A stretch of 64,000 bases of DNA, taken from contig JBBDJR010000006.1 in the NCBI GenBank assembly GCA_040879785.1, positions 64,410 through 128,409 on the forward strand, given 5' to 3'. The notes beneath the pieces were generated by a model. It had not been told where the DNA came from. It searched no databases and was given only the letters and a program-made list of their open reading frames with translations. The position numbers and the translations under genes are program-made. Of this stretch, positions 1 through 64,000 are shown piece by piece; position 1 is the stretch's first letter, and each line of letters starts with the position of its first letter. This DNA is from Candidatus Pacearchaeota archaeon (GTDB lineage: Archaea; Nanobdellota; Nanobdellia; Pacearchaeales; GW2011-AR1).

Positions 1-37
1 TTAAACACAAAAAATCTTAATCAGCTAAGTCTCTGTG

Positions 38-55
38 CCGACCAAGCTTGGACGG
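38..55 (+). repeat. REP-like imperfect palindrome/hairpin copy 1 (CCGACCA-AGCT-TGGACGG)
   Basis: 3 bp + purine-purine mismatch + 3 bp stem around a 4-nt centre. Same architecture as copies at 159, 412, 8619 and 30395. Confidence 0.6.
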
Positions 56-81
56 TGCAGTGACAAATTTCAAAGAAATTT

Positions 82-94
82 GGCTCCGTAGCTC
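82..94 (+). repeat. Direct copy A of tRNA-Lys nt 1-13 (GGCTCCGTAGCTC)
   Basis: Exact 13-nt match to the 5' end of the intact tRNA starting at 206. Followed by a TTTCCC...GGGAAA hairpin. Confidence 0.8.
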
Positions 95-141
95 TTTCCC
101 AAGTAACGTCGGGAAACGTAGCGAGGAGACGATTGAAACGA

Positions 142-154
142 GGCTCCGTAGCTC
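142..154 (+). repeat. Direct copy B of tRNA-Lys nt 1-13 (GGCTCCGTAGCTC)
   Basis: Exact 13-nt match. Followed by hairpin copy 2 and a GTAGAGGGAG box. Confidence 0.8.
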
Positions 155-158
155 TAAG

Positions 159-176
159 CCGGCCACGCATGGACGG
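159..176 (+). repeat. REP-like hairpin copy 2 (CCGGCCA-CGCA-TGGACGG)
   Basis: Same stem / R-R mismatch / stem layout as the other copies. Confidence 0.6.
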
Positions 177-205
177 TTTTGTAGAGGGAGACTGAACAAA
201 GTGAA

Positions 206-347
206 GGCTCCGTAGCTCAGCCTGGTCAGAGCACTGGACTCTTATGAATAACTTTCTTTAGAAAAGAAAGTTCTGCGCTCAAAGAAACTAATACAGCGCT
301 TCTCAGGAGATATCCAGGTGTCGAGGGTTCAAATCCCTCCGGGGCCA
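206..347 (+). tRNA. tRNA-Lys (anticodon CUU) with a 67-nt intron at canonical 37/38 (intron 245-311)
   Basis: Hand-folded cloverleaf: acceptor GGCUCCG/CGGGGCC, D arm GCUC..GAGC, anticodon stem CUGGA/UCCAG, loop CUCUUAA after intron removal, T arm GAGGG-UUCAAAU-CCCUC, discriminator A. The intron has two internal hairpins, and GGAG near its 3' end can pair with loop CUCU (BHB-like). Confidence 0.85.
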
Positions 348-397
348 TAAGGGGATTTGGGATGTAGTAGGCGTGAGGAACCCGCAGATGGTGCTCA

Positions 398-462
398 TTC
401 AAATCCCTTGGTCGGCCAAGCTTGGACGATCAAGAGTGAACCTGGTGAACTCTCCGGAACCA
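398..462 (+). repeat. Two degenerate direct copies of the tRNA-Lys 3' end (398-418 TTCAAATCCCTTGGTCGGCCA; 450-462 CTCTCCGGAACCA), with hairpin copy 3 at 412-429
   Basis: Compared by eye with the genuine 3' end TTCAAATCCCTCCGGGGCCA (328-347). Confidence 0.6.
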
Positions 463-467
463 TAAAA

Positions 468-953
468 ATGCTAACAAAAAAACAAACATCTATCCTGATA
501 ATATCTGCAATAATTATGGTATTAGGCTCTACTTATCTTATAGGAAATATCACAGGGAACTTCAGCCTATTTGAAAAAAGCGACGAAACACAAACTCTCG
601 AAGAATGCGTTGAAGCCTGCAAAGAAATGCAATCCAAACTATTCAGGATAGTCCCTGAATCTGAAGAGTACGCTCAACAGCTAGAAAAAATAAACAAAAA
701 TAAAGAGCAATGCCTCTCACTAAATGAATTAGAAGAAGAGCCTTTAAGCGAAGAAGAAATTCTTGAAAGTTGTGGATATATCGACGGACAATTAGACAGA
801 AAAGAAAATGACTGTGTCTCTTCAGGCGAAACAATTTACATTGAAGAAAACGAAAGCTGTGAGGAAGGAATTCAGAGATGTTGCTCTGGAAGAGGACTTT
901 GTGGAAAAGACCAACTCAGTATACCGGATCACGTCGTCTGTCTTTCTTATTAA
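468..953 (+). CDS. Small membrane-anchored, Cys-rich acidic protein (hypothetical)
   Basis: ORF 357..953 trimmed to the ATG at 468, because the upstream part is tRNA-flank repeat. N-terminal TM helix ILIISAIIMVLGSTYLIG and a C-terminal Cys cluster. Confidence 0.5.
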   Translation: MLTKKQTSILIISAIIMVLGSTYLIGNITGNFSLFEKSDETQTLEECVEACKEMQSKLFRIVPESEEYAQQLEKINKNKEQCLSLNELEEEPLSEEEILESCGYIDGQLDRKENDCVSSGETIYIEENESCEEGIQRCCSGRGLCGKDQLSIPDHVVCLSY

Positions 954-1206
954 AATAAAGAATAAAACTACTTCTTCAAATTTTTCAGATTCCTTGCCAA
1001 AATTGCCTTCCTCTCAATAGTCCGCGTAACTTTAATCTTTTTATCCAAGGGCACACCAAGCTCTTTATGCAACACCCCTTTTTTTAGATGAAGTTTCTGA
1101 ATCCATTTAACAACAATAATATATAATAAAAGTTACAAATTATAAATTTTTCTAAAACAACACATCAACAAATAAAAAATCAATTCGGGGCAGTATCAAA
1201 CTAAAA

Positions 1207-1473
1207 TCACTTTATCAGCTTCTGAATATTCTCAATTGCATCCGCAGCTTCTTTCCCTTTCTTGGTCAACTTTATAATTTTTATCCGCCCCTTTTTTTCA
1301 AAGTCAACCAGTTTCAAATCCTCAAGGGTCTGCAAAATCTTCACCGCATGGCTATAAGTACAATCAATCTCTTTAGCCAAAATACTACCATACCTCATCC
1401 TCGTATTCTTCTTCAAAGAAACCAGCATCAACGCCGGCTTTCTCCTAAAAAAGATGTCAAAATTATCTTTCAT
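1207..1473 (-). CDS. Small winged-helix transcriptional regulator
   Basis: 88 aa. HTH-like GSILAKEIDCTYSHAVKILQTLEDLKLV followed by the wing KKGRIKIIKLTKKG. Confidence 0.6.
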   Translation of the reverse strand: MKDNFDIFFRRKPALMLVSLKKNTRMRYGSILAKEIDCTYSHAVKILQTLEDLKLVDFEKKGRIKIIKLTKKGKEAADAIENIQKLIK

Positions 1474-1582
1474 TTGGAAAATCTCCGTATTTTACGAATG
1501 TTTAAAAATCTATGATTTGCTTTCATTTGGAAAACCTCTGTGTTTTACGAATGTTTGGAAATTTTATATTTGCTTTCATTTT
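1467..1582 (+). repeat. 53-bp tandem direct repeat, 2.2 copies, spanning the start codon and leader of the wHTH gene
   Basis: Units 1467-1519 and 1520-1572 plus partial 1573-1582. Each carries an ATGAAAG start context on the minus strand. Confidence 0.85.
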
Positions 1583-1768
1583 ATTAGATTATGTATTTTC
1601 TTAGTAGGTTGTTTTTAATGTCTTTTGAAACTATGTTTCGTAATATACATATTAAATAAGTCTTTTTAAATCTTTACATTTATTAATTTTGTAATAGTAA
1701 CACCAATCTAGACAGGATTTTTGTTCTTAAAATTACTAAGATTTATAATCAATTCTTACTCTCTTATA

Positions 1769-2035
1769 ATGTTAATCAAAATGCCAAACAAAAAAACGGC
1801 CGCGATATCCATCCTGCTTCTTAGTCTGGCAATCTACATTTTATTCCCAACCCCTGACGAACTCTTCATCTACCCTAGCCTAGGCCTAATAATCTCCAAT
1901 TTATTTTCCACATCTGTTTTACAAGGACAATTAATCTCTGCAACAATTTACAGAGGAATAGGAATCATAGTATTAATTATGGCAATATTTGTAGGTGGAA
2001 GACCAATTTACAAAAAGTTTAGGTCAAAGATATAA
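1769..2035 (+). CDS. Small multi-TM membrane protein (hypothetical; start uncertain, 1769 or 1781)
   Basis: The hydrophobic ORF 1721..2035 begins with a non-ATG codon; internal ATGs lie at 1769 and 1781. Confidence 0.45.
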   Translation: MLIKMPNKKTAAISILLLSLAIYILFPTPDELFIYPSLGLIISNLFSTSVLQGQLISATIYRGIGIIVLIMAIFVGGRPIYKKFRSKI

Positions 2036-2091
2036 CCTTAAAAATAAACCAATTTCAATAAAAATATAAAAGATATTAATTATATTATAAA

Positions 2092-4443
2092 ATGCCAAAA
2101 AGACCTCAAAAACCAAGAGAGCTAAAAATTGCAGAAGAATTTTTTCCAGCAGACCCTGGGAACATAAAATATTCTGTAGAAAAAAAGTTTAGTCCACTGA
2201 GTCCTTTAATAAATATTGAAGCTAAAAAACCTAGAAAAAAGACTCTCAAGACAAAAAGAGCAATAAAAAAGAAAACTGCAAGAAAAACCAAAAAGACAAC
2301 TAGGAAAAAAGCTACAAAGAAAAGGGCGACAAAAAGAGCAACAGAATTTAAGATTCCAAAAATAAAACTAAAGAAAGATGGTTACGAACTTATCGTAACG
2401 GAGAAACCTCAGGCAGCAGTAAAAATTGCAAACGCCCTCGGAAAATCCACAAAAAGAGTTATCAACGGAGTTTCTTATTATGAAATTGACCGGCCCGGAA
2501 AACAGGAAGGAATAATCGTCGCGTGCGCCGTCGGACACCTCTTCACATTAAAACAGGAAAAACCAAGAGTAAGCGGGCCTGTTTTTGATTTATTATGGGT
2601 TCCAAACCATTATGTAAGAAAAAACGATTTCAGTAAAAAATACCTGGACGTCATGACAAAACTTGCACGAAACGCCGGGGCAGTCACAATAGCGACAGAC
2701 TATGATATAGAAGGAGAGGTTATAGGACTCAATATAATCCGTTTCGCAGCAGGGCAAAAAGACGCCAACAGAATGAAATTCTCAACACTGACAGAAAAAG
2801 AACTTAATGACTCATATGAATCAAAATTAAAGAGCATTGATTGGGGCCAGGCAATTGCAGGAGAGACAAGGCATTTTCTTGACTGGTTTTACGGAATAAA
2901 TCTTTCAAGAGCACTAATGAAATCATTAAAATCTGTAGGAAAATTTAAGTTAATGTCTATAGGAAGAGTCCAGGGTCCCGCATTAAATCTCATAGTCAAA
3001 AAAGAAAAAGAAGTCCAAAAATTCAAACCAAAACCCTATTGGCAAATCTTCATAACACTTGAAGAACCAGAGATAGAACTTATTCACAACAAAGACATTT
3101 TTGATAAATCGGAGCTAAAAAAATTTGAAAACCTAATAGGAAAAACAGGGCAAGCAGAAACAAAAAAGAAAGAAAAAGAAATCCCTCCAAAAATCCCTTT
3201 CAACCTTACAACACTCCAAACAGAATCTTACAGGCTTTTTGGAATAAACCCATCAAAGACTCTCCAGCTCGCTCAAAGCCTTTATCTTAACGGGTTAATT
3301 TCATATCCAAGGACATCAAGCCAGAAACTCCCTCCTTCAATAAACTACAGATCCATTTTAAGCAAAATCGCAAAATCGTACAGAGCGGAAAAATTCATCA
3401 AAAGAGAAAAACCTGTTGAAGGAGAAAAATCCGACCCTGCGCACCCTTCAATATACCCTACAGGCGAAACAGAAAACCTACAATCCCTGTCTGATGACGA
3501 AAAAAAGATTTATGATTTAGTTGCAAGAAGGTTCCTATGCCTTTTCATGGAAAACGCGGTGATTGAAGACAAAAAAATAACAGTAAAAGTTGACGACCTC
3601 GGCTTCTACAAAAAAGGCTCAGAAATAAAAAACAAATCCTGGCTTCAGTTCTACCCTCAAAAAGTTAAGGAAGAAGAAATTCCTGATGTAAATGGAGAGG
3701 TGAAAGTTAAGGACTCAAGAAACGAAGAAAAAGAAACACAGCCTCCAAAAAGATTCACTCCGGCATCACTCGTCTCGGAACTTGAGAAAAGAAATCTCGG
3801 AACAAAGGCAACAAGATCCAATATCCTTGAAACTCTCTATAATAGAGGATACATAAAAGACCAAAGCATCAAACCAACTCCGTTAGGAATGTCCTTAATT
3901 GATACTCTTGAAAAGCACTCCCCTATAATAATTGACGAAAAGTTGACAAGAGAATTTGAAAACCAGATGGAATCTATACGGGAATCAGGAAAGAACAGCG
4001 ACGAAAAAAAGAATAATGTTATCAGCAAAGCAAAAGAAACCATAACCGAAATCTCAAATCAGTTCGACAAAAAACAAGAAACAATAGGCGAAGAAATCTC
4101 AAAAGCGAACGACAAGCTAAGAGAACAGCAAAAAGAAGAAAACAAACTTAATATTTGTCCTGTCTGTAAGAAGGGAAGTCTTGGAATTATGTACTCCAAA
4201 AAAACGAGGAGATATTTTGTTGCCTGCGACGCGTACCCTGACTGCAAAAACACCTACTCCCTGCCACCAAACGGACTAATAAAGAAAACGGACAAAATCT
4301 GCGAAGAATGCGGATTCCCAAAAGTCATGAGGCTGAGCAAAGGACGCCGGCCGTGGGAATTCTGCTTTAACAGAGATTGCCCAACAAACAAGAAGCGGAT
4401 TGAGGAATATAATCGGAGGAAAGCTGAAGAGGTGGAAGAATAG
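2092..4443 (+). CDS. topA: DNA topoisomerase, type IA, with a Lys-rich N-terminal extension and C-terminal zinc ribbons
   Basis: TOPRIM motifs ELIVTEKPQAA and TDYDIEGE, active-site region ISYPRTSSQKL, and two C-terminal Cys4 ribbons (CPVCKK...CDAYPDC and CEECG...CFNRDC). Confidence 0.9.
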   Translation: MPKRPQKPRELKIAEEFFPADPGNIKYSVEKKFSPLSPLINIEAKKPRKKTLKTKRAIKKKTARKTKKTTRKKATKKRATKRATEFKIPKIKLKKDGYELIVTEKPQAAVKIANALGKSTKRVINGVSYYEIDRPGKQEGIIVACAVGHLFTLKQEKPRVSGPVFDLLWVPNHYVRKNDFSKKYLDVMTKLARNAGAVTIATDYDIEGEVIGLNIIRFAAGQKDANRMKFSTLTEKELNDSYESKLKSIDWGQAIAGETRHFLDWFYGINLSRALMKSLKSVGKFKLMSIGRVQGPALNLIVKKEKEVQKFKPKPYWQIFITLEEPEIELIHNKDIFDKSELKKFENLIGKTGQAETKKKEKEIPPKIPFNLTTLQTESYRLFGINPSKTLQLAQSLYLNGLISYPRTSSQKLPPSINYRSILSKIAKSYRAEKFIKREKPVEGEKSDPAHPSIYPTGETENLQSLSDDEKKIYDLVARRFLCLFMENAVIEDKKITVKVDDLGFYKKGSEIKNKSWLQFYPQKVKEEEIPDVNGEVKVKDSRNEEKETQPPKRFTPASLVSELEKRNLGTKATRSNILETLYNRGYIKDQSIKPTPLGMSLIDTLEKHSPIIIDEKLTREFENQMESIRESGKNSDEKKNNVISKAKETITEISNQFDKKQETIGEEISKANDKLREQQKEENKLNICPVCKKGSLGIMYSKKTRRYFVACDAYPDCKNTYSLPPNGLIKKTDKICEECGFPKVMRLSKGRRPWEFCFNRDCPTNKKRIEEYNRRKAEEVEE

Positions 4444-4453
4444 AGAATAATAT

Positions 4454-4846
4454 TTAATCTTTCATCCTTAAATATCTCTCAATTAAACTTCTTGTACTTT
4501 TAGAGATTCTTACTTTGCTATTAGAATTATACCAAGTAACATATTTGACTTCTTTCCTTGGTCTTAAATGCCCGTAGGTTTTAATCAGGAAAACCTTAGC
4601 ATGATTTATAACATATTTTCCTTTATGGTCTTTCCACTTTCTTCCTTTATAACTAAAAAGATATTTTGCATTTTTTGTTTTAAGCCCTGTTTCTTCTCTC
4701 AACTCTCTTATGGCGGCTTTCTTTCTTGTTTCTTTTCCGTCAGCTCCGCCACCTGGAAGAGCAAAAAGCTTTCTCCCTCCAGCAACTACCAAGATTCCTT
4801 TTTCTGATTCTACAATAGCTACCCCTTTTCTTCTTATCCTAGTCAT
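4454..4846 (-). CDS. NUDIX hydrolase
   Basis: Nudix box GGADGKETRKKAAIRELREETGL. Confidence 0.8.
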   Translation of the reverse strand: MTRIRRKGVAIVESEKGILVVAGGRKLFALPGGGADGKETRKKAAIRELREETGLKTKNAKYLFSYKGRKWKDHKGKYVINHAKVFLIKTYGHLRPRKEVKYVTWYNSNSKVRISKSTRSLIERYLRMKD

Positions 4847-5471
4847 TTTTTAGTAAATTTATTGTTTTAGTATACAGCCTTTTACTTTTTGCTTCTCGTC
4901 TATTTAACAACCTTTTAAGCAAAAAATCATATTCATATAATATTCTCTTGTTCTTAATTAAAGTTACTCTAGCAAGAGTATATCTTAAATTAGATTCTCT
5001 TTTTCTGTCCATATATTTCTTAATCTTTTCAAACTTATTTTTTTCTAACTTCATAGCTATAGTGGCATGAGGATGATATTCTCTTATCATCTTAAAAAGT
5101 CCTAGAAAAGAACGAACATCTGTTGAACTTAAAATACAATATGATTTCAATTTATTAATTAAATCTCTCCTAAAACCAATTAATTCCTTACTAGGTTTTA
5201 TTTCTCTATAAACCACTCTTGTTTTACTAAAACTCCCAAAACCAGAAATATTAAATCTAATTAATGGGTGATTTTCACAGACTTGCTTAAAATCTTTCAC
5301 TAGTCTTTTTTGATTAGATGTAGAAAAAGGAGCTACAATTGTAATATGCGGGACAGGTCTTTTTAATTTAGCATTTCCCAATCTAAATTTTTTATCAACC
5401 TCATAAATTAATTTTTTTAAATCCCTTTTAGATTTTCCTTGAAATCTAAATTCTATTAAATAATGTGTCAT
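4839..5471 (-). CDS. 2H phosphoesterase superfamily protein (LigT / 2'-5' RNA ligase-like cyclic phosphodiesterase)
   Basis: Two HxT motifs (PHITIV and HPHATIA) at typical spacing. Overlaps the downstream Nudix gene by 8 nt. Confidence 0.65.
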   Translation of the reverse strand: MTHYLIEFRFQGKSKRDLKKLIYEVDKKFRLGNAKLKRPVPHITIVAPFSTSNQKRLVKDFKQVCENHPLIRFNISGFGSFSKTRVVYREIKPSKELIGFRRDLINKLKSYCILSSTDVRSFLGLFKMIREYHPHATIAMKLEKNKFEKIKKYMDRKRESNLRYTLARVTLIKNKRILYEYDFLLKRLLNRREAKSKRLYTKTINLLKND

Positions 5472-5737
5472 TTTTCATCCTCTTTCATTATCACACCCCA
5501 GATAATAAATAACATTCCCAACAAAATTACTACATAAAAAGCTAACTCTAAAAGACCAAATTTGAAAGCGCCCCCAATCATTAAAGCAATTCCAATATCT
5601 CTTAGAACTTCACCAGATATCTTTCTTCCATTACCTTTACTATATTTAAATGCGTTATATATTGGAAGAGTAACTAAAATTAATGACAAGAGGATAATCA
5701 TCCACATTAGAATACCAAAAATATCATAAATTGTCAT
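5468..5737 (-). CDS. Small membrane protein (hypothetical)
   Basis: 89 aa with 2-3 hydrophobic helices. 4-nt overlap with the 2H gene. Confidence 0.5.
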   Translation of the reverse strand: MTIYDIFGILMWMIILLSLILVTLPIYNAFKYSKGNGRKISGEVLRDIGIALMIGGAFKFGLLELAFYVVILLGMLFIIWGVIMKEDEK

Positions 5738-5743
5738 CCTATT

Positions 5744-6337
5744 TTAATCCTCAAAAATTTCTCTTGGATTATAATTTTCTTGATTTGGTAAACTTACATA
5801 AGGTACTTGCTTAAATCCGTGGAAAAAGGCAACTATATTTTTAGGGAAAGTTTTAATCCTTTGATTATAACTTTGAGCAACCCTGTTATAAGCTAATCTT
5901 GTTTTTCTTAGTCTTGACTCAACTCTTGAAAGATTTCCTTTGCCCATGAAACTTTTATGTAGTGCCTCCGCCTTTAACTTTGGATATTTTTCAAAAACTG
6001 CCTGTAATTTAAAGAAATTATTTTCTATAGCTTCAACATCTTTAACTTTTTTATTAATGTCTGTATCTTTACTCCAGCGACTTCTTGCTTCAATAACTTC
6101 CTTGAGAGTTTTATATTCATGGATGTCATATTTCTTTACAATCTGGGCTAATGCGCTAATCATATCCACTCTTTGTTGCATTACTACATCTATATCAGCA
6201 AACTTTCTACTTGCCCTATTAATCCAGTATTGGAATTTATTATAGATAATAATCCAGCCCTTGGTTAAAGAAATTAGCAAAATTATTACTATTGTAATAA
6301 TTACAAACCATATGATTGTTATTGTTTCTAGTACCAT
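5744..6337 (-). CDS. LemA family membrane protein
   Basis: N-terminal TM followed by LemA-like motifs (QQRVDMISALAQIVKKY, RLAYNRVAQSYNQRIKTFP). Start set at the ATG at 6337. Confidence 0.75.
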   Translation of the reverse strand: MVLETITIIWFVIITIVIILLISLTKGWIIIYNKFQYWINRASRKFADIDVVMQQRVDMISALAQIVKKYDIHEYKTLKEVIEARSRWSKDTDINKKVKDVEAIENNFFKLQAVFEKYPKLKAEALHKSFMGKGNLSRVESRLRKTRLAYNRVAQSYNQRIKTFPKNIVAFFHGFKQVPYVSLPNQENYNPREIFED

Positions 6338-6338
6338 T

Positions 6339-6512
6339 TTAATATTTACCAAAATAATCCTTTTCTTTTAGTTTCTTAGGTTTAACATCTACTTCAAAGT
6401 ATCTAATCATCTGTTTAATTGCTTCTTCTTTAGTTTTTAGATTATTTACCAATTTGTAAACCTCTACTACCCTATCTTCCATTTCTGATAAATTTATTTG
6501 TATTTTTGTCAT
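6339..6512 (-). CDS. 57-aa putative ribbon-helix-helix (CopG-like) protein
   Basis: Hand-translated sORF MTKIQINLSEMEDRVVEVYKLVNNLKTKEEAIKQMIRYFEVDVKPKKLKEKDYFGKY, below the ORF-track cutoff. Its stop lies 1 nt before the LemA ATG. Confidence 0.4.
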   Translation of the reverse strand: MTKIQINLSEMEDRVVEVYKLVNNLKTKEEAIKQMIRYFEVDVKPKKLKEKDYFGKY

Positions 6513-6567
6513 TTTTCATTTTATATCATTATATAACATAGTGATATACAGTAGTATTTAAATCTTT

Positions 6568-7782
6568 CTAAAACCACTTCCCAAGCGTCATTTGGGTTTT
6601 CATCTGTTCAAGAAGCCTGCTTTTCTTAACGATCTTTCCTGTGTCAAAACCAAACTTTATCATCCCGATTTTCTTTGCGCTTTCAATAACTTCCGACATT
6701 TCATTAAACTCAAGTTTCCTGTTGTTAAGTGCCTTTCGAACAGATTCACGAACGACCCAAACGCCAAGAGATGCCCAATAACTCGGAAGCTCGAGCCTTA
6801 TCGCAATAACAGAAGCCTGCTTCTTTTCTTTTTCAAGATACTTAAGAATTGGGAGCCTCGTCGCGTAATACCCTCCGGAAGTATTCGAAGCATAACTCTT
6901 CCTTCCCGAAAAACCCTCGTAGTCCGTCGCGGCCTTTATCTCTTTACTCTGATTCCAAGAACTCCCTGGCAAATAAAGCTCAAAAAGCTCATAACTCCAA
7001 ACATTAGGAAACAACATTATCAAATATGCATTTCCCATAAACTCTCCGAAAAACAATTCATAATTTTCAATCCACCGATATCCTCTAATCTTTTCAGCAA
7101 GGTTCTTCCCAATCATATCATCAGTCGCCGTAATCGACCAGCGAGTAGGAACGAGCTTCTTATCCTTTTTGAGACCAAGAACCCCCACACTCAAAATCTT
7201 ACTCAAAGTATACTCATCAAATTTATTTTTATAAAGATACTCAACACCTTCAGAAGCCTTTAAATCATCATTAACAACTTTGTCAAGTTTCCTCTCAACT
7301 TTCACATTCCCAACAACCCTCGCATTTTTCAAAGGAGCAGCCATCCCCTGATGAGATAAAATCCTGTCTTTCTTAGTCCCTGGACCAATCTTATGCCTAA
7401 GCTCAATCTCCATATCAACCGGCTTTGAAGCCAACGCGATTTCCTTTGCTATTCCCAAAAACCTGTTTTTATCTGATGAAGAAGCCGCACTTTTAACGTT
7501 TGACTTAAACCTTGAATTAAGAAGGCTATCTCTAAGACTCATAACATCCCTTATCCTAAAATTATTCTTCGCCCAATACTTCATGTCATCATAAATCCAC
7601 GCACTCTTATCTTTTTCAAGAGGACTTAAAATCCCGACATTAACATTAGGATATTTCAAACCCGAGCCAACAAAAACACTCGGAGGCGAATTCGTATCAA
7701 GCTCGGAAACCCTGTCCAGATTTTTATACTTAAAATTCACATCTGCTATTTTCTTAATCACTTCAAACCTTATGTCTTTCAT
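6568..7782 (-). CDS. nreA: NreA-like archaeal DNA-repair protein (DUF650/DUF651 type) with a C-terminal PIP-box-like motif
   Basis: N-terminal PPSVFVGSGLKYPNVNVGIL signature. The C-terminus QMTLGKWF fits QxxLxx[FW][FW]. Confidence 0.6.
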   Translation of the reverse strand: MKDIRFEVIKKIADVNFKYKNLDRVSELDTNSPPSVFVGSGLKYPNVNVGILSPLEKDKSAWIYDDMKYWAKNNFRIRDVMSLRDSLLNSRFKSNVKSAASSSDKNRFLGIAKEIALASKPVDMEIELRHKIGPGTKKDRILSHQGMAAPLKNARVVGNVKVERKLDKVVNDDLKASEGVEYLYKNKFDEYTLSKILSVGVLGLKKDKKLVPTRWSITATDDMIGKNLAEKIRGYRWIENYELFFGEFMGNAYLIMLFPNVWSYELFELYLPGSSWNQSKEIKAATDYEGFSGRKSYASNTSGGYYATRLPILKYLEKEKKQASVIAIRLELPSYWASLGVWVVRESVRKALNNRKLEFNEMSEVIESAKKIGMIKFGFDTGKIVKKSRLLEQMKTQMTLGKWF

Positions 7783-7864
7783 GATAGAAAAAAGAAGTTT
7801 TGATTTATATTCTTTAAGAATTACTCAGGAGTTGCTTAGAATCAATTATATAAAATAAAACAGG

Positions 7865-8545
7865 CTAGATTAGAGAGAAGAATTCTTTCTTCTTTCTTTT
7901 GAATGAAGCATAAATATCAGAATTAATAAACTCCTCTCTAAAGATAAGTCTTCGGTAAGAGTTAATGATTCCACTATCGTTTGAGATTAAAGCAGTTTTT
8001 CCTCTAAAAAAACTCAAAATACCTCCTTTAATCAATAAGTCATAATCCGGAAAACTCAACCCGTTGTCAGACATCAAATCCAAATTCCTACGATACATCT
8101 CCTCATGAAATCCCTTTTCATTCTCTTTAATACCCATAATCCTTTTTTGTTTTTTAAGAAGAGAGGTTAACTTTCGGGCTTCTTTTTGACTAGATAAAAA
8201 TCTTCCGTAAAGTTCTCTTTCTTTTTCAGGAACTCCATTAGAATAACCTCTCCCAACTAAACCTCTTGGTTCCCTAGAATTCTCATCATTCCCAGGCCTT
8301 AACTCATTAAGAATCTCCTTTGTTGAGCATAGCTCTCTATAACGCTTAAGGTTTTTTCTAAAAAATACTATGGAGTCTGTTTGAGTGTTATGGGTTTCTA
8401 TCTTTCCTTTCAATCCAGAATAATTTCCATTTGAGTCCAAGTAACTGATCAAAGCACAGGTATCAAGTAAAACAATATCAAAACTTTCACAAATTTCATC
8501 AAGACTCTTAATCTCTCCGTTTCCAACACCCTTCTGCATTCCCAA
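7865..8545 (-). CDS. PIN-like nuclease domain protein with a large insertion (paralog of 59374..60060)
   Basis: FDIVLLDTCALISYL (first Asp), STKEILNEL, PDYDLL, and TALISNDSGII (last acidic motif). Confidence 0.5.
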   Translation of the reverse strand: MGMQKGVGNGEIKSLDEICESFDIVLLDTCALISYLDSNGNYSGLKGKIETHNTQTDSIVFFRKNLKRYRELCSTKEILNELRPGNDENSREPRGLVGRGYSNGVPEKERELYGRFLSSQKEARKLTSLLKKQKRIMGIKENEKGFHEEMYRRNLDLMSDNGLSFPDYDLLIKGGILSFFRGKTALISNDSGIINSYRRLIFREEFINSDIYASFKRKKKEFFSLI

Positions 8546-8618
8546 CCCAAGAAATGAAGATTAAAAAGTTTTTATCTACTCTAGTGTTATATCCAACCTT
8601 TCCTAAAAACTCCTTAAT

Positions 8619-8637
8619 TTGACCACACTTGGGCGAA
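8619..8637 (+). repeat. REP-like hairpin copy 4 (TTGACCA-CACT-TGGGCGAA)
   Basis: Near-identical to the tRNA-Ile leader copy at 30395. Lies between radB and the PIN-like gene. Confidence 0.6.
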
Positions 8638-8652
8638 TTAGTGGCATATTTC

Positions 8653-9399
8653 TTACAACCATCCTTTACGAAATACGCCCTCGTTCCTTATCTCAAAACT
8701 CATTTCCTTCACCGGCAGACTCCTATGCTTAAGAAGAATCGCTTTTCTTTTCCCTGAATCGTTCTTCAATTCAATTATTGTTTTACTCCAATACTTAAAC
8801 AAATCCCCTCCGACTATATTCGATTCAGGCTTCACTCCTTTTTTCCATTCCTCCTCGGACAAAAACCCGTGATAAACCTGGTTTGTTATCATAACAGGAA
8901 GATTCTCTTTTCTAGAAATTTCCGAAAGAATTCTCATTTGTTTAGCAACCTCTCTGTTAATTTCTCTGACCTTACTATCATCTCTAGATTTCTGAGCGTC
9001 TCCGAGTTCAAGTCGGTAAAGCATCGCCATCCCGTCAACAACAATCATCCCAACATTTTCTTTTTTAACTCTGTTAAGAAGATTCGCAAAAATCTTTTTC
9101 TGCTCGTCAAAGTTCGTCGGATTCAATAAAAGAATATTCTCAAGAATTTTTTCATGACCATCTCCAACTATTTGTTTAACCCTTTCAGAGCTAAATCCTC
9201 CTTCAGTATCTATAAAAATAACCTTGCTATCTCTCTTAGCCTGACCGCACGCAGCCAGAAGAACAAAGTTCGTCTTTCCTGAAGCCGGAGGGCCCGCAAT
9301 CATACTTATCACACTTTTTTCGTATCCTCCGTAAAGCCATTTATTCAAATCAAAACTTCCCGCAGATATTTTATTGTCTGACATTTTACAAATAACCAT
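8653..9399 (-). CDS. radB: RadB-type RecA/RadA paralog ATPase
   Basis: Walker A GPPASGKTN, Walker B MIVVDG, and a size (248 aa) typical of RadB. Confidence 0.75.
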   Translation of the reverse strand: MVICKMSDNKISAGSFDLNKWLYGGYEKSVISMIAGPPASGKTNFVLLAACGQAKRDSKVIFIDTEGGFSSERVKQIVGDGHEKILENILLLNPTNFDEQKKIFANLLNRVKKENVGMIVVDGMAMLYRLELGDAQKSRDDSKVREINREVAKQMRILSEISRKENLPVMITNQVYHGFLSEEEWKKGVKPESNIVGGDLFKYWSKTIIELKNDSGKRKAILLKHRSLPVKEMSFEIRNEGVFRKGWL

Positions 9400-9775
9400 C
9401 CTCTTTCAATGAACTGATAGCTTTTTTAGCATTTTCAGAAAGATTGCAATTTACAAAATCGCTCTCATAACAAACTCCACTTATCTCAGCCGAGGATTTC
9501 CCTAAATTTTTAACATCTCCAAAATAAGATCTTAACTCCAATTCTGTTTTAGAATGAGGAGTTTTACCAAAAAAAGACTTATAAAAATCCCCTATAGAGA
9601 TTTTCGTTCCTGGAAGCTCCTCTTCAAACTCTCTTAACAAAGTCTCTTTATCCGACATATCAGAATCCTCGGGCTTTCCTCCAGGCAAAATCCAGGTTTC
9701 CCTTTTTTTAACTAGGAGAATCTTTCCATCTTTAATATTTATAAGTCCTATAGTAGTCTTCATAATCACACTCAA
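9386..9775 (-). CDS. NUDIX hydrolase
   Basis: Nudix-box-like GGKPEDSDMSDKETLLREFEEELPG. Overlaps radB by 14 nt. Confidence 0.65.
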   Translation of the reverse strand: MSVIMKTTIGLINIKDGKILLVKKRETWILPGGKPEDSDMSDKETLLREFEEELPGTKISIGDFYKSFFGKTPHSKTELELRSYFGDVKNLGKSSAEISGVCYESDFVNCNLSENAKKAISSLKEDGYL

Positions 9776-9811
9776 AAACAGTCATTAATAAGGATTATTG
9801 TAGAAGATAAT

Positions 9812-10075
9812 CTACTTCATTCCAGAAAAATCTTTATCCGTCTTTTCAAGCTCCTTAATACTTGAAGCAATCGCGTCTTTTATCGCCTTCTTTGGAGTCT
9901 TGCCTTTAGTCTTAACATTAACTATTGGTTTCTCGGAAGGGTGCTCTCTTTTCCAGGCAGCAAAACTAACGCTTGAATCCTTGTTCAAGAAAACCCTCAA
10001 AAGTTCCGCAATAGTAACATTATCAACGTGAAATTCCAACTCGTCCTTTGAACTCTTTAAAACTTTGATTTCCAT
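9812..10075 (-). CDS. rpoL: DNA-directed RNA polymerase subunit L (Rpo11)
   Basis: 87 aa. The profile MEIKVLKSSKDELEFHVDNVTIAELLR...FAAWKREHP is typical of Rpo11. Confidence 0.75.
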   Translation of the reverse strand: MEIKVLKSSKDELEFHVDNVTIAELLRVFLNKDSSVSFAAWKREHPSEKPIVNVKTKGKTPKKAIKDAIASSIKELEKTDKDFSGMK

Positions 10076-10279
10076 AATAACTAAGAACCAATTTGATTTA
10101 AAAAGATTGCTATTTTTGTGGGCTTTGTTCAGAAAGTAGATTTTTACTCCAACTCATTAAACAGAAATATACTGCTCGCTCCGCTCGCAGATTACCGAAA
10201 CAACCAACACATCAAATAAAAAACAAACACGGATTCATGGTTAACATGGACCGGGAGGGCGGAACTAATTAAACAAGAC

Positions 10280-11071
10280 CTATTTTTCACTTTCCTCTTC
10301 TGACTCGCTTTCACCAAACACTTCCTTAAAATCTTCCTCAGAATCTTTATCTAAATCTTCTTCATCCTCTGCAACCTTTCCTGATTTCTTTTTTCCCTCT
10401 TTCGCTTCCTTCATTCTTTTCAGGTCGTCAATAGTCAAATTCTTCATCATCTCAGGGTCAAACTTTATCACCCTGGCCGCCCGTTTTTCCTTACCAGCTT
10501 CTCCAACCCCTGGCATTTTTCCTCTGGCTTCATCTTTAACAATTTTAATTCCTAGAAAACTTTCAATCTTCCCAATAATCCTGTAATCATCCTCAGGAAG
10601 AACCCCTCTCTCCGCCATTTTAATTGCAGAAACCGATTCAGAAATCTCTTTTGCAAGCTGCTCGGGAGTCATCTTTTTCGCTCTCCTCGCCCTCATAATA
10701 ACCCAATGGAAATTATCCACAAGATCTTTTCTTGGTTCTTCTTTAGGACTTTTTCCAGAACTCTGGGAAATCCTTCCTTCATAATTTTTCTCAACAATAT
10801 CTTTCAACTCCTTATCTTTTCTGTCCTTTTCCCAATAGGATCCCGACTTTCCAGAACCTGATTCTTTACTCGCCGGACGCCTGTAAATCCTATGCTCCTT
10901 TTCAGATTCTTTAAGCTGAAACGTAGTCGGCCTCCTCAAAACAGGGATTCCTTCTTTTCTTGCACAAGAATCACACACCTTAACAACGCCCTTCTCTTTA
11001 AATGAAACCGCGTCTAAAAGCCTTACCTCACTTCCCGAAACGCCACAAACGGAACACTTGTCATAATCCAT
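10280..11071 (-). CDS. MBF1-like zinc-ribbon + Cro/C1 HTH protein with an acidic tail
   Basis: N-terminal CSVCG...CDSC ribbon, the HTH MTPEQLAKEISESVSAIKMAERG, and an E/D-rich C-terminus. Confidence 0.55.
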   Translation of the reverse strand: MDYDKCSVCGVSGSEVRLLDAVSFKEKGVVKVCDSCARKEGIPVLRRPTTFQLKESEKEHRIYRRPASKESGSGKSGSYWEKDRKDKELKDIVEKNYEGRISQSSGKSPKEEPRKDLVDNFHWVIMRARRAKKMTPEQLAKEISESVSAIKMAERGVLPEDDYRIIGKIESFLGIKIVKDEARGKMPGVGEAGKEKRAARVIKFDPEMMKNLTIDDLKRMKEAKEGKKKSGKVAEDEEDLDKDSEEDFKEVFGESESEEESEK

Positions 11072-11131
11072 AAAAACCTAACGCCAAAAGCATTTTTTAA
11101 GATTTGTGTGGTAAAAACAGATTCATTTTCA

Positions 11132-11764
11132 TTACATGTCTCTCCGCCTCTTAGAAGAATATTTTCTATAAATGTAAACAATAACAGCAAACAAAATAGC
11201 AATACTTACCAATAGAAAAACAAATAACTTTGCCTCACTACTAAATTCACTTCCGAAGAAATACCCTACTAAAATCAACATAGCCGTCCAAATTCCGGCA
11301 CCCAGAGCAGTATAAAAAGAGAACTTCCAAAAATTCATTCTTCCAAATCCGGCAGGGATAGAGATAAGCTGTCTCACTCCAGGGATAAGTCGCCCAATAA
11401 AAGTCGTTATCTCTCCATGTTTTTCAAAATAAACATCCGTTCTTCTAAGTTTATCTTTATTTATGAAAAGAAATCTCCCGTATTTATCAACCAAAATCTC
11501 AACCGCAGTTCTGCCTAAAAACAAAGCTATAAAATAATTTATCCACGCACCAACAAGACTCCCCACCAGGCCAGCAACAAAAACAGCCAAAAAACTCATC
11601 TCTCCCTGAGCAACCAAAACTCCTGCAGGAACCAAAATAGCCTCGCTTGGAAAGGGAAAAAAAGAACTCTCAATAGCCATTCCAATAAAAATTCCAACAT
11701 AACCAAGCTCTTTTATAATAAGAATCAATGCATTAATCAGGGAATACAAAAACTCAACTACCAT
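11132..11764 (-). CDS. DedA/VTT family membrane protein
   Basis: GYVGIFIGMAIESSFFPFPSEAILVPAG and RLIPGVRQLISIPAG motifs. Confidence 0.8.
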   Translation of the reverse strand: MVVEFLYSLINALILIIKELGYVGIFIGMAIESSFFPFPSEAILVPAGVLVAQGEMSFLAVFVAGLVGSLVGAWINYFIALFLGRTAVEILVDKYGRFLFINKDKLRRTDVYFEKHGEITTFIGRLIPGVRQLISIPAGFGRMNFWKFSFYTALGAGIWTAMLILVGYFFGSEFSSEAKLFVFLLVSIAILFAVIVYIYRKYSSKRRRDM

Positions 11765-11880
11765 CCAAATCCAAGCAGAGCATTATTTAAAGATATTTCT
11801 AATCGTTTGACATCTCTTAAAGGAACCATTGATTCTTATTTTGAAAATAATACAAAGACATGAGATAATTCTACAAGCTA

Positions 11881-13305
11881 CTATTGAGAATAAAGATTAT
11901 TTTTGTAAATATAAACTTCCTTACCACATTCATCGATAAATTCTTTTTCTAAATTAAGTAATTGAGATTCATCAAAAACTTCCTTGGAAATTTCTAAATC
12001 TTCATATTTTATAATAATAAAATATTTTGGATCAAGATTATTGATAAGAAAATCAATATCATCTGTCCAAATGGAACCTGCCCTTAAATTTCCATAATAT
12101 CCATAATGAATCCACGAATTAGAAATAATGCGATCTCCCTCCATAGTGTTTTCAACAATATATTCAACCGAATTCATTATGGCACCATTTTTTGTACATA
12201 AATTATATGAATTTATCTCCATAATTGTAAATATTCCTGAAAAAATAATAGGTATGATAAGAAGAGCTAAAAAGATGCCTGAGATAACATTATTCTTCTT
12301 ATATTTTTCCAGCTCAATTATTTCCTTAAAACCAAGGACAATCATTAAAACAATGAAAGGAAGGAGAACAAGCACATATCGAGCCAATTTCAAGTTTACA
12401 AAAAACAAATGATAGAATAAATTGGTTAAGAAGATAGTCAAAATTATCCAAATATTATGATTTCTCTTTCCTTCTCTTACAATTAATAAAAAAAACCCAA
12501 TTAAGAATATTAAAGAAAAAGAAAACATCTCCAACATAGATTTTAACAATATTAATGGACTTTGGTAAAAAGTATAATCTGAAATAATGTTTGCCTGAGC
12601 AAGTAACCCTCCCATAATATTTCCATAAATAAGATAATTCCCAATTAGCCAAGGTAAAATAGCAATAAACCCTCCTAGAACAAAATAAAGAAGACTCTTG
12701 AATTGCTTTTTATATATAATAAAAATCCCTATTATCCCGGGAATTAAAATAACACTATACCTCATTAAAAATGCTAGCCCCGCAAAGACTCCTGAAAAAA
12801 ATAAAAATGCCTTAATTTTAGGCCTTTTTTCTATTGCCAAGATATCACTTAAGAAGAATAAGTAAACAGAAAGTAACGCAAAGAACACTGCAGGAATATC
12901 TGCATAAATCCTAAACCCCCAAAAGATTATTGGATAAGAAAAAGCGAATAGAAATGTTGCTAGGAGGCGGTACTTTTCTTCCGGAAAAAAGAATTTAGTT
13001 AACTTATAAAAAATAAAAACTGTTAACAATGTAAATAAGACAACCAATAACTGTGCTGCTAAAATAGACTCCCCTGTAAAAAACCAGACTCCTGCAATAA
13101 AATATGGAAGCAGAGGGAATCTAAAATCTTCTGTGAAAAAAGAAGTGCTTAAAATATCTTTAGAGTTAGCAAGGTAAACTGGTTCATCCCATAATAATAA
13201 TCCTCCTTGGTGTATGAAAAATAGGTGTAATAAAAGTAAAAGAACAACCAAAAACATTGCTCCAACAATCACCTTTTCCTTAGATAGTCTCTCGAGCAAC
13301 TCCAT
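11881..13305 (-). CDS. Polytopic glycosyltransferase, GT39/ArnT-like (dolichyl-phosphate sugar dependent)
   Basis: 474 aa with more than 10 TM helices and a soluble C-terminal domain. Sits among GT2 genes. Confidence 0.5.
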   Translation of the reverse strand: MELLERLSKEKVIVGAMFLVVLLLLLHLFFIHQGGLLLWDEPVYLANSKDILSTSFFTEDFRFPLLPYFIAGVWFFTGESILAAQLLVVLFTLLTVFIFYKLTKFFFPEEKYRLLATFLFAFSYPIIFWGFRIYADIPAVFFALLSVYLFFLSDILAIEKRPKIKAFLFFSGVFAGLAFLMRYSVILIPGIIGIFIIYKKQFKSLLYFVLGGFIAILPWLIGNYLIYGNIMGGLLAQANIISDYTFYQSPLILLKSMLEMFSFSLIFLIGFFLLIVREGKRNHNIWIILTIFLTNLFYHLFFVNLKLARYVLVLLPFIVLMIVLGFKEIIELEKYKKNNVISGIFLALLIIPIIFSGIFTIMEINSYNLCTKNGAIMNSVEYIVENTMEGDRIISNSWIHYGYYGNLRAGSIWTDDIDFLINNLDPKYFIIIKYEDLEISKEVFDESQLLNLEKEFIDECGKEVYIYKNNLYSQ

Positions 13306-13463
13306 TATTCAGATTAATCTTTTTTGTTTAAAAATTTGTGGTTTCGATGTAAAAACATTCACTGTTAAATAATTTTTTAATTTATCAAAAAGTCGAGATT
13401 TTCAAAGAAAATCGGAGAAGTAACGATTGCTTCCAGTGTTAAGGAGATTGAAAAGGCGCGCGC

Positions 13464-13847
13464 TCACTTAAGAATTATTTGCCAACTATATCTTGAAGGA
13501 CCATCAATTACTTCGTCGCTCATTTTTTCTCCCTTAGAATATTCTGTGATTAAATTCTGAACAACAAAAGGAGATTCTTGATTTTTTAGTTTTGTTAGAT
13601 CACAGGGTTCGGTTCTATCCCCATCCGTTCCTGAGAAAAAATAGCTTCCTTCACATGAAGTAATTGTTCCATCCCTAACAGAATAGGTAATATTTAAAAT
13701 TCTATCGCCACCACTGGAAGAATGTTCAGAATAATAGACTACATCAAAATCTTTTATTGTTTTTTCTTGGTCATAAAGATAAAAACTAAATATTCCTACC
13801 AAGATAGCAAGCGACAGAATTACAATGACAATATTTTTCTTGTCCAT
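13464..13847 (-). CDS. Membrane-anchored hypothetical protein
   Basis: N-terminal TM helix; no motif recognised. Confidence 0.45.
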   Translation of the reverse strand: MDKKNIVIVILSLAILVGIFSFYLYDQEKTIKDFDVVYYSEHSSSGGDRILNITYSVRDGTITSCEGSYFFSGTDGDRTEPCDLTKLKNQESPFVVQNLITEYSKGEKMSDEVIDGPSRYSWQIILK

Positions 13848-13956
13848 AAAATAAATAATTCTTACTATTTTATAAATCTATTGAAAGCGCACGTCTTGGG
13901 ATGGGCTTATCAATTACAATTGCTATTAGATGTAAAATTACTAGATTTTAATCCTC

Positions 13957-14601
13957 TTAAACCAAATGCTTTTCAACATCATCTGCAGATCCAACTTCAA
14001 CAATATTATGTTCCTCATTAATCACGATGGTGTTAGGAGAGGTGATTCCATAAATCTCTTTTAGGACTTTTATCATTTGAGTATCAAGATTATAATCAAA
14101 AGAATAAACCATTATGTTGGAAATATCTTTTCTCTTGATATTGCTCAATATAAATCCTATCCTACCAGCCCCTTCTTTAAAGTCATCACTATTTGAATAA
14201 AAGAACAAGATAGTATTAATATTTTCTCCACACTCTTTGTTATATTCCTTAATGTTTAAGAAGTGCTGAACCTCAAGAAGTGTATATCTACCTTTTTGAT
14301 CAAGAACATTCTCATGATTTTTTCCAAGACGTTCTTCAAGAATGCCTATGCGACTTCCCATTTCATCCAATTCAGAAGAAATCCCTGAAAGAATAACCCT
14401 TTCGCAGGAATCTACCATCTGCCCTTGTAAATCAATGCTCAAAAGGTCATATCTTATACTTTCCTGTTGAAGAGCAACATCCTGATATTGATAAAAAGAC
14501 ACTCCATATCCTATCAAAAATCCTGTGATAAGTAAAAAAGTAGCAATCAAAAAAGCTAACAATACCCTAAGTAATGGAACATCTCTGTTTGGCATTTTCA
14601 A
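13957..14601 (-). CDS. Membrane-anchored hypothetical protein
   Basis: N-terminal TM helix; no motif recognised. Confidence 0.45.
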   Translation of the reverse strand: MKMPNRDVPLLRVLLAFLIATFLLITGFLIGYGVSFYQYQDVALQQESIRYDLLSIDLQGQMVDSCERVILSGISSELDEMGSRIGILEERLGKNHENVLDQKGRYTLLEVQHFLNIKEYNKECGENINTILFFYSNSDDFKEGAGRIGFILSNIKRKDISNIMVYSFDYNLDTQMIKVLKEIYGITSPNTIVINEEHNIVEVGSADDVEKHLV

Positions 14602-14626
14602 AGAAGTCGGAATGCATTTTTATACT

Positions 14627-15862
14627 TTACCATGATATCTTCTTAACAAAAATGGCGTAAAAAAGAGAAACTATCCACCAAAACGCAAACAGCATACCAA
14701 AAAATACTGTAAAAAGTGTGAAACTTACCACTGTACTTGAATATTTTTTAACTCTGCCTTTAGCAAAATATAAATAAAAAATGATGCTCAGAAGAAGAAT
14801 CAGAGTAAACCATGAAAGAGGATTTGAAAAGAACATTATAAAAAATCTCTCAAAAACAAACTTATTTATGGCAGATAAAGAAAATACATCAAAATTAACA
14901 CTAAACAATAAGTCTATCTGATTTTTTAAATTAATTAAAGTAGTGACTGTAAGCCATGAAGTTATTATTATTGAAAAAAGAACAGTCATAACTGCAACAG
15001 GAAGGACAATAAGACCTAGCTCACCATATTTTTTAGAGAACAATCCTTTATACTTCCACAAATTTTTAGAAAGACCAGCATACCATCTTCTTCTCTGAAT
15101 CAAAAGATCCCTAAAAGTATCGGGCGCCTTTGTATAGACAACGGCATCATCAGCACACTCTGTCACGAGATTTAAATATTGTATCCTGAGACTCAATTCC
15201 AGGTCTTCTGTTATGTTCCCTACATCAAATCCTCCGTGCTTGATTAAAAAAGATTTTTTATAAGCAGAGAACGCCCCAGGAGTGATATGGATTGCGTCCA
15301 TGTTTTTGAATGCCTTCCTCAGATAAACGCCTATTAGATACTCTATTTTCTGTATTCTCTGCCAAAACCCTTTAGGATTATGAATAACCATAGAAGAAGC
15401 AACACCAACAACCTCATCATCAGTAAAACGATAAATCATATTTTTTAAGGCATCTTTTTCAGCATACGTGTCTGCATCCATAGTTATTATAATCTCGCCC
15501 TTAGCAAGCTTGGTTCCATAATTAAGAGCGTTCGCCTTTCCTCCTTCCTTTAAACTAATTGCTCTAACATGCCTCCCTTCCATTTCCTTAGCTATCTCGT
15601 ACGTCTTATCCTTGCTTCCATTTTCAAGAATAATTATCTCAAATCTATCTTTAGGATAATCAAGTTCGAGCGCAGATTCAACAGTTTTTTTTATATTATC
15701 CTCTTCGTTATGTGCAGGAATCAGTATAGTAACGCTGGGAAGCTTCTTCTCAGAGACTCTTTCAACAGACCTTTTCTGACCAACAAAAGAGAGAAGATAA
15801 TAAGCAGTAGTAAAAAGTCCAAAATATATTGCAATATACATTAAAACAGTTATGAATTCCAT
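14627..15862 (-). CDS. Family 2 glycosyltransferase, processive type (QxxRW)
   Basis: VTILIPAHNEE, MDADT and QRRRW motifs, with C-terminal TM helices. Confidence 0.8.
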   Translation of the reverse strand: MEFITVLMYIAIYFGLFTTAYYLLSFVGQKRSVERVSEKKLPSVTILIPAHNEEDNIKKTVESALELDYPKDRFEIIILENGSKDKTYEIAKEMEGRHVRAISLKEGGKANALNYGTKLAKGEIIITMDADTYAEKDALKNMIYRFTDDEVVGVASSMVIHNPKGFWQRIQKIEYLIGVYLRKAFKNMDAIHITPGAFSAYKKSFLIKHGGFDVGNITEDLELSLRIQYLNLVTECADDAVVYTKAPDTFRDLLIQRRRWYAGLSKNLWKYKGLFSKKYGELGLIVLPVAVMTVLFSIIITSWLTVTTLINLKNQIDLLFSVNFDVFSLSAINKFVFERFFIMFFSNPLSWFTLILLLSIIFYLYFAKGRVKKYSSTVVSFTLFTVFFGMLFAFWWIVSLFYAIFVKKISW

Positions 15863-15960
15863 AGTAACCTACCTATCTAAATACTGGATTTTTTCATTAT
15901 TTAATACTTTCTAACTTAAGAATCCCTTAACTGAAAAAACATAATCAATAAAAGCTAGTG

Positions 15961-16527
15961 TCATTTTTCCTCCTCATCATCTTTTAACATCTTTTCCTGT
16001 CCTTCAGAATCCCCATCAGAAACCCTAAAGTAATCATGGAACTCTTCACTCAAACTTAGCTCGTGGGTGTGTCCTGTTTTCTTCTTCTGGATAAGTCCCA
16101 ACTCACTAAATTTCTTAACATGGTCGTACGCCTTGTTCCCTCTTATTTTAATAACAACAGACTGTTTTATCGGCTGTTTGTAAGCAATTATCGCGAGCGT
16201 CTCCTGCTCAGCCTTTGAAAACTCACTGTTCCCTGAAGCAAGCCTGTTAACAAGATAAGAATATTCCGGCTTAACATCCATTTTCCATATTTCTCTTCCC
16301 TGTTCTTTACCCTTACTAACAATCTGAATCGCAGTATCATCTCTCCCGTATTTCTTTTCCAACTTCTCAATAATCTCTCTTATCATAATCGGATTCAAAT
16401 CAGACAAAGAAACAAGGTCTTTCATATCAAGAAACCTGCCCGAAACAAACAGAACCGCTTCGATTAACTTTATTGCACCCTCTTCTTTTTCCTTATCAAT
16501 ATCTTCCATCGTCCCTCTCGAAATCAT
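15961..16527 (-). CDS. scpB: Segregation and condensation protein B
   Basis: IEAVLFVSGRFLDMKDL, and a second wH region with LAIIAYKQPI. Confidence 0.75.
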   Translation of the reverse strand: MISRGTMEDIDKEKEEGAIKLIEAVLFVSGRFLDMKDLVSLSDLNPIMIREIIEKLEKKYGRDDTAIQIVSKGKEQGREIWKMDVKPEYSYLVNRLASGNSEFSKAEQETLAIIAYKQPIKQSVVIKIRGNKAYDHVKKFSELGLIQKKKTGHTHELSLSEEFHDYFRVSDGDSEGQEKMLKDDEEEK

Positions 16528-16569
16528 GAAAAGAGAATGTTCTTTAGGATTTTAAAGGTTTTGAACGAA

Positions 16570-17634
16570 TTAAAACGTCCAGATTTTATTTCCTATAAAG
16601 TTCACAAAAAAAGCAATCCCAATTGCCAGTACCTGAGAAACCAGATAATAAATTCCGAGCAATTCCGTAAATAAATAAAGGAAGACCAGATTTATTGCCA
16701 GCGCAGATACACTAACCAATCCAAACTGCAAATATTTCCTTCCGATTTCTAATCTTATCTTTTCTTTGAAAGTCCAGATTTTATTTAATAAAAAGTTAGT
16801 TGTTGTTGCAAGAATAAAAGCGAAAACTGCCGAGACCATATACCAAAACCCTATATATTCTGTTAAGTAGTAAAGCACAACCAAATTAACAAAAATTCCG
16901 CTTATCCCGACCAAGGCAAACTTAAAAAACTCCCCCAGAACATTCCTTCTATGAGGAAGATAGCCAACAAGATTCTGTAAATAATAAAAAATCTCTTTTG
17001 TTCCCGCCTTACTTTTTCCCTTCTGCCTGTCAACAAAAGTTATAGGAATTTCTTTTATATTTCTGTATTTTCCCTTAATAATTATCTCAAGTAAAATCTT
17101 AAACCCTTTTGGATTCAAACTAACTTTTTTTATCACTTCTTTCCGAATCATAAAAAAACCAGTCATAGGATCTTTAACTTTTGTATAAATTCTTGACAAA
17201 AGTGTCGCGGTCTTTGACATAACTTTCCTTAAAATCCCCCATCCTTTTATCCTGCCTCCTTTGATATATCTGCTCCCGACCGAAAAATCACACTCTCCTT
17301 CTTTTATCGGCAAGAAAAGTTCTTTTATTTTTTCCGGAGGATGACTCAAATCCGCATCCATAACTCCTAAAACCTTCCCCTCGGCAATTCTCCACCCGTC
17401 CAAAACAGCAGAAGAAAGCCCCAGCTTCCCCTCACGGTGAATCACCTTAAGATTTTTTTGTTTCTTCTTCAGTTTATCCAGAATCTCTCCGGTTCCATCA
17501 GGAGAATTATCATCAACAACTATAACCTCTCCATTGATTTTGTTTTTCTTAAATTCGTTGAAAATTCTCCGTAAAAGTATTTGGATATTTTCTTTTTCAT
17601 TATATGTTGGAATAACTAGGCTCAGATCCATCAC
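16570..17634 (-). CDS. Dolichol-phosphate mannosyl/glucosyltransferase (GT2) fused to a GtrA-like membrane domain
   Basis: LVIPTYNEKENI, VVDDNSPDGT, MDADLSHPP, and a C-terminal 4-TM GtrA-like region. Confidence 0.8.
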   Translation of the reverse strand: MMDLSLVIPTYNEKENIQILLRRIFNEFKKNKINGEVIVVDDNSPDGTGEILDKLKKKQKNLKVIHREGKLGLSSAVLDGWRIAEGKVLGVMDADLSHPPEKIKELFLPIKEGECDFSVGSRYIKGGRIKGWGILRKVMSKTATLLSRIYTKVKDPMTGFFMIRKEVIKKVSLNPKGFKILLEIIIKGKYRNIKEIPITFVDRQKGKSKAGTKEIFYYLQNLVGYLPHRRNVLGEFFKFALVGISGIFVNLVVLYYLTEYIGFWYMVSAVFAFILATTTNFLLNKIWTFKEKIRLEIGRKYLQFGLVSVSALAINLVFLYLFTELLGIYYLVSQVLAIGIAFFVNFIGNKIWTF

Positions 17635-17786
17635 AAACTAAAAAGAATAATTCCTTATAATATTATCTATTCACTTTGCCAAGCCATCAATAAATATTGA
17701 ACTTGTATCCACATAACCTTAAAATGGAAATTGGTATCTCCTAAAGCAAACAACATAATCTTTATAAGAAATAAAATATATAATGT

Positions 17787-18272
17787 ATGATGGTTGAAGA
17801 AAAAAAGGAGGATAAAGGTGAGGAAGAAATTATAAAAATAAGAAACTCAAGAAAAGTTTATCTTCCTGTTTATGTTATGATATTAATTCTCCTGGGATTT
17901 ATAGTTTATATTAAAATAAACGACCTTCCTTTAAACAGGACCGCACTAATTGGAGTAATAGTTTTTGTTATTCTCGGAATTAAATTCGCAGAGGTACACA
18001 GATTATTCCATTCATACGAGCTTACTCCGGGATACGTCGTCCACACTTTTGGCTATGTTTCAAGGGATATGACAAGAATCTTTATCCCCACAATTAGTGA
18101 TCTAATATTAAAGCAAAACGGCTGGCAAAGATTATTAAACTACGGAAACATCGAGGTACATAGATACTCAGACGGCTCAGCCATAGATTTGAGAAATATT
18201 CCTAACCCTTCCAAACTCTTAAAAATCTTAGAGAATAGGTTAAGTGAGTCACATAAAAGGATGAGCGTATAA
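17787..18272 (+). CDS. Membrane protein with a bacterial PH (bPH_2/DUF304-like) domain
   Basis: Two TM helices followed by YELTPGYVVHTFGYVSRDMTRIFIPTISDL...NYGNIEV. Confidence 0.5.
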   Translation: MMVEEKKEDKGEEEIIKIRNSRKVYLPVYVMILILLGFIVYIKINDLPLNRTALIGVIVFVILGIKFAEVHRLFHSYELTPGYVVHTFGYVSRDMTRIFIPTISDLILKQNGWQRLLNYGNIEVHRYSDGSAIDLRNIPNPSKLLKILENRLSESHKRMSV

Positions 18273-18294
18273 ACTAAACTAAAACTCCAATAAA

Positions 18295-19008
18295 ATGGAT
18301 AAAATCGAACCAATAAATGGTAAATATCACAAAAAACGCGACTGGAGAAAAATCTCGGTTGTGACCGTATTCGTTCTCGTTCTGGGATTTTTAGTATACA
18401 CCTCCTTTTTTTCAGGCACTCTTGGAGGAATCTCCCTTACAGGGCAAATAATAAGCTCAGGAGAACCAGACCCTGAAAACTCGATGAAAGTTGATATAAG
18501 ATTAAATCTCCCGGATAATCCTTCCTTCAAAGGGGAATTCTCAAAAATTGAACTACGGGTTTTAAACGATTCAGTGATTTCTTCTGGAGATAGTTTATTT
18601 GAGATTTCTTCTGGAGATTCAATATTCTTAGAAGATTATGACGGAGAAATTTCTTTTAATGAAAATAGAATCCATATCTTAGAAGGAGATGCAAGAAAAG
18701 TAATAATCAACGGCGCTTCAATCTCATCCAGAGAAGGTAAATCACAGATATCTTCCAAAGAAATATCTTATGGTATATTAAACATCTCGGAGATTCACAT
18801 CAAAAAACTTGACTATGAAGCCACCGGACTTATCAATATAGAAAACGGAAAAAACGTAATTCTCCCACGAGATGAAAGAGTCCTGATTGGAAATTTTAAA
18901 GGAAACCTGTTTTCTTCAAGAGGCGACTTTAAACTCAACGGAATCGTAGAAAGGATTGAGGTAAGCGGAGATTCAGAGGTTTCGATTTCTAAATCAGACA
19001 TTGAATAA
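18295..19008 (+). CDS. Membrane-anchored hypothetical protein
   Basis: N-terminal TM and a Ser/Gly/Ile-rich beta-like ectodomain. Confidence 0.45.
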   Translation: MDKIEPINGKYHKKRDWRKISVVTVFVLVLGFLVYTSFFSGTLGGISLTGQIISSGEPDPENSMKVDIRLNLPDNPSFKGEFSKIELRVLNDSVISSGDSLFEISSGDSIFLEDYDGEISFNENRIHILEGDARKVIINGASISSREGKSQISSKEISYGILNISEIHIKKLDYEATGLINIENGKNVILPRDERVLIGNFKGNLFSSRGDFKLNGIVERIEVSGDSEVSISKSDIE

Positions 19009-19168
19009 GATTGATGATTCTGAACAATGCAATTGGACGACCCAGAGGGCGCGAGATGAAACTTCTAAAAAGAAATGAGGGGTTCTTATTTCGGTTCTTT
19101 TTCTAAAAGAAGAACATCGACATTTATAAAACTTCAAACATTATTATCTTTACAAGGAGGTTCATAAA

Positions 19169-19327
19169 ATGGAATACAGAGAAATTTTAGGTTGGATTGG
19201 CGGAGTTGTTGGAGCAATCTAGGGATTGATACAATTCGGAGATTTAGGTGCTATTGGAGGTATTGGAATTGTTGGAGTTTTAATTGGTGCTTTAGTTGGA
19301 GCTATAATTGATAAAGCATCTAAATAG
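19169..19327 (+). pseudogene. Glycine-zipper small membrane protein reading frame interrupted by an in-frame TAG at 19220-19222
   Basis: AGGAGG lies 9 nt upstream of the ATG. Translation is MEYREILGWIGGVVGAI*GLIQFGDLGAIGGIGIVGVLIGALVGAIIDKASK. Confidence 0.35.
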
Positions 19328-19329
19328 AA

Positions 19330-19764
19330 TTAATCTTCTTTTTTCTTTTTTTGTTCCTTTCTTCTTTCTTTAAAATCTTTGTATTCATCCTTTAATTTTT
19401 CTTCTCTTTCTTTGGGAAAAATTGCTTTCTTGCCAATTAATCTTCTTAAAGAATTTGTTAATTCTTCTTCGTTAATCTTATAATCTAATTCTTTTGCTAA
19501 TTTCAAATTTTGTAATTCTAAATTTGTTCTGTTTTGGGCTAAAAGATTATCTTTAATTTGATATTTTATTTTTAGTTGTTGTAGTAATTGTATTAAAAAA
19601 TAAAAGTGAAAAATGCCCAAAATAAAAAATATTAAAGTTAACCACCAGGCAAAAACTTTGTAAAAATATGTAATTATTAACATAGAACCAATAAACATAA
19701 CCAAATAATAAAGAGTTACCAAAAATCTTGATTTGTCTTCATCAATTATATTCTCAATTCCCAT
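19330..19764 (-). CDS. Membrane + coiled-coil hypothetical protein
   Basis: Two TM helices followed by a charged helical tail. Confidence 0.45.
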   Translation of the reverse strand: MGIENIIDEDKSRFLVTLYYLVMFIGSMLIITYFYKVFAWWLTLIFFILGIFHFYFLIQLLQQLKIKYQIKDNLLAQNRTNLELQNLKLAKELDYKINEEELTNSLRRLIGKKAIFPKEREEKLKDEYKDFKERRKEQKKKKED

Positions 19765-19804
19765 AATTTTAAGGAGTTCTTTGAGTTTAAGTATTTTTTA
19801 AAAA

Positions 19805-19966
19805 TTAATCTTTAATTTTCTTACCACAGATTGAACATTTGTCTTTCCTTTTATAGAGTGGATAAATATGTAATCCATATAAAAATATTCTAAACCACCC
19901 CCAATTACTTCTAGCTAAGACAACATTTTTCTTACAATAAGGACAATAAACAATTTCTTTAGTCAT
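19805..19966 (-). CDS. 53-aa zinc-ribbon protein
   Basis: Hand-translated MTKEIVYCPYCKKNV...CSICGKKIKD. Its start overlaps the stop of the upstream gene by 8 nt. Confidence 0.45.
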   Translation of the reverse strand: MTKEIVYCPYCKKNVVLARSNWGWFRIFLYGLHIYPLYKRKDKCSICGKKIKD

Positions 19967-20321
19967 CGCTCGTGTCTTCCCCCTTTTCTTCTTTTTCCAA
20001 CCCTTTTACCAATATTTTGTATTGTTTGTTTAATTCTTTCTTTGTTACTTCTTTATTATCAAACCTTTCTATAAGCTCTGCAATTTCTTTTAATTTTTCT
20101 ATATTATCCTCATTCTCTAATTCAAAAGCATTTTTACAAACAGGACACTCCAAATAATACTTTGTTTCATACGAAAAGATTGGAATAAAAAATAAGGTTG
20201 CCCAATCTCTTGTTCTTACAAGAGAATAATGGGAGGTGTGAGAACAAATAGGGCATTTTTGAACAAGAGTTGAACCGAAATTTTTAACATTTCTGTGTCC
20301 CCATCCAAATATAAAAAACAT
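19959..20321 (-). CDS. Zinc-ribbon membrane-associated protein
   Basis: CPIC...CPVC pairs flanking a hydrophobic segment. Confidence 0.5.
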   Translation of the reverse strand: MFFIFGWGHRNVKNFGSTLVQKCPICSHTSHYSLVRTRDWATLFFIPIFSYETKYYLECPVCKNAFELENEDNIEKLKEIAELIERFDNKEVTKKELNKQYKILVKGLEKEEKGEDTSDD

Positions 20322-20322
20322 T

Positions 20323-20883
20323 TTATTCTAAGTCTGGAATTCTGTCGGATAGAATTTCACAGTTTTCACAATAACTTATACGGCAACTTGCAAGAGGATA
20401 ATTCCCTTCTTTCTGCTTATTTATATCGTTTTCAAGTTCTACATATTTGTAAGATGTTGATGCTACATTCCCAATCCTTTTTGTAACTGTTGATACAGGA
20501 ATATCTGATACTTCATATCCATCTTCATCTCCCACAGTAACATCGCAGATTACTTCTACATTTCTCGCTTCTACATTCCCAAAGTTATAAATTTCCACAG
20601 TAAAAAGATTTTTACTGGAGTCATAAAAATTTTCTCCCCAAGAATTCAAAACTCCAAACATCAAAGCTTTTTCTTCTGGAATTTCGGGACATTCATTAAT
20701 GTAATCTGAACAAGTTTGCTCATTTATTTCTTGAGATGGCACAGATTTAGTAAAATATAATCCCGCAAAAGCGATAACTGCGATTAAAAGTATCACAGAA
20801 ATAATTTGGTATGTATGATTTTCTTTTGCCATAATAAAATAAAGTATGATAAATCCTTTAAAAACCTTTCTTTTTTCGCTCAC
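20323..20883 (-). CDS. Membrane-anchored hypothetical protein (ATG at 20832 is the likelier start)
   Basis: TM helix IISVILLIAVIAFAGLYF and a Cys-containing ectodomain. Confidence 0.45.
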   Translation of the reverse strand: MSEKRKVFKGFIILYFIMAKENHTYQIISVILLIAVIAFAGLYFTKSVPSQEINEQTCSDYINECPEIPEEKALMFGVLNSWGENFYDSSKNLFTVEIYNFGNVEARNVEVICDVTVGDEDGYEVSDIPVSTVTKRIGNVASTSYKYVELENDINKQKEGNYPLASCRISYCENCEILSDRIPDLE

Positions 20884-20939
20884 AATTTGCTAATAGATTG
20901 TTGAATTTGTTTCTTAAGCCAAATTGCTTATAGATTGCT

Positions 20940-21206
20940 ATGGAATTGCTAAAAGCAATAGGTTTCATAAAAAGAGGGAAAAATCGTAAAGAAATTTTTA
21001 TGAATTTAGATAAACCTATGATGCCCTCTGAATTAGTTGTGAAGATTTACAAAAGCAACAGCAATACTTATTTTAATCTTGTTTCTCGTGCTTTGTCAGA
21101 ATTGAAAGATAAAAAATTAGTTGAAGTTGTAAATCCTGAGGATAGAACAGGAAGAATTTACAAGAGAACAAAAAAAGGCGAAAAAGTCGCAAAAGAATTC
21201 AAATAA
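20940..21206 (+). CDS. Small winged-helix transcriptional regulator
   Basis: 88 aa with the same architecture as 1207..1473 (PSELV...LSELKDKKLVE...RIYKRTKKG). Confidence 0.55.
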   Translation: MELLKAIGFIKRGKNRKEIFMNLDKPMMPSELVVKIYKSNSNTYFNLVSRALSELKDKKLVEVVNPEDRTGRIYKRTKKGEKVAKEFK

Positions 21207-21299
21207 TTCTCGCCGAAGCCGACAAATCATCCGAAGGACTAAGAACCCCAAAAATTAAATGAAAATTGAGTCTATTTATCAACACTTAAACAAACAATA

Positions 21300-22388
21300 T
21301 TAAACCTCAAATCTAAGAATCGCTCCAATTCCACCCATATTCAAAAACTGCTCACCTTCTGTAATCTCTATTGATATAATTTTTACTTCCGAGCCAACAT
21401 CCTCCGCCATTTTAGTGAGCTCTTTAATGAGAGACTTTTCAAGTTTTCCCGACAAAAACAAAGTTTCAACCGCCCCCATCTTTAAAGCTCTTTTAACATT
21501 TTCTTCTCCAAGGAAAGTTTTCTTAGGGTCTTCGCCAAGTCTCTGTAAAAACTTTTCAATTTCTTTTCTCTCAAGTGTTCTTTCATGATTAGCCAACAAA
21601 TCCTGAGACTTCCCGACAAGTTCATCAAGCCCTGATTCAGAAGTATCTCCTATATCAATTCTTCCTATAACTTTTTCTTTAAGTCGTGTCGCAAGAAAAT
21701 CCCCGTCCAAAAATTCATCCTTCGTAGGAACCGGTCCTCCAACAATTATCCCTTTAAGTTTAGGCATTTCAAAAAACGATTTCTTCATCTCCTCCGCAAT
21801 CCTTTTATAAAAATCTCTTGTAAGTCCCTCAGTAATTCTATGGAATCTTTGAGAACTCTGACCTCCTGCCCGAACTTTCGAAGGAATCCCTGAAGACATC
21901 TTTTGCAAAACATCTATTCTCTTCCCTTCAAGAACCCCTATGGTTGCTTCTTTTCTGTCCATAACAGCCAAGCCAAAAACTTCAGCAACTTCCAGCATTT
22001 CTTCCAGCGGACCAAGAACAAACTCCTTATCACAACGATAAAGCCTGCTCTTCAACGGAGTAGGAGGTTCAAACGCCCAAATCTGCAAATCCTGCTGACC
22101 TTCCGATTTAGAAATATCTCCCGAAAAAATAGCCAGACCATTCTCAGGTGTTTTCTTCAGTGTCTTAAGCTCTCTAACAAGTTTATCCAACGCATCAACA
22201 ACATTTTTTCTCGTCGCTGCAGACTTAATATTCTTAGCAGTAGACCTCTCCGCCTCAAGTTGCCTCTGAACAGAATTAACATCATACCCTGCAGGAATAT
22301 AAACCGTAATCAACTCCGTCTGTCTTCCCCTATAGCTTTCAAGCTCTTCAAGAGTCTCTTTCAATTCTGATTTTGTTAGTTTTGTCAT
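21300..22388 (-). CDS. prf1: Peptide chain release factor aRF1
   Basis: NIKS motif (TAKNIKSAATR) and GGQ motif (RAGGQSSQRF). Confidence 0.9.
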   Translation of the reverse strand: MTKLTKSELKETLEELESYRGRQTELITVYIPAGYDVNSVQRQLEAERSTAKNIKSAATRKNVVDALDKLVRELKTLKKTPENGLAIFSGDISKSEGQQDLQIWAFEPPTPLKSRLYRCDKEFVLGPLEEMLEVAEVFGLAVMDRKEATIGVLEGKRIDVLQKMSSGIPSKVRAGGQSSQRFHRITEGLTRDFYKRIAEEMKKSFFEMPKLKGIIVGGPVPTKDEFLDGDFLATRLKEKVIGRIDIGDTSESGLDELVGKSQDLLANHERTLERKEIEKFLQRLGEDPKKTFLGEENVKRALKMGAVETLFLSGKLEKSLIKELTKMAEDVGSEVKIISIEITEGEQFLNMGGIGAILRFEV

Positions 22389-22389
22389 A

Positions 22390-24771
22390 TTAGATTAACT
22401 TATGAGTTGCTTTTAAATCCCTCTCAAAAGGCTCAAGAATCTTAGGAATTTTAATTCCAGAGATTTCATTTCTCAACGAGATTCCTTTTTCCTTTTTCTT
22501 CTTCCAGATCTCAGAATTAAAATCCATCACTCTCTGAACATTGATTAGTTCTGAAAGACCTATCTTAGCCTTAGGGAATTTTTCATTAAGCAAATCTAAA
22601 TCCATTTCTGAAGCAATTGTCGTTGTGACCTGAGGAATAATCGGGTAAAGCAACATTAAAACCCTCTCAAGTAAACAATGTAATGTCCATTTAGCAGAAC
22701 TAGACTCGTTATCCGAAAAAGTTCCTTCCTGGTTATAGGCTCTGGCCTTAACTAACTCAACATAATTGGACGCAAATTTATCCCATAAAAATCTCCTCAA
22801 CCTTAGTGCAGGATCATAAAAGTTATAATTAGAATAATTCTCTTCACAAAAATCTGTCAGTTCTTCAATATAATCTACAAAAAGTTTATCTAAATCTGTT
22901 AGCCCTGGTTTCTTTGATGGTTTTTCAAATAGAAGGACAAATTTGGAAAGGTTCAATAACTTATTTAAAGTTTTTATCTCTCCTTTAATTCTCTCCTCAG
23001 AACATCTCAAATCGCCTTGAGCCAAATCGCCTTCTGTAGCAGCCCAAAAACGAATTGCTTCTCCCCCATATGAATCCAATAATTTTTGAGGATCAACAAT
23101 GTTGCCTTTTGATTTAGACATCTTATATCCTTTTGAATCAACAATATGTTGATTAATCCAGACATCCTTAAATGCCGGCTTTCCAGTTTCCAAATAACCT
23201 CTCAATAAAGTATAGTATAACCACGTACGAATTATCTCTTTTCCCTGAGGTCTTAAACTACAAGGGTATGCTCTTTTAAAAAAATCCTTGTCATTATTAT
23301 ATCTTAATAAAACCAGTTCGGAAATTGAAGAATCCATCCAAGTATCAAAAACTCTCTCTTCTCCTTTCCACTCCACCTTAAAATCTTTAACCAACCCAAC
23401 TTTCCTGCCTTTTTTCCAGACCTCAAAATTAGGGTTAGGTCTTTCCTTCCAAGGTTCATAATACTTCCCAGATTCACCTAATGCATAAACTTTTTCCCCT
23501 TCAACTTCAGAATACCAGATTGGCACGGGCGTTGCATAATATCTTCTCCGAGAAATAGGCCAATCAATGCTAACAGAATCAATCCATCCATCTAGGAGTT
23601 TTTTTGCACTTTTAGGATAAAAATTAATCTTTTTAGAAATCTCTTTAATTTTTGATTTAAATTCAACCTGTTTTAAATAATACTCGGGCATTTCAATAAA
23701 TTCAATTTCTACCCCGCTTCTTTCTGATACAGGTGTGCTATGGACTATCCTTTTCTGTTCAGTAATCAATTTTTTCTCATCTAATCTCTCAATAATCTTT
23801 CTCCTTGCTTCTTTGATTTTTAATCCTTCTAAAAAACCCGACTTTTCATTCATAGTCCCATCCTTATTTATAGCAATACGGGGAATCAAACCCATCTCCC
23901 TAAAAAATTGTATGTCTGTTAAATCTCCTGCAGAACACATCATCGCCAATCCCGTTCCCTTATCAGCCTGAGCAAGAGAATGAGCCTTAATCGGAACTTC
24001 CTCATTGAATAAAGGACTTATTGCAGTCTTACCTTCAAGATGTTTATATCTTTTATCCTCAGGATTAAAAATAACCATGCCACAAGTGCAAATCAATTCA
24101 GGCCTGGTCGTTCCAATAATAATCTCCTCCCCAGTCTCTTTCACCCTCCATTTGATAAAATTAAAATTACTCTCTACTTCTTTATAATCAATTTCGGAAT
24201 CTGCAAGAGTTGTTTGGAGTTTAGAATCCCAATTATTTATCCTCGTATCTTCATAGACCAACCCCCTCTTAAATAATTCGATAAACGTCGCCTGAGTAAC
24301 ACTGCGATATTCTGGAGAATCTGTTTTGTAAATGGCTCCAAAATGACTTCCTTCCTTATATGAAGTAAATGAGATCCCAAGCCGGGAGAAAGTATCCTGA
24401 GTTTCTGTAGATGTCTCCTCAAGCAACTTTTTACATGCATCAATAAACTTATCCCTTCCTTCCTTAAAAGGAGATATCTTAAACTTTTTTTCAGCAGCCA
24501 TCTCAATAGGAAGCCCGTTCCTATCAAGGCCAAGAGGGAAAATAACATCAAACCCCTTCATTCTTTTATACCTTGCAAAAAAATCCATATAACAATAAGT
24601 TACTGCCTGACCAATATGAACCGGAGAATTAACATAAGGAGGAGGGGTATCTATAGAATAAATCTTTTTCTTTGATTTAGAATCAAATTTAAATTGTTCT
24701 GATTTTTTCCACCTCTCAGTTATTTCTCTCTCAACATTATTATTCCAGTTTTTTATTTCCTTCAATTTCAT
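22390..24771 (-). CDS. valS: Valyl-tRNA synthetase (archaeal type, compact)
   Basis: FKFD...YSIDTPPPYVNSPVHIGQ, LGLDRNGLPIE and KMSKSKGN. Start set at the ATG at 24771. Confidence 0.75.
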   Translation of the reverse strand: MKLKEIKNWNNNVEREITERWKKSEQFKFDSKSKKKIYSIDTPPPYVNSPVHIGQAVTYCYMDFFARYKRMKGFDVIFPLGLDRNGLPIEMAAEKKFKISPFKEGRDKFIDACKKLLEETSTETQDTFSRLGISFTSYKEGSHFGAIYKTDSPEYRSVTQATFIELFKRGLVYEDTRINNWDSKLQTTLADSEIDYKEVESNFNFIKWRVKETGEEIIIGTTRPELICTCGMVIFNPEDKRYKHLEGKTAISPLFNEEVPIKAHSLAQADKGTGLAMMCSAGDLTDIQFFREMGLIPRIAINKDGTMNEKSGFLEGLKIKEARRKIIERLDEKKLITEQKRIVHSTPVSERSGVEIEFIEMPEYYLKQVEFKSKIKEISKKINFYPKSAKKLLDGWIDSVSIDWPISRRRYYATPVPIWYSEVEGEKVYALGESGKYYEPWKERPNPNFEVWKKGRKVGLVKDFKVEWKGEERVFDTWMDSSISELVLLRYNNDKDFFKRAYPCSLRPQGKEIIRTWLYYTLLRGYLETGKPAFKDVWINQHIVDSKGYKMSKSKGNIVDPQKLLDSYGGEAIRFWAATEGDLAQGDLRCSEERIKGEIKTLNKLLNLSKFVLLFEKPSKKPGLTDLDKLFVDYIEELTDFCEENYSNYNFYDPALRLRRFLWDKFASNYVELVKARAYNQEGTFSDNESSSAKWTLHCLLERVLMLLYPIIPQVTTTIASEMDLDLLNEKFPKAKIGLSELINVQRVMDFNSEIWKKKKEKGISLRNEISGIKIPKILEPFERDLKATHKLI

Positions 24772-24828
24772 AAAAAGACTATACACAATAACTTTTAAAA
24801 ACTATTTGAATCTATCTAAACTGTAAAA

Positions 24829-24987
24829 ATGGCAAAAGATAATAGAATTCAGATGCCCGGCGGATTTGGAGGGTTGATGAGGTTTGATGAAGAATTTAAA
24901 AGTAAATTTATGCTCAAACCAACCCACATAGTTGTATTTGTAATCCTTGTTGTGGTTTTCAGAGTTCTTCTTGAATTTATATTCTAA
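24829..24987 (+). CDS. secG: Preprotein translocase subunit Sec61beta
   Basis: Hand-translated 52 aa MAKDNRIQMPGGFGGLMRFDEEFKSKFMLKPTHIVVFVILVVVF..., with a single C-terminal TM. Confidence 0.7.
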   Translation: MAKDNRIQMPGGFGGLMRFDEEFKSKFMLKPTHIVVFVILVVVFRVLLEFIF

Positions 24988-25040
24988 TCATTACAATCCT
25001 AAACAGAAAACAATAAAAACCCTTAAACTTTTTCTAAAAT

Positions 25041-25382
25041 ATGTTACCAGGAATGGGCGGTATGAATCCCAAAAAAATGCAGGCAATGATGAAGCAACTC
25101 GGAATGAACCAGGAAGAAATCCAGGCAAACAGAGTTATAATTGAGAAAACAGACGGAAATAAAACAATAATTGAGAATCCCTCTGTACAAAAGATTTCAA
25201 TGCAAGGACAAGAAAATTTCCAGATCTCCGGAGATATAAAAGAAGAGGCAGGAGAAAAATTCTCGGAAGATGATATTAAAACAGTTGCCGAGAAAACAGA
25301 CTCAGGCAAAGAAGAAGCAAAAAAGGCTCTTGAAGAATCTGACGGAGACCTTGCAGAAGCAATCATGAAACTAAGTGAATAA
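25041..25382 (+). CDS. nac: Nascent polypeptide-associated complex protein
   Basis: MLPGMGGMNPKKMQAMMKQLGM N-terminus, a NAC beta-domain, and a C-terminal UBA-like EEAKKALEESDGDLAEAIMKL. Confidence 0.85.
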   Translation: MLPGMGGMNPKKMQAMMKQLGMNQEEIQANRVIIEKTDGNKTIIENPSVQKISMQGQENFQISGDIKEEAGEKFSEDDIKTVAEKTDSGKEEAKKALEESDGDLAEAIMKLSE

Positions 25383-25435
25383 ACTATATTTTTAGCCACC
25401 AACAACTATTTTAATTCTAAACCCTTTATGTAGAC

Positions 25436-25909
25436 ATGGACAAGTTTCTGGAGAATATATCTAAGGCAGAAGGAACATTGAGGAATACAGACCATATGGT
25501 TTACATAACATTCCCTCTAATAAAGGATAAAAGACTTCTCCTAAAGATTCTCCAGGAAATAAAAAACGCAGTTTCACTTTGCATCACATCAATCCTCCAG
25601 TACGAGTATATACATAAAAGGATTAAACTATATAAAGACCCCAAATCAAATCTCAGGACATTTACCGAGAGGTGCGCTCAGAGATATAATATCCGAGAAG
25701 ATGAAATAAACAATATTCTTGAATTATTTGACATTATAAAAAAACATAATGACAGCCCATTTGAATTTGTAAAAGATGATAAAGTGGTTATTTTATCAAA
25801 CGGATTAAAACCAAAAACACTGACGCTGGAAAAGACAAAAGAATTCTTAATCCTGGCAAAAAACATCCTAAAGAAGATAAAAGAAAAATATGGTAAAGAC
25901 TACCCTTAA
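25436..25909 (+). CDS. Hypothetical helical protein (paralog of the next gene)
   Basis: NTDHMVYITFPLIKDKRLLLKIL resembles SADHLLYVSLKYTKTCDVILNLIL in 26001..26441. Confidence 0.45.
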   Translation: MDKFLENISKAEGTLRNTDHMVYITFPLIKDKRLLLKILQEIKNAVSLCITSILQYEYIHKRIKLYKDPKSNLRTFTERCAQRYNIREDEINNILELFDIIKKHNDSPFEFVKDDKVVILSNGLKPKTLTLEKTKEFLILAKNILKKIKEKYGKDYP

Positions 25910-26000
25910 AATCTTTTCTGGAAAAAGAGAAAAAATATAAAAAGCCCTTAATCTTAGTAATCTTTACTTCTAAGATAAAGCCAGAGGTAAAATCCAAATA

Positions 26001-26441
26001 ATGGAAGAAATAATTCAAGAAAAAATCAGTGCAGACCATCTCCTTTATGTCAGCCTGAAGTATACAAAAACCTGCGATGTTATTCTAAACCTAATCTTAA
26101 GATGGAGAAAAATGATAGAAACAGGCACAGATGAGATATTAAATCACGCTAAAAAAAAGAAAAAGATTTCTTCAATTCCCGAGAATCCTGTTGGTAAAAT
26201 AGACACAATAAAACAGCTCTTCAAAAAAGACAAGAATTTTCTCGAAGTTATTGAAATGTACGAAATGTTCAGAAAGATAGAGGATTTAAGAAAGGAGAGA
26301 ATTGGAGAATTTAGAAAGAATGTAAATTTAAAGGTATTTTATCGAGGAGAAGAAGTAAATATAAATCTAGAACAACTCAAAATTTATGCAGAGAAGTTAG
26401 AAAAGTTTATAAGCACAACTAAGCAATTTCTTCTATCTTGA
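26001..26441 (+). CDS. Hypothetical helical protein (paralog of the previous gene)
   Basis: See 25436..25909. Confidence 0.45.
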   Translation: MEEIIQEKISADHLLYVSLKYTKTCDVILNLILRWRKMIETGTDEILNHAKKKKKISSIPENPVGKIDTIKQLFKKDKNFLEVIEMYEMFRKIEDLRKERIGEFRKNVNLKVFYRGEEVNINLEQLKIYAEKLEKFISTTKQFLLS

Positions 26442-26478
26442 TTAAGAAATTTAAATCTTGATTATTTAAGAAACTAAA

Positions 26479-27255
26479 ATGGGTAAAATAATTGTTATTA
26501 CATCTGGAAAAGGGGGTGTAGGAAAAACCACTACGGCAATTAATCTGGCTGTAGCAATGAAGCATTTTGGAAAAGATGTATTGGTTGTCGACGGAAACCT
26601 GACTACGCCAAATATAGGTGTCCATCTAAACGCCCCGGAAGTTCCTATCAATTTAAACCATGTCTTAAGAGGTAAGGCCGAACTCTTTGAAGCAATATAT
26701 GAACATGAATCAGGAATAAAGATCATCCCTTCATCTTTATCTATAAAAGAATTAAGAAAAACAAAATCCGAGAAGCTTAAGAAATTAGGGAAGGAATTGA
26801 GGAAACATTCAGAGCACATAATAATTGATTGTGCTGCCGGACTTGGTGACGAAGCTACCCATTCGATAGAAACTGCAGACGAACTAATAATTGTTACAAA
26901 CCCTGAAATGCCTGCAATAACCGACGCTCTAAAGGCGATAAAAGTTGCCGAAGAAATGAAAATACCTGTGAAAGGAATTGTTGTAACAAGAGTCCGAAAA
27001 GACAATATAGAATTAACTCCTGAAGTTGTTAAAGAAATACTTGAAGTCCCTGTTTTGGGAATGATTCCCGAAGACAACGCAGTTAAGGAATCTATAAAAA
27101 TAAAAAATGCAGTTGTCCATCTAAGCCCAAAAAGCAACGCATCAAGAGCATACAAAGAAGTCGCAGCAAAAATTCTTGAAGTAGATTATGATTCTAACAA
27201 AGACAGAGAAAAAATGCTTGAAAGACTTCTAAGAAAATTAGGTCTGAGGGCTTAA
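26479..27255 (+). CDS. minD: MinD/ParA-family ATPase
   Basis: Deviant Walker A SGKGGVGKTT and a MinD-like overall pattern. Confidence 0.85.
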   Translation: MGKIIVITSGKGGVGKTTTAINLAVAMKHFGKDVLVVDGNLTTPNIGVHLNAPEVPINLNHVLRGKAELFEAIYEHESGIKIIPSSLSIKELRKTKSEKLKKLGKELRKHSEHIIIDCAAGLGDEATHSIETADELIIVTNPEMPAITDALKAIKVAEEMKIPVKGIVVTRVRKDNIELTPEVVKEILEVPVLGMIPEDNAVKESIKIKNAVVHLSPKSNASRAYKEVAAKILEVDYDSNKDREKMLERLLRKLGLRA

Positions 27256-27333
27256 CTAACATCAAACTAAATAAAAAATAATATAATGCTTGAGTATAGT
27301 TATCTTTAAATAAAGAATTTAATTTATTCACTT

Positions 27334-27696
27334 ATGGTTCACCTTCCTACAATTCAAGAACGGGAAAGAAATTATAGAGAAAACAAATCAGAAATTCTAT
27401 CTTCTGGGCACCGTTTTGCAGTTATTGGACCTAATTCAATTGAATATTTTGATGATAAAAAATCTCTTTATGAAGAACATCCTTACTTTCAACCAAATCC
27501 AAAGACTCCCATAACATTTGGGGGAACCCATCCTCTATTAGTTGATATTGGAAAGAAAACAAATTCCAGCGAATATAAGTTAGAAAAAAATCAAGCCGAG
27601 AAAGAAAACTTAATAAGAAGAAGAGAATTAACAAATAGTAGATTAAAGTCAATTGATAGCAAATTAGAAGAATTAGAAAAAGAAGACCTCACATAA
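27334..27696 (+). CDS. Hypothetical protein
   Basis: ORF only; C-terminal coiled coil. Confidence 0.4.
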   Translation: MVHLPTIQERERNYRENKSEILSSGHRFAVIGPNSIEYFDDKKSLYEEHPYFQPNPKTPITFGGTHPLLVDIGKKTNSSEYKLEKNQAEKENLIRRRELTNSRLKSIDSKLEELEKEDLT

Positions 27697-27700
27697 AATC

Positions 27701-28060
27701 CTAACTTATCTCGGAACCATTCTCAATATCTTTCTCGGGAGAAATCAAAACAACTTCTTTTTCCTTGCTCTCTTCTGAAATTGCCGAAGCAGCTAATAGC
27801 ATCCCCTGACTTTCAACACCTCTCAACTTTCTCGGCTTCAAATTTGAGAAATAAATTATTTTCTTTCCTTTCAAATCTTCATTGGAGTAGAACTCCTTCA
27901 ACCCCGCACAAACAACCCTCTCGCCAATTTCGGGACCAACGTCTAAAGAAATCTTATACAATTTATCTGCACCTTCGATATCTTCAACCTGTTTGATTTC
28001 TGCAACTCTTAAATCAAGTTTTACCCAATCCTCAAAATCAACTTCTTTTATACCTTCCAT
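27701..28060 (-). CDS. Stand-alone tRNA-binding OB domain (Trbp111/EMAP-like; MetRS C-terminal domain encoded separately)
   Basis: KLDLRVAEIKQVEDIEGADKLYKISLDVG...GVESQGMLLAA. Overlaps the metG stop by 13 nt. Confidence 0.8.
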   Translation of the reverse strand: MEGIKEVDFEDWVKLDLRVAEIKQVEDIEGADKLYKISLDVGPEIGERVVCAGLKEFYSNEDLKGKKIIYFSNLKPRKLRGVESQGMLLAASAISEESKEKEVVLISPEKDIENGSEIS

Positions 28061-29487
28061 TCTAATTTCCCAAACAAAACCTCGGACTTTTTAATTTTTT
28101 TCTTCTTCAAAGGCTTCAGAATTTCTTTTAAATCAATTTCAAACCCAAGCTGCTTAGCAATCTTCTCCGAAGCCAAAGGAATAAACGGCCACAACAAAAC
28201 CGCAATTACCTTGATGCTATCTAAAAGCACATAAAGAACTTTTTTATCTTTACTCTCCCATGGCTTTTTTTCCTGAACATACTCATTACAATAATCAACA
28301 AACGCAAAAATCTCATTAAGCGCCTTATCAAACTCATAATTCTCAACAAGTTTTTTTATCTTCCCCACATCAATTTTCTTAAGCAAATTATTTTCACATT
28401 TTTCAATACCAATTTTCTCTGCTAGCCCGGTAACTCTGCTAACTAAATTCCCTAGTTTATTCGCCAACTCATTATTATGTCTATCGACTAAAACCCTCTC
28501 AGAGAAATCTCCGTCCTCGCCAAAAACAAAATTCCTGCAAACGTAATATCTTATCGCATCAGAACTGTATTTCTCAACTAAAACCTTTGGAGAAATTGAA
28601 TTTCCAAGAGACTTTGAGATTTTCTGTCCGTTAAAAGTCAGGAATCCGTGAACAAAAACTGTCTTTGGAAGCTCATAGCCGGCAGACTTCAAAAACGCCG
28701 GCCAGTAAACGCAATGAAACCAGGAATTGTCTTTCCCAAGAAGATGGACATTCGCAGGCCAATACTCTCCCTTCTTTCCTGCTCCGGAAACATAATTAAA
28801 AAGCGCATCAAACCAGACATAAACAATATGTTTATCATCCAAAGGAAAACGAATTCCCCAGTCAAAAGACGTCCTCGAAATACTTAAATCTCTTAGTCCT
28901 TCCTTAACACGATTAATGATTTCATTTCTCCTTTCTTTTGGAAGAATAAATTCAGGATGTTTCTTATAAAGGTCCAACAAAAAATCCTGATAATTGCTCA
29001 ACCTAAAAAAATACGATTCTTCTTTAATATGTCTGATTGGCTTTTCGTGAAAAGGGCACTTCCCTTCAATCAAATCTTTCTCGGTGTAATATGCCTCACA
29101 ATCGGTGCAATACAAACCCTCATACTCTCCAAGATAGATATCCCCGTTATCATGACACTTTTTTATAACATCCTTAACCAACTTTTCGTGATCCTTATCT
29201 GTAGTTCTTATGAATCGGTCATAATTCACGTCAAGAATCTTCCAAGAATCCTTAAACTTCTCCGCCAACTCGTCAACAAGCTCCTTCGGAACTTTTCCTT
29301 GTTTCTCAGCAACTTCCTGAATTTTTTTCCCGTGTTCATCTGTTCCTGTTAAAAACCAGACATCATCTCCTTTAATTTTATTCCACCTTGCCAAAACGTC
29401 CGCTATTATCTTCTGGTATGCATGCCCGATATGAGGCTCGGCGCTAGGATAATCTATTGCAGTCGTAACATAAAATTTATTTTTCAT
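28048..29487 (-). CDS. metG: Methionyl-tRNA synthetase catalytic core
   Basis: HIGH (EPHIGHAY), KMSKS (KISKSLGN), and a Cys-containing CP insertion. Confidence 0.9.
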   Translation of the reverse strand: MKNKFYVTTAIDYPSAEPHIGHAYQKIIADVLARWNKIKGDDVWFLTGTDEHGKKIQEVAEKQGKVPKELVDELAEKFKDSWKILDVNYDRFIRTTDKDHEKLVKDVIKKCHDNGDIYLGEYEGLYCTDCEAYYTEKDLIEGKCPFHEKPIRHIKEESYFFRLSNYQDFLLDLYKKHPEFILPKERRNEIINRVKEGLRDLSISRTSFDWGIRFPLDDKHIVYVWFDALFNYVSGAGKKGEYWPANVHLLGKDNSWFHCVYWPAFLKSAGYELPKTVFVHGFLTFNGQKISKSLGNSISPKVLVEKYSSDAIRYYVCRNFVFGEDGDFSERVLVDRHNNELANKLGNLVSRVTGLAEKIGIEKCENNLLKKIDVGKIKKLVENYEFDKALNEIFAFVDYCNEYVQEKKPWESKDKKVLYVLLDSIKVIAVLLWPFIPLASEKIAKQLGFEIDLKEILKPLKKKKIKKSEVLFGKLEWKV

Positions 29488-29618
29488 AAACCCAAGACTT
29501 GAAACGAATATAAAAAGTTAACTAACTGATAACTCGAAGATTATCTAATCAAAAATCGTTGTTTTTTCAAAAATATTTTCTTCGAAAATTATTTAAACAA
29601 GGAACGCATTTTTTTGGT

Positions 29619-30314
29619 ATGTTCGGAAAAAGAAAGTGTCCAAATTGCAGCGAGAAGATTAGCAACAGTTATAATTTCTGTCCATACTGCAGAGCACCAA
29701 CAAAAGAATTCTTTGAAGAAGATAGTGAGAACTGGGGGCTTCTCGGAAAAGATGACTCTCCAGAAAATAGCGAAAACATGATGCTCCCTTCAGGACTGGG
29801 TTCTTTATTCAACACGCTTCTAAAAAGTCTGAACAATCAGGTAAGGGAACTAGAAGAATTAGAAAGACCTAAAAAAACTCAGGACAAAAACAACAAATCT
29901 AAAATAAGAAAGGGCGGAATCAGTATAAGTATCCACACTTCTGAGGGTAAACCTCCTATGATAAAAGTCGCTTCATTCGGAAATATGCCTAATTTTAAGA
30001 AAAACGAAGAGAAAATGGAAGAAACAGTTAAGCCTATTCAATTACCCTCTTCAAACTCTAAAAAATTTGCCGGGCTTCCAAAAGAAGAGCCAAAAACAAA
30101 CATAAGGAGATTCTCTGATAAAGTAATCTATGAGATAAATATGCCCGGAGTAAAATCAGCAGATGACATCTCAATCTCTCAACTAGAGAAGAGTATTGAA
30201 ATTAAAGCGCTTGGAAAAGGCAAGGTCTTCAATAAAATCATTCCTATAAACCTCCCAATAAAAAGATATAACTTCTCAAAAAAGAAATTAACTCTTGAGC
30301 TTGACGCAGAATAA
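29619..30314 (+). CDS. Zinc-ribbon protein with a C-terminal Hsp20/alpha-crystallin-like domain
   Basis: CPNC...CPYC at the N-terminus. The C-terminal segment VIYEINMPGVKSADDISISQLEKSIEIKA...LTLEL is ACD-like. Start set at the ATG at 29619. Confidence 0.5.
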   Translation: MFGKRKCPNCSEKISNSYNFCPYCRAPTKEFFEEDSENWGLLGKDDSPENSENMMLPSGLGSLFNTLLKSLNNQVRELEELERPKKTQDKNNKSKIRKGGISISIHTSEGKPPMIKVASFGNMPNFKKNEEKMEETVKPIQLPSSNSKKFAGLPKEEPKTNIRRFSDKVIYEINMPGVKSADDISISQLEKSIEIKALGKGKVFNKIIPINLPIKRYNFSKKKLTLELDAE

Positions 30315-30343
30315 ATTAAGACTTCTCCGCAAATTAACAAAAC

Positions 30344-30351
30344 TTATAAAA
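30344..30351 (+). promoter_or_regulatory. TATA-box-like element (TTATAAAA) about 30 nt upstream of the outer tRNA-Ile 5' copy
   Basis: Position relative to 30378. No TATA-like element lies at -30 of the intact tRNA (30437). Confidence 0.4.
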
Positions 30352-30377
30352 CCTAGTAGTCCTTATTTTTTATCAAA

Positions 30378-30390
30378 GAGCCTGTAACTC
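30378..30390 (+). repeat. Direct copy of tRNA-Ile nt 1-13 (GAGCCTGTAACTC)
   Basis: Exact 13-nt match to 30437-30449. Confidence 0.85.
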
Positions 30391-30417
30391 TGGTTTGACC
30401 ACGCGTGGGCGAATCAG
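30390..30417 (+). repeat. REP-like hairpin copy 5, extended 12-bp imperfect palindrome (CTGGTTTGACCA-CGCG-TGGGCGAATCAG)
   Basis: Hand-paired: 9 Watson-Crick pairs, 2 G-U pairs and 1 A-G mismatch. Confidence 0.65.
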
Positions 30418-30436
30418 TAGTGAGGGCTAACGAAGG

Positions 30437-30510
30437 GAGCCTGTAACTCAGCCAGGTAGAGTGCCACTCTGATAAGGTGGAAGTCCACGGTTCAAATCCG
30501 TGCAGGCTCA
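30437..30510 (+). tRNA. tRNA-Ile (anticodon GAU), intronless
   Basis: Cloverleaf GAGCCUG-UA-ACUC-AGCCAGGUA-GAGU-G-CCACU-CUGAUAA-GGUGG-AAGUC-CACGG-UUCAAAU-CCGUG-CAGGCUC-A. Confidence 0.9.
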
Positions 30511-30589
30511 TGGGATTTGAAGCGCTTGCGGTTTCGTTCGGATTTCTATAAGAAAGGCGGACGAGGTTCGGAACTTCAGTTCCAGGGCC

Positions 30590-30607
30590 CAAATCCGTGC
30601 AGGCTCA
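30590..30607 (+). repeat. Direct copy of the tRNA-Ile 3' end (CAAATCCGTGCAGGCTCA)
   Basis: Exact 18-nt match to 30493-30510; ends exactly at the discriminator base. Confidence 0.85.
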
Positions 30608-30673
30608 TCAAATCTACCCGTAATTTATTTAGAAGACCAAAGAGCTTTTAAACCAACTTTTTCTCAATAAAAC

Positions 30674-31246
30674 ATGGTCAAAGGATTATATCATTATTTA
30701 AGGGAAGCCTGGAAAAAACCAGAGAAGAAAGTCCTCAGAGAAAGAATGGTCGAGTGGAGAAAATCTCCGGTGCTTGAGAAAGTTGAAAAGCCATTAAGAA
30801 TTGACAGAGCGAGAGCGCTTGGATATAAAGACAAGAAGGGATTTGTTGTCGTTAGAGCAAGAATTAAAAGAGGCGGGCATAAAAGACAAAGGCCAAACAA
30901 AGGGAGAAGAAGTAAGAGACTTCACACTCGAAAAAATTTGAGGATGAATTACAAACAAATAGCAGAACAAAGAGTCGCAAGAAAATTCACAAACCTTGAA
31001 GTCATAAACTCATACCTGATTGGAAAAGACGGAATTTATTATTTTTACGAAATAATTCTTGTAGACCCTGAAAGACCCGAGATAAAAAAGGACAAAACTC
31101 TGAACAGGTCAGTTAAATCAGGAAACAGAAAAAAAGCTTTCCGCGGACTAACGAGCTCAGGAAAAAAATCCAGAGGTTTAAGAAATAAAAGTCCTGAATC
31201 AAAAACAAGACCGAGTCTAAGAGCAAACAAAAGAAGAGGGAAATAA
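30674..31246 (+). CDS. rpl15e: 50S ribosomal protein L15e
   Basis: MVKGLYHYLREAWKKP N-terminus; basic throughout. Confidence 0.9.
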   Translation: MVKGLYHYLREAWKKPEKKVLRERMVEWRKSPVLEKVEKPLRIDRARALGYKDKKGFVVVRARIKRGGHKRQRPNKGRRSKRLHTRKNLRMNYKQIAEQRVARKFTNLEVINSYLIGKDGIYYFYEIILVDPERPEIKKDKTLNRSVKSGNRKKAFRGLTSSGKKSRGLRNKSPESKTRPSLRANKRRGK

Positions 31247-31291
31247 ACAATCTTAAAAACTCTTTTTTCCAATCCTAATAAAAGAGGAAAA

Positions 31292-31525
31292 ATGGTTTTT
31301 CAAATAATAGGGGCGCTTGGATTAATATCTATAATTATTGGAACATTTCTTATCTCAAAAGGAAAAAAAGCTAAAAGAAATATAATATACCCTTTCCTTT
31401 TAATTGGAGGAATTCTCCTTGCAATTTATAGCATTTACATAAAAGACATGATTTTTATAACCCTCCAGTTATTTTACATACTCATTATAATTTATAATAT
31501 CACTAAAAACGAGGTCAAAAAATAA
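31292..31525 (+). CDS. Small 3-TM membrane protein (tandem paralog 1)
   Basis: Similar to the next gene (IYSIYIKDMIFITLQLFYILIIIYNI versus TYSILIKDIIFIIFQSLYICIVIYGI). Confidence 0.5.
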   Translation: MVFQIIGALGLISIIIGTFLISKGKKAKRNIIYPFLLIGGILLAIYSIYIKDMIFITLQLFYILIIIYNITKNEVKK

Positions 31526-31527
31526 AG

Positions 31528-31824
31528 ATGATATTTGTAAAAGCAGTGGGAATTATAGGAATTCTCCTAAAAATTACCGGAACCGTATTTATAATCACTA
31601 AGAAAAGATTTAGCAGAGAAAAAACATATATAATGTTTCTCCTGGGAGGCGTCTGTCTTCTAACATACAGCATCCTTATAAAAGACATTATCTTTATAAT
31701 ATTTCAATCACTTTACATATGCATAGTAATCTACGGAATAGTAAAGATTGATTTTTCAAAAAGAAGGAACTTTTCATCTTTTGAGAGAGCACGAAGCGTT
31801 TTGAAAAAATTCCCGGGAACATAA
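31528..31824 (+). CDS. Small 3-TM membrane protein (tandem paralog 2)
   Basis: See the previous gene. Confidence 0.5.
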   Translation: MIFVKAVGIIGILLKITGTVFIITKKRFSREKTYIMFLLGGVCLLTYSILIKDIIFIIFQSLYICIVIYGIVKIDFSKRRNFSSFERARSVLKKFPGT

Positions 31825-31834
31825 TAATTAAAAA

Positions 31835-33553
31835 ATGAAATACAAAAAACTTGCCGAGTTTTATGAAGAAGCGTCCGGAACAACAAAAAGACTTGAAAAA
31901 ATAAGAATTCTCTCTAAATTCCTAAAGGAAATTCCTAAGACAGACAGAGACGCACTCTACCTTATGTTAGGAGATATCTATCCTGAATACGACGAAAAAA
32001 GAATAGGGATAAGTAATCAATTAGCAATTAAATCAATTTCAAAATCAACAGGAACCAAAGAAGATAAAGTTATCAACGAATGGAAGGAAATCGGAGACAT
32101 AGGAAAAGTTGCGCAAGTTCTTACATCAAAAAAATCACAATCGACTCTTCACAGACAAGACCTTACAATAAAAAAAGTCATTGAAAATCTTAGAAAACTC
32201 CCCGAACTTGAAGGGAAAGGGAGTGTAAACAAAAAGATTGCTCTCATAAACGAACTCCTTACATCAGCCTCGCCGGTCGAAGCCCTTTACCTTACCAGAA
32301 CATTAATAGGAGATTTAAGAATTGGGATAAAAGAAAGCACAATAAGAGACTCAATGGCGGCCGCGTTCTTTGACTCGAAAAAAGATGCTGTTAAGAAAAT
32401 ACAGGAAGCAATTGACAAGACAAATGATATTGCAGCAGTTTTTGATGTTGTCAAAAAGAAAAAACTAAAAGAACTTGATAAACTGCATCTTGAAGTTGGG
32501 AAACCAATAAAAGTAATGCTTGCCCAAAAAGCAAAATCTATTGAGGATGCGTTTAAAGCCGTCGGGAAGCCCTGCGCCGTGGAATACAAATACGACGGAT
32601 TCAGACTTCTGATTCATAAAAAAGGTGATGAAATAATCCTATTTACAAGAAAGCTTGAAAACGTTACAAAACAATTCCCTGAAGTAATTGATTACATTAA
32701 CAAATATGTAAAAGGGGAATCATTCATACTTGATTCTGAGGCAGTCGGATTTGATAAAAAAACCGGAGAATACAAACCGTTCCAGGACATAAGTCAAAGA
32801 ATAAGAAGAAAATATAACATAGATGATGTCAGGAAAAAACTCCCTGTCGAAATAAACGTCTTCGATATCTTATATTATCAGGGGAAATCCCTTCTTAACG
32901 AGCCTTTCAAAAAAAGAAGTGAAATAATCCGAAAGATAATAAAAAACCACCCTTACAAAATAATCCACTCTAAACAAATCATAACGTCTGATGAAAAAAA
33001 GACAGAAAAATTCTACAAACAATCTCTTAAAGATAATCAGGAAGGAGTCATGTTTAAAAATCTTGAATCGATATATCAACCTGGAAGCAGAGTCGGGCAT
33101 ATGTTAAAAATCAAGCCGGAGGCAAGAGACCTTGATTTAGTTATAACAGGAGGAGAATACGGAACAGGAAAAAGGTACGGTTGGATTTCAAGTTTCATTC
33201 TTTCTTGCAGAGACAAAAACGGAAAGTTTCTTGAAGTTGGAAAAATGGGAACGGGGATAAAAGAAAAATCCACTGCAGACACTGGCATCGGGATTTCATT
33301 CAAGGAACTAACAGATAAACTCAAACCTCATTTCACGGAAGAAAAAGGAAAAACTGTAAAGATAAAACCTAAAATCGTTGTCTCAGTAACATACCAAGAA
33401 ATCCAAAAATCTCCAAATTACAACTCTGGTTTCGCTCTCCGTTTCCCGAGATTCACCGCCATCCGCCCGGATAAGCCACTGAAGGAAATCTCGAGCCTCG
33501 AAGAAATCAAAAAAGATTTTGAAAACCAGAAAAGGAATTTTAACTATGGTTAA
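31835..33553 (+). CDS. lig: ATP-dependent DNA ligase
   Basis: Motif I EYKYDGFR, motif LDSEAV, EGVMFK, and a C-terminal OB domain (LRFPRF). Confidence 0.9.
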   Translation: MKYKKLAEFYEEASGTTKRLEKIRILSKFLKEIPKTDRDALYLMLGDIYPEYDEKRIGISNQLAIKSISKSTGTKEDKVINEWKEIGDIGKVAQVLTSKKSQSTLHRQDLTIKKVIENLRKLPELEGKGSVNKKIALINELLTSASPVEALYLTRTLIGDLRIGIKESTIRDSMAAAFFDSKKDAVKKIQEAIDKTNDIAAVFDVVKKKKLKELDKLHLEVGKPIKVMLAQKAKSIEDAFKAVGKPCAVEYKYDGFRLLIHKKGDEIILFTRKLENVTKQFPEVIDYINKYVKGESFILDSEAVGFDKKTGEYKPFQDISQRIRRKYNIDDVRKKLPVEINVFDILYYQGKSLLNEPFKKRSEIIRKIIKNHPYKIIHSKQIITSDEKKTEKFYKQSLKDNQEGVMFKNLESIYQPGSRVGHMLKIKPEARDLDLVITGGEYGTGKRYGWISSFILSCRDKNGKFLEVGKMGTGIKEKSTADTGIGISFKELTDKLKPHFTEEKGKTVKIKPKIVVSVTYQEIQKSPNYNSGFALRFPRFTAIRPDKPLKEISSLEEIKKDFENQKRNFNYG

Positions 33554-33678
33554 CTAATCTTTACCAAGATGTTTTAATAAACAATTAATAAGAATTTATG
33601 TAGTCAAAAATATCCTTTGAATCTTTTTTTGATTTCAAAGCCTTTATAAATGCCTTTTTCCCTTTATAAACAAATAAA

Positions 33679-34239
33679 ATGGCTAAAAAAGCAAGCAGTT
33701 ACAAAATACAAAACATTGTTGCTACAACTTCACTTGAAAAACCGATTCCTTTAACAAAACTCGCGAGAACTCAGCCAAATACAGAATACAACCCTGAAAC
33801 TTTCCCAGGACTCGTTCTAAGAGTTAAAGAACCAAAATCGGCAGTCCTTGTTTTCTCTTCAGGAAATCTTGTTTGTACCGGAACAAAATCCATAGCACAA
33901 GTCAAAAAGGTCATCCAATCCGTGATAAAACAGCTCAAAAAAATCAATGTTAACATAACTGCAAAACCAAAAATAACAGTCCAAAATATCGTAGCCTCGG
34001 GAACAATAGACCTAAAACTTAATCTAAATTTCCTTGCTCTTGAAATGGAAAACACAGAATACGAGCCGGAGCAATTCCCTGGACTTGTTTACAAGCTTAT
34101 AGAACCAAACGCAACTTTCCTTCTTTTTAGTAATGGTAAGCTTGTTTGTACCGGAACAAAAAACAAAAAACAGCTTGAATTCAGCATGAACCAGCTTCTA
34201 AAGAATGTGAAAGCAATTTTGAAGAACTATAAGAAGTAA
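33679..34239 (+). CDS. tbp: TATA-box binding protein
   Basis: Two direct repeats (IQNIVATTSL... and VQNIVASGTI...) with FPGLV and LVCTGTK motifs. Confidence 0.9.
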   Translation: MAKKASSYKIQNIVATTSLEKPIPLTKLARTQPNTEYNPETFPGLVLRVKEPKSAVLVFSSGNLVCTGTKSIAQVKKVIQSVIKQLKKINVNITAKPKITVQNIVASGTIDLKLNLNFLALEMENTEYEPEQFPGLVYKLIEPNATFLLFSNGKLVCTGTKNKKQLEFSMNQLLKNVKAILKNYKK

Positions 34240-34240
34240 A

Positions 34241-34576
34241 ATGAGTGTTAAACAAATTATAAAAGGGGCAAATTATCTGCTTTTTTCAAACACTCTTGCC
34301 TTATTGGGATTCTTAGTAAATCTAGGGTTAATTACTATAACCTATATAGTCATATTTATCATAGATGGATATATTTATTCCCTAGAAAGATTATCTTTTC
34401 TAAACTTTCTAAATATATTCTCAGTAACCTATCTAATTTTAGCGGGAATAACATGGAAATGGGCTGTAGGAAAAAATGATAAGTTCAATTCTGGTTTTAT
34501 TTTGTCAGGGATATTTGTTGCTTTGATAATAATAGGTACATATATAAGGGAATTTCTAAGGATTTCTGGAATCTAA
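34241..34576 (+). CDS. Small membrane protein (hypothetical)
   Basis: Three or four hydrophobic helices. Confidence 0.45.
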   Translation: MSVKQIIKGANYLLFSNTLALLGFLVNLGLITITYIVIFIIDGYIYSLERLSFLNFLNIFSVTYLILAGITWKWAVGKNDKFNSGFILSGIFVALIIIGTYIREFLRISGI

Positions 34577-34610
34577 AAACCCCTTTTAATTCTAAAACTA
34601 CCCAATAGTT

Positions 34611-34719
34611 CACAACAAACTATAAAAACAACAATTTATTCTAAGATTTATACTCTAAATGGTCAACCAAACAAAAAATCTAGGAGAAATTCTTAAGAGA
34701 ACGGACATCAAAGCAGTTA
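34611..34719 (+). repeat. 109-bp perfect direct repeat, left copy
   Basis: Identical by eye to 35121-35229. Contains the promoter region and first 20 codons of the 35169 gene. Confidence 0.9.
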
Positions 34720-34720
34720 T

Positions 34721-35053
34721 TTATTGTCTACTTTCTTCTTCCCATTTTTCTTTTATATAACCCATAAAATCCCCAGTCTCATTATACCTTGTAATGAATT
34801 CCTGTATTTCTTTTTCACCTCTTAAAGTATAAAGACAACCTCTTTTCATTGTTTCCTTATCAAACACACCAATTCCCAATTCAGGCATACCAAACCCTCT
34901 CACTAAACTACGATAACAAAGAACCTCAGACTCCGAATCTTTTAGCGAATCCTCCAACTTTGCTAAAGAATCATCGAGGGGATTAATTGTGAGAACACAA
35001 CTATCTAAGGCTAAGTTTGCCCAATAATCCTTATCTTCTGTACTTCCAACCAT
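34721..35053 (-). CDS. Orphan acidic 110-aa protein carried on the segment between the 109-bp repeats
   Basis: The ORF fills the unique 401-bp segment; no motif recognised. Confidence 0.45.
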   Translation of the reverse strand: MVGSTEDKDYWANLALDSCVLTINPLDDSLAKLEDSLKDSESEVLCYRSLVRGFGMPELGIGVFDKETMKRGCLYTLRGEKEIQEFITRYNETGDFMGYIKEKWEEESRQ

Positions 35054-35120
35054 TTCAAATTAAGGAGTTATTCATTTTTATACATTTGTATACTAAACAA
35101 CAACTCATCTCCAAAGACCC

Positions 35121-35229
35121 CACAACAAACTATAAAAACAACAATTTATTCTAAGATTTATACTCTAAATGGTCAACCAAACAAAAAATCTAGGAGAAAT
35201 TCTTAAGAGAACGGACATCAAAGCAGTTA
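35121..35229 (+). repeat. 109-bp perfect direct repeat, right copy
   Basis: See 34611..34719. Confidence 0.9.
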
Positions 35230-35468
35230 CTTATGGTATGCTTTCTAACTGGGGACTGGTAATTTTAGCAAACATCATCGGTCTTTTATTTGTAAATACT
35301 GTCGGAGTGAATGTGGTAAGAAATTTCGTCCCTTTCGTCTATCTAATTCTTGGGATAGCATTTTACTTCCCAGCACCAAAATCAAGGGACTTCAAAATAG
35401 GATACATCCTGGCATTTGTAATAGGGCTTGCTCTTTTAACGCTATTTTATCTTCCTCTTCTCAGCTAA
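35169..35468 (+). CDS. Small membrane protein (hypothetical)
   Basis: 99 aa with 3 TM helices. Its 5' end is duplicated at 34659. Confidence 0.5.
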   Translation: MVNQTKNLGEILKRTDIKAVTYGMLSNWGLVILANIIGLLFVNTVGVNVVRNFVPFVYLILGIAFYFPAPKSRDFKIGYILAFVIGLALLTLFYLPLLS

Positions 35469-35547
35469 ATTAGCTAAAAACAACTCTTCTCAAAACCATC
35501 GTATAGTTTACAATAAAGTATAAAAACAGCATCACGGTGTTCTATAT

Positions 35548-37587
35548 ATGGAAGGACAATCGGCCGAAAAAAAACAGGAAAAAGCAAAAAACGAGGAATT
35601 AATGACTGAAGCAAAGAATTTCTTTGAATCCTATAAAAAGGAGGTGGGAGACTCTATAAGGAAAGGTAAAAGTGTAATTTACCTTGATTTCATTCGACTT
35701 ACAGAATTCTCAAACAAACTCGCTGAAGAAATACTTACAAATCCTGAAGAAACACTAAGAATCGTTGAACTTGCAATTGAAGAAACCGGGCTGATAAATA
35801 ATGCAAGAGTGAGACTTTCCAATCTCCCAAAAAGTCAGGAGATTAAAGTAAGAAACATTCGTTCTAAAAATCTAAATGAGATGGTCGTCATTGAAGGAAT
35901 TGTAAAGCAGGCATCTGATGTAAGACCTCAAATCATAAATGCAAAATTTGAGTGCCCTTCTTGCGGAACAGTTACTCCTGTTATACAAACAGAAAAAAAG
36001 TTTAGAGAACCGGTAAGATGCTCTTGCGGAAGAAGAGGAGGATTCCGGCTTATAAGCAAAGACTTAGTAGACACTCAAAGACTTGTAATCGAAGAGGCTC
36101 CTGAATCCCTTTCCGGAGGAGAACAGCCAAAGAGAATAAACGTGTTCTTAAAAGAAGATTTAGTTGAACCAAGAATGGAGGAAAAAACAACACCCGGAAG
36201 CAGAGTCAATGTAATAGGAGTTCTTAAAGAAGTACCAGTACCGCTCCAGACAGGAGGGCTCTCAACAAGATTCGAACTTGCAATTGAATCAAATAATATT
36301 ATCCCTCTTGAAGAAACATTTGAAGAACTAAACATAGGAGAAGAAGACGAGAGACAAATACTTGAACTCTCACAAGACCCAAAGGTATTCGATAAACTTA
36401 CAAAGAGCATCATTCCAAGCGTTTGGGGATATAAAGAAATAAAACAATCTCTTGTTCTCCAGCTGTTCGGAGGAGTCGCAAAAACTCATGCAGACGGCCA
36501 GAGAAGCAGAGGAGATTTACATATACTTCTTATCGGAGACCCCGGAGTCGCTAAGTCCGCCACACTTACTTTCATGTCAAGAATTTCCCCTAAAGGAAGA
36601 TACGTCGTCGGTAAATCTGCATCAGGAGCAGGACTGACTGCAACAGTTGTAAGAGACGAATATTTAAGAGGATGGTCTATCGAGGCAGGAGCAATGGCAT
36701 TGGCAAATAAAGGACTTGTCTGTATAGACGAACTTGAAAAGATGGATCCCAACGACAGAAGCGCCATGCACGAGGCAATGGAGCAACAAACAATAACAAT
36801 TAGCAAAGCGAACGTCCAGGCAACACTAAGAGCAGAAACCTCCGTTCTGGCCGCAGCAAACCCCAAGTTTGGAAGATTCGACCCTTACCAATCTATATCC
36901 CAACAAATCGACCTTCCTCCCACTCTTATAAACCGATTTGATGTTATATTCCCTCTAAGAGACATTCCCAGTAAAAAGAAAGACGAGCGTATTGCAAGCC
37001 ACGTTCTTGAAGAACATCAGGAAGCAGGAAAAGATATGATTATTCCAAAAGACCTTCTTAGGAAATATGTAGCTTATACCAAACAAAAAATAAGTCCTAA
37101 ACTAAGCAGCGAGGCAGCCGAAAAAATAAAAAGATTTTACGTAGAATTGAGAAATCTCCCTGTTTCAACAGAAGGTACATTAAGACCAATCCCCATCTCT
37201 GCCAGACAGCTCCAGGCTCTAATAAGAATGTCCGAAGCATCTGCAAAAATGAGACTCAGTGAAACAGTGACTATAGAAGATTCAGACAGAGCAATAGAAA
37301 TTATAAAATACTACCTTACACAAGTTGGATACGACTACGAATCAAAAACTTTCGACATTGACAGAGGAACTGGAGGAATGCCTGCATCACAAAGAAACAA
37401 AGTCTTCACTGTAAGAGACACAATAACAAACCTTGAAAATAAAATAGGGAAGATGATTCCTCTTGAAGAACTAGAGAAAGAGCTTGAAGGAAAACTCACA
37501 AAAGACGAAATTGACGAGGCCTTAACGAAGCTTGACGTAAGCGGAGTAATCTTCAAACCTAAAAAAGGATATATCGCAAGGACTTAA
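35548..37587 (+). CDS. mcm: MCM replicative helicase
   Basis: Zinc motif CPSCG...CSCG, Walker A GDPGVAKS, Walker B CIDELEKM, Arg finger NRFD, and a C-terminal wH. Confidence 0.95.
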   Translation: MEGQSAEKKQEKAKNEELMTEAKNFFESYKKEVGDSIRKGKSVIYLDFIRLTEFSNKLAEEILTNPEETLRIVELAIEETGLINNARVRLSNLPKSQEIKVRNIRSKNLNEMVVIEGIVKQASDVRPQIINAKFECPSCGTVTPVIQTEKKFREPVRCSCGRRGGFRLISKDLVDTQRLVIEEAPESLSGGEQPKRINVFLKEDLVEPRMEEKTTPGSRVNVIGVLKEVPVPLQTGGLSTRFELAIESNNIIPLEETFEELNIGEEDERQILELSQDPKVFDKLTKSIIPSVWGYKEIKQSLVLQLFGGVAKTHADGQRSRGDLHILLIGDPGVAKSATLTFMSRISPKGRYVVGKSASGAGLTATVVRDEYLRGWSIEAGAMALANKGLVCIDELEKMDPNDRSAMHEAMEQQTITISKANVQATLRAETSVLAAANPKFGRFDPYQSISQQIDLPPTLINRFDVIFPLRDIPSKKKDERIASHVLEEHQEAGKDMIIPKDLLRKYVAYTKQKISPKLSSEAAEKIKRFYVELRNLPVSTEGTLRPIPISARQLQALIRMSEASAKMRLSETVTIEDSDRAIEIIKYYLTQVGYDYESKTFDIDRGTGGMPASQRNKVFTVRDTITNLENKIGKMIPLEELEKELEGKLTKDEIDEALTKLDVSGVIFKPKKGYIART

Positions 37588-37617
37588 ACTTAAAAACCAT
37601 ATTAATTAAGTAATAAA

Positions 37618-38253
37618 ATGCCAGAACAACAATTCAAAAGAAACACTGCATACAAACTTAGAATAGGAGATATCTTAATTGGAAAGCCCGTAAATAACGG
37701 AGAAAGGTTCGGATTCCTTGAGCTTGGAGAAAAACAAATTGTGAGAGTAAATATAGTAGGGAACATTGTAGACAAATATGAAAGTGAGGGCGACAAGAGA
37801 TATGTTTTCTTGACTCTTGATGATGGTTCGGGACAAATAAAATTAAAGGCCTTCGGAGACGAGGCGGAAAAATTCAAAGAGATTGTTCAGGGCCAGACCG
37901 TTGTTGTCATAGGAAATATTAGGCACTGGAATGATGAAATTTACGTTTCTCCGGAAATAATAAAAGAACACGACCCAAAGTATCTTCTCTTAAGAAAACT
38001 TGAAACAGAAAAAGAAAAATCTTCCAACCCTAAAACTCCTAAACCTGTAGAAAAAGAGCAGGTCACAGCAATTAAAGATAAAATTCTTGAACTAATAAAA
38101 TCTGCGGAGGAAAACGGAGGAATCGAAACTCAGGAGATACTTGATAAATTCCCGGACGTCTCTCCGGACATAATAAACCAGGAAATCAAAAGATTCTTAG
38201 AAGAAGGAATTGCCTTCGAGCCTCGCCCGGGCAAGGTTAGATATTTGGGTTAG
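37618..38253 (+). CDS. OB-fold + winged-helix ssDNA-binding protein (RPA2/RPA32-like)
   Basis: OB core VRVNIVGNIV...FLTLDDGSGQIKLKAFG...VVVIGNIR, then a linker and a C-terminal wH. Sits immediately downstream of mcm. Confidence 0.55.
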   Translation: MPEQQFKRNTAYKLRIGDILIGKPVNNGERFGFLELGEKQIVRVNIVGNIVDKYESEGDKRYVFLTLDDGSGQIKLKAFGDEAEKFKEIVQGQTVVVIGNIRHWNDEIYVSPEIIKEHDPKYLLLRKLETEKEKSSNPKTPKPVEKEQVTAIKDKILELIKSAEENGGIETQEILDKFPDVSPDIINQEIKRFLEEGIAFEPRPGKVRYLG

Positions 38254-38260
38254 GCGATGA

Positions 38261-38893
38261 TTACCTTTTCTTCCCTTTACTCTTCTTAACTTTTTTAGAA
38301 AAACTCTTATTAAAATAATAAGCAAGCCATATTAACACTACAAGTCCTACAAAAGATAGGATGAATTTAAGCCAGTCGTCCGCGAATCTCCAGAAGCCTC
38401 CAACACCCCAGAAAATAATTCCAACTCCCCCTGCCATCAGCCCCGCTCCGACTGCTTCCAACCCGAAGACAATCGCTCCTAAAGCAACAACTGCAATACC
38501 TATAGGAAGTGCAATTAAAAATAAATTCCTTGAATATTTCTCCCTCTCATCTTCATAAGCACCCCAACAATTCTCACCTGAAAGAGCGACCTCACAATGT
38601 TTCAAAGTTTCAAAACTCGTCTCACCATCAGGACCACAACCCGAGCCACATTCATTAAAAACGCACGTACGACTATCAGAATCTATTTCCCACATCTCAA
38701 CGCAAACCGCGGGACAAACCTCCGTCTCATTCTCAGAATCAAGAAGTGAAGGTCTCCTAACATCAGGGCAGAAATCCTCATAATCCGGGCTTGAATAAAA
38801 AGTATTAACTCCATAAACGACTACAGAGATTGTTAATATCATGATTGCTATCCCGATAACAAAATTCTTGAAATCCATAAAGAAATAAAACAC
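38261..38893 (-). CDS. Cys-rich membrane protein (hypothetical)
   Basis: N-terminal TM, a Cys-rich ectodomain, and 3 C-terminal Gly-rich TM helices. Confidence 0.45.
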   Translation of the reverse strand: MFYFFMDFKNFVIGIAIMILTISVVVYGVNTFYSSPDYEDFCPDVRRPSLLDSENETEVCPAVCVEMWEIDSDSRTCVFNECGSGCGPDGETSFETLKHCEVALSGENCWGAYEDEREKYSRNLFLIALPIGIAVVALGAIVFGLEAVGAGLMAGGVGIIFWGVGGFWRFADDWLKFILSFVGLVVLIWLAYYFNKSFSKKVKKSKGKKR

Positions 38894-38956
38894 TTAATGT
38901 TTTTAAATATTATTAAATCTAAAAAACCTTAAAAACCCGCTTACGCTCGTAAACTT

Positions 38957-39364
38957 ATGGAATACGAAAAACTCCTTGAAGAAGCGTATGAAAAAGTGAA
39001 AAAAACCGACTCGTCAGGAGACAGGTTTGAAGTTCCCGAGATAGAAGGACATTTTGAAGGAAAGAAAACCCTCCTCACAAACTTCTACCAAATAAGCTCT
39101 TACATAAGAAGAAGTCCCGAACACTTTCAAAAATTCATATTGAGAGAGCTCGCTGCATCAGGACAGAAAGAAGGAGATAGGCTCGTGCTAAATATGAAAG
39201 TCCTAAGACCTAAAATAAATGAGAAAATAAAAAAATATGTAGACGAGTTCGTTCTATGTAAAGAGTGCAAAAAGCCCGATACCGAACTAAAAAAAGAAAA
39301 CCGGATTACATTTATTCATTGCCTCGCCTGCGGAGCGAAACACTCTGTAAGAAGCAAAATCTAA
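38957..39364 (+). CDS. eif2b: Translation initiation factor aIF2 beta
   Basis: RFEVPEIEG..., LLTNFYQIS, and the zinc ribbon CKECKKPDT...CLACGA. Confidence 0.85.
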   Translation: MEYEKLLEEAYEKVKKTDSSGDRFEVPEIEGHFEGKKTLLTNFYQISSYIRRSPEHFQKFILRELAASGQKEGDRLVLNMKVLRPKINEKIKKYVDEFVLCKECKKPDTELKKENRITFIHCLACGAKHSVRSKI

Positions 39365-39438
39365 ATTATTTCTGAATCTTAACTGATATAAACCTTTAAA
39401 AATTACCATTTCTTAGAAATTTCAGGAGGTATAATAAT

Positions 39439-39633
39439 ATGGTTACAGGATATTGTGTTAAGTGTAAGCAAAAAGGCGTCGAACTGAAAGATGCTGAGAT
39501 TACCCAGACTGCAAGAGGCGGATACATGGCAAAAGGAAAATGCGGAAACGGATGTGGAACAACAGTGTGTGCTATGATGTCTAAAGATAATGCAGAAAAG
39601 GCTATCAGCGATGGTGCTAAAAAATCATTCTAA
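39439..39633 (+). CDS. Small zinc-ribbon protein (DUF5679-like)
   Basis: CVKCK...CGNGCG pattern, with GGAGG upstream. Confidence 0.4.
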   Translation: MVTGYCVKCKQKGVELKDAEITQTARGGYMAKGKCGNGCGTTVCAMMSKDNAEKAISDGAKKSF

Positions 39634-39715
39634 TTAAATCTGATTGATTAAATACTCATAGATTCGCCATGATGAAATGGCTGAAACAGATATTAGAAGA
39701 ATCTAAATTTGTAAA

Positions 39716-40012
39716 ATGATTGTGAACATAATAAAATCATACAGAGAAATAGTTGCTGTTTGTGATAATGAACTTCTGGGAAAGAAATTTGAAGAAGGTA
39801 AATTTCAACTTGATGTTAAAGAAAGTTTCTACAAAGGTAACGAAACAAGCAGGGAAGAAACCCTTAAGATAATGAAAACTATGGCAAAAGAGGACGCAAC
39901 GTTTAATATTGTTGGAGATGAATCTGTTAACACCGCCCTTGAAGCAGGAATAATTGACAAAGAAAGCATCGGGGAAATAAAAGGTGTTCAGTTTGCACTG
40001 GTCCTTATTTAA
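39716..40012 (+). CDS. DUF424-family archaeal protein
   Basis: IVAVCDNELLGKKFEEGKFQLDV...FYKG...NIVG pattern. Confidence 0.55.
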   Translation: MIVNIIKSYREIVAVCDNELLGKKFEEGKFQLDVKESFYKGNETSREETLKIMKTMAKEDATFNIVGDESVNTALEAGIIDKESIGEIKGVQFALVLI

Positions 40013-40078
40013 AAAATATCTGGGAGTTCTAATGTTAATATGCATTAAACTTATAAACAAATTCATTCTAAGATAAAT

Positions 40079-40399
40079 ATGAGAAGGGAACAACCAAATA
40101 ACGACGAGCCGAGAATTGCAAAAGCGAAGCTCCCAAGAGGTGAAGAAATGGTAGGAGTTGTCGAGCAAAGACTCGGGGGAAACAAGATGTTTGTGAACTG
40201 CTCAGATGGAAAGAGAAGAAACTGCCGCGTCCCCGGAAGATTAAAGAGAGCTCTCTGGCTCCGTCCTGGAGACACAGTAATAATAAAACCTTGGGAACTT
40301 GACAAAGAAAAAGGCGACGTCTTATTCAAATACAGAAAAAATCAGGTCGAATGGTTAAAACAGAATGGTCACCTAAAAATAGACTCTCTTGAATTCTAG
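40079..40399 (+). CDS. eif1a: Translation initiation factor aIF1A
   Basis: S1-like OB: EEMVGVVEQRLGGNKMFVNCSDGKRRNCRVPGRLK...PGDTVIIKPWE. Confidence 0.9.
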   Translation: MRREQPNNDEPRIAKAKLPRGEEMVGVVEQRLGGNKMFVNCSDGKRRNCRVPGRLKRALWLRPGDTVIIKPWELDKEKGDVLFKYRKNQVEWLKQNGHLKIDSLEF

Positions 40400-40400
40400 A

Positions 40401-40928
40401 ATGAAAAGGATAATTTATGAAAAATCTCAAAGAATAATAAAGAACAAAAAGAAAATTGAGAAAATTCTAAACATAAAAATTGAGAACAGAGGAAAAGAAA
40501 TTATTATAGAAAGCAAACCTGAAGATGAATACATTGCGGAGAAAGTATTGGAAGCTCTTGAATTTGGATTCCCGTTCTCTGTAGCGATGATGATAAAAGA
40601 GCACAGTTATTCTTTCGAAATTATAAATATAAAAGATCACACAAACAGAAAGGACTTAAAAAGAGTCAGGGCAAGAATCATCGGAAAAGACGGGGGAACA
40701 CTAAAAACTCTCAACGAACTCACAAAATGTTATTTCGAAATGAAAGACAACTTTGTTGCAATCATCGGAGACCCCGAACACACTAAAAACGCACACGAGG
40801 CAATAATCTTAATTATAAAAGGCTCGAAGCAAGCGAACGTTTACAATCACCTTGAAAGACACCAGCCAAAAGAGATTCATGACCTTGGTCTAAAAGAAGA
40901 CTTTAAAGAACGCGGAAAGTTTAAATAA
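40401..40928 (+). CDS. KH-domain RNA-binding protein (Dim2/Pno1-like)
   Basis: Two KH-like modules and RIIGKDGGTLKTLNELT (GXXG). Start set at the ATG at 40401. Confidence 0.7.
   Translation: MKRIIYEKSQRIIKNKKKIEKILNIKIENRGKEIIIESKPEDEYIAEKVLEALEFGFPFSVAMMIKEHSYSFEIINIKDHTNRKDLKRVRARIIGKDGGTLKTLNELTKCYFEMKDNFVAIIGDPEHTKNAHEAIILIIKGSKQANVYNHLERHQPKEIHDLGLKEDFKERGKFK
40920..40928 (+). promoter_or_regulatory. TATA-box-like element (TTTAAATAA) about 27 nt upstream of tRNA-Asn +1
   Basis: Spacing suggests transcription starts at or very near the mature 5' end. Confidence 0.4.
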
Positions 40929-40950
40929 CAAAATTTGCTACGAATTCTGA

Positions 40951-41023
40951 GTCCTGGTAGCTCAGTTGGTAGAGCGCACGGCTGTTAACCGTGAAGTCGT
41001 AGGTTCGAGTCCTACCCGGGACG
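40951..41023 (+). tRNA. tRNA-Asn (anticodon GUU), intronless
   Basis: Cloverleaf GUCCUGG-UA-GCUC-AGUUGGUA-GAGC-G-CACGG-CUGUUAA-CCGUG-AAGUC-GUAGG-UUCGAGU-CCUAC-CCGGGAC-G. Confidence 0.9.
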
Positions 41024-41147
41024 TTTGTGTGTAGGACGAAGAAAGGATGCAGGATCGAAAACCCGCAGGTGGTTTTCAGGTTCGACGAGCAAGTTCGCGA
41101 GAATAAATTCTTTAGCAAAAATTAAAATCCGAGAGGGCTTGCGAGCT

Positions 41148-41162
41148 GTCCTACCCAGGACG
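41148..41162 (+). repeat. Direct copy of the tRNA-Asn 3' end (GTCCTACCCAGGACG)
   Basis: 14 of 15 nt match 41009-41023. The single difference turns the acceptor G-U pair into A-U. Confidence 0.8.
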
Positions 41163-41248
41163 TTCTCATCCTGAGAACCAAATAAACCCATTATATCTTA
41201 GAAAGATATTTAAAAAAATAATAATTTAAAGAACAACTTAATTTAAAA

Positions 41249-41773
41249 ATGGGTGAAAAAAGAGAGCCAACAACATCAGAATATATTGAAGTAAGAAACT
41301 CTAGAATTCATAATAAAGGAGTTTTCGCCGCGAAAGAGATACCTAAAGGAACTGAGGTTATAGAATATGTGGGTGAAAAAATCGGTAAAAGAGAGGCAGA
41401 AGAGAGAGCGGATAAACAATTTAAGAGAGGAAAGGATAAAAAAAATGGCGAGGGCCACGTGTATATATTTGAATTAAATAAAAGGTACGACATTGATGGA
41501 AACTTCTCGTGGAACACTGCAAGACTAATTAATCATAGTTGCGACCCAAACTGCGAGGCAGAGATAGAAGACAACAAAAGAATCTGGATTACTTCGATAA
41601 AAGATATAAAAAAGGGTGAAGAAATAACATTCAACTACGGTTATAGCATAGATAACTTTGAAGACCATCTATGTAAGTGCGGATCCAAAAACTGCATCGG
41701 CTACATTGTGGACAAAAAGAAATGGCCAAAACTTAAAAGACTTCTAAAGAAAGACGATAAAACCAAATCATAA
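41249..41773 (+). CDS. SET-domain lysine methyltransferase with a post-SET Cys cluster
   Basis: NKGVFA, RLINHSCDPNC, ITFNYGY and CKCGSKNC. Confidence 0.85.
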   Translation: MGEKREPTTSEYIEVRNSRIHNKGVFAAKEIPKGTEVIEYVGEKIGKREAEERADKQFKRGKDKKNGEGHVYIFELNKRYDIDGNFSWNTARLINHSCDPNCEAEIEDNKRIWITSIKDIKKGEEITFNYGYSIDNFEDHLCKCGSKNCIGYIVDKKKWPKLKRLLKKDDKTKS

Positions 41774-41805
41774 ACTTTTTTAACAGTAATTAAACTACTT
41801 TTTCT

Positions 41806-42918
41806 ATGGAACCTAAAAACAAAAAACCAAAAGTTCTTGTAGCAATGTCCGGCGGCGTAGACTCAAGCATCGCCGCGCTAATGATGAAAGAAAAAGGTTA
41901 CGAAGTTATCGGAGCCTTCATGAAAAACTGGTCTGACACAAAAAATGATTTTGGTGAATGCACTTGGAAAGATGACAGGCGTATGGCTTCCAAAATCGCG
42001 GCAAAACTTAAAATTCCTTTAATAACACTCGACTTTGAAAAAGAATACAGAAAAGAAGTTATTGATGAAATGTTTAAACTATACAAAAAAGGTGTAACAC
42101 CAAACCCCGACGTAGACTGCAATCAAAAGATAAAATTTCCTCTCTTAAGAAAAGCCGCAAGAAAACTCGGCGCGGAATTCATTGTAACAGGACATTACGC
42201 GAGAATAAAAAAATCAAAAAAAGGATACAATCTCTTAAGAGCAAAAGACGAAACGAAAGACCAATCTTATTTCCTTTACAGACTAAATCAAAGGGACCTC
42301 GCGAAAAGCATCTTCCCAATAGAAAATCTCGCAAAAAAACAGGTCAGAGAAATTGCAAAGAAAAACAAATTCCCTAACTTCGACAGGAAAGGAACAGTAG
42401 GAATCTGTTTTGTAGGAAAAGTTAACCTTAAAGAATTTCTCAAAAAGAAGATAAAACCAAAAAAAGGAAGAATCCTTGACCCTGAAGGAAAACAAATTGG
42501 AACTCACGACGGAATTTATTATTACACGATTGGCCAAAAAATAGGCCCGAAATTTGGGATAGAGATAGAAAGAGGAAAAGGCAAAAAACTAAAGAGATGG
42601 TATGTAGCAAGAAAAAACCTAAGAAAAAACGAGATAACCGCCGCGCCGGAAGAACACCCTCTCCTTTACAGAAAAGAAATCATAATAAAGAAAACTCATT
42701 GGATTTTAGAAACTCCAAGAAAAGACAAATCTCAAAAAGTTCATGCAAGAATACGCCAGGTCGGAGAACTTCTCCCAAGCAACATCTCTTATAACAAAAA
42801 AAAGAAACAATTTAAAGTCACACTAAACAAACCTATAACAGGAGTCAGCGAAGGTCAGGCAATAGTCTTATACAAAGGAAAAACCTGTCTTGGCGGCGGA
42901 GTTATTGGGTTTGAATAA
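41806..42918 (+). CDS. mnmA: tRNA 2-thiouridine(34) synthase MnmA (bacterial-type)
   Basis: PP-loop VAMSGGVDSS, TPNPDVDCN and GHYAR motifs. Confidence 0.85.
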   Translation: MEPKNKKPKVLVAMSGGVDSSIAALMMKEKGYEVIGAFMKNWSDTKNDFGECTWKDDRRMASKIAAKLKIPLITLDFEKEYRKEVIDEMFKLYKKGVTPNPDVDCNQKIKFPLLRKAARKLGAEFIVTGHYARIKKSKKGYNLLRAKDETKDQSYFLYRLNQRDLAKSIFPIENLAKKQVREIAKKNKFPNFDRKGTVGICFVGKVNLKEFLKKKIKPKKGRILDPEGKQIGTHDGIYYYTIGQKIGPKFGIEIERGKGKKLKRWYVARKNLRKNEITAAPEEHPLLYRKEIIIKKTHWILETPRKDKSQKVHARIRQVGELLPSNISYNKKKKQFKVTLNKPITGVSEGQAIVLYKGKTCLGGGVIGFE

Positions 42919-42948
42919 TTTTATAAACAACATCTCCTTATAAAAATT

Positions 42949-43506
42949 ATGAACCTAGACAAAGCAATCCAAGGAAGACGCAGCGTCAGAAAATTCAAAG
43001 ACAAAAAACCTGACTGGCGTGAGATAATTGAATGCATAGACGCCGCAAGGTTCGCACCAATGGCCGGAGGCAATTATTCCCTAAAATTTATTCTTATTGA
43101 TGATTCTAAAAAAATCAATAAAATCGCCGAATCGTGTCAACAGGATTTTATCACGCAAGCACATTATATTGTTGTCGCCTGTTCAAATCCTTCCCGAACA
43201 AAAAACGCTTACGAAGAAAAAGGAGAAACATATGTCAGACAGCAAGCCGGAGCAGCAATTCAAAACTTCCTTCTAAAAATAACAGATTCCGGACTTTCTA
43301 CTTGCTGGGTCGGCCACTTTATCGAAGAGCAAATTAAGAAAGAGCTAAAAATTCCTGAAGGAATAAATATCGAAGCAATCCTCCCTATCGGATTTGAATA
43401 CGAAAAAAAGAAATCGCGAAAAGCTCCTATAGAATTAGATAATATTCTTTATTTCAACGAATACAAAAATACGAAGATGAATAGGCCTAAGAAGTTGAGT
43501 GTTTAA
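42949..43506 (+). CDS. Nitroreductase family protein
   Basis: AIQGRRSVRKF N-terminus and FAPMAGGN. Confidence 0.75.
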   Translation: MNLDKAIQGRRSVRKFKDKKPDWREIIECIDAARFAPMAGGNYSLKFILIDDSKKINKIAESCQQDFITQAHYIVVACSNPSRTKNAYEEKGETYVRQQAGAAIQNFLLKITDSGLSTCWVGHFIEEQIKKELKIPEGINIEAILPIGFEYEKKKSRKAPIELDNILYFNEYKNTKMNRPKKLSV

Positions 43507-43544
43507 ATTCTAATTTCATTAAGTTCTAAAAAAGAAAAAAAACA

Positions 43545-43562
43545 CCGGGAATTTCTTCCCGG
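43545..43562. terminator. Perfect 7-bp hairpin (CCGGGAA-TTTC-TTCCCGG) between convergent genes
   Basis: Seen directly. Preceded by an A-run, which is a T-run on the other strand. Confidence 0.4.
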
Positions 43563-43600
43563 CATAATAAGCTTTCTAAAAGACAACTCTTATAGTCGCC

Positions 43601-44677
43601 TTACTTCCAAACTTCTATGCCTAAGTCAGAGACTTCTTTAGACACACTTGTCTGTTCTTCTGCGGGTTTTCCAAGCAGATAAGGTGACTTAACTCCTGTC
43701 ATAATAGTAATAACTCGCACTTTTCCCTGGAACTCTTTGGAAATCCTCGCACCAATTATCACATTAGACTCGGAACTAAGATTCTCGGAAACAATCTTTC
43801 CAATGTTATCAAACTCTTCAAGCTTCAGGTCAGGACCGCAAGTCACGTGTATCAAAGCTCCATTAGCTCCCCTATAATCCACGTCAAGTAGAGGATGTGT
43901 AAGGGCTTGTTGGACTGCTTCTACTACACGGTTTTGAGTGTCTGCCTCCCCAATTCCTATGACTGCAACGCCTCCCTCTTTCATAATCGAAGACACGTCA
44001 GCATAGTCCAGGTTGATCAAACTTGGAAGGGTTATCGTTTCTACAAGTCCTTTAATCATCGAACTCACAAGCTCGTTCGCAACAGCAAAAGCCTGTTCAA
44101 TAGGCAACTGTCCAGCAATATCTACAAGCCTGTTGTTGTCAATGATAATTGTCGTATCTGTAACCTCTCTAAGCTCCTGAAGTCCAAAGTCTGCCTTATC
44201 AACTCTTGCTTTTTCAGAATCAAAAGGCATTGTAACAACTCCTATAACAACCGCTCCGGATTCCTTAGCAAGCTGGGCAACTATTGGAGCAGCACCTGTT
44301 CCGGTTCCACCACCCAATCCTGCAAGAACAAACACCATATCTGCACCTGAGGCAACCTTCTTCAAATCTGAAAGAGATTCTTTAGCAGCCTCTCTTCCTA
44401 CCTGATACTTTCCACCTGCACCAAGACCTCTTGTCAATTCCTTACCAATAAGGTTCTTCTCATCTGCCTTGGAAACGCTCAAGTGAAGTGCATCTGTGTT
44501 TACAGCATAGACAGTAGCTCCGTTAACTCCTTTGTTATAAAGCCATGTTACAGCATTACAACCCATTCCTCCGACTCCGAAAACCTTGATGTTCGCCTTT
44601 CCAGCCTTCAATTCATCAAAGTTAATACTATGAGTCTCTGCATTCTGCACCGCTTCTTTCGCAAAATCTAACGCCAT
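43601..44677 (-). CDS. ftsZ: Cell division protein FtsZ
   Basis: GVGGMGCNAV and the tubulin signature GGGTGTGAAP. Confidence 0.95.
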   Translation of the reverse strand: MALDFAKEAVQNAETHSINFDELKAGKANIKVFGVGGMGCNAVTWLYNKGVNGATVYAVNTDALHLSVSKADEKNLIGKELTRGLGAGGKYQVGREAAKESLSDLKKVASGADMVFVLAGLGGGTGTGAAPIVAQLAKESGAVVIGVVTMPFDSEKARVDKADFGLQELREVTDTTIIIDNNRLVDIAGQLPIEQAFAVANELVSSMIKGLVETITLPSLINLDYADVSSIMKEGGVAVIGIGEADTQNRVVEAVQQALTHPLLDVDYRGANGALIHVTCGPDLKLEEFDNIGKIVSENLSSESNVIIGARISKEFQGKVRVITIMTGVKSPYLLGKPAEEQTSVSKEVSDLGIEVWK

Positions 44678-44935
44678 TTTTTAACCTCCTTTCAACTCTC
44701 TCGTTTAGTTATGCTGGAAGGATTCAAGGAACTTCTCTTGCGAAAAGTTTATATACTTGTCACACTTCCAACTAATAACAAAGAATTCACCTCATTAATT
44801 TATTCAATCCCCCAACTGAATAAATTAATATAATAAAGAAGTAAGTATCTTGTTCTTTAAAAATATTTCTGTGTTTACAAGATAATAGTTTATTCAATTA
44901 ATAATGTTTAAAAGCAGTTCTGTCTTAATTTACAT

Positions 44936-45220
44936 ATGAGTTTTAAGAACGCTGCCGCAGACTTTACAACGATGAGTGTTCATATATCTAATGCAAGAAA
45001 TAAGGTAGGAAAGATCATTTCTCTTACACTCTCAATAATCTTTCTAATCATATCAATAATCTCTTTCCTTTTTAGTTGGGTTGCAGGATTAGTCTTTTTG
45101 GGACTATCAGCGCTCTTCTTTGGACTCTATAAATTAGCAAAATACGCGATAAAAACCAATAAGGAATCAATAGAAAAAATTCAGGAAATGAAAGAACCTC
45201 TTCCTCATGAAAAAATTTAA
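44936..45220 (+). CDS. Small membrane protein (hypothetical)
   Basis: Two TM helices. Confidence 0.4.
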   Translation: MSFKNAAADFTTMSVHISNARNKVGKIISLTLSIIFLIISIISFLFSWVAGLVFLGLSALFFGLYKLAKYAIKTNKESIEKIQEMKEPLPHEKI

Positions 45221-45232
45221 TCAATCCTAAAA

Positions 45233-45898
45233 TCACTCTTTTTCCAAAATTTCTGCCCTAATATTCTCATCTTTACACAAATCTACAAACTCTTTTGCAT
45301 CGTCCTCACTCCCCACGATAGACCCCCAATGCATCGGAACCGCAAGAGTTGGTTTTATTAGCTTGGCTGCTTCCGCAGCCTCTTCAGCACTCATTGTAAA
45401 ACGACCTCCAACCGGAAGAAGAGCAACAAATTCCTTTCCAGGTTGCTTGTATCCAGTAAGCTTTTGCATCTCCGGAATATTGTCTGTGTCGCCCGAATGA
45501 TAAATCACAACATCATCCATCTTTATCACGTAACCAATCCAACCCTCTTCTTTAGGATGAAAATGCTTTCCTATATTGTACGCAGGCAACGCATAAACCT
45601 CAACCCCTCCTAAATCAATTTCCCTTCCCGGCTCAATCAATTCAATCTTTACAGGAACGTCAAACCTCGTAATCTTACTCTGGCAATCAGCCGAAGCAAC
45701 AATCCTCGTCCCCTCTTTAACAATTTTCTTCATATCAGAATAACTGCAATGGTCGTAATGGCTGTGCGTAATAAGAATTATATCCGCCGGCTCCAGTCCG
45801 TCTTTAATATTGTAAGGGTCAATATAAATCGTCTTCCCGTTGTTTATCAAAAATCCGGAATGCCCAAGCCACCTCAGCTCAATGCCATTAATTTTCAT
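45233..45898 (-). CDS. MBL-fold metal-dependent hydrolase (UPF0173-like)
   Basis: ILITHSHYDH motif, with downstream H/D ligands. Confidence 0.8.
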   Translation of the reverse strand: MKINGIELRWLGHSGFLINNGKTIYIDPYNIKDGLEPADIILITHSHYDHCSYSDMKKIVKEGTRIVASADCQSKITRFDVPVKIELIEPGREIDLGGVEVYALPAYNIGKHFHPKEEGWIGYVIKMDDVVIYHSGDTDNIPEMQKLTGYKQPGKEFVALLPVGGRFTMSAEEAAEAAKLIKPTLAVPMHWGSIVGSEDDAKEFVDLCKDENIRAEILEKE

Positions 45899-45961
45899 AA
45901 GAATAAAAACCCGATTGAGTTTTTAAGGATTGCGAAAGGGGTTTTGTGTAAGAACTTAAGC

Positions 45962-46636
45962 TTATTTTTCAGCAAGATCACAAATAAAATAGAATATCTT
46001 CCTAGATTCACTTAGATTTTTAGCCACCTTTGGCTCTGCATTCAAAACTTTTCTCAAAATATAGTCAAAGGTAACATTCATTTTATTCACAATAAATTTT
46101 TCTGGGCAAGAAGAGTTTATTCTATCATGAATATCAAGCATAATAAAAGTAGTTTCGTTGTTTCTTTCTTTACTGAACTCTCCTGAGAATATATCTTTAA
46201 CAGAACCCTTCAAAAATAATTGATTTTTAATTATTCTTTCTAATTTATTCCAAGAATCCTCTGAATTACCTATATCGGGCGTCCAAGCTTTTATTATTTG
46301 GGACAAAGATATGTAAGATGTTGACTGAATAACAAGGTCTTTTCTTTTGTCATAATTTGAAATATACTTTACTTCTTCTTCGTGACCGGAACGTGAAACT
46401 CTAATCAACTTCCCTCCCGAGATTTTATTTATCTTTTCATCAATATTAAAAAATAAATCATGGACTTCCTTGAAAAAATCAGAAGTTTTTGATTTTGGCT
46501 TTTTAGTTATTAAAGTATCCAAATCATTTTCAGCACTTAAAGACCCAAACACTCCAAAAGTCATTATATGTTCAGATTTATTCAATTCATTCTTAAAAAG
46601 AGTTTCAATCTCTTTAAAAGTATAGGATTTTACCAT
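45962..46636 (-). CDS. Pol-beta superfamily nucleotidyltransferase-like protein with a helical C-terminal domain (NTase-1)
   Basis: FGVFGSLSAENDLDTLI fits G-S...D-x-D. Last gene of the 4-gene operon. Confidence 0.5.
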   Translation of the reverse strand: MVKSYTFKEIETLFKNELNKSEHIMTFGVFGSLSAENDLDTLITKKPKSKTSDFFKEVHDLFFNIDEKINKISGGKLIRVSRSGHEEEVKYISNYDKRKDLVIQSTSYISLSQIIKAWTPDIGNSEDSWNKLERIIKNQLFLKGSVKDIFSGEFSKERNNETTFIMLDIHDRINSSCPEKFIVNKMNVTFDYILRKVLNAEPKVAKNLSESRKIFYFICDLAEK

Positions 46637-46638
46637 AT

Positions 46639-47541
46639 TTACTTAACAAACCTCAAGTTTTTAATTTTTCCTTTCTTTTCGTCGCTCAACTCAATCACAA
46701 CAGCCCTACCTTCATGAGCCGCGCCTGGATTAACAAGAACCGTTCTTCCAAGATTATCTTTTCCTACCGACTCGTGAATATGACCTCCAAGATGTAAAAA
46801 GGGCTGCCATCTATTTATAACTCTACGAGCCATTTTAGAACCGTAATGTCTGTTTGGTTTCTTCTTAGATTTTCTTTTAATGTTTTTTCTGATAAAATTA
46901 ATAGCTTTCATAGAAATTTTATCTAACTTCGTATCATATGCAATATTATGTGAAACAAAAATGACTTTGCCTTCTTTATTTTCTTTTCTAAATTTCTTAA
47001 ACAAATTATCTAAAATTTTTCTGTGTTTTCTATAAGCTTTACTTTTAACATATCCCGGAACACTATGCCCTCTCATACCAATAAAAACATAATCTCCAAA
47101 CTTCAATGCCTTGTAATCAAACCTCTTTATATTCTTATATTTCTCAATTCTTTTTGCAAGCGCATTTGTTCTTTCATAATTAGGATGATTATTCTTCTTA
47201 CTTTTATTATCTGAACTTTCAAAATCTGATATATCATCCACCGCTGGCCAATCAATATTTCCTAAAACAGTATAAACAGGAACAGGAAGTTTATTCAAAC
47301 CATTTAAAGAATTTTCAGCCATTTTCAAATCTTTCAGAATCAATTCCTTCCATTTTTTCTTTCCAATAACTTCCCAAAGTTCAACATCCTTCCCATAACA
47401 ATGTTTAAACCAAAGCTTCCGATAATGGAAAGGAGAATAGTCTCCAAGAGAAACAACCAGGTCTATTTTTTCCTTCTTAACCAAAGTTCCAAATTTCTTC
47501 TGAAATTTTCCGTGGAAATCGCCTATTACTAAGATTTTCAT
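46639..47541 (-). CDS. Calcineurin-like metallophosphoesterase (MPE-1) with a Lys-rich insertion
   Basis: ILVIGDFHG, SLGDY, VLGNID, FVSHN and GGHIHE. The ATG at 47541 overlaps the upstream stop (ATGA). Confidence 0.8.
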   Translation of the reverse strand: MKILVIGDFHGKFQKKFGTLVKKEKIDLVVSLGDYSPFHYRKLWFKHCYGKDVELWEVIGKKKWKELILKDLKMAENSLNGLNKLPVPVYTVLGNIDWPAVDDISDFESSDNKSKKNNHPNYERTNALAKRIEKYKNIKRFDYKALKFGDYVFIGMRGHSVPGYVKSKAYRKHRKILDNLFKKFRKENKEGKVIFVSHNIAYDTKLDKISMKAINFIRKNIKRKSKKKPNRHYGSKMARRVINRWQPFLHLGGHIHESVGKDNLGRTVLVNPGAAHEGRAVVIELSDEKKGKIKNLRFVK

Positions 47542-48251
47542 TTTATCAAGTACCTCAAACAATCTTCTGTAAACTTTAAAATATCTTTAAAATCTTCTTC
47601 TTGAAATTCTTTCTTAATTATTCTGCCAGAATTTTTCGGTAGACTTATTTTGTTTTTATAAATCTCTTCGAATTTTTTCAAAAGCATTCCTTTTTTAGAT
47701 ACTCTATAATTAATCAACATTCCTCTGAGAAACGTCTTGAATAAAAAATATGATGATTCTTCTTTTCTGGCATCATCATCAAGACATTTTCTTAATGCAT
47801 GTTTTTGGTCAACGCTCAACATCTCAAATAGGTGTTGTTTTGTTAAAGTTACTTTCCCTTTTCTTAGAGGATTTCTCCCATATAATACCCTAAGATTCTC
47901 ATCCTGTTCTAGATTTTTAAATAAGAATATATCATGAGGATTGTGCTTAACTAATAATTCATCCATCCCTATATAAACACAAGTTATAGAAATTAGTCCT
48001 TTTCTTTTTCTATCAGAAATTCCGCCAAAATCAAAAACGATGTCTTTGTATTTGTTTTCAAGATTTTTTACAATCTCAATCAATTTTAATATCTCTTCCG
48101 CAGATACCACTTCATTATCTGAAACCAGCATTAGATCAATATCTTTTGGATTCTTTGAATATGTAGAAGAACCAAATTGTATCACACTCAAGAGATTTAG
48201 TTTTTGGCTGCATTCTTTAACAAATTCGTCAAGCACCTTTTGTGTTTTCAT
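47538..48251 (-). CDS. Pol-beta superfamily nucleotidyltransferase-like protein with a helical C-terminal domain (NTase-2)
   Basis: VIQFGSSTYSKNPKDIDLMLV fits G-S-x9-D-x-D. ATGA overlaps on both sides. Confidence 0.6.
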   Translation of the reverse strand: MKTQKVLDEFVKECSQKLNLLSVIQFGSSTYSKNPKDIDLMLVSDNEVVSAEEILKLIEIVKNLENKYKDIVFDFGGISDRKRKGLISITCVYIGMDELLVKHNPHDIFLFKNLEQDENLRVLYGRNPLRKGKVTLTKQHLFEMLSVDQKHALRKCLDDDARKEESSYFLFKTFLRGMLINYRVSKKGMLLKKFEEIYKNKISLPKNSGRIIKKEFQEEDFKDILKFTEDCLRYLIK

Positions 48252-48973
48252 TTCAAAAAATTACTCCTCAAGATTTTATTTTTATCTAAATCCATAACAA
48301 TATATCCTCTTTCTCCTAAATTATAAACTTTTGTTTTTCCTATCTTTGCCTTCCCTTTTGCTTCGTGAATATGTCCACAAAAAACTATTGGGGGCTGATA
48401 TTCTTTAATTGCTTTTAAAAGAATTTTTGAGCCTACATGTTTCTTCTTAAAATTAGTATACTCATTTTTTACAACATCAAGATACCCGTGAGGAGGGGCA
48501 TGGGAAATCAAAACACTTTCATTATTCTTGCCCAGTAATTTATTTAACCTTCTCTCCCTATAGGGGTTTCTCTTAGCCATCTTATCAAAGAAGAAATTTC
48601 TAGCATTAGAAATTCTTTCTTCCCATAAATAATCAAAAAATATAAAATTTCTCCCTTTAACCATCTCACTCCCAATGTACTTATGAGTTAAATTCTTAAA
48701 TTTTTTAATTAATGCCCTTGTTCCCTTCCCCGTTTCGTTTCCCTTCAAAATAAAGACAGGAACTTTAAAAGAATCTAACTTTTCTAAGATCTTTTTGTAA
48801 TGTTTATGGAATCTATAGACATAGTCTTCTCGAAACTCATTCTTTTTTCTATAAAAAGGAACTTTAGGAATTTCTCCAACACAAATGACCAATTCAACCT
48901 TTTTTTTCTTTATTATCGACTTTATATTCTTTGGAAGCTTACCATGCATGTCCCCAATAACAAGTATCTTCAT
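48248..48973 (-). CDS. Calcineurin-like metallophosphoesterase (MPE-2)
   Basis: ILVIGDMHG, ILKGNE, ISHAPP and CGHIHE. Start set at the ATG at 48973. Confidence 0.8.
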   Translation of the reverse strand: MKILVIGDMHGKLPKNIKSIIKKKKVELVICVGEIPKVPFYRKKNEFREDYVYRFHKHYKKILEKLDSFKVPVFILKGNETGKGTRALIKKFKNLTHKYIGSEMVKGRNFIFFDYLWEERISNARNFFFDKMAKRNPYRERRLNKLLGKNNESVLISHAPPHGYLDVVKNEYTNFKKKHVGSKILLKAIKEYQPPIVFCGHIHEAKGKAKIGKTKVYNLGERGYIVMDLDKNKILRSNFLK

Positions 48974-49067
48974 AAAACACTTTAGCAATAACCATTTAAA
49001 AAACTTGCACAAATCACACTAACTAAAAAAATAAAAAATAAAATAAAAAGAAATTTATTGAAGAAGT

Positions 49068-49247
49068 TTACTCGTCGTTTTCATCATCGGAGTCGTCTTC
49101 GCTGTCATCATCGTCAGAAGAATCTTCACTGTCCTCGTTCTTGTCCTCTTCGCCAGACTTGTCGCTAGTATCTTCTGACTCTTTAGAACCAGAATCTTTA
49201 GATTCTTCTTCGTTGGTTTCCTTGTTTTCTGTATCTTCGTGTTCCAT
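49068..49247 (-). CDS. 59-aa hyper-acidic, Ser-rich protein
   Basis: Hand-translated MEHEDTENKETNEEESKDSGSKESEDTSDKSGEEDKNEDSEDSSDDDDSEDDSDDENDE. Same strand as the operon and just upstream of it. Confidence 0.45.
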   Translation of the reverse strand: MEHEDTENKETNEEESKDSGSKESEDTSDKSGEEDKNEDSEDSSDDDDSEDDSDDENDE

Positions 49248-49359
49248 CTTAATTTACCTATTTAGGTTAAACTTTAGTATTTTGTACGTTTTTAAACATT
49301 TCCCAGCCTTAAAAGGTAACTACAAAACATGCGAAAGATTTAAGAATAATACAATGAAG

Positions 49360-49737
49360 TTAAAGCATCACACTATCTTTAAAATTATTGAAGTGAGGAT
49401 CTCCCGTCAGAACCTTGGCATTATTCACTCTGGCAGTATGCATTATAATTACATCTGTTATTCCTATTTTTTTCTCTTTCTTTTTCATTTTATTATAAAA
49501 GCCCCCGAAAGAAAGAATAAACTCGTCATTAACTCCAACTATCTTAGACTTCATTTTTATAAAACTAAAAAACTTATTAAAACTCCATCCTTCCTTATTT
49601 GACTTATAGCTTAATTCCAGAAGAACAATTGCCGGAGTGATCACCTCGTCATTATCAAGGTAGTTCTTTACGGTTTCTCCCTTTTTAGACCCTTCAAAAA
49701 ACTCTATCCAGGCATAAGTATCAAAAACTATTGCCAT
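49360..49737 (-). CDS. vapC: PIN-domain toxin VapC
   Basis: IVFDTYAWIE, VLLEL, ITDVIIM and LTGDPHF acidic quartet. Confidence 0.8.
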   Translation of the reverse strand: MAIVFDTYAWIEFFEGSKKGETVKNYLDNDEVITPAIVLLELSYKSNKEGWSFNKFFSFIKMKSKIVGVNDEFILSFGGFYNKMKKKEKKIGITDVIIMHTARVNNAKVLTGDPHFNNFKDSVML

Positions 49738-49943
49738 CTTTCTTCATCTCCCATAATTTCCTCTCTTTCTTTCCTTGTAAAACTTTTAGTTTTGCCCTTA
49801 AGAGCACCGAACATTTTTTGAGGTACTTTCTCCTTATGGATTATAAGATTTTCTAGCAACTTATCAAAAGACTTAACCTTTTCCTTCTCTTTCAGTTCCT
49901 TTATCAAATGGAATGTCTTTTCCTTAATAGCTATCGTTTTCAT
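49728..49943 (-). CDS. vapB: VapB-like antitoxin
   Basis: 71-aa gene overlapping vapC by 10 nt, with a small charged N-terminal beta/helix pattern. Confidence 0.55.
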   Translation of the reverse strand: MKTIAIKEKTFHLIKELKEKEKVKSFDKLLENLIIHKEKVPQKMFGALKGKTKSFTRKEREEIMGDEERWQ

Positions 49944-50026
49944 GTATAATTTATAAATTATAATTTATATAAATCTTTCTATTTTTAACTAATTAAATTA
50001 ATAAACTTTCCTTTTCTACTCAATTT

Positions 50027-51394
50027 ATGAATAAAACAAAAATAGGCCTTGAAATCCATGGATACCTTGTAACAAACGAAAAATTATTTTGTTCCTGCAA
50101 ATCTGAGCACGGAGCAAAATTTTCTAAACCAAATACAAATATTTGTCCAACCTGCACCGGACAACCCGGAGCAAAGCCAATGCTTCCAAACGCAAGAGCA
50201 CTAAATAAGACAATAGATGCGGCATTAATTCTTGGATGTAAAATAAACGAAAACCTCGTATGGAAAAGAAAACATTACAGCTGGCCGGACCTTCCAAAAG
50301 GATATCAAAATACAATCTCAGGAGCCCATTCAGATCCGGTAGGAATCAAGGGAAAATTTGCAGGAATAGGAATTACAGAAGTCCATCTTGAAGAAGACCC
50401 TGCCGCATGGAATCCAAAAACCGGAGAAATAGATTATAACAGGTCCGGAAGTCCTTTAATAGAAATCGTGACAGAGCCCGAATTCAAAAATCCCGAAGAA
50501 GTCATCGGCTGGCTAAAACAACTAATACTAACATTAAGCTATATTAAAGCAGTTGACAAAAAACTAGGGCTTAAGGCAGACGTTAATATCTCAACAGGAG
50601 GAGAAAGAATTGAGATAAAAAATGTCAACAGCCTAAGGAATATAAAAACAGCCTTGGAATACGAGATAGCCAGACAAAAAAAAGAAAGACCAAAAGAAAA
50701 AGAAACAAGGATGTTCGACGAGTCTAAAGGAATCACAAAAAAAATGAGGGCAAAGGAAGCCGCCCAGGATTATAGATTTATTTCGGAGCCGGACCTTCCC
50801 AAAATGAACATAACCTCTAATAGAATAAAAAAAGCAAAAGATTCTCTCCCCGAAACCCCTCAAAAAAAGCTGGAAAGACTGATTAAAAAATATAAAATTC
50901 CTGAAAACTCTGCAAAAATTTTGATAAGAAACATTGACGTAGCAGAACTATTTGAAGAAACAATCGAAAAATCAAACCCACGATTAGCAATAAGATGGAT
51001 TACCGAAGAGCTTCTCTCTGTGCTGAACTACAACAAAAAAGAACTTAGCGAAGTAGAAATCAAGCCGGAACACTTCATAGAGCTATTAAAACTCATCGAA
51101 GAAAAAAAGATTACAGAGCATAAAGCCAGAGAAATTTTAAGGAGTTGGACTGAAAAATCGTCTTCTCCAAAAGAAGTGGTTTCTAGACATAAAATTATTT
51201 CTGAAAAAGAGGTTAAAAAAATCAGCAGGGAAGTAATAAAAGAAAACCCAATGCCTGTACAAGATTACAAAGAAGGAAAAGAACAAGCTCTTAATTTCTT
51301 AATGGGACAAGTCATGAGAAAAAGTGATAAAAGAGCCGGACCGCAGGAAGTTAAAGAAGTTCTTAGGAAGATTTTGAAGGGGAAGTTGGGTTAA
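50027..51394 (+). CDS. gatB: Asp/Glu-tRNA amidotransferase subunit B
   Basis: KIGLEIHGYL, CPTCTGQPGAKP, and a C-terminal YqeY-like tail. Confidence 0.9.
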   Translation: MNKTKIGLEIHGYLVTNEKLFCSCKSEHGAKFSKPNTNICPTCTGQPGAKPMLPNARALNKTIDAALILGCKINENLVWKRKHYSWPDLPKGYQNTISGAHSDPVGIKGKFAGIGITEVHLEEDPAAWNPKTGEIDYNRSGSPLIEIVTEPEFKNPEEVIGWLKQLILTLSYIKAVDKKLGLKADVNISTGGERIEIKNVNSLRNIKTALEYEIARQKKERPKEKETRMFDESKGITKKMRAKEAAQDYRFISEPDLPKMNITSNRIKKAKDSLPETPQKKLERLIKKYKIPENSAKILIRNIDVAELFEETIEKSNPRLAIRWITEELLSVLNYNKKELSEVEIKPEHFIELLKLIEEKKITEHKAREILRSWTEKSSSPKEVVSRHKIISEKEVKKISREVIKENPMPVQDYKEGKEQALNFLMGQVMRKSDKRAGPQEVKEVLRKILKGKLG

Positions 51395-51459
51395 TGGTAG
51401 TAATTTAATAATAGTAACTTATAGAAAGATTTATAAATTCCGATGAATCAACTTTTTAT

Positions 51460-51948
51460 ATGGATGAAACACATAAGTATAATCTTGGAGAAACAGTTGC
51501 TATTCCTAGAAGAGATAAAGAAAAATTAGGAATAATAGAAAGAATTCTGATAAAAGAAGAACTTGAAATAAATAATGAAGAAAGAAAACATATAAGAAAT
51601 GTAGAATATGGTGTTCGTCCTGAAGCAATTTCTGTTTTCACTTATGATGAAAAATCATTAGAGCCTTCAGAAAGGCAATTGCATAGAGATGCATTTAGGG
51701 TCCAAAACGGCCAAGTTATACTAAATAACAATAAAGAATATATTGTCGAAGATGCAAGAGATAAAACTCATTCCGCTCCAGGAGCAAGAATGGGTCTCGA
51801 AGATTCCTGGGAAGTTTGGCATGTTAAAGCAAGGGAATTGTCTGATGGAAATTACAATCCTAATGGAAAACTCATAGAGTTTGACCAAAACAAGGACGAG
51901 CCCATAGATATTGTAAAGGAAATGAGATTGAAAAAGAATTATGAATAG
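51460..51948 (+). CDS. Hypothetical protein
   Basis: ORF only; lies between convergent gatB and gatA. Confidence 0.4.
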   Translation: MDETHKYNLGETVAIPRRDKEKLGIIERILIKEELEINNEERKHIRNVEYGVRPEAISVFTYDEKSLEPSERQLHRDAFRVQNGQVILNNNKEYIVEDARDKTHSAPGARMGLEDSWEVWHVKARELSDGNYNPNGKLIEFDQNKDEPIDIVKEMRLKKNYE

Positions 51949-51951
51949 TTT

Positions 51952-53307
51952 CTAACCCCTCTCAAACCCCTTAGCAATCCTCAACATCTTTTCTTCCTGA
52001 AATTTATCACAAACAATCTGCATTCCGACCGGAACTCCATCAACCTCTCCGGCAGGAACAGAAACCGCACAGTTTTCTGCCAGGTTTGAAGGTGCCGTCA
52101 ACAAATCATAGCTATACATTTCTTCAACAGAAATTTTTTCTCCAATTTTATGAGGAAGTTTTGGAACCGTCGGAGAAATGATACAATCAAACTTTTTAAA
52201 CGCTTTTTCAAACTCCTTAATAATCAGGCTCTTGGATTTTAATGCAAGATGATAATGCCTTCCGTGATATTCTTCTTTTGAAATCTCACTGCCGCCAAGA
52301 ACTCTCCTTAAAACTTCTGGACCTGAAGCATCCTCAATTTTCTTTCCATAACGCCTTCCGTCCAAACGCCTTGTGGCCGAGAAAAACTCGACATAAACTA
52401 AAGGGTAATACGTCTCAACAGCCAACTCAATATTCTCTATTTTCACTTCCTTAACATCAAATCCTTTATTGGAGGCGACTTCGCTTATCCTTTCTTCAAC
52501 CAAGTCCTGAATCTTTTTATCAACTCCTTTAACTTTTAAGACACCAATAGTCAACTTTTTATCTTTATTATTGAGATTCTTCAAATTAACTTTCTCCGAA
52601 TCCTGCGAGGTAGAATCATTCCTATCTTTCCCTGAAATAACACTTAGAAGCAATGCAGCGTCAGAAACATTTCTTGCCAAAGGACCAATCTGGTCTAAGC
52701 TCATTGACAAATCAATCAATCCGTAACGAGAAACACTTGAATAAGTTGGCTTCACTCCGACAACCCCACAATGAGACGAAGGATTTCTTATGCTTCCTCC
52801 AGTGTCCGAGCCAAGAGCCACATCACAAAAACCCGCAGCGACGGCAGCGGCCGAACCCGAAGAAGAGCCTCCAGGAATCAAGTCAGGATTCCGCGGATTT
52901 CTCGTCGGTCCAAAGGCAGAAGTCTCGCCACTACTACCCGAACAAAATTCATCACAATTTGTTATCCCAATTATGATTCCTCCTTCATCTTCTATCTTCT
53001 TAATGACTGTTGCATTATAGGGAGCTTTGTAATCTTCTAAAACCTTGGAACCACAAGAGATATTATAACCCTTAACATTTATAGAAGCCTTGACAGCTAT
53101 ACACAAACCAAATAATTTTTTAGTTTTTAATTTTTGCCTGTTTTTGTCTAAATATTCTGCTCTTTTCAAACACAAATCAGGTCTAATATCAATAAAGGCA
53201 TTAATTTGCGGGTTTTCTTTTTTAATTTTTTCAAGAAAATTAGTTACATTCTGCTTAACCGTTAACTTTCCAGTTCTTAATAAATTTAGCTTATGACTTA
53301 ATTCCAT
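51952..53307 (-). CDS. gatA: Glutamyl-tRNA(Gln)/Asp-tRNA(Asn) amidotransferase subunit A (amidase signature)
   Basis: GGSSSGSAAAVAAG and GSDTGGSIR motifs. Confidence 0.9.
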   Translation of the reverse strand: MELSHKLNLLRTGKLTVKQNVTNFLEKIKKENPQINAFIDIRPDLCLKRAEYLDKNRQKLKTKKLFGLCIAVKASINVKGYNISCGSKVLEDYKAPYNATVIKKIEDEGGIIIGITNCDEFCSGSSGETSAFGPTRNPRNPDLIPGGSSSGSAAAVAAGFCDVALGSDTGGSIRNPSSHCGVVGVKPTYSSVSRYGLIDLSMSLDQIGPLARNVSDAALLLSVISGKDRNDSTSQDSEKVNLKNLNNKDKKLTIGVLKVKGVDKKIQDLVEERISEVASNKGFDVKEVKIENIELAVETYYPLVYVEFFSATRRLDGRRYGKKIEDASGPEVLRRVLGGSEISKEEYHGRHYHLALKSKSLIIKEFEKAFKKFDCIISPTVPKLPHKIGEKISVEEMYSYDLLTAPSNLAENCAVSVPAGEVDGVPVGMQIVCDKFQEEKMLRIAKGFERG

Positions 53308-54400
53308 TATGATTATTTTCCATTAAATTTAATTGTTCCCTTGGGATATATCCTTTTGGATTTTTGTTCAAAAGTTTCAAAGCTCTATAAACATAAACAC
53401 TTCTTATCTTTCCCTTATTTGAAGGATATGTCCATGACTCAACACTTCTCAAAGATTTTATATATTTATATCTTGCCTTAATGTTTAATAATTCCTCATC
53501 CAATTTTTTAATCCTAATCTCTCTAAATAAATTTTTTAATTCTTGATTTAAGGGGATTGTTAATTTTCCTAAAAAATCTTCGCCCAAAAATATCTTGTTT
53601 GCGCTATATCTTCTCTTTTTATGGGAAAGTAATGGAACAATCTGTTTATAAAATTCCCAAGAATTCATAAATCCTGCAGTTTGTAAAGATAGTCTTCCAG
53701 TATCGCTTCTCCTTGATATGGAACAATTAATTCCCAATCTACCCAATAATTGTTTAGTTTGCTTAATCAGTTTATTGGAAGATGTTGAAATACAAAAATT
53801 TGCATGATCCAATATTGGCTTATTTTTTAAATAATAGTATTGAATATAACCATCTCCGTCAAAAAGCCCTGCCACAAAAGATTTTAGGATTTCTTTATCT
53901 TCTGACACCATAATTTGGAGAGGAACCTCCACAATTCTAACCTTTTTTCCTAAAGGAATTTTATAGTACTTGTTTAGAATATACCGAAGAGGAACCGAAG
54001 AGATATTTGCTTCTTTTCCATCAAAACTAAAGGTTAAATTGGTTTCATATTCTCTATTTATTATATCCAAATAATCATGGATTAGTCCTATATCTTTCTG
54101 ACACAACTTAACTCTTCCCTCAGTTGACAACAAAGAACCATCCGTAATAATGAACCCAAGTAACTTAGCTATTTTTGGAGTTGTTTCTTTTTGAAAAGAA
54201 AGAATTTTTCCAGATCTTCCCCTTAATTTCATTCCATCAAGAAAATTCCACATTTGATTTTTGGATATATTTATTTTATTAAGATTAATCATGTTCTTAT
54301 TTTTATCCCGGGAAGTTAGATTAATTGAACCTTTGACTCTACTAAGGATAACTTTATCCGTCTCAACATACAAATCAGGAAGATATATTTTATTGGCCAT
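53291..54400 (-). CDS. Free-standing double-motif LAGLIDADG endonuclease-like protein
   Basis: LLGFIITDGSL and FVAGLFDGDGYIQ about 100 aa apart. Overlaps the gatA start by 17 nt. Confidence 0.7.
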   Translation of the reverse strand: MANKIYLPDLYVETDKVILSRVKGSINLTSRDKNKNMINLNKINISKNQMWNFLDGMKLRGRSGKILSFQKETTPKIAKLLGFIITDGSLLSTEGRVKLCQKDIGLIHDYLDIINREYETNLTFSFDGKEANISSVPLRYILNKYYKIPLGKKVRIVEVPLQIMVSEDKEILKSFVAGLFDGDGYIQYYYLKNKPILDHANFCISTSSNKLIKQTKQLLGRLGINCSISRRSDTGRLSLQTAGFMNSWEFYKQIVPLLSHKKRRYSANKIFLGEDFLGKLTIPLNQELKNLFREIRIKKLDEELLNIKARYKYIKSLRSVESWTYPSNKGKIRSVYVYRALKLLNKNPKGYIPREQLNLMENNHNGIKS

Positions 54401-54560
54401 CTTGATTAGATATAATTACATATACAGTTTTGTTTAGATATTCTTTTGGACAATCAATTTTAGCACCAGTTCCAAACTTTGTAACTTTCTTTTTGAAGAA
54501 TCCTTTAATATTTTTTAATTTTAACTCCGAATCAATAATAATCTTTTCGTTTTCTTTCAT
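54390..54560 (-). CDS. 56-aa AbrB/SpoVT-like small protein (resembles the transposon-associated DUF2080 type)
   Basis: Hand-translated MKENEKIIIDSELKLKNIKGFFKKKVTKFGTGAKIDCPKEYLNKTVYVIISNQDGQ. Overlaps the LAGLIDADG start by 11 nt. Confidence 0.4.
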   Translation of the reverse strand: MKENEKIIIDSELKLKNIKGFFKKKVTKFGTGAKIDCPKEYLNKTVYVIISNQDGQ

Positions 54561-54600
54561 ATATATCTAATATATATTGGGTTTAAATACTTTTCTCTCA

Positions 54601-55071
54601 TTAAACCTCTCTCCTTATTTTTTCTGCGAGTTTTCTTAGGTTTTCATCATCTTCTCTTTTATAGTCATGTGAAGAGATATATCCCTCGTATCTCTCAAAA
54701 TATTTATTCACATTTGATTTAATCTCTTTCCATTTTTCCATATCTGAAGTGTTGTGCATTGGGAAAAGCTTTGCATGAACGTGGTCTACTCCAAATCCTT
54801 CAAAAATCATCCCAGTCCTTCCAACGTCTTTTAGTTTAGAGTCTATTAATTTGGCAACTTTTTTAGAGGCAATAACTAACTCGGAAAGGATTTCGTCAGA
54901 TAAATTAAAAGCATAACTCGAAAAATGTTCTTTTGTTATCACGACCGAAAAACCTTCTGTATTTGGAAAAGGGGAGAGAAACGCCAAATGCTTTTTATCT
55001 TCCCATATTTTATGGCAAGGAGCATCTCCTTTCACGATTTTACAAAAAATACAATCTTTTTTCATCACCAT
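54601..55071 (-). CDS. HIT-family nucleotide hydrolase/transferase (degenerate triad HVHAK)
   Basis: DCIFCKIVKGDAPCHKIWEDKKHLAFL and GVDHVHAKLFP. Confidence 0.7.
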   Translation of the reverse strand: MVMKKDCIFCKIVKGDAPCHKIWEDKKHLAFLSPFPNTEGFSVVITKEHFSSYAFNLSDEILSELVIASKKVAKLIDSKLKDVGRTGMIFEGFGVDHVHAKLFPMHNTSDMEKWKEIKSNVNKYFERYEGYISSHDYKREDDENLRKLAEKIRREV

Positions 55072-55316
55072 CCTCCCTTCTCTCCAAGAATAAAATCTTC
55101 ACTTTTCTTAGGGGCGTTATCAAACATTATATCCCGGGAAAAATCTCTTTTTTCATTTCCCTCCTGCCTTTCGGATTCCTCTCTCTCAACATGAGAATCT
55201 TCAAGCTTTCCCTTAACTTTACCAAGCTTTTTTGAAAAAGAATCCAAAATAGATTTCGCTTCTTTCTTTATATCTTCCTTCTCTTTTTCAGAAACTTTGT
55301 GCCATAAAAAATCCAT
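55065..55316 (-). CDS. gatC: GatC-like amidotransferase subunit C (divergent)
   Basis: 83 aa with a C-terminal FDNAPKKSEDFILG resembling the GatC NAP...F motif. Sits between aspS and the gatA block. Confidence 0.45.
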   Translation of the reverse strand: MDFLWHKVSEKEKEDIKKEAKSILDSFSKKLGKVKGKLEDSHVEREESERQEGNEKRDFSRDIMFDNAPKKSEDFILGEKGGW

Positions 55317-55346
55317 AAACTAGAAAGGAATGAAGTATTTATAAGA

Positions 55347-56729
55347 TTACTTCTTCTTTTTCTTCCCGTCTTTAACCACAGAAATATGAACGTCCTTAAG
55401 TTGTTTGGCAGAAACTTCCGACGGAGCGTCAAGCATCATATCCTTTGCCTCTTTGTTCTTTGGGAAAGCAATAACTTCCCTTATGGAATTTTCATCAGCC
55501 ATTATCTGAACGAGTCTGTCAAAACCAAACGCAATCCCTCCGTGAGGCGGAGCTCCAAAATTAAGAGCATTCATCAAAAACCCAAATTTCTCCTCGGCTT
55601 CCTTCTTTGATATTTTCAAAACATCAAAAACCTGACTCTGAATCTCGGAATCATGAATTCTTATACTTCCTCCTGCAATCTCCGAACCGTTTAAAACCAA
55701 ATCATACGCAAGCGACGAAGCATCTCCCTTCTTCTTTTTGAACTCTTCCATGTTTGGCATCGTAAACGGATGATGGGTCGATTTATACCTCTTCTCCTCT
55801 TCGCTGTACTCCATTAAAGGAAAATCAACTACCCAACAAAAAGCAAATTTGTCATCGGCCTTCCTTAAATCAGGCCTGTCAGAGCCGTACTTCTCAATCG
55901 CATCCTTGTATTTTATCCTCTTGAAAGGCGTCTTCACATCAACATTAAGAACTTTCTTAAAAACATACTTCATCATTCTTTCTATTAACTCAATTATGTC
56001 CTCTTGCTCAATAAAAGACATCTCAATATCAATCTGTGTGAACTCCGGTTGCCGGTCCGCCCTCAAATCCTCGTCTCTAAAACATCTCGCAATTTGTAAA
56101 TACTTATCAAACCCTGCAACCTGCGAAAGCTGTTTGAACAACTGCGGAGATTGAGGCAAAGCATAAAACTTCCCTGGAGAATTTCTGCTCGGAACAATAT
56201 AATCTCTTGCACCTTCCGGCGTCGACTTAGCCATAATCGGAGTCTCCACCTCAACAAAATCCTCTTGATAAAAAAAGTCACGGACAGCCTTCAAAGTATC
56301 ACTTCTCAAAATTATATTCTTCTTCATTCTCTCACTTCTCAAATCAAGGAAACGGTACTTCAACCGAGTATCTTCATTAACTTCTTTGTCATTAATATTA
56401 AAAGGGATAACCGGCGCCTTGTTAAAAATCTCCAGGCCCTCTATTGAAACCTCCACATCGCCCGTAGAAAGCTCCTTGTTTTCTGTGCCCTTAGGACGCG
56501 CCTTGACCTCTCCTTTAATTAAAATGCTAGACTCAACAGTCAAACTTTTTATTGAATCAAAATTAGAATTCTTTTTTGGAGCAACAGCCTGGATTCTTCC
56601 GTACCTGTCTCTTAAATCAATAAAAACAACATTCCCGTGGTCACGGACAGTCTCAACCCATCCTGCCAGAGAAACCTTTTTACCGACGAGGTCCTTGTTC
56701 ACTTCGCTTATCTTGTGTGTTCTTAACAT
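55347..56729 (-). CDS. aspS: Aspartyl-tRNA synthetase, bacterial-type core apparently lacking the GAD insertion
   Basis: FIDLRDRYG, QSPQLFKQ, FRDEDLRADRQPEFTQIDIE and GGIAFGFDRL. Only about 7 aa separate DRPDLR and FCWVVDFP. Confidence 0.9.
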   Translation of the reverse strand: MLRTHKISEVNKDLVGKKVSLAGWVETVRDHGNVVFIDLRDRYGRIQAVAPKKNSNFDSIKSLTVESSILIKGEVKARPKGTENKELSTGDVEVSIEGLEIFNKAPVIPFNINDKEVNEDTRLKYRFLDLRSERMKKNIILRSDTLKAVRDFFYQEDFVEVETPIMAKSTPEGARDYIVPSRNSPGKFYALPQSPQLFKQLSQVAGFDKYLQIARCFRDEDLRADRQPEFTQIDIEMSFIEQEDIIELIERMMKYVFKKVLNVDVKTPFKRIKYKDAIEKYGSDRPDLRKADDKFAFCWVVDFPLMEYSEEEKRYKSTHHPFTMPNMEEFKKKKGDASSLAYDLVLNGSEIAGGSIRIHDSEIQSQVFDVLKISKKEAEEKFGFLMNALNFGAPPHGGIAFGFDRLVQIMADENSIREVIAFPKNKEAKDMMLDAPSEVSAKQLKDVHISVVKDGKKKKK

Positions 56730-56737
56730 ATTAACAT

Positions 56738-58225
56738 CTATTTAACATACTTTTTAATAATTTCCATAGCCTTTTTCCCTTCAACCTTTCCCTTAAACTC
56801 CTTCATCACCAAACCCATATAAGCCTTTGGAGAAAGCCCTGGTTTTTTCTTGATAATATTTAGTATCTTTTCCTCAACAACAGAAGAATCCTCCCTCTCA
56901 AAACTAACAGCCTCCCTGTAATCTTCTCCTTTGACAATTCTTTCTAAAACATGTTTAACTTCTGATTCCGAAATTTTCCCTTTTTTCAAACTCTCAAGAA
57001 CATGCGAAAGAACATCTTTATTAAGAATTTCCTCAACTTCCTTCAAAGACTTTTTCTCTCTGCTTGAAATCTCTTTTGGAAAAACAAGAAGAACCTTCCC
57101 AATAAGATTCGGCTTATTCAAAACAGAAAGAAGCTCCTTAAATTCCTCGACGCTTCCCTCTTTCAAAAGAAGAGAAATCATTTCTTTATTCAACCCTTCC
57201 CTCTTAAGCTCATCTCTTTCTTCTGTTTTTAATTTAGGCAGCGTCTTCTTGGCTTTGTTAATAAAATCACGGGAAATTTTCAAAAGAGGTAGGTCCGTCT
57301 CAGGATACATTCTTGAAGCTCCGGGCAGCGGCCTCAGATACTTTGTTGTATTGTCCGGCTCTGCCCCTCTTACTTCCGGCTTAAGTTCTTTTAATTTTCC
57401 TTTTTCAAGATTTTTTAACTGTCTCTTTACTTCTTCTTCAACAACCTGAACAAAAACTCTCGGATTCTGAAATCCCTTAATCTCTGCCCGCGGATGCCCT
57501 TTTATACTTACATTAATGTCCTGTCTTATTGTTCCAATCCCTCGACGAACCTTACACGCTCTCAAAATTTCCCCAATATGCAAGGCAGTTTCTTTTGCCT
57601 GCTCTGGAGTTTTTATGTCCGGCCCTGTAACAATCTCAACGAGAGGAATCCCGAGACGGTCCAGCCTGTAAACAACCCTGTTGCCTTTCTCATCTTCGGA
57701 AACTTTCCTCGCTGCATCTTCCTCAAGATAAACATACTTAATTCCAATCTTCCCGTGAGGCGTCTCAACAAACCCATCGCGGGCAACCAAAACACTCCTT
57801 TGAAAACCGCTTGTATTACTCCCGTCAATAACCGTCTTCCTCATTATCTGAGTTAAAGGAACCATCTGGCAATTCAAAAGCAAAGAAATATGAGTCGCAA
57901 CTTTCAAGGCCTCTTCATCAATTTCGTGCGGAGGCTCCTCATCCAACTCCACAAGACAAGTAGTATCTTTATAACCCTGATAGACAAACTCCTTCTCTAA
58001 AGATTTTTGGAACAAAGCAGCAACATCAACCTCTCCTGATTCCCCGGGAACCGCATGAAGTTTCCTCTTAACAACAAAATCCGGCTCATCCCTCCTCAAA
58101 ACAGAAGGACAATTGCAAAAAAGCTTTCCTGTATCAAGTTGTTGATGAATTTCCAAACCACACTTAAGTCCCAATTTACTATAATCTAATTCCTTCCCAA
58201 ATTCTTTTTTTTGTTTCTCGGACAT
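56738..58225 (-). CDS. gatE: Glu-tRNA(Gln) amidotransferase subunit E (short form)
   Basis: GLKCGLEIHQQLDTGKLFCNCPS, TCLVELDEEPP and VIDGSNTSGFQRS. Confidence 0.85.
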   Translation of the reverse strand: MSEKQKKEFGKELDYSKLGLKCGLEIHQQLDTGKLFCNCPSVLRRDEPDFVVKRKLHAVPGESGEVDVAALFQKSLEKEFVYQGYKDTTCLVELDEEPPHEIDEEALKVATHISLLLNCQMVPLTQIMRKTVIDGSNTSGFQRSVLVARDGFVETPHGKIGIKYVYLEEDAARKVSEDEKGNRVVYRLDRLGIPLVEIVTGPDIKTPEQAKETALHIGEILRACKVRRGIGTIRQDINVSIKGHPRAEIKGFQNPRVFVQVVEEEVKRQLKNLEKGKLKELKPEVRGAEPDNTTKYLRPLPGASRMYPETDLPLLKISRDFINKAKKTLPKLKTEERDELKREGLNKEMISLLLKEGSVEEFKELLSVLNKPNLIGKVLLVFPKEISSREKKSLKEVEEILNKDVLSHVLESLKKGKISESEVKHVLERIVKGEDYREAVSFEREDSSVVEEKILNIIKKKPGLSPKAYMGLVMKEFKGKVEGKKAMEIIKKYVK

Positions 58226-58265
58226 GAATAGAATAAATAAAAAGAGTTTATTAAATTAATCTTAA

Positions 58266-58565
58266 TTAATCTCTTAACAATTTATGTATCAAATCTTTAG
58301 GCAATGTGGGCACGTCCTCGGACCGAACCGCTCTACTGATAGCTTCCTCATTTTCAATATAAGAATCCCTAAATCTCTCCGCTTGTTTTGATTTAACCCA
58401 ATCCACCAATGCCTCATCCCAACCAACGTCCAGTTCTTTTATTTCAGACAGATAATATTTATGTTCCTCAATCTCTCTGATTTGCAACGCCATATAAAGT
58501 TTCAGATTTTTAACATCTGATTTTTGGCCCGATCCCCTCTTTTGATGATATATTAGTTTTGGCAT
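58266..58565 (-). CDS. 99-aa helical protein with an HKYYLSE motif (DUF4032-like, tentative)
   Basis: IEEHKYYLSEIKELDVGWDEALVDWV. Third gene of the cassette between gatD and gatE. Confidence 0.35.
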   Translation of the reverse strand: MPKLIYHQKRGSGQKSDVKNLKLYMALQIREIEEHKYYLSEIKELDVGWDEALVDWVKSKQAERFRDSYIENEEAISRAVRSEDVPTLPKDLIHKLLRD

Positions 58566-58576
58566 TTTGTTTAATA

Positions 58577-59371
58577 TTATTGGTCATACTTCTTCATGAC
58601 CTTCTTTATAGAATCGCTTATCTCAGCTAGAGAAATATTCATTCTACCACTTCTTAATAATTCTTCATAAACATTAAGTGTTAAGTCTTCTGGAATTTCT
58701 TCGGTCTTATTGGAAGAAGTTAGTTCTCCAGAACCTCTTAAGCTCAACATTGTTTTACTTATCTCATCCATAAGATCTTTTTTTGAAGATTTAAGACTTG
58801 TTCTCCAAAGTTTAGCAAATTTTTGATTATCATAATCCTTAACTACAACCCCCTCTCTTCCATAATTAGAATACTTACTTTCCCAAAGAGCTAATTTTTT
58901 AACGTCTCCAATCTCCAGCTTTCCCTCCGCAAGAGGTTCTAAAAAAAGAATCTTTTCTATTCCAGAATCGTTTAAGATCTCTCGTGAACTAGAGTAGGGA
59001 ATAAACCGATCTTCAGAGATTTTATAAAGATCAATTAAAAAGAATTTATTTGTAAATTCTGGTTTATAATTGATAGTATGAGGAGACATGAATTCCCCAT
59101 AAACAACAAAATCTTCAGAAAGATTATAAAGAGTGTAGTTTGATTTTGCCCAATTATTAAAATCTTTAAACCAATTAAATCTAAAATACTCTTCTCTTGT
59201 TAGAAAGTTTGCCCTGCTTCCTGTCAAAATCTGACCATTTAACACCCTAATCTGAGAATTACCTCCATCTAATTTCTCAAATACCTGTAACCTATCACTC
59301 TCCAAAATTTCTGGCACTTCTGTAAGATGAGGTATTGAAGGATATTTTATAAAATCTGTGTCTTGAACCAT
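58577..59371 (-). CDS. ATP-dependent RNA-ligase-like nucleotidyltransferase (KxDG family)
   Basis: KYPSIPHL; motif I EKLDGGN (Lys33); motif III VVYGEFM; motif IV FFLIDLY; motif V REGVVVKDYDNQKFAKL. Confidence 0.6.
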   Translation of the reverse strand: MVQDTDFIKYPSIPHLTEVPEILESDRLQVFEKLDGGNSQIRVLNGQILTGSRANFLTREEYFRFNWFKDFNNWAKSNYTLYNLSEDFVVYGEFMSPHTINYKPEFTNKFFLIDLYKISEDRFIPYSSSREILNDSGIEKILFLEPLAEGKLEIGDVKKLALWESKYSNYGREGVVVKDYDNQKFAKLWRTSLKSSKKDLMDEISKTMLSLRGSGELTSSNKTEEIPEDLTLNVYEELLRSGRMNISLAEISDSIKKVMKKYDQ

Positions 59372-59373
59372 TT

Positions 59374-60060
59374 TTATCTCCTCCTTGTTGAAATAGGAAC
59401 GATGTTTGAATACCTATCCTTAAAATTTTTCTTCAAAAACTCCGAACCTAAGATAATATGATCATCTGAAGATAAAACAAGTAGGTTCTCCCTCCCTTCT
59501 TCAGAAGAGTCTCCAACATTACAGTTACTTAAATACGCAACTGTTGATAATATTTCCTTATCTGTTTCTGAACAGCCCTCAACATACTTTTTACTGTTCC
59601 CATTACAACCCTCCTTAGATGCCCAATAAGCATCATATCTAGCCTGATCTGGCTCAAGACCACACTCTAATCCAGAAATATATTCCTCGGATCCAATCAT
59701 TATCTCTAAAGAACGGTCAACAATTCTAGGGGTTAGCTCCTGAGTATGTCCATTGAGTTTCATTCTTCCATGGTCTTGTATTTCCTGATAAGTCTTAGGG
59801 GTAATTATTATTCCTACGTTCTCAGAGATATAATCTAAAAAAGATGTTGCTCTCATATAATTTGGGTTAACATCCTTTCCTCTAGAAACAAGATTATACT
59901 CACGAGCCTTATTTGCAATCTCAATCAGACCTCCTGTATCCAAAACAAGAAGAGAGTTATCACTAGACCTATTATTTATTTCTTTATCTAACTCATCTAA
60001 GTTTTTAATGCACATAAAAGATACATGGTCCCCACACTTAAAAACCTTTCTCCTTGTCAC
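59374..60060 (-). CDS. PIN-like nuclease domain protein (paralog of 7865..8545)
   Basis: LLVLDTGGLIE, TYQEIQDH, SETDKEIL and LLVLSSDDHII acidic set. Confidence 0.5.
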   Translation of the reverse strand: MTRRKVFKCGDHVSFMCIKNLDELDKEINNRSSDNSLLVLDTGGLIEIANKAREYNLVSRGKDVNPNYMRATSFLDYISENVGIIITPKTYQEIQDHGRMKLNGHTQELTPRIVDRSLEIMIGSEEYISGLECGLEPDQARYDAYWASKEGCNGNSKKYVEGCSETDKEILSTVAYLSNCNVGDSSEEGRENLLVLSSDDHIILGSEFLKKNFKDRYSNIVPISTRRR

Positions 60061-60087
60061 CCCTTTTTAATTATAACATTCTAACAA

Positions 60088-61374
60088 TCATTTATCAAGC
60101 CTGTCGTTAAACTCACCTGCGATGTTCTCAAGCATTTTTTCTCTGACTTTTTCCTTGTTTTTTGCCCAGTCATTATGGCCCAAAACCCATCCGAGTTTTA
60201 CTAAAGCAGTCTCAGCAAGCATATCTCTCAAATAGATAACACCTGTTTCCATAATTTCTCTCCCGTTAGAATAAACAAATGGGTCCAGCCTGCCGTTTAT
60301 AGTTTGGGCTGCGGCACAAACAATGAGCCCTTTTTTCTGAACTTCTTTAAGTTTTTTTATCCATGATTTTTTAGAATCTCTTCCCGGAACATGACCCAAA
60401 CCAGTGACCTCCAGAACAATTCCTTTGTATTTCTTCTTCACATAATAATCCAAAATCTCAGAATCCTGCCCGGGATAAACCTTAACAAGAGCAACCTTTT
60501 CTTCAAACTTCGCATCAACTTTAACTTTTTTCTTACTATCCCTAAAATTATGTTCAGAGATTTTTTCTATTCTATCAGGAAAGATTTTGGCGAAAGGTTC
60601 CGAATTAATTATTTTAAAGGCATCTCTCCTCGAGGTGTGCATCTTTTTAACTTTAGTTCCGGGCATTGCATAACAATAATCATCGTTCGTCGTCGCATGT
60701 CCGACCAACATGACCTCTGCAATATCTGAGATGGCTGCAAGAGCAGAGCACTGCAAATTCAAATTCGCATCAGACGAAGCACGGTCAACACTTCTCTGGC
60801 TGTAAGTCAAAACAACCGGTTTTCCCAAATTCCTCATAAAAAAACTCAAAGCCGCAGAAGTATAATGCAATGTATCCGTCCCGTGAGTAATTATCACTCC
60901 TTTAATATTTGAATCATTCAAAAGCTTTTCAGCCGTGCGGGCAATTCTTTTCCAGTCCTTAAAATCCATACTCTCGGACGATTTCATAAAGGGAACCTCG
61001 ACTTTAGAAATATTAACCTTACCAAAAATCTCAGGATAAAACCTAAACAAATCATCCGGGCTTGTTAAAGGCGAAACCCCTCCTGTCTTTGAATCATAAC
61101 GCGAAGCAATCGTTCCTCCCGTTAGAATCATTCCGACGTTCGGCTTCTCCTTGTCCGTCTTTATCTCATGAACCTCTTCCCTGCCTTCCGCCTTCTTCAA
61201 AACATTAACCTCTAAAACATCTTTTTTACTAAATCCTATGTTATAACCCGAGTCAAGTTTAAGCAAGATTATTCCTTTATCTGAATCGGGAGACTTCAAC
61301 AATCGACCTTCATAAGATTTCTTAACAAGAGAAACCTCCACATAATCTCCAGGAGATGCTTTTCCGTTCACCAT
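60088..61374 (-). CDS. gatD: Glu-tRNA(Gln) amidotransferase subunit D (asparaginase-like)
   Basis: ILTGGTIAS and THGTDT motifs. Start set at the ATG at 61374. Confidence 0.9.
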   Translation of the reverse strand: MVNGKASPGDYVEVSLVKKSYEGRLLKSPDSDKGIILLKLDSGYNIGFSKKDVLEVNVLKKAEGREEVHEIKTDKEKPNVGMILTGGTIASRYDSKTGGVSPLTSPDDLFRFYPEIFGKVNISKVEVPFMKSSESMDFKDWKRIARTAEKLLNDSNIKGVIITHGTDTLHYTSAALSFFMRNLGKPVVLTYSQRSVDRASSDANLNLQCSALAAISDIAEVMLVGHATTNDDYCYAMPGTKVKKMHTSRRDAFKIINSEPFAKIFPDRIEKISEHNFRDSKKKVKVDAKFEEKVALVKVYPGQDSEILDYYVKKKYKGIVLEVTGLGHVPGRDSKKSWIKKLKEVQKKGLIVCAAAQTINGRLDPFVYSNGREIMETGVIYLRDMLAETALVKLGWVLGHNDWAKNKEKVREKMLENIAGEFNDRLDK

Positions 61375-61413
61375 GAAAGAAACACACAACAAGCATATAA
61401 AAAGTTATTGAGG

Positions 61414-62559
61414 TCAAAAAATCAACGAGCCAAAGAACTCAAAGAAAATCCCCACAATAAAAATCAAGGTCAAAATACCAATAGCAATCTTATTTAGGGG
61501 GATGGAGTATTCCGGCTTCCTGTCTCCAATTTCTTTGGCCTTCAGATTCATAATAAGAATTAAAATTCCTGCAACGCCCCCTGTGACAACACCCCCCAAC
61601 CCGAGAACAGTTACGAAACCAGCCAAGTCAAAAAAGTAAACTATTAAATACAATGCTAAAGGAAATACAGATGTAAAAAAGAACGAAAGTTTTCTCCTCT
61701 TCAAATCATAAAAGAAATAATCCTTAAGTGCAAAGCTCAAAACAAAATAACTTGTGAACATTGTGAAAATTCCCAAAATCAATAGAACATTTCCAACCCC
61801 TCCACTAAAAGAAAGTGTCGCAACCTGTTTAAGTTCATCTCCTGCAACGCCCACAAAAACAAGACTAAGAATGATATAAAGAATCACTGGAACAAAAGCT
61901 CCTAAAAGAATTGATTTTTTCATCAATTCCTTATCTCTTCCCAGCTCCCTCCTTAATTCAGGAATTGAAAGGAAACCAATCAAAGAAAAAAGAACAACTC
62001 CAAAGGGTAAAAATATCTGCGGAACATCTATGTAAGTTAGATTATCTACACTAACTTGTGGAAAAAGAAGTATGAAAGCAATAAATACAACGAAGATTAT
62101 CCCCCAAACACCCCAATATTCTAACTTCTTTAAATCGTTTAATCCCCCCTGGAGAAAAGTCACCATAATAAGCCAGAAAAAAACACCAAAAAAGAACGAA
62201 CTCTCGATACTACCTGTAAAAAGTTGAGAAAGACTTTGCCCCTCTCCAATAAGGTATGCTAAAAGAGCCGAATAAATACCAAATATGATTGCCCCCATCA
62301 TTATTCTCTTTCCCCACTCTCCGATAAACCTCTCTGCATATCCCGGGAGATGGTGTATATTTTTAGTTCTTAATGTAATCTCTCCCATATACAAATTGAT
62401 AAGAATCATTATCATACCCAGGAAAAGAATCCAAAACATTCCTATAAAAAATCCTGATTGTGCAAAAACATACGGAAGTCCTAAAATACCCGCGCCAACG
62501 ATAGTTCCTGAAAGAGTGAACGCCGCAGTCAAAAACCTCTTATTTTTAGTATCACCCAT
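61414..62559 (-). CDS. Amino acid permease (aromatic amino acid / Trp-Tyr permease-like)
   Basis: About 11 TM helices and an N-terminal SGTIVGAGILGLPYVFAQSG. Confidence 0.65.
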   Translation of the reverse strand: MGDTKNKRFLTAAFTLSGTIVGAGILGLPYVFAQSGFFIGMFWILFLGMIMILINLYMGEITLRTKNIHHLPGYAERFIGEWGKRIMMGAIIFGIYSALLAYLIGEGQSLSQLFTGSIESSFFFGVFFWLIMVTFLQGGLNDLKKLEYWGVWGIIFVVFIAFILLFPQVSVDNLTYIDVPQIFLPFGVVLFSLIGFLSIPELRRELGRDKELMKKSILLGAFVPVILYIILSLVFVGVAGDELKQVATLSFSGGVGNVLLILGIFTMFTSYFVLSFALKDYFFYDLKRRKLSFFFTSVFPLALYLIVYFFDLAGFVTVLGLGGVVTGGVAGILILIMNLKAKEIGDRKPEYSIPLNKIAIGILTLIFIVGIFFEFFGSLIF

Positions 62560-62602
62560 AATCTCTAATAAAAAAAGGGCTATAAAAATGATTGGGTTTA
62601 TA

Positions 62603-62736
62603 TGGGCCTGCCAGGACTCGAACCTGGATCAACGGGGTATTCCGAAGCCCGCTCGCATTATGACAAAACGAAAAAGCTTGTCTCCCGCAAACTTCCTCAC
62701 CGAAACCCGTCATTCTGTCCATTGAACTACAGACCC
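62603..62736 (-). tRNA. tRNA-Arg (anticodon UCG) with a 62-nt intron after position 37
   Basis: Reverse complement folds as GGGUCUG-UA-GUUC-AAUGGACA-GAAU-G-ACGGG-UUUCGG[intron]C-CCCGU-UGAU-CCAGG-UUCGAGU-CCUGG-CAGGCCC-A. Confidence 0.8.
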
Positions 62737-62759
62737 TAAACAAAGTAAAATAATTAGGT

Positions 62760-62767
62760 TTTTATAT
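62760..62767 (-). promoter_or_regulatory. TATA-box-like element (ATATAAAA on the minus strand) about 28 nt upstream of tRNA-Arg +1
   Basis: Lies in the 52-nt divergent spacer shared with proS. Confidence 0.4.
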
Positions 62768-62788
62768 GTTAATATTTTGGATATACTA

Positions 62789-64000
62789 ATGTCAAAAGAA
62801 AAAAGAAAAGAGTCAAAGGAAGGAATAACAACAAAGAAAGAAGAGGATATAAGTGAATGGTATACTGAAGTTGTGCAAAAAGCCGAGCTTGCAGATTATG
62901 CTCCTGTTAAAGGATTTATGATAATAAGACCAAACGCCTATTCAATATGGGAAAAAATCCAGGAAGAGTTTGACAAAACAATCAAAAGCAAAGGAGTAAG
63001 AAATTCTTATTTTCCTATGTTAATTCCCGAATCGTTCTTCAAAAAAGAGGCAGAGCACGCCGAGGGCTTCTCGCCCGAACTTGCATACATAGAAAATTCT
63101 GACGAAGACGGAAGCGAAAAACTTGCATTAAGACCGACTTCAGAAACAATAATGTACGACTCTTATAGCAAATGGATAAGATCGTGGAAAGACCTTCCTT
63201 TAAAAATAAATCAATGGTGCAACGTAATCCGATGGGAAGTAAAGCAAACTAAACCTTTCCTAAGAACGCGGGAGTTCCTATGGCAGGAAGGTCACTGCGC
63301 ATTTGAAACAGAAAAAGAAGCCGAAAAAGACATGAACGAAATGATTAACGAATATAAAAAAATGATGGAATCTCTTCTCGCGGTTCCTGCAATAGTTGGG
63401 AAAAAATCTGAAAAAGAAAAATTTGCAGGCGCGAAAACAACAATGACTATTGAAGCATTAATGCCTGACGGAAAGGCGTTGCAATGCGGAACTTCTCACA
63501 ACCTCGGGCAAAACTTCTCAAAATCATTTGATATAAAATTTAAAGGAAAAGATGAAAAAGACAATTACATCTGGCAGACTTCGTGGGGATTCTCAACAAG
63601 ATTAATCGGAGCAATTATAATGGTTCACGGAGATAATAAAGGACTGGTCCTCCCTCCAAAAATCGCCGAGAATCAAATTGTAATCGTGCCAATTCTCTTT
63701 GACAAAACCAAAGAAAAGACTCTTAGAAAATCAAAAGAGATTCAAAAATCTCTGAAAAAATACTCTCCGCTTCTTGATGACAGAGAAGATTACTCACCTG
63801 GCAGAAAATTCAACGAGCACGAACTAAAAGGGATTCCTCTAAGATTAGAAATCGGTCCAAAAGACATTGAGAAAAAACAAGTTACCCTCGTCAGAAGAGA
63901 TACAGGAAAAAAGGAAATGATAAAAGAAAAAGAGCTTAAGGAAAAAATCCCAAAAGTCTTAGACGAGATTCAGTCAGAACTTTTCAAAAAAGCTAAGAAA
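62789..64000 (+). CDS. proS: Prolyl-tRNA synthetase (archaeal/eukaryal type), 3' end beyond the window
   Basis: Hand-translated from the ATG at 62789: SEWYTEVVQKAELADYAPVKGFMIIRPNAYSIWE, RPTSETIMY and RTREFLWQEGH. The frame stays open to 64000. Confidence 0.85.
   Translation, partial: MSKEKRKESKEGITTKKEEDISEWYTEVVQKAELADYAPVKGFMIIRPNAYSIWEKIQEEFDKTIKSKGVRNSYFPMLIPESFFKKEAEHAEGFSPELAYIENSDEDGSEKLALRPTSETIMYDSYSKWIRSWKDLPLKINQWCNVIRWEVKQTKPFLRTREFLWQEGHCAFETEKEAEKDMNEMINEYKKMMESLLAVPAIVGKKSEKEKFAGAKTTMTIEALMPDGKALQCGTSHNLGQNFSKSFDIKFKGKDEKDNYIWQTSWGFSTRLIGAIIMVHGDNKGLVLPPKIAENQIVIVPILFDKTKEKTLRKSKEIQKSLKKYSPLLDDREDYSPGRKFNEHELKGIPLRLEIGPKDIEKKQVTLVRRDTGKKEMIKEKELKEKIPKVLDEIQSELFKKAKK

Follow-up and report, generated by a model that had tools for sequence, protein, structure and literature searches.

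A predicted PIN-like nuclease and a compact RNA ligase encoded as a conserved gene pair in the gatD/gatE cluster of DPANN archaea

A gene for a PIN-like protein and a gene for a compact ATP-dependent RNA ligase, located between gatD and gatE in the genome of a Candidatus Pacearchaeota archaeon, form a conserved pair that occurs in DPANN archaea, namely Nanoarchaeota, Pacearchaeota and Woesearchaeota. We predict that this pair is a two-enzyme housekeeping RNA-processing module of DPANN, a reading to which we assign a probability of roughly 55%. The association of a PIN-family nuclease with an Rnl3-type ligase has been discussed previously (PMC5499597, PMC12153264), and the PIN_5 (PF08745)/HARP protein encoded next to Rnl3 is curated as 'RNA ligase partner protein' (TIGR03875), so that the combination as such, which an earlier note on this DNA had not recognised as a described system, has clear precedents. 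What is new is that different protein families make up such a pair, and that it is present in DPANN.

The window, that is, the whole stretch of DNA that was analysed, comprises 64,000 nt, and the following features are relevant here:

60088-61392, minus strand: gatD, the upstream flank of the pair (NCBIfam equivalog NF003217, 449.6 bits against a cut-off of 310, E 8e-135)
59374-60060, minus strand: gene of the predicted PIN-like metallonuclease ('X' in gene orders), longest ORF 228 aa with GTG at 60060
58577-59371, minus strand: gene of the predicted compact ATP-dependent RNA ligase, 264 aa (PF09414, Foldseek)
58266-58565, minus strand: orphan ORF of 99 aa between the ligase gene and gatE
56738-58225, minus strand: gatE, short form, 495 aa (NCBIfam equivalog NF003107, 499.3 bits against a cut-off of 456, E 1.5e-149)
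55347-56729, minus strand: bacterial-type aspS, operon context
55065-55316, minus strand: gatC-like ORF, operon context
7865-8545, minus strand: remote PIN-like paralogue, 226 aa, between Nre and a RadB-like gene, with no adjoining ligase

The five ORFs from gatD to gatE are separated by 27, 2, 11 and 40 nt when the PIN-like gene is taken from the GTG at 60060, which reproduces the coordinates of the earlier note; all the motifs listed there were found as well (LDT, QEI, ETD and SDD in the PIN-like protein; KLDG, GEF, IDL, EGVVVK...K and KYPSIPHL in the ligase; HKYYLSE in the 99-aa product). The genes are real and lie where that note had placed them.

So how well is this arrangement conserved? 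Related loci, collected by ligase similarity down to 24-28% identity, number 77 distinct ones. The PIN-like gene is directly upstream of the ligase gene in 53 of the 56 loci with room to see it, and PIN-like members as distant as about 20% identity (P0147, P0219, P0130) are still paired in this way. Wherever genes were called, the two overlap or are separated by no more than 18 nt (2 nt in the window); overlapping stop and start codons recur, and the unrelated insertions that flank the pair on either side in different lineages never fall between both genes. Furthermore, gatE is found 3' of the ligase gene in 44 of 57 distinct loci, no more than 150 nt away in 39 of these, and 21 of the 28 distinct loci whose upstream sequence extends far enough have gatD 5' of the pair in the same orientation; these counts bear out the proposal of a conserved functional pair wedged into the gatD/gatE cluster. 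In most related loci gatE is followed by one or two genes for class IIb aminoacyl-tRNA synthetases, and the genes around the pair invariably belong to translation or RNA metabolism (gatD, gatE, aminoacyl-tRNA synthetases, ribosomal proteins, eIF-1A, EndA, EndoV). In two loci (L110, L111) the order gatD-X-ligase is kept although gatE has been relocated; EndoV is encoded 3' of the ligase gene in L110 and a separate EndA gene is located near the pair in L111. The most divergent pairs (L084, L093) have no gat genes nearby and reside in ribosomal-protein clusters instead. The pair diverges in sequence in step with the housekeeping genes around it, an indication of vertical inheritance. The close PIN-like alignment leads to 9 GTDB loci, and the named relatives all come from one superphylum.

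The conserved unit is a pair and not the trio that had been suggested, because the 99-aa gene is an orphan insertion without homologues that lies outside the conserved module. A search of its product against 5.8 billion proteins returned the self-match only, and no homologue is encoded in about 100 related loci. The codon usage of this ORF is coding-like in its own frame only, the lone, weak Pfam match of the protein is to DUF4032 (E 0.0013, 30 residues), and the insertions that other lineages carry at the ligase/gatE junction are unrelated to it.

The PIN-like protein is most likely 213 aa long, rather than 228 aa as previously assumed, and its distance from gatD is accordingly 72 nt, because the ATG at 60015 (M16 of the 228-aa ORF) is the start common to all 35 of 35 homologues. 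The close family comprises 36 proteins and the wider family 147 representatives at 50% identity. Among 138 family sequences D26 and E78 are invariant, and H82, E93, S149, D152, D184 and H186 are each at least 90% conserved, so the acidic set noticed earlier is upheld even as the length is revised. The AF2 model (pLDDT 90.5) shows an alpha/beta fold of four strands alternating with helices, with a helical insertion, and in this model the positions of the acidic residues fit the secondary-structure scheme of PIN domains (after strand 1, in helix 3, at a helix N-terminus and after the penultimate strand). Pfam matches across the 138 members are weak and recurrent, namely PIN_4 in 18 (best E 7.8e-5), PIN_12 in 17 (best E 4e-4), and further PIN_6, PIN and PIN_8; the window protein itself has no Pfam PIN match and reaches no Pfam or NCBIfam family cut-off. 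Foldseek comparison of the model with PDB and BFVD gave weak matches to the SMG6 PIN domain, Exo1, a Medusavirus PIN protein and XRN, none with E below 0.06. Sequence searches of PDB with the protein and the family profiles returned chance matches alone (NblA, MCM, designed proteins), with none for the family profile at E up to 10. [quoted passage not shown] Foldseek matches to GMP and NAD synthetases were set aside as generic Rossmann-like similarity.

Could this family be HARP under another name? We rejected this assignment given the lack of any PF08745 or TIGR03875 match and of full-length profile or structural similarity. Neither model matches the window protein or two relatives, with haloarchaeal plasmid controls scoring 1e-73 and 1.7e-71, and PIN_5 is not among the Pfam families listed for the 138 members. 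A profile of seven HARP sequences, taken from haloarchaeal plasmids and PDB alignments, aligned to the PIN-like family in hhalign with 48% probability (E 1.9e-4) over 55 N-terminal columns only, and no HARP structure is among the best 50 Foldseek matches of the PIN-like model. The HARP-type neighbourhood, a Rnl3-type ligase adjoining the PIN-like gene, is present in the same 53 of 56 loci.

The 264-aa protein is a predicted ATP-dependent RNA ligase, with Rnl3 as its nearest relative, by sequence profiles and structural modelling alike. PF09414 (RNA_ligase) matches it with E 5.9e-17 (62.8 bits against a cut-off of 27); the nucleotidyltransferase motifs I, Ia, III, IIIa, IV and V are all intact, including the catalytic lysine, and K33 (KxDGxN), R53, E93, D114, E173, G174, K178 and K187 are invariant in 28 sequences. 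With the AF2 model (pLDDT 87.9) as the query, the first 39 Foldseek matches are all RNA ligases, Rnl3 first (8uch at 7e-10, 2vug, 5d1o, 3qwu), followed by Rnl5, Rnl2, Rnl1 and Trl1, and DNA ligases enter the list at rank 40 only (E 1.6e-5), in agreement with the view that this protein is an RNA ligase and neither a DNA ligase nor a capping enzyme. The architecture consists of the nucleotidyltransferase domain and a C-terminal three-helix module of about 75 aa, with no OB or DNA-binding domain. The match to TIGR01209 (E 3.4e-10, 39.2 bits against a cut-off of 136.9) falls below the Rnl3 threshold, and the alignment with Pab1020 (2vug; E 5.9e-5) starts at Pab1020 residue 88. A search with PF18330 (Lig_C) gave no match in the ligase, with a haloarchaeal Rnl3 control scoring 6e-42. 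The protein thus is devoid of the N-terminal, Lig_C dimerisation and C-terminal domains of Rnl3 and measures 264 aa as opposed to about 380. Membership in Rnl3 proper was rejected on account of the subthreshold score and the missing N- and C-terminal domains.

PIN-like metallonucleases produce 5'-phosphate and 3'-OH ends, and ATP-dependent ligases require such ends. The scheme that we infer for the pair, which extends to activity, end chemistry, physical interaction and substrate, would be as follows. The two enzymes would be made together, in the window probably from one transcript running on into gatE. The PIN-like protein would be a metal-dependent endonuclease with an active site formed by D26, E78, D152 and D184, its helical insertion probably serving RNA binding or oligomerisation, and by analogy with other PIN-like nucleases its cleavage would leave 5'-phosphate and 3'-OH ends. 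The ligase, self-adenylylated on K33, could then seal these ends without any healing enzyme. The pair might in this way process a stable translation RNA, be it tRNA, rRNA or a small guide RNA, whether by trimming with subsequent rejoining, by circularisation or by repair, following a logic like that of HARP (PIN_5) and Rnl3 with another PIN-like family and a stripped-down ligase.

The location of the pair suggests a narrower alternative, namely that it is dedicated to the tRNAs of its neighbours. GatDE and the adjoining synthetases act on tRNA-Gln, tRNA-Asn or tRNA-Asp, and the pair would help to process or proofread these; it might, for instance, combine a protein-only nuclease for the 5' end or the anticodon loop with a ligase that reseals the product, and it may dock on GatDE. 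Such a role is compatible with the frequent flanking by gatD and gatE, the survival of the gatD-X-ligase order upon relocation of gatE, the class II synthetase genes 3' of gatE, and the form of GatE in the window, which NF003107 matches in two separate stretches and which is devoid of the middle insertion domain; the analogous PIN_5/HARP is a nuclease of pre-tRNA and is found alongside tRNA enzymes (PMC5499597). We nevertheless consider it unlikely, given that RNA cutting or joining is needed in no known step of transamidation, that gene order within one superphylum may be inherited rather than functional, and that the most divergent pairs stand among ribosomal-protein genes. Its most ambitious version, a long shot, would make the PIN-like protein a DPANN-specific protein-only tRNA-processing endonuclease, the third independent protein solution after PRORP and HARP, which together with the minimal ligase would mature or reseal tRNAs for GatDE and the synthetases via the 5'-phosphate/3'-OH route, independently of EndA/RtcB; if true, this would explain the retention of the pair between gatD and gatE across the superphylum.

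The second alternative, to which we likewise give long odds, is that the pair acts on DNA or RNA-DNA hybrids, with a FEN/Exo1-like flap or nick nuclease and a nick-sealing ligase functioning in repair, ribonucleotide excision or primer removal. Weak fold matches of the PIN-like model to 5'-nucleases of the Exo1, XRN and T4 RNase H type, the EndoV gene in L110 and the nick-sealing activity of the Rnl2- and Rnl5-type relatives of the ligase are compatible with this possibility, as is the position of the remote gene at 7865-8545. The earlier note had called the latter a paralogue. BLASTP detects no similarity between its product and the PIN-like protein (E 0.12), but profile methods recover it as a remote homologue: hhalign against the PIN-like family profile gives a probability of 94.5% (E 7e-8, 166 columns) with all four catalytic motifs (D, E, SxxD, SxD) lined up, and hmmsearch gives E 6.5e-5. 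This paralogue sits among DNA-repair genes, so the PIN-like family may not act on RNA alone. Against a role of the pair in DNA transactions stand the fact that the 39 structures most similar to the ligase are without exception RNA ligases, the absence of an OB or DNA-binding domain from it, and the neighbours of the pair itself, which are translation genes and not genes of replication or repair.

The earlier note had suggested a self-contained break-and-repair or toxin/repair module akin to anticodon nucleases with their RNA repair partners. In such a module, or in a toxin/antitoxin-like unit, stress or infection would lead to cleavage of tRNA by the PIN nuclease, and the ligase would mend the breaks. 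Roughly one in five PIN proteins of prokaryotes acts as the toxin of a toxin-antitoxin system (PMC5499597), a toxin-antitoxin relationship has been raised for HARP and Rnl3 too (PMC12153264), and the PIN-like and ligase genes are adjacent, co-directional and often overlapping. The other findings make such a role highly improbable: the pair occupies a fixed place among translation genes, in the gat or translation-gene cluster in most of the 77 distinct loci and in ribosomal-protein clusters in the most divergent ones, no small DNA-binding antitoxin is present, and the divergence pattern points to vertical descent. Furthermore, PADLOC gave no defence match for the pair, no relative of the PIN-like protein was found in 2.9 million viral contigs, no repeats flank the pair, and the called neighbours include neither mobile-element genes nor any end-healing kinase or phosphatase gene. 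Finally, the two genes might lack any functional link and have stayed adjacent by chance in a lineage whose gene order was frozen. This is compatible with the origin of all named relatives from one superphylum, but is scarcely credible in view of adjacency that holds down to about 20% (PIN-like) and about 28% (ligase) identity while unrelated insertions and relocations repeatedly remodelled the flanks on both sides, and of the recurrent overlap of stop and start codons.

The pair, read here as a probable housekeeping cut-and-seal module, bears on the question of what purpose the HARP-Rnl3 linkage serves. Published surveys define that linkage by PIN_5 and TIGR01209/PF18330, and according to them none of the DPANN carries HARP in its canonical form. 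The joint function of HARP and Rnl3 is itself still hypothetical, and Thermococcus grows normally upon knockout of Rnl3 (PMC12153264). Throughout DPANN, a stripped-down Rnl3-like ligase comes tightly joined to a PIN-like family other than HARP; therefore, the nuclease-ligase partnership appears to be a recurrent, strongly selected design and not a quirk of extremophile euryarchaea. The pair offers a second, simpler system for studying what such partners do, and with it about 150 'hypothetical protein' clusters, together with a new, minimal RNA-ligase class, acquire a name and a function that can be tested. A generic RNA-processing role does not account for the tight linkage to gatD and gatE, and this association with tRNA-dependent amidation calls for an explanation.

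How does the predicted module compare with known systems? With PIN domains of the VapC group (PIN_4 including SMG6/EST1A, PIN_12, Nob1/PIN_6), the PIN-like protein shares the four conserved acidic residues in the canonical order and the alpha/beta/alpha fold, and these domains are its best, though weak, matches in sequence and fold; it differs from them in a helical insertion of about 60 residues, in the additional conserved H82, N88, E93, S149 and H186, in scores below every family cut-off, and in its obligate ligase partner. HARP/Rnl3 (Rnl3 being defined by TIGR01209 and by PF09414 plus PF18330, with Pab1020 and MthRnl as representatives) is likewise an archaeal combination of a PIN-superfamily protein of about 200-230 aa with an adjoining Rnl3-like ATP-dependent ligase, found in a tRNA or translation gene context and with an end chemistry predicted to suit direct sealing, and HARP, too, has a four-stranded sheet with an inserted helical element. 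Cleavage of 5' leaders from pre-tRNA and assembly into homo-oligomers further characterise HARP. However, the acidic set of the PIN-like protein is the canonical D-E-D-D and not D7/D138/D142/D161 as in HARP, the genes are tandem and overlapping whereas those of HARP and Rnl3 are usually divergent, and the pair is found in DPANN, from which HARP was reported absent (PMC6380272). Rnl3, to which the ligase is closest both in sequence and in structure, differs in possessing the N-terminal domain and the Lig_C dimerisation domain.

The coupling of an RNA break to an ATP-dependent RNA ligase is shared with anticodon nucleases and the associated RNA repair enzymes (PrrC with T4 Pnkp/Rnl1; bacterial Pnkp-Hen1). 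Anticodon nucleases of the PrrC type leave 2',3'-cyclic phosphate and 5'-OH ends, so healing by a kinase/phosphatase is required, and these systems are conflict modules carried by phages and mobile islands, whereas the PIN-like/ligase pair appears to be a housekeeping one. EndA and RtcB, which act in tRNA and rRNA splicing and circularisation, are a cut-and-join pair for stable RNAs in archaea as well. In that system the ends are cyclic phosphate and 5'-OH and RtcB is GTP-dependent; thus, compared with EndA/RtcB, the PIN-like protein and its ligase would perform an analogous task with unrelated folds and the opposite end chemistry.

The five genes that occupy 56.7-61.4 kb on the minus strand are separated by intergenic gaps of 27, 2, 11 and 40 nt (from the gatD side), and all the positions, gaps and motifs that the earlier note had quoted for them were recovered from the window sequence.

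Genes of the gatD-gatE locus
60088-61392, minus strand, gatD, passing its NCBIfam equivalog cut-off
59374-60060, minus strand, 228-aa ORF for the PIN-like protein, here called X
58577-59371, minus strand, 264-aa ORF for the ligase
58266-58565, minus strand, 99-aa ORF
56738-58225, minus strand, gatE, passing its NCBIfam equivalog cut-off

Beyond gatE lie aspS, of the bacterial type, then an ORF resembling gatC and a HIT gene. Because every homologue of the 228-aa ORF starts at M16, X is probably 213 aa long (59374-60015). AT-rich TATA-like stretches are found on the minus strand at 58226-58265, after the 99-aa ORF and before gatE, with a T5 run, and at 60016-60087, upstream of the ATG start of X, so that internal promoters before gatE and X are possible, and a transcript shared with gatD and gatE is putative.

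The pairing of X with the ligase is the conserved feature of this locus. The same order, X, ligase and a short gatE with gatD upstream, was seen in all nine homologue loci looked up. A scan of GTDB species genomes yielded 9 loci, all in MAGs of Nanoarchaeota, Pacearchaeota or Woesearchaeota, and tblastn recovered the common gene order in all of them but L018, whose 1.2-kb contig holds X and the ligase alone. When the ligase alignment was run against metagenomes, 80 further loci came up, with identity down to 28%. Neighbourhood conservation, which had been proposed as a check, thus holds for the pair: X lies immediately upstream of the ligase in 53 of 56 loci (those of the 77 distinct ligase loci with at least 650 nt upstream). 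The gatE gene follows the ligase in 44 of 57 distinct loci (at most 150 nt away in 39), and gatD precedes the pair in 21 of 28. Even X-family genes at about 20% identity (P0147, P0130, P0219) have a PF09414 ligase gene directly downstream, either overlapping or separated by no more than 2 nt. Two fringe loci (L110, L111) keep gatD-X-ligase without gatE, and the most distant pairs (L084, L093) lie inside ribosomal-protein clusters. The gatD-X junction sometimes carries an inserted gene (Nramp, DUF1003, DUF2391 or guanylate cyclase), and the inserts at this and the ligase-gatE junction are mutually unrelated; X and the ligase are never separated by another gene.

The 99-aa ORF has coding-like codon usage, a single family hint (DUF4032, 30 residues, E 0.0013), no match but itself among 5.8 billion proteins and no counterpart in any related locus. 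The trio originally envisaged is therefore reduced to a pair, the 99-aa ORF being, by these searches, a lineage-specific insertion and not a third component.

Several related loci show further peculiarities. In a distant lineage, Endonuclease V (PF04493; L110, 8534-9232, plus strand) directly follows the ligase at the usual gatE position; in a second, the tRNA-splicing endonuclease EndA (L111, 10008-10520, plus strand) lies 1.5 kb downstream. Free-standing LAGLIDADG_3-like ORFs of 248-268 aa with weak Pfam matches stand just upstream of gatD (L004 and L005, both 3836-4582; L009, 1220-2026). A PIN-like gene is missing upstream of a few ligase relatives (L087, 888-1472; L091, 223-798; L067, 4968-5819; L101, 893-1756), and the L087 and L091 ligases are shortened to 192-195 aa and devoid of the C-terminal helical module. 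X and the ligase of L099 both seem short (150 and 176 aa).

The neighbouring translation genes are themselves unusual. GatE (495 aa; 472-496 aa in related loci) aligns to the 630-position GatE model in two separate segments, the missing middle (positions ~265-400) being the AspRS-like insertion domain. The bacterial-type AspRS (55347-56729, minus strand; NF001750, E 4e-208; 460 aa) likewise aligns in two segments, apparently without the GAD insertion domain; two class IIb synthetase genes are present here in most relatives, one in the window. The 83-aa gatC-like ORF after aspS (55065-55316, minus strand; TIGR01827, E 7e-9, below cut-off) overlaps the start of the HIT-family gene (54601-55071), and its L007 homologue also follows aspS; neither gatA nor gatB was noted nearby. 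Two tRNA matches in Rfam, at 206-347 (plus) and 62603-62736 (minus), cover the whole 71-nt model over spans of 142 and 134 nt, which makes an intron in each gene probable; ARAGORN identifies part of the latter, just upstream of the permease-gatD cluster, as tRNA-Asp(GTC).

X has no match by sequence in Pfam, NCBIfam or PDB. Its 35 close homologues extend, by profile search of 1.84 billion representatives, to a family of 147 clusters with full-length matches of 200-250 aa. Among 138 members, D26 and E78 are invariant, and H82, E93, S149, D152, D184 and H186 are each at least 90% conserved. The AF2 model (pLDDT 90.5) is a four-stranded alpha/beta fold with a helical insertion at residues ~96-146; it places D26 after strand 1, E78 within the third core helix, D152 at a helix start and D184 after strand 3, the canonical PIN arrangement as modelled. 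Fold matches are weak and recurrently PIN-like (SMG6 PIN, Exo1, a Medusavirus PIN protein, XRN), and Pfam detects PIN_4 in 18 of the 138 members (best E 7.8e-5), PIN_12 in 17, and PIN_6, PIN, PIN_8, NYN and PIN_2 in a few each. We accept X, on sequence and model, as PIN-like and as a separate family; the acidic set described earlier is borne out. A 1338-aa protein (P0198) matches profile positions 119-152 19 times, owing perhaps to repeats of an RYDxYW-like helical motif, perhaps to low complexity, in which case the matches would be an artefact. The gene at 7865-8545, previously called a paralogous PIN-like gene, shows no relation to X by BLASTP but aligns over 166 columns with the X-family profile (hhalign, 94.5% probability, E 7e-8), all four motifs coinciding, which makes its predicted product a remote homologue. 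It stands among DNA-repair genes (6568-9399, minus strand), between archaeal Nre (PF04894/PF04895) and a RadB/Rad51-like ATPase gene, with no ligase partner beside it.

The ligase matches PF09414 RNA_ligase (E 5.9e-17), TIGR01209, the Rnl3 family, weakly (E 3.4e-10; 39 bits, the cut-off being 137), and Pab1020 (2vug, E 5.9e-5) from residue 88 of the latter. K33, R53, E93, D114, E173, G174, K178 and K187, which constitute nucleotidyltransferase motifs I, Ia, III, IIIa, IV and V, are invariant among 28 family members. Rnl3 enzymes head the fold search with the AF2 model (pLDDT 87.9): 8uch (7e-10), then 2vug, 5d1o and Aquifex 3qwu, followed by Rnl5, T4 Rnl2, Rnl1 and Trl1. DNA ligases, as which the earlier note had allowed that the protein might model, begin only at rank 40 (E 1.6e-5). 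The Rnl3 N-terminal domain and Lig_C (PF18330; positive control, haloarchaeal Rnl3, E 6e-42) are absent, and a conserved three-helix module of ~75 aa occupies the Lig_C position. Given the intact motifs and these matches, the protein is an RNA ligase with an Rnl3-like core, predicted to be catalytically competent, in agreement with the original assignment.

What might such a pair do? Co-translated X and ligase would act in turn on a stable RNA. From the end chemistry of PIN-like nucleases and the substrate ends of ATP-dependent ligases, metal-dependent cleavage by X would leave 5'-phosphate and 3'-OH ends, which the ligase, adenylylated at K33, would join directly, with neither kinase nor phosphatase; the outcome could be trimming and circularisation, excision and rejoining, or repair. 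Given the gene context, the target is likely to be tRNA or other translation-apparatus RNAs. A more specific rival reading, motivated by the conserved site between gatD and gatE, would restrict the substrates to the tRNAs on which GatDE and the adjacent synthetases act. DNA- or hybrid-directed action is a lesser alternative, for which the FEN-like fold matches of X, the X paralogue beside Nre and RadB-like genes, and Endonuclease V downstream of the L110 ligase could be invoked. The break-and-repair or toxin module first suggested has to be rejected as the main explanation, given that PADLOC matches no locus protein, IMG/VR holds no X relative and only three distant phage ligases, repeats around the locus are at chance level, and the translation-gene location is stable, with sequence divergence paralleling that of gatD and gatE; we read the pair as housekeeping, not conflict-related.

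The combination had not been recognised as a described system, but a PIN nuclease paired with an Rnl3-type ligase in a tRNA setting is already described, although the families differ. Of the genomes with the PIN_5 protein-only RNase P, HARP (PF08745, TIGR03875), 89% also have Rnl3, often with the two genes adjacent (Seshadri and Gopalan 2025, PMC12153264), and PIN_5 co-occurs with the TIGR01209 ligase, a tRNA methyltransferase and a tRNA synthetase (Matelska et al. 2017, PMC5499597); NCBI names the TIGR03875 protein 'RNA ligase partner protein', and on haloarchaeal plasmids we recovered three PIN_5 genes with Rnl3 genes beside them. HARP reportedly does not occur in any DPANN lineage (PMC6380272). 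Membership of X and the ligase in the HARP system fails: X matches neither PF08745 nor TIGR03875, its profile aligns with a HARP profile of seven sequences (haloarchaeal plasmid genes and PDB alignments) only across the first 55 columns and at 48% probability, its top 50 fold matches include no HARP structure, and the ligase, unlike Rnl3, lacks the N-terminal and Lig_C domains. [quoted passage not shown] Judging from sequence and models, we infer that X and the ligase are a DPANN-specific nuclease-ligase partnership of the HARP/Rnl3 type, in which an unannotated PIN-like family supplies the nuclease and the sealing enzyme is a minimal RNA ligase.
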